A program made the position numbers and the translations under genes. The notes beneath the pieces are model-generated. The model saw nothing but the letters and a program-made list of their open reading frames with translations, was not told the origin of the DNA and searched no databases. Positions 1 to 10,422 of a DNA stretch of 10,422 bases are shown piece after piece. Location of the stretch: contig JBBQPO010000223.1 of the NCBI GenBank assembly GCA_038217285.1, positions 1 to 10,422 on the forward strand. The letters run 5' to 3'. Origin of the DNA: Chthonomonadales bacterium (GTDB taxonomy: Bacteria; Armatimonadota; Chthonomonadetes; Chthonomonadales; Chthonomonadaceae). Within the stretch, counting starts at the first letter, position 1. Each line of letters opens with the position of its first letter.

Positions 1-277
1 CCCGATCGCCCACGGCGAAGGCCGCTATGTCTGCGACGAGGCGACCCTGCAGGAGTTGGAAGCGAATAGTCGTGTGCTGTTCCGTTACGTTAGTCCGGAG
101 GGAGAGGTCGATGAGGCCAGCAATCCCAACGGCTCGCTTGCCAATATCGCCGGTATCGCCAACGCCCGCTTCAACGTCATGGGCATGATGCCTCACCCCG
201 AACGCGCCGCCGAAAAGATCCTGGGCTCCGCCGATGGTCGGGCGCTGTTCGAATCGCTTCTGCTGACCCTCAAATAG
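1..277 (+). CDS. purQ: Phosphoribosylformylglycinamidine synthase glutaminase subunit PurQ, C-terminal part (5' truncated by window edge)
   Basis: Frame +2 from base 2 reads PIAHGEGRY...[12 protein letters not shown]...[11 protein letters not shown]...K-stop (TAG 275-277). PIAHGEG, NPNGS and MMPHPER (catalytic His-x-Glu) are PurQ signatures. The 73-aa track ORF is only the distal part. Confidence 0.97.
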
Positions 278-288
278 ATTTTGGAGAG

Positions 289-1206
289 ATGACAATGCTG
301 CCTACTCCTTTTTTCATCGGGTTATCCCTGCTCGGAATGCTGGCGATGGCCGTCCTTCCGCAGGCGACACAGGCCGCCCCTCCCGCGAGTTCGCAGCCGC
401 TGCGATTGTGGGAGGGCGATGCGCCGGGGGCAATGGGCGCCGAGGCTGCCGATATTCCCACCCTGACCGTCTATGCACCTCCGCCCGAGAAATCTACGGG
501 CGCGGCGGTGGTGGTCTGTCCCGGCGGCGGATACGGCGGACTGGCGGATCATGAAGGCCGCCCCATTGCGGAGTGGCTGAACACCCTCGGTGTCACGGGT
601 GTCGTTCTCAAATACCGGCTCGGCCCTAAATATCATCATCCTGTCGAGATGGGCGACGTGGCGCGCGCGATCCGCACCGTTCGCTCCCATGCCGCCGACT
701 GGGGCCTCGATCCGCACCGCGTCGGCGTGCTGGGCTTCTCTGCGGGCGGGCATCTGGCCTCGACCGCTGCCACCCATTTCGACGCCGGCAGTCCGAGCGC
801 GACCGACCCGATAGATCGCCTCTCGTCCCGCCCCGATGTCGCCATCCTGATCTATCCGGTCATCACCTTCACGGACCCGTTTACCCACACTGGCTCGCGC
901 CACAACCTGCTCGGGGACAACCCCTCGCCCGACCTGATCACGCTGCTCTCCAACGAGAGACAGGTAACGCATCAGACGCCGCCGACCTTTCTCGTACACG
1001 GTGCGGACGACGGCGCGGTTCCTGCGGAGAATAGCCTGCTGTTCGCAATGGCCTGCCGCAAGGCCGGCGTTCCTGTGGAACTGCACCTCTACGAGCATGG
1101 CCCGCATGGGTTCGGCCTGGGCGGCAGCGACCCGGTCTTGAGCGCCTGGCCTGGAAGCTGCGCCAAATGGCTGGAGCATCGCGGTTTCCTGAAAAGGGAG
1201 AAATGA
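289..1206 (+). CDS. Secreted alpha/beta-hydrolase esterase (BD-FAE / acetylxylan-esterase-like)
   Basis: 305 aa with RBS GGAGAG before the ATG. Hydrophobic N-terminus ending ATQA (signal-like), oxyanion motif VCPGGGY, YRL, nucleophile elbow GFSAGG, acid HGADD and catalytic His in GPHGFG. Confidence 0.9.
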
Positions 1207-1213
1207 TCTCGCT

Positions 1214-2386
1214 ATGAAGCGCCATCTGCTTCTGCCACTCGTCTGGCTGGTATGGGCTGCGTCCGTGAACGGGCGAGGCGCGGAACAGCCTGCGGACGAC
1301 TCCCTTCCCTCTCCTGAGCAGCGGATCGCAGGTCGGGAGTTTCCGTCGGTGTTCCAGGCCTGGAGCCCGGCGGACAACCTGCCTGCGGAAGACCCCTGGA
1401 CCACGCTGGCGCGGCACGACCTCATCTTTCATGCGCCTGACTTCTTCGAACTGAAATGGGATACGGCGCCGACCGGCCTGGCGACTGGCTTCACGCCGGA
1501 GAGCGTCGCCGCCGCGCTCGCGCTGCGCAGCCAGCTTCTGGCCCGAAATCCGCATCTTGTCCTGCTGGCGGAAATTCGGTATCGGGACGCCCCTCGCTCC
1601 TATCTGCCCGCAGACTCTCCATGGTGGAAGCGCGACAGATCCGGAAAGTTTGTGATGGGCTGGGAAGAGGGCGGGTATATCCTGCTCGATCTCGCCAACC
1701 CAGCGTTCCAGCGGCAGGTGGCGGCGCAGGCGCGGGCGGCGGTGCGAAGCGGCGTTTTCGACGGCGTTATGCTCGACTGGTGGCAGGACGATGACGATCA
1801 CCTCGCCCTCATCAAGCAGGTGCGCGCCGCCATAGGTCGGGACGCGCTGATCCTGGGCAATGCAAACGACCACACGACTCCCCGCACAGCGCCCTACATC
1901 AACGGCTATTTCATGGAGTGCTATCGGAGCCGGACCGCCGAGGACTGGCAGCGTATCGCGGAGACGCTCGCCTGGGCAGAGAGACATCTGCGTACGCCGC
2001 GGATCGACTGTCTGGAGACCTGGTACCACACCTCTCGGCAGGATCTCGCCCTGATGCGGGCTACGACTGCCCTCGCCCTGACAGCCTCGGACGGCTACTG
2101 TCTCTTCTCCGATCCCAATCCCCTCCCAACACCGGACCATCTGCACAACTGGTACCCGTTCTGGGACAAGAGCCTGGGCAGTCCGCGTACGCGCGGCAGG
2201 AAACAGCCGGATGGGACGGTTCGCCGCGAATTCGCGCAGGGCGCCGTCGTCTACAACCCGATGGGCAACCCCGCGCGCACGATCACCTTCCCCGACGAGC
2301 GCCGCAGCATCGCCACCGGCATCACCTCCCGTACCCACACCCTCAACGCTCCGGACGGAGATCTCTACTTGCACCCGTCAAAATAG
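1214..2386 (+). CDS. Secreted putative glycoside hydrolase (TIM-barrel; resembles GHL15/GH168-like proteins)
   Basis: 390 aa with signal peptide MKRHLLLPLVWLVWAA. Aromatic-rich, with motifs YILLDLANPAFQ, FDGVMLDWW, NGYFMECY and a C-terminal beta domain (RREFAQGAVVYNP). It starts 7 nt after the esterase stop. The CDS is well supported, but the family assignment is from recall only. Confidence 0.65.
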   Translation: MKRHLLLPLVWLVWAASVNGRGAEQPADDSLPSPEQRIAGREFPSVFQAWSPADNLPAEDPWTTLARHDLIFHAPDFFELKWDTAPTGLATGFTPESVAAALALRSQLLARNPHLVLLAEIRYRDAPRSYLPADSPWWKRDRSGKFVMGWEEGGYILLDLANPAFQRQVAAQARAAVRSGVFDGVMLDWWQDDDDHLALIKQVRAAIGRDALILGNANDHTTPRTAPYINGYFMECYRSRTAEDWQRIAETLAWAERHLRTPRIDCLETWYHTSRQDLALMRATTALALTASDGYCLFSDPNPLPTPDHLHNWYPFWDKSLGSPRTRGRKQPDGTVRREFAQGAVVYNPMGNPARTITFPDERRSIATGITSRTHTLNAPDGDLYLHPSK

Positions 2387-2395
2387 CCCTCTGAC

Positions 2396-2438
2396 GAAAG
2401 CGAGCCGCCGAAACAGTCTGTTTCGGCGGCTCGCTTTC
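2396..2438. terminator. Perfect inverted repeat, probable bidirectional terminator between convergent genes
   Basis: GAAAGCGAGCCGCCGAAACAG (2396-2416), T, CTGTTTCGGCGGCTCGCTTTC (2418-2438). It lies between the stops at 2386 (+) and 2454 (-). Confidence 0.8.
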
Positions 2439-2453
2439 ACAAGATAGCGGCGT

Positions 2454-3809
2454 CTATTTCGGATGCGCGTTCGGCAGCTCTGCGGGTGGGATGATCCTGT
2501 CAGGGCGGGCGACGACGTTGAGGGTCATGGTCTGTTTCACGCCGTTGCGCTCGACTGTGATGGCAAGTTTATCGGCGGGATGCAGGCGCATAAACGTCGC
2601 ACGCACCCCCGACAACGACATGACGGGTTTGGCGTTCAGCTCGACAAGAATATCGCCCGGTTGAAGCCCGGCCTTCTGAGCAGGGGAATCGGGATAGATG
2701 CCACGGATGCGTACATATCGCACGACCTTGATGATGCCGTCTTCGTCGTTCACTTTGCGGTCAGGCTTCAGATCGACGCCCACCCAGGTGCGGACGATTT
2801 TGCCGTTGGCGATCAACTCCTTAATGGAGAACCGGAGATCGTTGATCGGAATGGCGAATCCTGTGCCGGTGACCGGCGGACGCAGAAACACGCGCATTGG
2901 CGGAATGCCATTCTGTTCCGTGGGAAACGGCGCCTGACCGAAGACGAACAGGTTCTTACCGTGGGCCTGCTCGGACTGGTCGGCGCGCGGTTCCGGCTGT
3001 GGCTTCTGTAATCGGGGCGCATCCGGCGGGAGATCTTTCTCCCGACCTCCTGGAGCAGGACGAAATGAGGGCTCGGTATAGACCTGTGTTTCCGTCCATT
3101 CTCCTGCGGGAACGCCCGCAATCACACCGATGACTTCGCCCCGTGCATTCAGAAGAGGCGCGCCGCTTGTGCCCGCGCCGATGGTTCCGGCGATCTGGAG
3201 CAGCGCTGGGTAGAAGTGGTCGCCGGTATGTGTGCCGTCGGTGCGAATGCCGGCGATCATCGCCAGTGCGACCGAATTGGCATGTCCGGCCTGATTGCCG
3301 ACAGAGATGGCGAAATGTCCTGCCGCTACCGTATCCGAGTCGCCTATTTTCAGCGCGGAGAGGTTGGCTTTTGCGGGGAGCTGAAGCACACCCAGGTTCA
3401 TTTCGGAATCGATGCCAACGATTTTAGCGCGCATCCGTGTGCCATCATCCGCAATAACCAACGGCCGTTGCATGCCTTCCACGACGTCTGCGGTCGTCAC
3501 TACATAACCATTGCCGATCAAAAAGCCGCTGCCCGACTTCGGCGCATTGGCGCGCTCCAGAGCGTTAGGCCCTCTCCGTCCCTGCTGGCCTGCAAGGCGT
3601 CGCGAGTCAGAGTTCGCGTCGGCCCGGTGCGGAGGCGGGGCTCCCTCATCCTCAATGGCAACAACCCCGCCTTTATTGGCGCGCACGATGGCGGCGATTT
3701 CGTTCTGCATCTGTTCCAGAAGGCCATCGGCATGGACCGCAGGGACCGCGCCGAGAAGCAGTAGGGCCGCCAGAACGAGCGGGAGGGTAATTTCAATTCG
3801 AGTTACCAT
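2454..3809 (-). CDS. HtrA/DegP-family trypsin-like protein with one PDZ domain; degenerate catalytic triad (probable pseudoprotease)
   Basis: 451 aa with a signal peptide ending AVHA. HtrA fold motifs SGSGFLI, LKIGDSD, GTSGAPLLNARGEVIGV and GFAIP; PDZ motifs RTWVGV and DSPAQKAGLQPGDIL. Triad positions read D108/N138/S215. The start overlaps the upstream stop (ATGGTAA). Confidence 0.9.
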   Translation of the reverse strand: MVTRIEITLPLVLAALLLLGAVPAVHADGLLEQMQNEIAAIVRANKGGVVAIEDEGAPPPHRADANSDSRRLAGQQGRRGPNALERANAPKSGSGFLIGNGYVVTTADVVEGMQRPLVIADDGTRMRAKIVGIDSEMNLGVLQLPAKANLSALKIGDSDTVAAGHFAISVGNQAGHANSVALAMIAGIRTDGTHTGDHFYPALLQIAGTIGAGTSGAPLLNARGEVIGVIAGVPAGEWTETQVYTEPSFRPAPGGREKDLPPDAPRLQKPQPEPRADQSEQAHGKNLFVFGQAPFPTEQNGIPPMRVFLRPPVTGTGFAIPINDLRFSIKELIANGKIVRTWVGVDLKPDRKVNDEDGIIKVVRYVRIRGIYPDSPAQKAGLQPGDILVELNAKPVMSLSGVRATFMRLHPADKLAITVERNGVKQTMTLNVVARPDRIIPPAELPNAHPK

Positions 3810-4648
3810 GCGCCACCGTCCTCGGTTCCGTCACTGGAGGCTGTCACGCCAGCTCCGGTCTGCGCCACCGGAATACTGCCCATGACATAACGGCGCGCTG
3901 GCTCCTCGTCCGCGGGCGGGGCGACCGGGTTCAAAACGAAGTTGCGCGGCTGCCGGCGAGGCGGGACGTTTCCGCCATCCAACTGCGCGGCATAGTCCGC
4001 AGGGATCGAAGCCGGTCTGGCCGGGCCTGCGAGCCGGGCGGCACGCGCATGCGGTCGGCGGCGCGGAGGCGACGATCTCGGCTCGACCGCAGGCCCGGCG
4101 TTTGCGTGGGGACTTGTGAGCCGTGTCACCGCGCCGGGGAAGAAGGAGCCAAAGCCCAAAAAGGAGGAGAGGAGGTCGTGCCCGCCTGCCTGCGGCTCCC
4201 TTTTCGCAACCATGCCCTCGGGCGGCGACGAAGCTTCGTGGACGGACGGCACACCCTGCTGCGGGCCATTCGGGCGCGGCGCATCGACAGTCTTCTTGGG
4301 GCCATGGGCGCCGCCGAAAAAGACGACGAGCAGCATAGCCGCCAGGGCGGTCCCGGCGCCCGCAAGCGTCAGGCGCGGCAGCAGATCGGCAGACCGGCGC
4401 GCGGCCTGCCGGTGGGTCGCCAGGCCGTGGCGTAGATCCTGCCAGGTCCTTTGCGAAGCCGGAATAGGCTGGCTTCGCGCCGCGCCCAGCATCCCGACCG
4501 TATATCGATAGGCCTCCGCCTCTGCCTGACAACGTGCGCACTGCTGTAGATGGCGCTCGACGTGCGCCGTCTCAGCCGCAGAGAGCCGCTGGGAGGAATA
4601 GTCCCAGAGACTATCAGACACTTTGCTGCATTCGCTTCTAAACCACAT
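3803..4648 (-). CDS. Membrane-anchored zinc-binding anti-sigma factor (ZAS / zf-HC2)
   Basis: 281 aa with C7-x25-H33-x3-C37-x2-C40 (HLQQCARC), one TM segment (LTLAGAGTALAAMLLVVFFGG) and a Pro/Arg-rich C-terminal region. It begins 5 nt after the ECF sigma stop. Confidence 0.88.
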   Translation of the reverse strand: MWFRSECSKVSDSLWDYSSQRLSAAETAHVERHLQQCARCQAEAEAYRYTVGMLGAARSQPIPASQRTWQDLRHGLATHRQAARRSADLLPRLTLAGAGTALAAMLLVVFFGGAHGPKKTVDAPRPNGPQQGVPSVHEASSPPEGMVAKREPQAGGHDLLSSFLGFGSFFPGAVTRLTSPHANAGPAVEPRSSPPRRRPHARAARLAGPARPASIPADYAAQLDGGNVPPRRQPRNFVLNPVAPPADEEPARRYVMGSIPVAQTGAGVTASSDGTEDGGAW

Positions 4649-4653
4649 TATTG

Positions 4654-5301
4654 CTAGCCCCCCGGCTTCATTAACGACGTCACACGCTCTTTCAACGCTC
4701 GCCGCGCCCGGAACAGACGGAGCTTCACGCTGGTGCGCGAACAGCCCAGGATGGCGGCGATCTCGTCATAATTCAGATCTTCGATCTCATGCAGTACGAT
4801 AATGATCCGCTGCGACTCCGGCATACCCCGCAGCACCCGGAAGATCGTGTCGGTCATCTCGTTGCGCTGTACGATGGCGAGCGGATCTTCGGACTCGCTG
4901 CTGGCGCCCATCTGCTCGTCCCGCAGCGTCGAATCATACACGACCTTACGGCGATCCCAGGACTTGATACGATCCCGGCACAGGTTGCCGCATATCTTCA
5001 ACAGCCAGGTCTGGAGACTGGACTCGCTGCGAAATGACTTGATGGCCTGATACGCTCGCAGAAAAGTATCCTGTTTGATATCGTCGGCGTCTTCGCGGTT
5101 GCCCAGAAGATGGTAGGCGTAGCGAAACACCTGGCGCTCATACTGTGCATAGACCTGTGCAAACGCATCCTGGTCCCCGGCACGGCAGCGCGTCACCAGT
5201 TGATCTTCGACTCCTGGCATTCTCACCCCGGTCGTGGCAATCATGTTCGATTGTCGCCCTCCTGTCTGTACAGAAAGGTTAGACGACGCTCTGTTCGCCA
5301 T
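4654..5301 (-). CDS. ECF-type sigma-70 factor (start uncertain: ATG 5301, 5244 or 5220)
   Basis: Region 2: DADDIKQDTFLRAYQAIKSFRSESSLQTWLLKICGNLCRD. Region 4: MPESQRIIIVLHEIEDLNYDEIAAILGCSRTSVKLRLFRAR. ATG 5301 follows AAGGG; ATG 5244 follows AGGAGG at 13 nt. The track start at 5427 overlaps the purL promoter and is unlikely. Confidence 0.93.
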   Translation of the reverse strand: MANRASSNLSVQTGGRQSNMIATTGVRMPGVEDQLVTRCRAGDQDAFAQVYAQYERQVFRYAYHLLGNREDADDIKQDTFLRAYQAIKSFRSESSLQTWLLKICGNLCRDRIKSWDRRKVVYDSTLRDEQMGASSESEDPLAIVQRNEMTDTIFRVLRGMPESQRIIIVLHEIEDLNYDEIAAILGCSRTSVKLRLFRARRALKERVTSLMKPGG

Positions 5302-5382
5302 GTATCGCCCTTTTCCATGCCTGGACGGACGCTTACCCGCCAAACATTTCGGCTCGACCGGTTTCCGCCCGTTCGGGACGGG

Positions 5383-5412
5383 TTGACCCTCGCCCGCGTG
5401 ATGGGCTATACT
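5383..5412 (+). promoter_or_regulatory. Housekeeping sigma-70-type promoter for purL
   Basis: TTGACC (5383-5388), an 18-nt spacer and TATACT (5407-5412); each box is a 5/6 match to consensus and lies in the divergent intergenic region. Confidence 0.7.
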
Positions 5413-5436
5413 AAGAGCAGGATTCAATACGTGCCG

Positions 5437-5467
5437 GAGGCGCAGTGTCTGCGCCTCTTTGTGTTTG
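5437..5467 (+). terminator. Intrinsic-terminator-like hairpin in the purL leader (possible attenuator)
   Basis: GAGGCGCAG-TGT-CTGCGCCTC (9-bp perfect stem) followed by TTTGTGTTTG. The U-rich tail is present on the + strand only. Confidence 0.55.
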
Positions 5468-5486
5468 TGATGGAGGAGAAGACGCT

Positions 5487-7934
5487 TTGGTTACCCCGCA
5501 GATGGTTCGCGACATGGGCCTCAACGCCGCCGAGTATCAGCAGATCCTCGGTATCCTGGGCCGGGAACCGACCTATACCGAGCTGGGGATGTTCTCCGTG
5601 ATGTGGTCGGAACACTGTGGATATAAGTATTCCCGCCCGGTGCTGGCGCTGTTCAAGAACTATAAAGAGGCGCAGGAGAGCGGCGCACTGGAAAATGCGG
5701 GCGTCATTCCCCTGGATGAGAACCTCGGCATCGTCTTCAAAGTCGAATCGCACAACCACCCTTCCGCTGTCGAGCCGTTCCAGGGCGCGGCCACCGGCGT
5801 CGGCGGCATTCTCCGCGACATCTTCACCATGGGCGCGCGGCCTATCGCCAACCTCAACTCCCTCCGCTTCGGTCCCCTCGATGAGCCGCGCAATCGCTAC
5901 CTGTTCGAACAAGTCGTCGCCGGGATCTCGCACTACGGCAACTGTGTGGGCGTGCCGACGGTCGCGGGTGAGATCTATTTTCATCCCTGCTACAGCGGCA
6001 ATCCCCTGGTAAACGCTATGTCGGTCGGCGTGGTGGAGTTGAAGAACGTGGCGAGCGCCGCCGCGAAGGGCGTCGGGAACCCCGTCGTCTATGTCGGCAG
6101 CGCGACGGGCAAAGACGGCATTCATGGCGCGACCTTCGCCAGTGTCGAGCTCGGCCCCGACAGTGAGAGCAAACGCCCGAATGTGCAGATGGGCGACCCG
6201 TTCCTGGAAAAACTGCTAATCGAGGCCACGCTGGAAGCCCTGGCGAGCGGCTATATCGTCGGCATTCAGGATATGGGCGCGGCGGTACTGACCTGCTCCA
6301 CCTGCGAGACGGCGGCGAAAGCCGGAACGGGCATGGAGATCGACGTGCGCAAGGTTCCCCTGCGCGAGGCCGACATGACCTCCTACGAGATCATGCTCTC
6401 CGAGTCTCAGGAGCGGATGCTCTGCATCGTCGAAAAAGGCAAAGAGCAGCACATTCTCGACATTTTCAAGAAGTGGGGACTAAATGCCGCCGTGATCGGC
6501 GTGGTGACGGACGATGGCCTGACCCGCATCAAGGACAACGGCGTCGTGGTGGCGGAGATACGCGCCAAAGCCCTTACCGACGAGTGCCCCGTCTACACTT
6601 TGGAGACAGCGGAGCCGGACTATATCAAGCAGTTGCAGGCGTTCGACCTGACCTCTCTGCCGGAGCCGATCATCGCCCTCATTACGGAAGAGGACGAAGC
6701 CGAAGAAGAGGCTCAGGAATCGCTGCCCGAGGAGGACGAAGAGACGTCCGAGGCCGACGACGAAAGTTTCGAAGTGGAAGAGGATGGCGTGGCGGAGACG
6801 TTCCCGCAGATCGAGGCGGCGCTGGCGCATCCCCGCTTCGTGCCGGGGCAGACCACCTATGCCGATGTGTTCTGGAGCCTGCTCGATTCGCCGAGCCTCG
6901 CGAGCAAAGCCTGGGTCACCGACCAGTACGACAGCATGGTGCAGACGCAGACCGTGACGCTGCCCGGCTCGGACGCGGCGATTCTGCGGATTCGCGGCTC
7001 GAAGAAGGGCATCGCGCTCAAACTGGATGGGAATGGGCGCTACGGCCACCTCGATCCCTTCGTCGGCGGTCAGATCGCGGTTGCGGAGGCGGCGCGGAAC
7101 GTGGTCTGTGTCGGGGCGCGGCCGGTCGCTGTGACCGACAACCTGAATTTCGCCAGCCCCGAGAAGCCGACCGGCTTCTGGCAGTTCCGCCGCTCGGTGG
7201 AAGGGATCGTCAGCGCGACCGAGGCGTTCGGAACGCCGGTCGTCTCGGGCAATGTCTCCTTCTACAACGAGACGCCGGAGTACGGCCCGATCCATCCGAC
7301 GCCGACCATCGGAATGCTGGGCATTCTGGACGACGTGAATCGCCGCTGCACCGCAGGCTTCCGGGAAGACGGCGAAGGCGATACCGTCGTGCTCCTGACG
7401 GCCTACGACGATCCGACCGGGGGACTGGGCGGCAGCGAGTATCTGAGCCTGGTGCATGGCGAGGAGGCGGGCGTGCCGCCTCGCCTCGATCTCGAAGGGG
7501 AGAAACGCCTGCACACCCTGCTGCTCGAAGGCATCGGTGAGGGCCTGTTCGCCTCCTGCCACGATGTCTCCGACGGCGGCCTGGCGCTCAACCTGGCGGA
7601 GAGCGCGATGATGGGCTGCATCGGCGCGCTTATTCTGCTCAACCGCAACGATTTTCCGGGCGAGCTGCCGCCCTCCGCCCTCCTCTTCGGAGAGGCGCAG
7701 GGTCGGGCCGTCGTCACGGTCCGGAACGAGAAGCAGTTCACGAAGCTGAAAGAGCGCGGCGAGAAGCTGGGCATCCGCGTCGCCTGGATCGGGACCGTAG
7801 GCGGCGGAAACCTGCGCATCGCGCAGGGGCCGGATATCCTTTTCGACCTCCCAGTTGCACAGATCAACCGGGTTTCGCAAAACGCTCTCCCGCGCCGCAT
7901 GAACACCCGGGCTGAGGAGGCAGTGCTGAGTTAA
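5487..7934 (+). CDS. purL: Phosphoribosylformylglycinamidine synthase subunit PurL (small type, FGAM synthase II)
   Basis: Motifs MWSEHCGYK, FKVESHNHPSAVEPFQGAATGVGGILRD, GKDGIHGATFAS, EIMLSESQERM, QYDSMV, VVSGNVSFYNET and HDVSDGGL. The start is reassigned to in-frame TTG 5487 after RBS GGAGGAG (5472-5478), because the track start at 5445 lies inside the leader hairpin. Confidence 0.97.
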   Translation: MVTPQMVRDMGLNAAEYQQILGILGREPTYTELGMFSVMWSEHCGYKYSRPVLALFKNYKEAQESGALENAGVIPLDENLGIVFKVESHNHPSAVEPFQGAATGVGGILRDIFTMGARPIANLNSLRFGPLDEPRNRYLFEQVVAGISHYGNCVGVPTVAGEIYFHPCYSGNPLVNAMSVGVVELKNVASAAAKGVGNPVVYVGSATGKDGIHGATFASVELGPDSESKRPNVQMGDPFLEKLLIEATLEALASGYIVGIQDMGAAVLTCSTCETAAKAGTGMEIDVRKVPLREADMTSYEIMLSESQERMLCIVEKGKEQHILDIFKKWGLNAAVIGVVTDDGLTRIKDNGVVVAEIRAKALTDECPVYTLETAEPDYIKQLQAFDLTSLPEPIIALITEEDEAEEEAQESLPEEDEETSEADDESFEVEEDGVAETFPQIEAALAHPRFVPGQTTYADVFWSLLDSPSLASKAWVTDQYDSMVQTQTVTLPGSDAAILRIRGSKKGIALKLDGNGRYGHLDPFVGGQIAVAEAARNVVCVGARPVAVTDNLNFASPEKPTGFWQFRRSVEGIVSATEAFGTPVVSGNVSFYNETPEYGPIHPTPTIGMLGILDDVNRRCTAGFREDGEGDTVVLLTAYDDPTGGLGGSEYLSLVHGEEAGVPPRLDLEGEKRLHTLLLEGIGEGLFASCHDVSDGGLALNLAESAMMGCIGALILLNRNDFPGELPPSALLFGEAQGRAVVTVRNEKQFTKLKERGEKLGIRVAWIGTVGGGNLRIAQGPDILFDLPVAQINRVSQNALPRRMNTRAEEAVLS

Positions 7935-7971
7935 TCACCACGCCGCTGAAGAGGCGGCAATTTCCTGATTG

Positions 7972-8009
7972 TAACGTTCGTAGTACCGTACTCGTAACAA
8001 ATAACGTTC
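7972..8009. promoter_or_regulatory. Candidate operator: two TAACGTTC direct repeats upstream of purF
   Basis: TAACGTTC at 7972-7979 and 8002-8009 (30-bp period), each with a palindromic AACGTT core. They flank the palindrome AGTAC-C-GTACT (7982-7992) in an AT-rich patch. Confidence 0.4.
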
Positions 8010-8184
8010 CTGTTCACATGCTCTGGCGACAGCGCCGGAGACGAGACGACGCGGTTCCAGCCGCACGACCTGACCTTCTATGGCCCTCGGGCCATACCGA
8101 GCAACGAGCAGAGAGACGATTCCCTCTCGGAACGATCTCTCCACACCGTCCTGTCGTCGCCCTGTGCGAAGGAGCCACTGTAAT

Positions 8185-9735
8185 ATGCACTTCCATCACC
8201 CCCGGCCTGGTGGAGCCCTGATTCCACTCGAAGCCCTGTCGCCACCCGTCCCGCTCCCCTCTCACGATTCCGAGTGGGAACAGGACACTCCCAAAGAAGA
8301 GTGCGGTGTCTTCGGAATTTTCGCTCCTGGGGAAGATGTGTCGCGTATCACCTTCTTCGGCCTCTTCGCCCTGCAGCACCGCGGGCAGGAGAGCGCGGGC
8401 ATCGCCGTCTCCGATGGCCGCAATCTGCAGATCCACAAAGGCATGGGGCTCGTCACCCAGGTTTTTCAGGAAGAGAACATCAAAAAGCTGAAGGGCATCA
8501 GCGCTATCGGTCATACCCGCTACTCCACCACCGGCTCCAGTATCCTCTGCAATGCCCAGCCTCTCACCTGTCTCTCTCGCGTCGGGGACATCTCCGTAGC
8601 CCACAACGGCAACCTCGTCAATACCGCGTCGCTCCGCGCCGAACTGCAGGCGGAAGGCGTGAAGTTCGAGACCACCAACGATAGCGAAGTGATCGCGCAG
8701 TTGCTGGCCAAGTATCATCAGGGCTGCATCGAGGAGACCATGAAGCAGGTCATGCAGCGGCTGCAGGGGGCCTACTCGCTCGTCGTCCTGACGGGCAGTC
8801 AGCTCGTCGGTGCGCGCGACCCTTACGGCATCCGTCCGCTCTGCCTGGGAGTCATCAACGGCGAGCACTACGTCCTCGCTTCCGAGTCGTGCGCGTTCGT
8901 GCCGGTCGGCGCGGAGTATATGCGCGAAGTCGAGCCAGGTGAGGTGATCGTGATCGACATGGACGGTCAGCGCGAGGTTCAGGCGATCCCGACGGCCCGC
9001 CATGCGACATGTCTGCTGGAGTTCATCTACTTCGCCCGTCCCGACTCGATGCTCTACAACCATTCGCTTCATCAGGCCCGCCGTCGGATGGGGCAGCAGT
9101 TGGCGAAAGAGTTCCCCTGCCCGGAGGCGCATGTCGTGATCCCGGTTCCGGATACCGGCGTCCCTGCCGCCATCGGCTTCGCCGAGGCCTCCCGCATCCC
9201 CTTCGGCGAAGGGATCATCAAGAGCCGCTACATCCAGCGCACCTTCATTCAGCCGAGTCAGCGGATGCGGGATCTGGGCGCGCGCATGAAGTATACGCCG
9301 CTGCGGGAGACGCTGGCGGGCAAAAAAGTCATTATGGTGGACGACACCATCGTGCGCGGCACGACCACGGGCAAACTGGTGAAGATGCTCTACGACGCCG
9401 GGGCGAAGGAAGTCCATGTGCGTATCACCGCGCCGCCCGTCAAGCATCCCTGCTACTACGGCATCGACATGGCGAACCAGGATGAGCTGATCGGCGCCAA
9501 AAAGTCCATTGAGGAGATTCGACGTCATATCGGGGCGGCCTCCCTCGGCTACCTCTCGATGGACGGCGTCATGAAGGCCATCGGCATGGGCAAAGAGAAC
9601 TTCTGCCGCGCCTGCTTCGACGGCAAGTATCCCATTCCCGTCCCGCAGGATGTCCGCAATACCAAGCTGATGCTGGAGAACAAGCGGCATGGCGAAGAGG
9701 GTGGCCCCGACGACGGCTCCCCCGAAACCGGCTGA
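8185..9735 (+). CDS. purF: Amidophosphoribosyltransferase, propeptide- and [4Fe-4S]-containing type
   Basis: PKEE|CGVFG (Ntn Cys at 8302-8304), ALQHRGQESAG, GHTRYSTTG, AHNGNL, PVPDTG, VDDTIVRGTT. Cluster cysteines in ATCLLEFIYF, PCYYGID and CRAC. Start placed at ATG 8185 after AAGGAG (8169-8174) rather than at 8080. Confidence 0.97.
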   Translation: MHFHHPRPGGALIPLEALSPPVPLPSHDSEWEQDTPKEECGVFGIFAPGEDVSRITFFGLFALQHRGQESAGIAVSDGRNLQIHKGMGLVTQVFQEENIKKLKGISAIGHTRYSTTGSSILCNAQPLTCLSRVGDISVAHNGNLVNTASLRAELQAEGVKFETTNDSEVIAQLLAKYHQGCIEETMKQVMQRLQGAYSLVVLTGSQLVGARDPYGIRPLCLGVINGEHYVLASESCAFVPVGAEYMREVEPGEVIVIDMDGQREVQAIPTARHATCLLEFIYFARPDSMLYNHSLHQARRRMGQQLAKEFPCPEAHVVIPVPDTGVPAAIGFAEASRIPFGEGIIKSRYIQRTFIQPSQRMRDLGARMKYTPLRETLAGKKVIMVDDTIVRGTTTGKLVKMLYDAGAKEVHVRITAPPVKHPCYYGIDMANQDELIGAKKSIEEIRRHIGAASLGYLSMDGVMKAIGMGKENFCRACFDGKYPIPVPQDVRNTKLMLENKRHGEEGGPDDGSPETG

Positions 9736-9809
9736 TTTCTCTGAACCCGTTCCCATCGTGTTTCCGTCCAACGGGGTATAGGAAACAAAATGAGGAGGAG
9801 ACGAAGACA

Positions 9810-10422
9810 ATGGCTACCATTACGATAAGCAGACCATCGGTCGGGCAGCTTGCGTTGCTGACGACCGCCGCACTGACCTCGGCGGTCGTGGTGCGCTATT
9901 TCGGCAGCCGCAAAGCGAGCGCGGCGGAGCGGCTGACGGAGGGTCTGCTGGAGACGACCCGCCTGCATACCGCCGTAGGGCATCTGCCCGACGCTTCCCA
10001 TCTCGCGCTGGCGGAGTGCGGAGGCTACCTCCTGAACGTCGCGCTCCGGGCCGCGCCGGGAGTCGGTATCGCGCGCGGAGACGACGACCCGATCGGGTCC
10101 AGCCGCACGCAGACGCACAGCTTCACGGGCACCACCGCGACGGTCCGCACAGAATCCGCCGCGCCGGATCGGACCATCAACTATACTGTCACCATCCCGG
10201 ACATCGGGGAGGTGCGTGGTATCCGACGCGTCGGCGCGCTGCAGATGGAAGGCTTCGTGCCCGCCCACGCCACGCCGGACACCGTGCAGATCGTGCTGGC
10301 CGACGGCTATACGGCGCAGATCGAGACGGACCTGCACACGGCGGAAAATATGATTGTCGGCAAGGACCGGGTCTTCGGCTCGCTCGCCCTGCACGACAAC
10401 CAGGGCAATGCCGGACACATCC
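9810..10422 (+). CDS. Hypothetical protein with N-terminal membrane anchor/signal, 3' truncated by window edge
   Basis: Strong RBS GAGGAGG (9792-9798) and ATG 9810, open for 204 codons to the window end with GC3-rich codons: MATITISRPSVGQLALLTTAALTSAVVVRYFGSRK...TINYTVTIPDIGEVRG...VQIVLADGYTAQIETD...FGSLALHDNQGNAGHI. Absent from the ORF track because there is no stop in the window. Confidence 0.8.
   Translation, partial: MATITISRPSVGQLALLTTAALTSAVVVRYFGSRKASAAERLTEGLLETTRLHTAVGHLPDASHLALAECGGYLLNVALRAAPGVGIARGDDDPIGSSRTQTHSFTGTTATVRTESAAPDRTINYTVTIPDIGEVRGIRRVGALQMEGFVPAHATPDTVQIVLADGYTAQIETDLHTAENMIVGKDRVFGSLALHDNQGNAGHI

Follow-up and report, generated by a model that had tools for sequence, protein, structure and literature searches.

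An HtrA-like protein with an altered catalytic triad encoded in an ECF sigma/anti-sigma operon of Chthonomonadales

What might a protein of the HtrA family do when the histidine and the aspartate of its catalytic triad are replaced? The question arises from a stretch of 10,422 nucleotides of a Chthonomonadales bacterium (assembly GCA_038217285.1, contig JBBQPO010000223.1), which is the window analysed here. A preliminary description of this DNA had read one gene as an HtrA-like protein with the triad D108/N138/S215, in an intact reading frame. It had proposed a conserved pseudoprotease. The ECF sigma/anti-sigma operon, the Asp or Glu conserved in place of the His, the invariant Ser and oxyanion-hole glycines, and the insert in loop L2 were absent from that description.

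The HtrA-like protein and its altered site

The gene is the third of an operon on the minus strand and is followed by a hairpin.

4654..5427 (-), ECF sigma factor, gene 1 of the operon (longest ORF, 257 aa)
3803..4648 (-), membrane anti-sigma factor, gene 2 (281 aa; zf-HC2 domain, one hydrophobic segment, tail)
2454..3809 (-), HtrA-family protein D108/N138/S215, gene 3 (intact ORF, 451 aa)
2395..2439 (-), hairpin of 21 bp, directly 3' of the HtrA-like stop codon

The HtrA-like protein presents the following elements.

3729..3809 (-), putative Sec signal peptide, residues 1-27, by inspection (MVTR..., hydrophobic core, VHA/DG)
3123..3533 (-), Trypsin_2 protease-fold domain with the altered triad (Pfam)
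2874..3113 (-), Pro-rich, predicted-disordered L2 insert, residues 233-312 (alignment and predicted model)
2514..2780 (-), PDZ domain (Pfam PDZ_2, residues 344-432, 42.9 bits, and PDZ_6)
2775-2786 (-), carboxylate-binding loop WVGV of the PDZ domain, residues 342-345 (W342 and G344 nearly invariant)

With a Trypsin_2 domain (residues 93-229; 80.4 bits, cut-off 27.6) followed by a PDZ domain, the protein belongs to the HtrA/S1C superfamily. The family consensus at the end of the signal peptide is AxADG. The sequence matches in the PDB (HMMER) are DegP, MucD, DegQ, AlgW and DegS. Likewise, the AF2 model (pLDDT 79.6) has DegP, DegQ, MucD and DegS as top Foldseek matches. The score against TIGR02037 (degP_htrA_DO) is 174.5 bits and does not reach the cut-off of 416.2. 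The protein stays under every cut-off of the other NCBIfam models for HtrA, DegP, DegQ and DegS, and neither RseB nor MucB appears among its Pfam or NCBIfam matches. The His-Asp-Ser triad of the active Do family, which a DegS-type site-1 protease also carries, is absent. The oxyanion-hole motif G-x-S-G-x-P is present as GTSGAP.

The minus-strand codons are GAC at 3488-3486 for D108 (TTADVV), AAC at 3398-3396 for N138 (NLGVL) and AGC at 3167-3165 for S215 (GTSGA). The triad of E. coli DegP is H105/D135/S210. In the HMMER alignments with solved DegP-like, MucD and DegQ chains, D108 occupies the column of the catalytic His, N138 that of the catalytic Asp and S215 that of the nucleophile. The canonical IQTDAAIN is replaced by LQIAGTIG. 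Both the triad and the drift of this motif had been read correctly in the preliminary description. By these alignments, the predicted secreted protein, of HtrA fold with one PDZ domain, has a carboxylate (Asp108) where the catalytic His would stand and Asn138 where the catalytic Asp would stand.

The substitutions are conserved. All 44 full-length close homologues present D/N/S, and one further sequence is E/N/S. The alignment also includes four canonical outgroup sequences, all of them H/D/S. Across 19 relatives, the best match is D/N/S in 17, E/N/S in one and S/N/N in one. A library of 1.84 billion proteins gave 137 aligned rows: 45 D/N/S, 24 E/N/S, 55 H/D/S, two fragments (-/N/S) and 11 with other combinations, which include some misaligned multi-PDZ proteins. 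The altered residues recur in dozens of clusters at 50% identity.

The sequences with D/N/S and E/N/S form one clade (SH-aLRT 95), with the E/N/S sequences as the sister subclade of the D/N/S family. One D-type sequence is nested within the E clade, so the carboxylate at the His site survived D/E swaps. All 69 family representatives carry Asp or Glu at this site. S215, G213 and G216 are conserved in 69/69 and P218 in 68/69. No His or Lys column able to rebuild the triad is conserved in the family (the highest reaches 32/69), which rules out an alternative His. The columns specific to the D or the E subclade are 54, 108, 140 and 206. The last three cluster at the active site, and this clustering points to a finely tuned site, for whatever purpose.

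We estimated dN/dS in 10 within-genus pairs. The values are 0.05-0.14 for the protease domain and 0.10-0.29 for the PDZ domain; no other part of the protein is under stronger constraint than the protease domain. The source genome has 11 Trypsin_2 genes, and the other 10 keep H/D/S. Profile alignment (D and N at the His and Asp columns) and orthologues under purifying selection agree with the preliminary description.

Positions 2400-3160 and 3142-4441 are matched by Logan contigs of run X1 without a single difference; this match is not independent because X1 may be the source sample. The contigs of runs X2, X3 and X4 come from related strains and have lower identity.

Two other regions characterize the family. 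The L2 insert is 20-170 aa long; in the alignment of full-length members it spans 21-155 aa, compared with 5-8 aa in canonical HtrAs. Its pLDDT is mostly <50, Pro makes up 15.5% of it, and its flanks VPAGEW and FLRPPVT are conserved. The PDZ loop, already described as kept, reads W-x-G-x in 35/35 modules. It has the x-hydrophobic-G-hydrophobic form, with which the PDZ domain is predicted to be capable of binding a free C-terminus.

The operon and the tail of the anti-sigma factor

The first ORF matches Pfam Sigma70_r2 (64.2 bits) and Sigma70_r4_2 (57.4 bits), and NCBIfam TIGR02937 (sigma70-ECF) with 109.4 bits (cut-off 42.9). Its nearest NCBIfam models are RpoE- and SigW-like, both under cut-off. 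Orthologue matches start at residue 41-64 of this ORF, and translation probably begins further downstream, one candidate being the ATG at 5301-5299. Together with the zf-HC2 protein encoded next, it is a class I ECF sigma/anti-sigma pair. The available portion of the 2021 ECF reclassification paper (PMC7826278) mentions no HtrA, PDZ or Armatimonadetes context.

The ATG of the HtrA-like gene overlaps the stop codon of the anti-sigma gene by 7 nt (ATGGTAA), which suggests coupled translation. The hairpin at 2395..2439 has a fold energy of -45.7 kcal/mol (z = -6.5), and 0/200 shuffles fold as well. It is a probable terminator common to the HtrA-like gene and the convergent gene at 1214-2386 (+). 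A scan for sigma-70-like promoters gave a single site, on the + strand before purL.

The order ECF sigma, zf-HC2 membrane anti-sigma, HtrA-like is preserved. In 33 of the 35 modules (30 genomes), the anti-sigma gene immediately precedes the HtrA-like gene on the same strand; the other two modules lie at contig ends. In the genomes searched, high-score members of the family occur in one order of the phylum only. The public records of close relatives are named Chthonomonadaceae or Chthonomonadales. A second, paralogous module of this kind also occurs in this bacterial order. The source genome also has a canonical sigma/anti-sigma/H-D-S HtrA module on another contig (C11), whose anti-sigma factor ends in ...FQPR.

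In other taxa, sigma and anti-sigma genes also lie upstream of degenerate HtrA-like genes. The triads of these modules are DGP, DAP, EAP, SGN, SGI, SDM, NGS and SNS, many without Ser, and the proteins encoded upstream end in V, F, V, F, L, M, F, F, F and E. Several of these modules group with the family, with no H/D/S member inside (SH-aLRT 91 and 87, from a quick search with SH-aLRT only). The loss of Ser in these related modules favours a non-catalytic role.

The anti-sigma factor presents these features.

4526..4630 (-), zf-HC2 anti-sigma domain, residues 7-41 (Pfam, 26.6 bits, cut-off 22.2)
4310..4384 (-), predicted transmembrane segment, residues 89-113 (hydrophobic run, by inspection)
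3806..3982 (-), region of conserved tail motifs (alignment of 15 orthologues)
3971-3982 (-), tail motif LDGG
3923-3943 (-), tail motif NFVLNPV
3878-3895 (-), tail motif RRYVMG, V255 invariant
3806-3817 (-), tail motif GGAW, terminal

Its HxxxCxxC motif is invariant in 15 orthologues, and the NCBIfam anti-sigma model NF052375 stays under cut-off. The extracytoplasmic tail has about 165 aa of low complexity and ends in ...GGAW. The terminal residue of the linked anti-sigma factors is W in 22, Y in 9 and L in 2 of the 33 modules. The source genome contains 18 unlinked zf-HC2 frames, of which none ends in W or Y and one ends in F. D-type modules go with W and E-type modules with Y (8/8). This W/Y split follows one phylogenetic split and hence does not count as independent co-variation, and no specificity position in the PDZ domain stood out as separating the W-type from the Y-type subclade. 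In all 22 W cases, the TGG codon is part of the overlapping start of the HtrA-like gene (ATGG in 19, GTGG in 3). The Y and L cases have no such overlap. The terminal W signal is confounded by this start codon. A complex prediction with residues 28-451 of the HtrA-like protein and 215-281 of the tail, run with no controls, gave no verdict (score 0.00) and speaks neither for nor against binding.

A candidate role and its alternatives

The preliminary idea of a conserved, repurposed HtrA is supported as the best reading of these data. We infer that the protein has lost its proteolytic activity. It is probably a binding partner in envelope-stress signalling, not an ordinary protease. It would act in the periplasm, bound to the anti-sigma factor encoded in the same operon. 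The PDZ domain would dock the conserved aromatic or hydrophobic C-terminal residue of the disordered tail, and the cleft (D/E108, N138, S215, intact oxyanion hole), remodelled yet under strict conservation, may hold a short tail motif. The complex would gate the site-1 cleavage of the anti-sigma factor by a true protease. This role might be like that of RseB guarding RseA, or of a DegS that would sense without cutting. Envelope signals, such as the exposed hydrophobic C-termini of unassembled envelope proteins, might compete for the PDZ domain. On the operon and the tail, we lean, with some reserve, towards this docking and gating. Several points go against it, including the finely tuned active site, the confounded terminal W, the single phylogenetic split behind W and Y, and the quick search behind the wider-clade support. 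The invariant S215 and intact oxyanion hole are what a working enzyme would keep, which opposes a binding partner. Moreover, the anti-sigma factor of one distant module ends in E, which opposes tail docking. In the literature searched on HtrA pseudoproteases, anti-sigma-linked HtrA and Armatimonadota HtrA, we found only MamO and unrelated pseudoproteases; the family is not described there.

Could the substitutions be an artefact? An error of sequencing or assembly, or a pseudogene in decay, is refuted by the intact ORF, the 44 of 44 homologues, the dozens of clusters at 50% identity, dN/dS values well below 1, the synteny and the X1 contigs without differences. We found no point in its favour and give it a negligible probability; the preliminary description had already dismissed it. 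An active enzyme has more to recommend it. Asp108 or Glu would activate S215 while Asn138 orients it, and the protein would be a dedicated site-1 protease of the anti-sigma factor, a task that its position in the operon fits. A serine-carboxylate protease keeps a small chance, since neither S215 nor the oxyanion-hole glycines vary in the family; P218 is kept in 99% of the 69 representatives. The Asp or Glu at the His site in 69/69, kept through D/E swaps, the subclade-specific changes gathered around the active site, and the strong constraint on the protease domain would also fit. However, the nearest sister lineages, which share the operon context, retain Asp or Glu and have Pro in place of Ser (DAP, EAP, DGP), so the carboxylate is kept without a nucleophile. 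Further lineages have N, I or M at the Ser position. A general base would rarely tolerate a D/E exchange. The S1 pocket of HtrAs is shaped by loop L2, and in this family that loop carries the disordered insert of 20-170 aa. We know of no precedent for a Ser-carboxylate protease of chymotrypsin fold, and none was found in the literature searched on HtrA pseudoproteases. In sum, we consider a catalytic role quite improbable.

The protein could also be an output of the regulon. It would then be a chaperone-only HtrA (holdase) that binds misfolded envelope proteins and makes no specific contact with the anti-sigma tail, and its place in the operon would reflect co-regulation only. The HtrA fold and the PDZ domain are intact, which fits this role. 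Co-regulation has parallels in the actinobacterial htrA genes that follow sigE-rseA and in mucD, a member of the algU operon. The canonical module on C11 makes sigma-linked HtrA outputs plausible in this lineage. In addition, htrA/degP is a classic member of the RpoE regulon, according to the available portion of PMC8103513. Nevertheless, co-regulation leaves unexplained the W/Y/L ends (31/33 aromatic when linked, against 0/18 W or Y when unlinked), the conserved motifs of the anti-sigma tail and the start/stop overlap. The ...FQPR end of the C11 anti-sigma factor also counts against it. We regard this alternative as unlikely, and the tail-docking partner stays the preferred reading.

Comparison with known systems

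In the textbook model of envelope stress, an active HtrA protease (DegS, AlgW) works with an unrelated guard (RseB, MucB). In P. aeruginosa, MucD and AlgW are active H/D/S proteases, and MucA is guarded by MucB, which is not an HtrA. The actinobacterial sigE-rseA-htrA operon has the same order as the module described here, with an ECF sigma, a zf-HC2 type anti-sigma and an HtrA with canonical triad. The algU-mucA-mucB-mucC-mucD operon of P. aeruginosa is also similar: its HtrA-family mucD lies in an ECF sigma/anti-sigma operon and influences signalling (10.1101/2024.05.28.596254, available portion). The structures of MucD and AlgW are among the top PDB matches of the HtrA-like protein.

The E. 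coli sigmaE system, as presented in the available portion of PMC8103513, shares with this module an ECF sigma held by a single-pass membrane anti-sigma factor. There, the periplasmic HtrA-family protein DegS reads C-terminal residues via its PDZ domain, which resembles the proposal made here. On the other hand, the His-Asp-Ser triad of DegS is intact, and its gene lies outside the rpoE operon. DegS reads the C-termini of OMPs, whereas the candidate ligand here is the C-terminus of the anti-sigma factor itself. RseB is not an HtrA; the operon-encoded periplasmic partner found here has an HtrA fold without the His or the Asp.

MamO of magnetotactic bacteria (PMC4794232, available portion), an established HtrA pseudoprotease, is likewise a product of duplication: its triad is degenerate, and selection keeps it for a non-catalytic role beside active paralogues. 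MamO keeps His and Asp and has Thr for Ser, with a non-glycine residue at the oxyanion-hole position. It binds metal through a di-His site and carries a fused TauE transporter domain. In contrast, the family described here has replaced His and Asp, conserves Ser and the oxyanion glycines in all members, has no conserved His and is found in a sigma/anti-sigma operon. Pfam finds no TauE domain in its protein, which scores 30 bits against the MamO NCBIfam model (cut-off 800).

Sedolisins are Ser-Glu-Asp peptidases on the subtilisin fold, in which a carboxylate replaces His and catalysis is proven. The fold is different here, catalysis would be a proposal from sequence, and the relatives lose the Ser. 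If the D/E-N-S site were catalytic, the protein would be the HtrA counterpart of sedolisins, a site-1 protease tethered to the tail. With an invariant Ser beside a conserved carboxylate, the family is a natural test of a Ser-carboxylate centre in the chymotrypsin fold. Across an entire bacterial order, an HtrA without the triad is retained as the third component encoded in the operon, and in related modules of other taxa the triads are degenerate to a still greater extent. If the PDZ domain of this HtrA reads the aromatic C-terminus of the anti-sigma factor encoded beside it, a classic pathway would be wired in a new way, with a protease scaffold turned into a receptor or a guard.

Sequence and conservation of the HtrA-like protein

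The HtrA-like gene (2454-3809, - strand) is an unbroken ORF of 451 residues. The window is the entire contig of 10,422 bases, and the genome comprises 6.2 Mb in 459 contigs. Pfam places Trypsin_2 at residues 93-229 (E 2.9e-22) and PDZ_2 at 344-432. All the curated NCBIfam models for HtrA, DegP, DegQ and DegS match the protein, each far under its own cut-off (TIGR02037: 174.5 bits, cut-off 416.2). HMMER alignments with solved DegP-like, MucD and DegQ chains locate the catalytic positions as follows.

Catalytic positions of the HtrA-like protein
3488-3486, - strand: GAC, D108, motif TTADVV, aligned with the catalytic His
3398-3396, - strand: AAC, N138, motif NLGVL, aligned with the catalytic Asp
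3167-3165, - strand: AGC, S215, motif GTSGA, aligned with the nucleophile

The preliminary description had claimed D108, N138 and S215 in an intact HtrA-like ORF. Codons, Pfam matches and HMMER alignments bore out every testable detail. The predicted structure agrees as well. The AlphaFold2 model (input 50 sequences; mean pLDDT 79.6, pTM 0.73) is confident in the protease barrel and the PDZ domain, and disordered at about residues 233-310. Its top Foldseek hits are DegP, DegQ, AlgW, MucD and DegS. The segment equivalent to loop LA, from the first beta-strand to the protease core (3540-3644, - strand), varies from about 0 to more than 200 low-complexity residues across orthologues in the family alignment A2.

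When 5.8 billion proteins were searched through a word index, a compact family came up with E values of 1e-45 or better; ordinary DegQ/DegP-like proteins followed only after a gap, at about 1e-32. The three named members of this family are all Chthonomonadaceae. In a 50-sequence alignment, D/N/S is found in 44/44 full-length members. The protein P0045 has E/N/S, one fragment has D/N without the Ser region, and the canonical outgroup sequences are H/D/S (4/4). The best matches in 19 related genomes are D/N/S (17), E/N/S (1) and S/N/N (1); none is H/D/S, the state that would have spoken against the altered triad. The window's genome has 11 Trypsin_2 matches, and the 10 besides the HtrA-like protein are all H/D/S.

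Selection was estimated from five within-genus orthologues (Nei-Gojobori, 10 pairs). The dN/dS ratio was 0.05-0.14 in the protease domain, 0.10-0.29 in the PDZ domain and 0.15-0.30 in the loop insert (7/10 pairs computable); these ratios are only approximate, because dS (0.8-2.5) is near saturation. Logan contigs of sequencing run X1, possibly the source sample, show 0 differences over 2400-4441. So the earlier view that this is neither a sequencing error nor a decaying gene holds, with D and N conserved under purifying selection. We regard an error or a pseudogene as having a negligible chance.

The probable operon and its distribution

The window also carries these genes.

Neighbouring genes
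289-1206, + strand: secreted BD-FAE / alpha-beta-hydrolase esterase
1214-2386, + strand: GHL15-family putative glycoside hydrolase
3803-4648, - strand: anti-sigma factor of 281 residues (zf-HC2, one hydrophobic segment, low-complexity tail of ~165 residues)
4654-5427, - strand: ECF sigma factor (Sigma70_r2, r4_2; TIGR02937 over cut-off)
5445-7934, + strand: PurL (FGAM synthase II)
9810-10421, + strand: 3'-open ORF of at least 204 aa, hydrophobic N-terminal segment, no Pfam match

Both sigma and anti-sigma genes lie directly upstream of the HtrA-like gene on the same strand. The anti-sigma stop overlaps the HtrA-like start (ATGGTAA), and a 21-bp hairpin (-45.7 kcal/mol, z -6.5) is 3' of the HtrA-like stop. 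Because of this arrangement, the three genes look like a single operon. The longest sigma ORF starts at TTG and adds ~40-60 N-terminal residues; orthologue matches begin at 41-64, and the true start is probably an internal ATG, for example 5301-5299 (- strand). The esterase and GHL15 genes adjoin, both convergent with the operon, and the pair fits a carbohydrate-scavenging lifestyle. In PurL, a strongly acidic, E/D-rich low-complexity insert of ~45 residues separates the two AIRS/AIRS_C halves and looks unusual for this enzyme.

Of 35 non-redundant modules (sigma, anti-sigma, HtrA-like) drawn from 30 genomes, 33 have the anti-sigma gene immediately upstream of the HtrA-like gene and on its strand; the remaining 2 are at contig ends. 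High-scoring members (E 1e-60 or better), sought in 401 genomes of the phylum, occur in 18/31 genomes of the window's family, in 3/21 of one other family within its taxonomic order, and in 0/348 of the remaining families. Most E-type and more distant forms escape this threshold. In the species-level genome collection, the records of close relatives bear the titles Chthonomonadaceae or Chthonomonadales.

Five genomes have two modules each. In G302 both are D/N/S. G008, G019, G020 and G390 have one D-type and one E-type (L060-L063, L043-L045), the D/N/S module with a W-ending anti-sigma factor and the E/N/S module with a Y-ending one. The two types are paralogous signalling systems, apparently kept separate. 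One orthologue (L048/L018, G015:C1:356392-358032, nearly complete genome) was flagged for one in-frame TAG. An open frame of 565 aa covers its protease and PDZ part, and the TAG probably falls within the variable linker at the N-terminus or indicates that the start lies elsewhere.

Family anatomy, anti-sigma tails and wider relatives

A 42-member profile was searched against 1.84 billion cluster representatives, and 137 rows were aligned (the query, 132 new hits, 4 references). They comprise 45 D/N/S, 24 E/N/S, 55 H/D/S, 2 fragments (-/N/S) and 11 others, which include several misaligned multi-PDZ proteins. Among the 69 D/E-N-S rows, conservation is 100% at N138, G213, S215 and G216 and 99% at P218. 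His or Lys columns do not exceed 32/69, so no substitute base is conserved. The family-specific changes compared with canonical HtrAs are T106, A107, N138, Q173, L203, G208 and G211. Loop L2 carries an insert of 21-155 residues (15.5% Pro) between the conserved flanks VPAGEW and FLRPPVT, against 5-8 residues in canonical HtrAs. Columns 54, 108, 140 and 206 separate the D and E subclades, and 3/4 of them ring the altered site. In a quick IQ-TREE of 54 rows, built with the triad columns included (3/357), D/N/S and E/N/S form a single clade (SH-aLRT 95). Within it, support is 95 for the D clade and 99 for the E clade, in which the D-type P0192 is nested.

The anti-sigma factors keep an invariant H/C/C zinc motif in 15/15 orthologues. 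Their tails are otherwise unalignable, with the common motifs LDGG, N(F/Y)V(L/I)xP and (R/H)x(Y/F)V(I/M)G (V255 invariant in this last motif), and the terminal residue. Of 33 modules, 22 have W as the last anti-sigma residue, 9 have Y and 2 have L. E/N/S modules end in Y (8/8); the 25 D/N/S modules end in W (22), L (2) or Y (1), the Y case being the D-type that falls inside the E clade. The W/Y division matches a single split in the phylogeny. As a control, 0/18 other zf-HC2 frames of the window's genome end in W or Y (L,R,E,E,L,N,P,H,V,L,R,D,P,R,G,K,G,F). The TGG of the terminal W lies within the overlapping HtrA-like start in 22/22 cases (ATGG 19, GTGG 3), which makes selection for W inseparable there from selection for the start codon. 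Y- and L-ending genes have no such overlap. The PDZ carboxylate-binding loop reads W-x-G-x in 35/35 modules.

A pattern scan of the species-level collection found ten loci of the Chthonomonadales type, which pair D/N/S with W and E/N/S with Y. By record titles, further loci come from Fimbriimonadia, Candidatus Euphemobacter, Cytophagia, Candidatus Udaeobacter, Patescibacteria and other bacteria. In these wider loci the sigma gene is upstream of the HtrA-like gene, except in L098, where it is downstream; a sigma hit was not found in L110. A zf-HC2 frame is likewise upstream in 8. Their triads are DNS, NGS, DGP, SNS, SGN, DAP, EAP, SGI, SDM, QGN, TGA and NGD, and the last residues of the proteins encoded upstream are E,V,F,V,F,L,M,F,F,F. 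A quick tree of 55 rows places DAP/EAP and a second DNS lineage as sisters of the core family (SH-aLRT 91). A set of 25 degenerate rows groups with no H/D/S member among them (support 87), and a second degenerate group (NGS, SNS, others) stands apart on an unresolved backbone. The placement of DAP/EAP means that the carboxylate at the His site outlasts the replacement of Ser by Pro.

Proposed role of the HtrA-like protein

Two other functions were weighed. The invariant Ser and oxyanion hole could suggest a protease with a Ser-carboxylate pair. However, the carboxylate persists in lineages where Pro replaces Ser; such sequences are hard to reconcile with a base serving Ser, and we consider this activity improbable. 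Somewhat less doubtful, yet still unlikely, is that the protein acts only as a chaperone output of the regulon, without specific anti-sigma contact. In its favour, contig C11 of the same genome (19144-22197) has a module of the same gene order with a canonical HtrA, which may resemble the ancestral state of the dead-triad module.

Canonical module on contig C11
19144-20868, - strand: H/D/S HtrA
20903-21526, - strand: zf-HC2 anti-sigma factor, ending ...FQPR
21505-22197, - strand: sigma factor

Among characterised bacterial HtrA pseudoproteases, MamO comes closest. It differs from the window's protein in residues lost, oxyanion hole, metal site, domain fusion and genomic context (PMC4794232). 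In the most similar pathways, sigmaE/RseA/RseB/DegS and AlgU/MucA/MucB/MucD/AlgW, the HtrA members are active. Literature searches, with most subscription journals outside their coverage, gave no account of a D/E-N-S family, nor of any sigma/anti-sigma operon containing a triad-less HtrA.

The best-supported reading, which we hold to be rather likely, is that the HtrA-like protein is a non-proteolytic periplasmic partner of its own anti-sigma factor. The PDZ domain would dock the aromatic or hydrophobic C-terminus of the anti-sigma factor, and the conserved cleft may hold one tail motif. The complex would gate site-1 cleavage by a true protease of the same genome. Every binding and gating step here is inferred, on a logic borrowed from DegS/RseA/RseB (PMC8103513). 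A plausible signal would be competing hydrophobic C-termini of unassembled envelope proteins.
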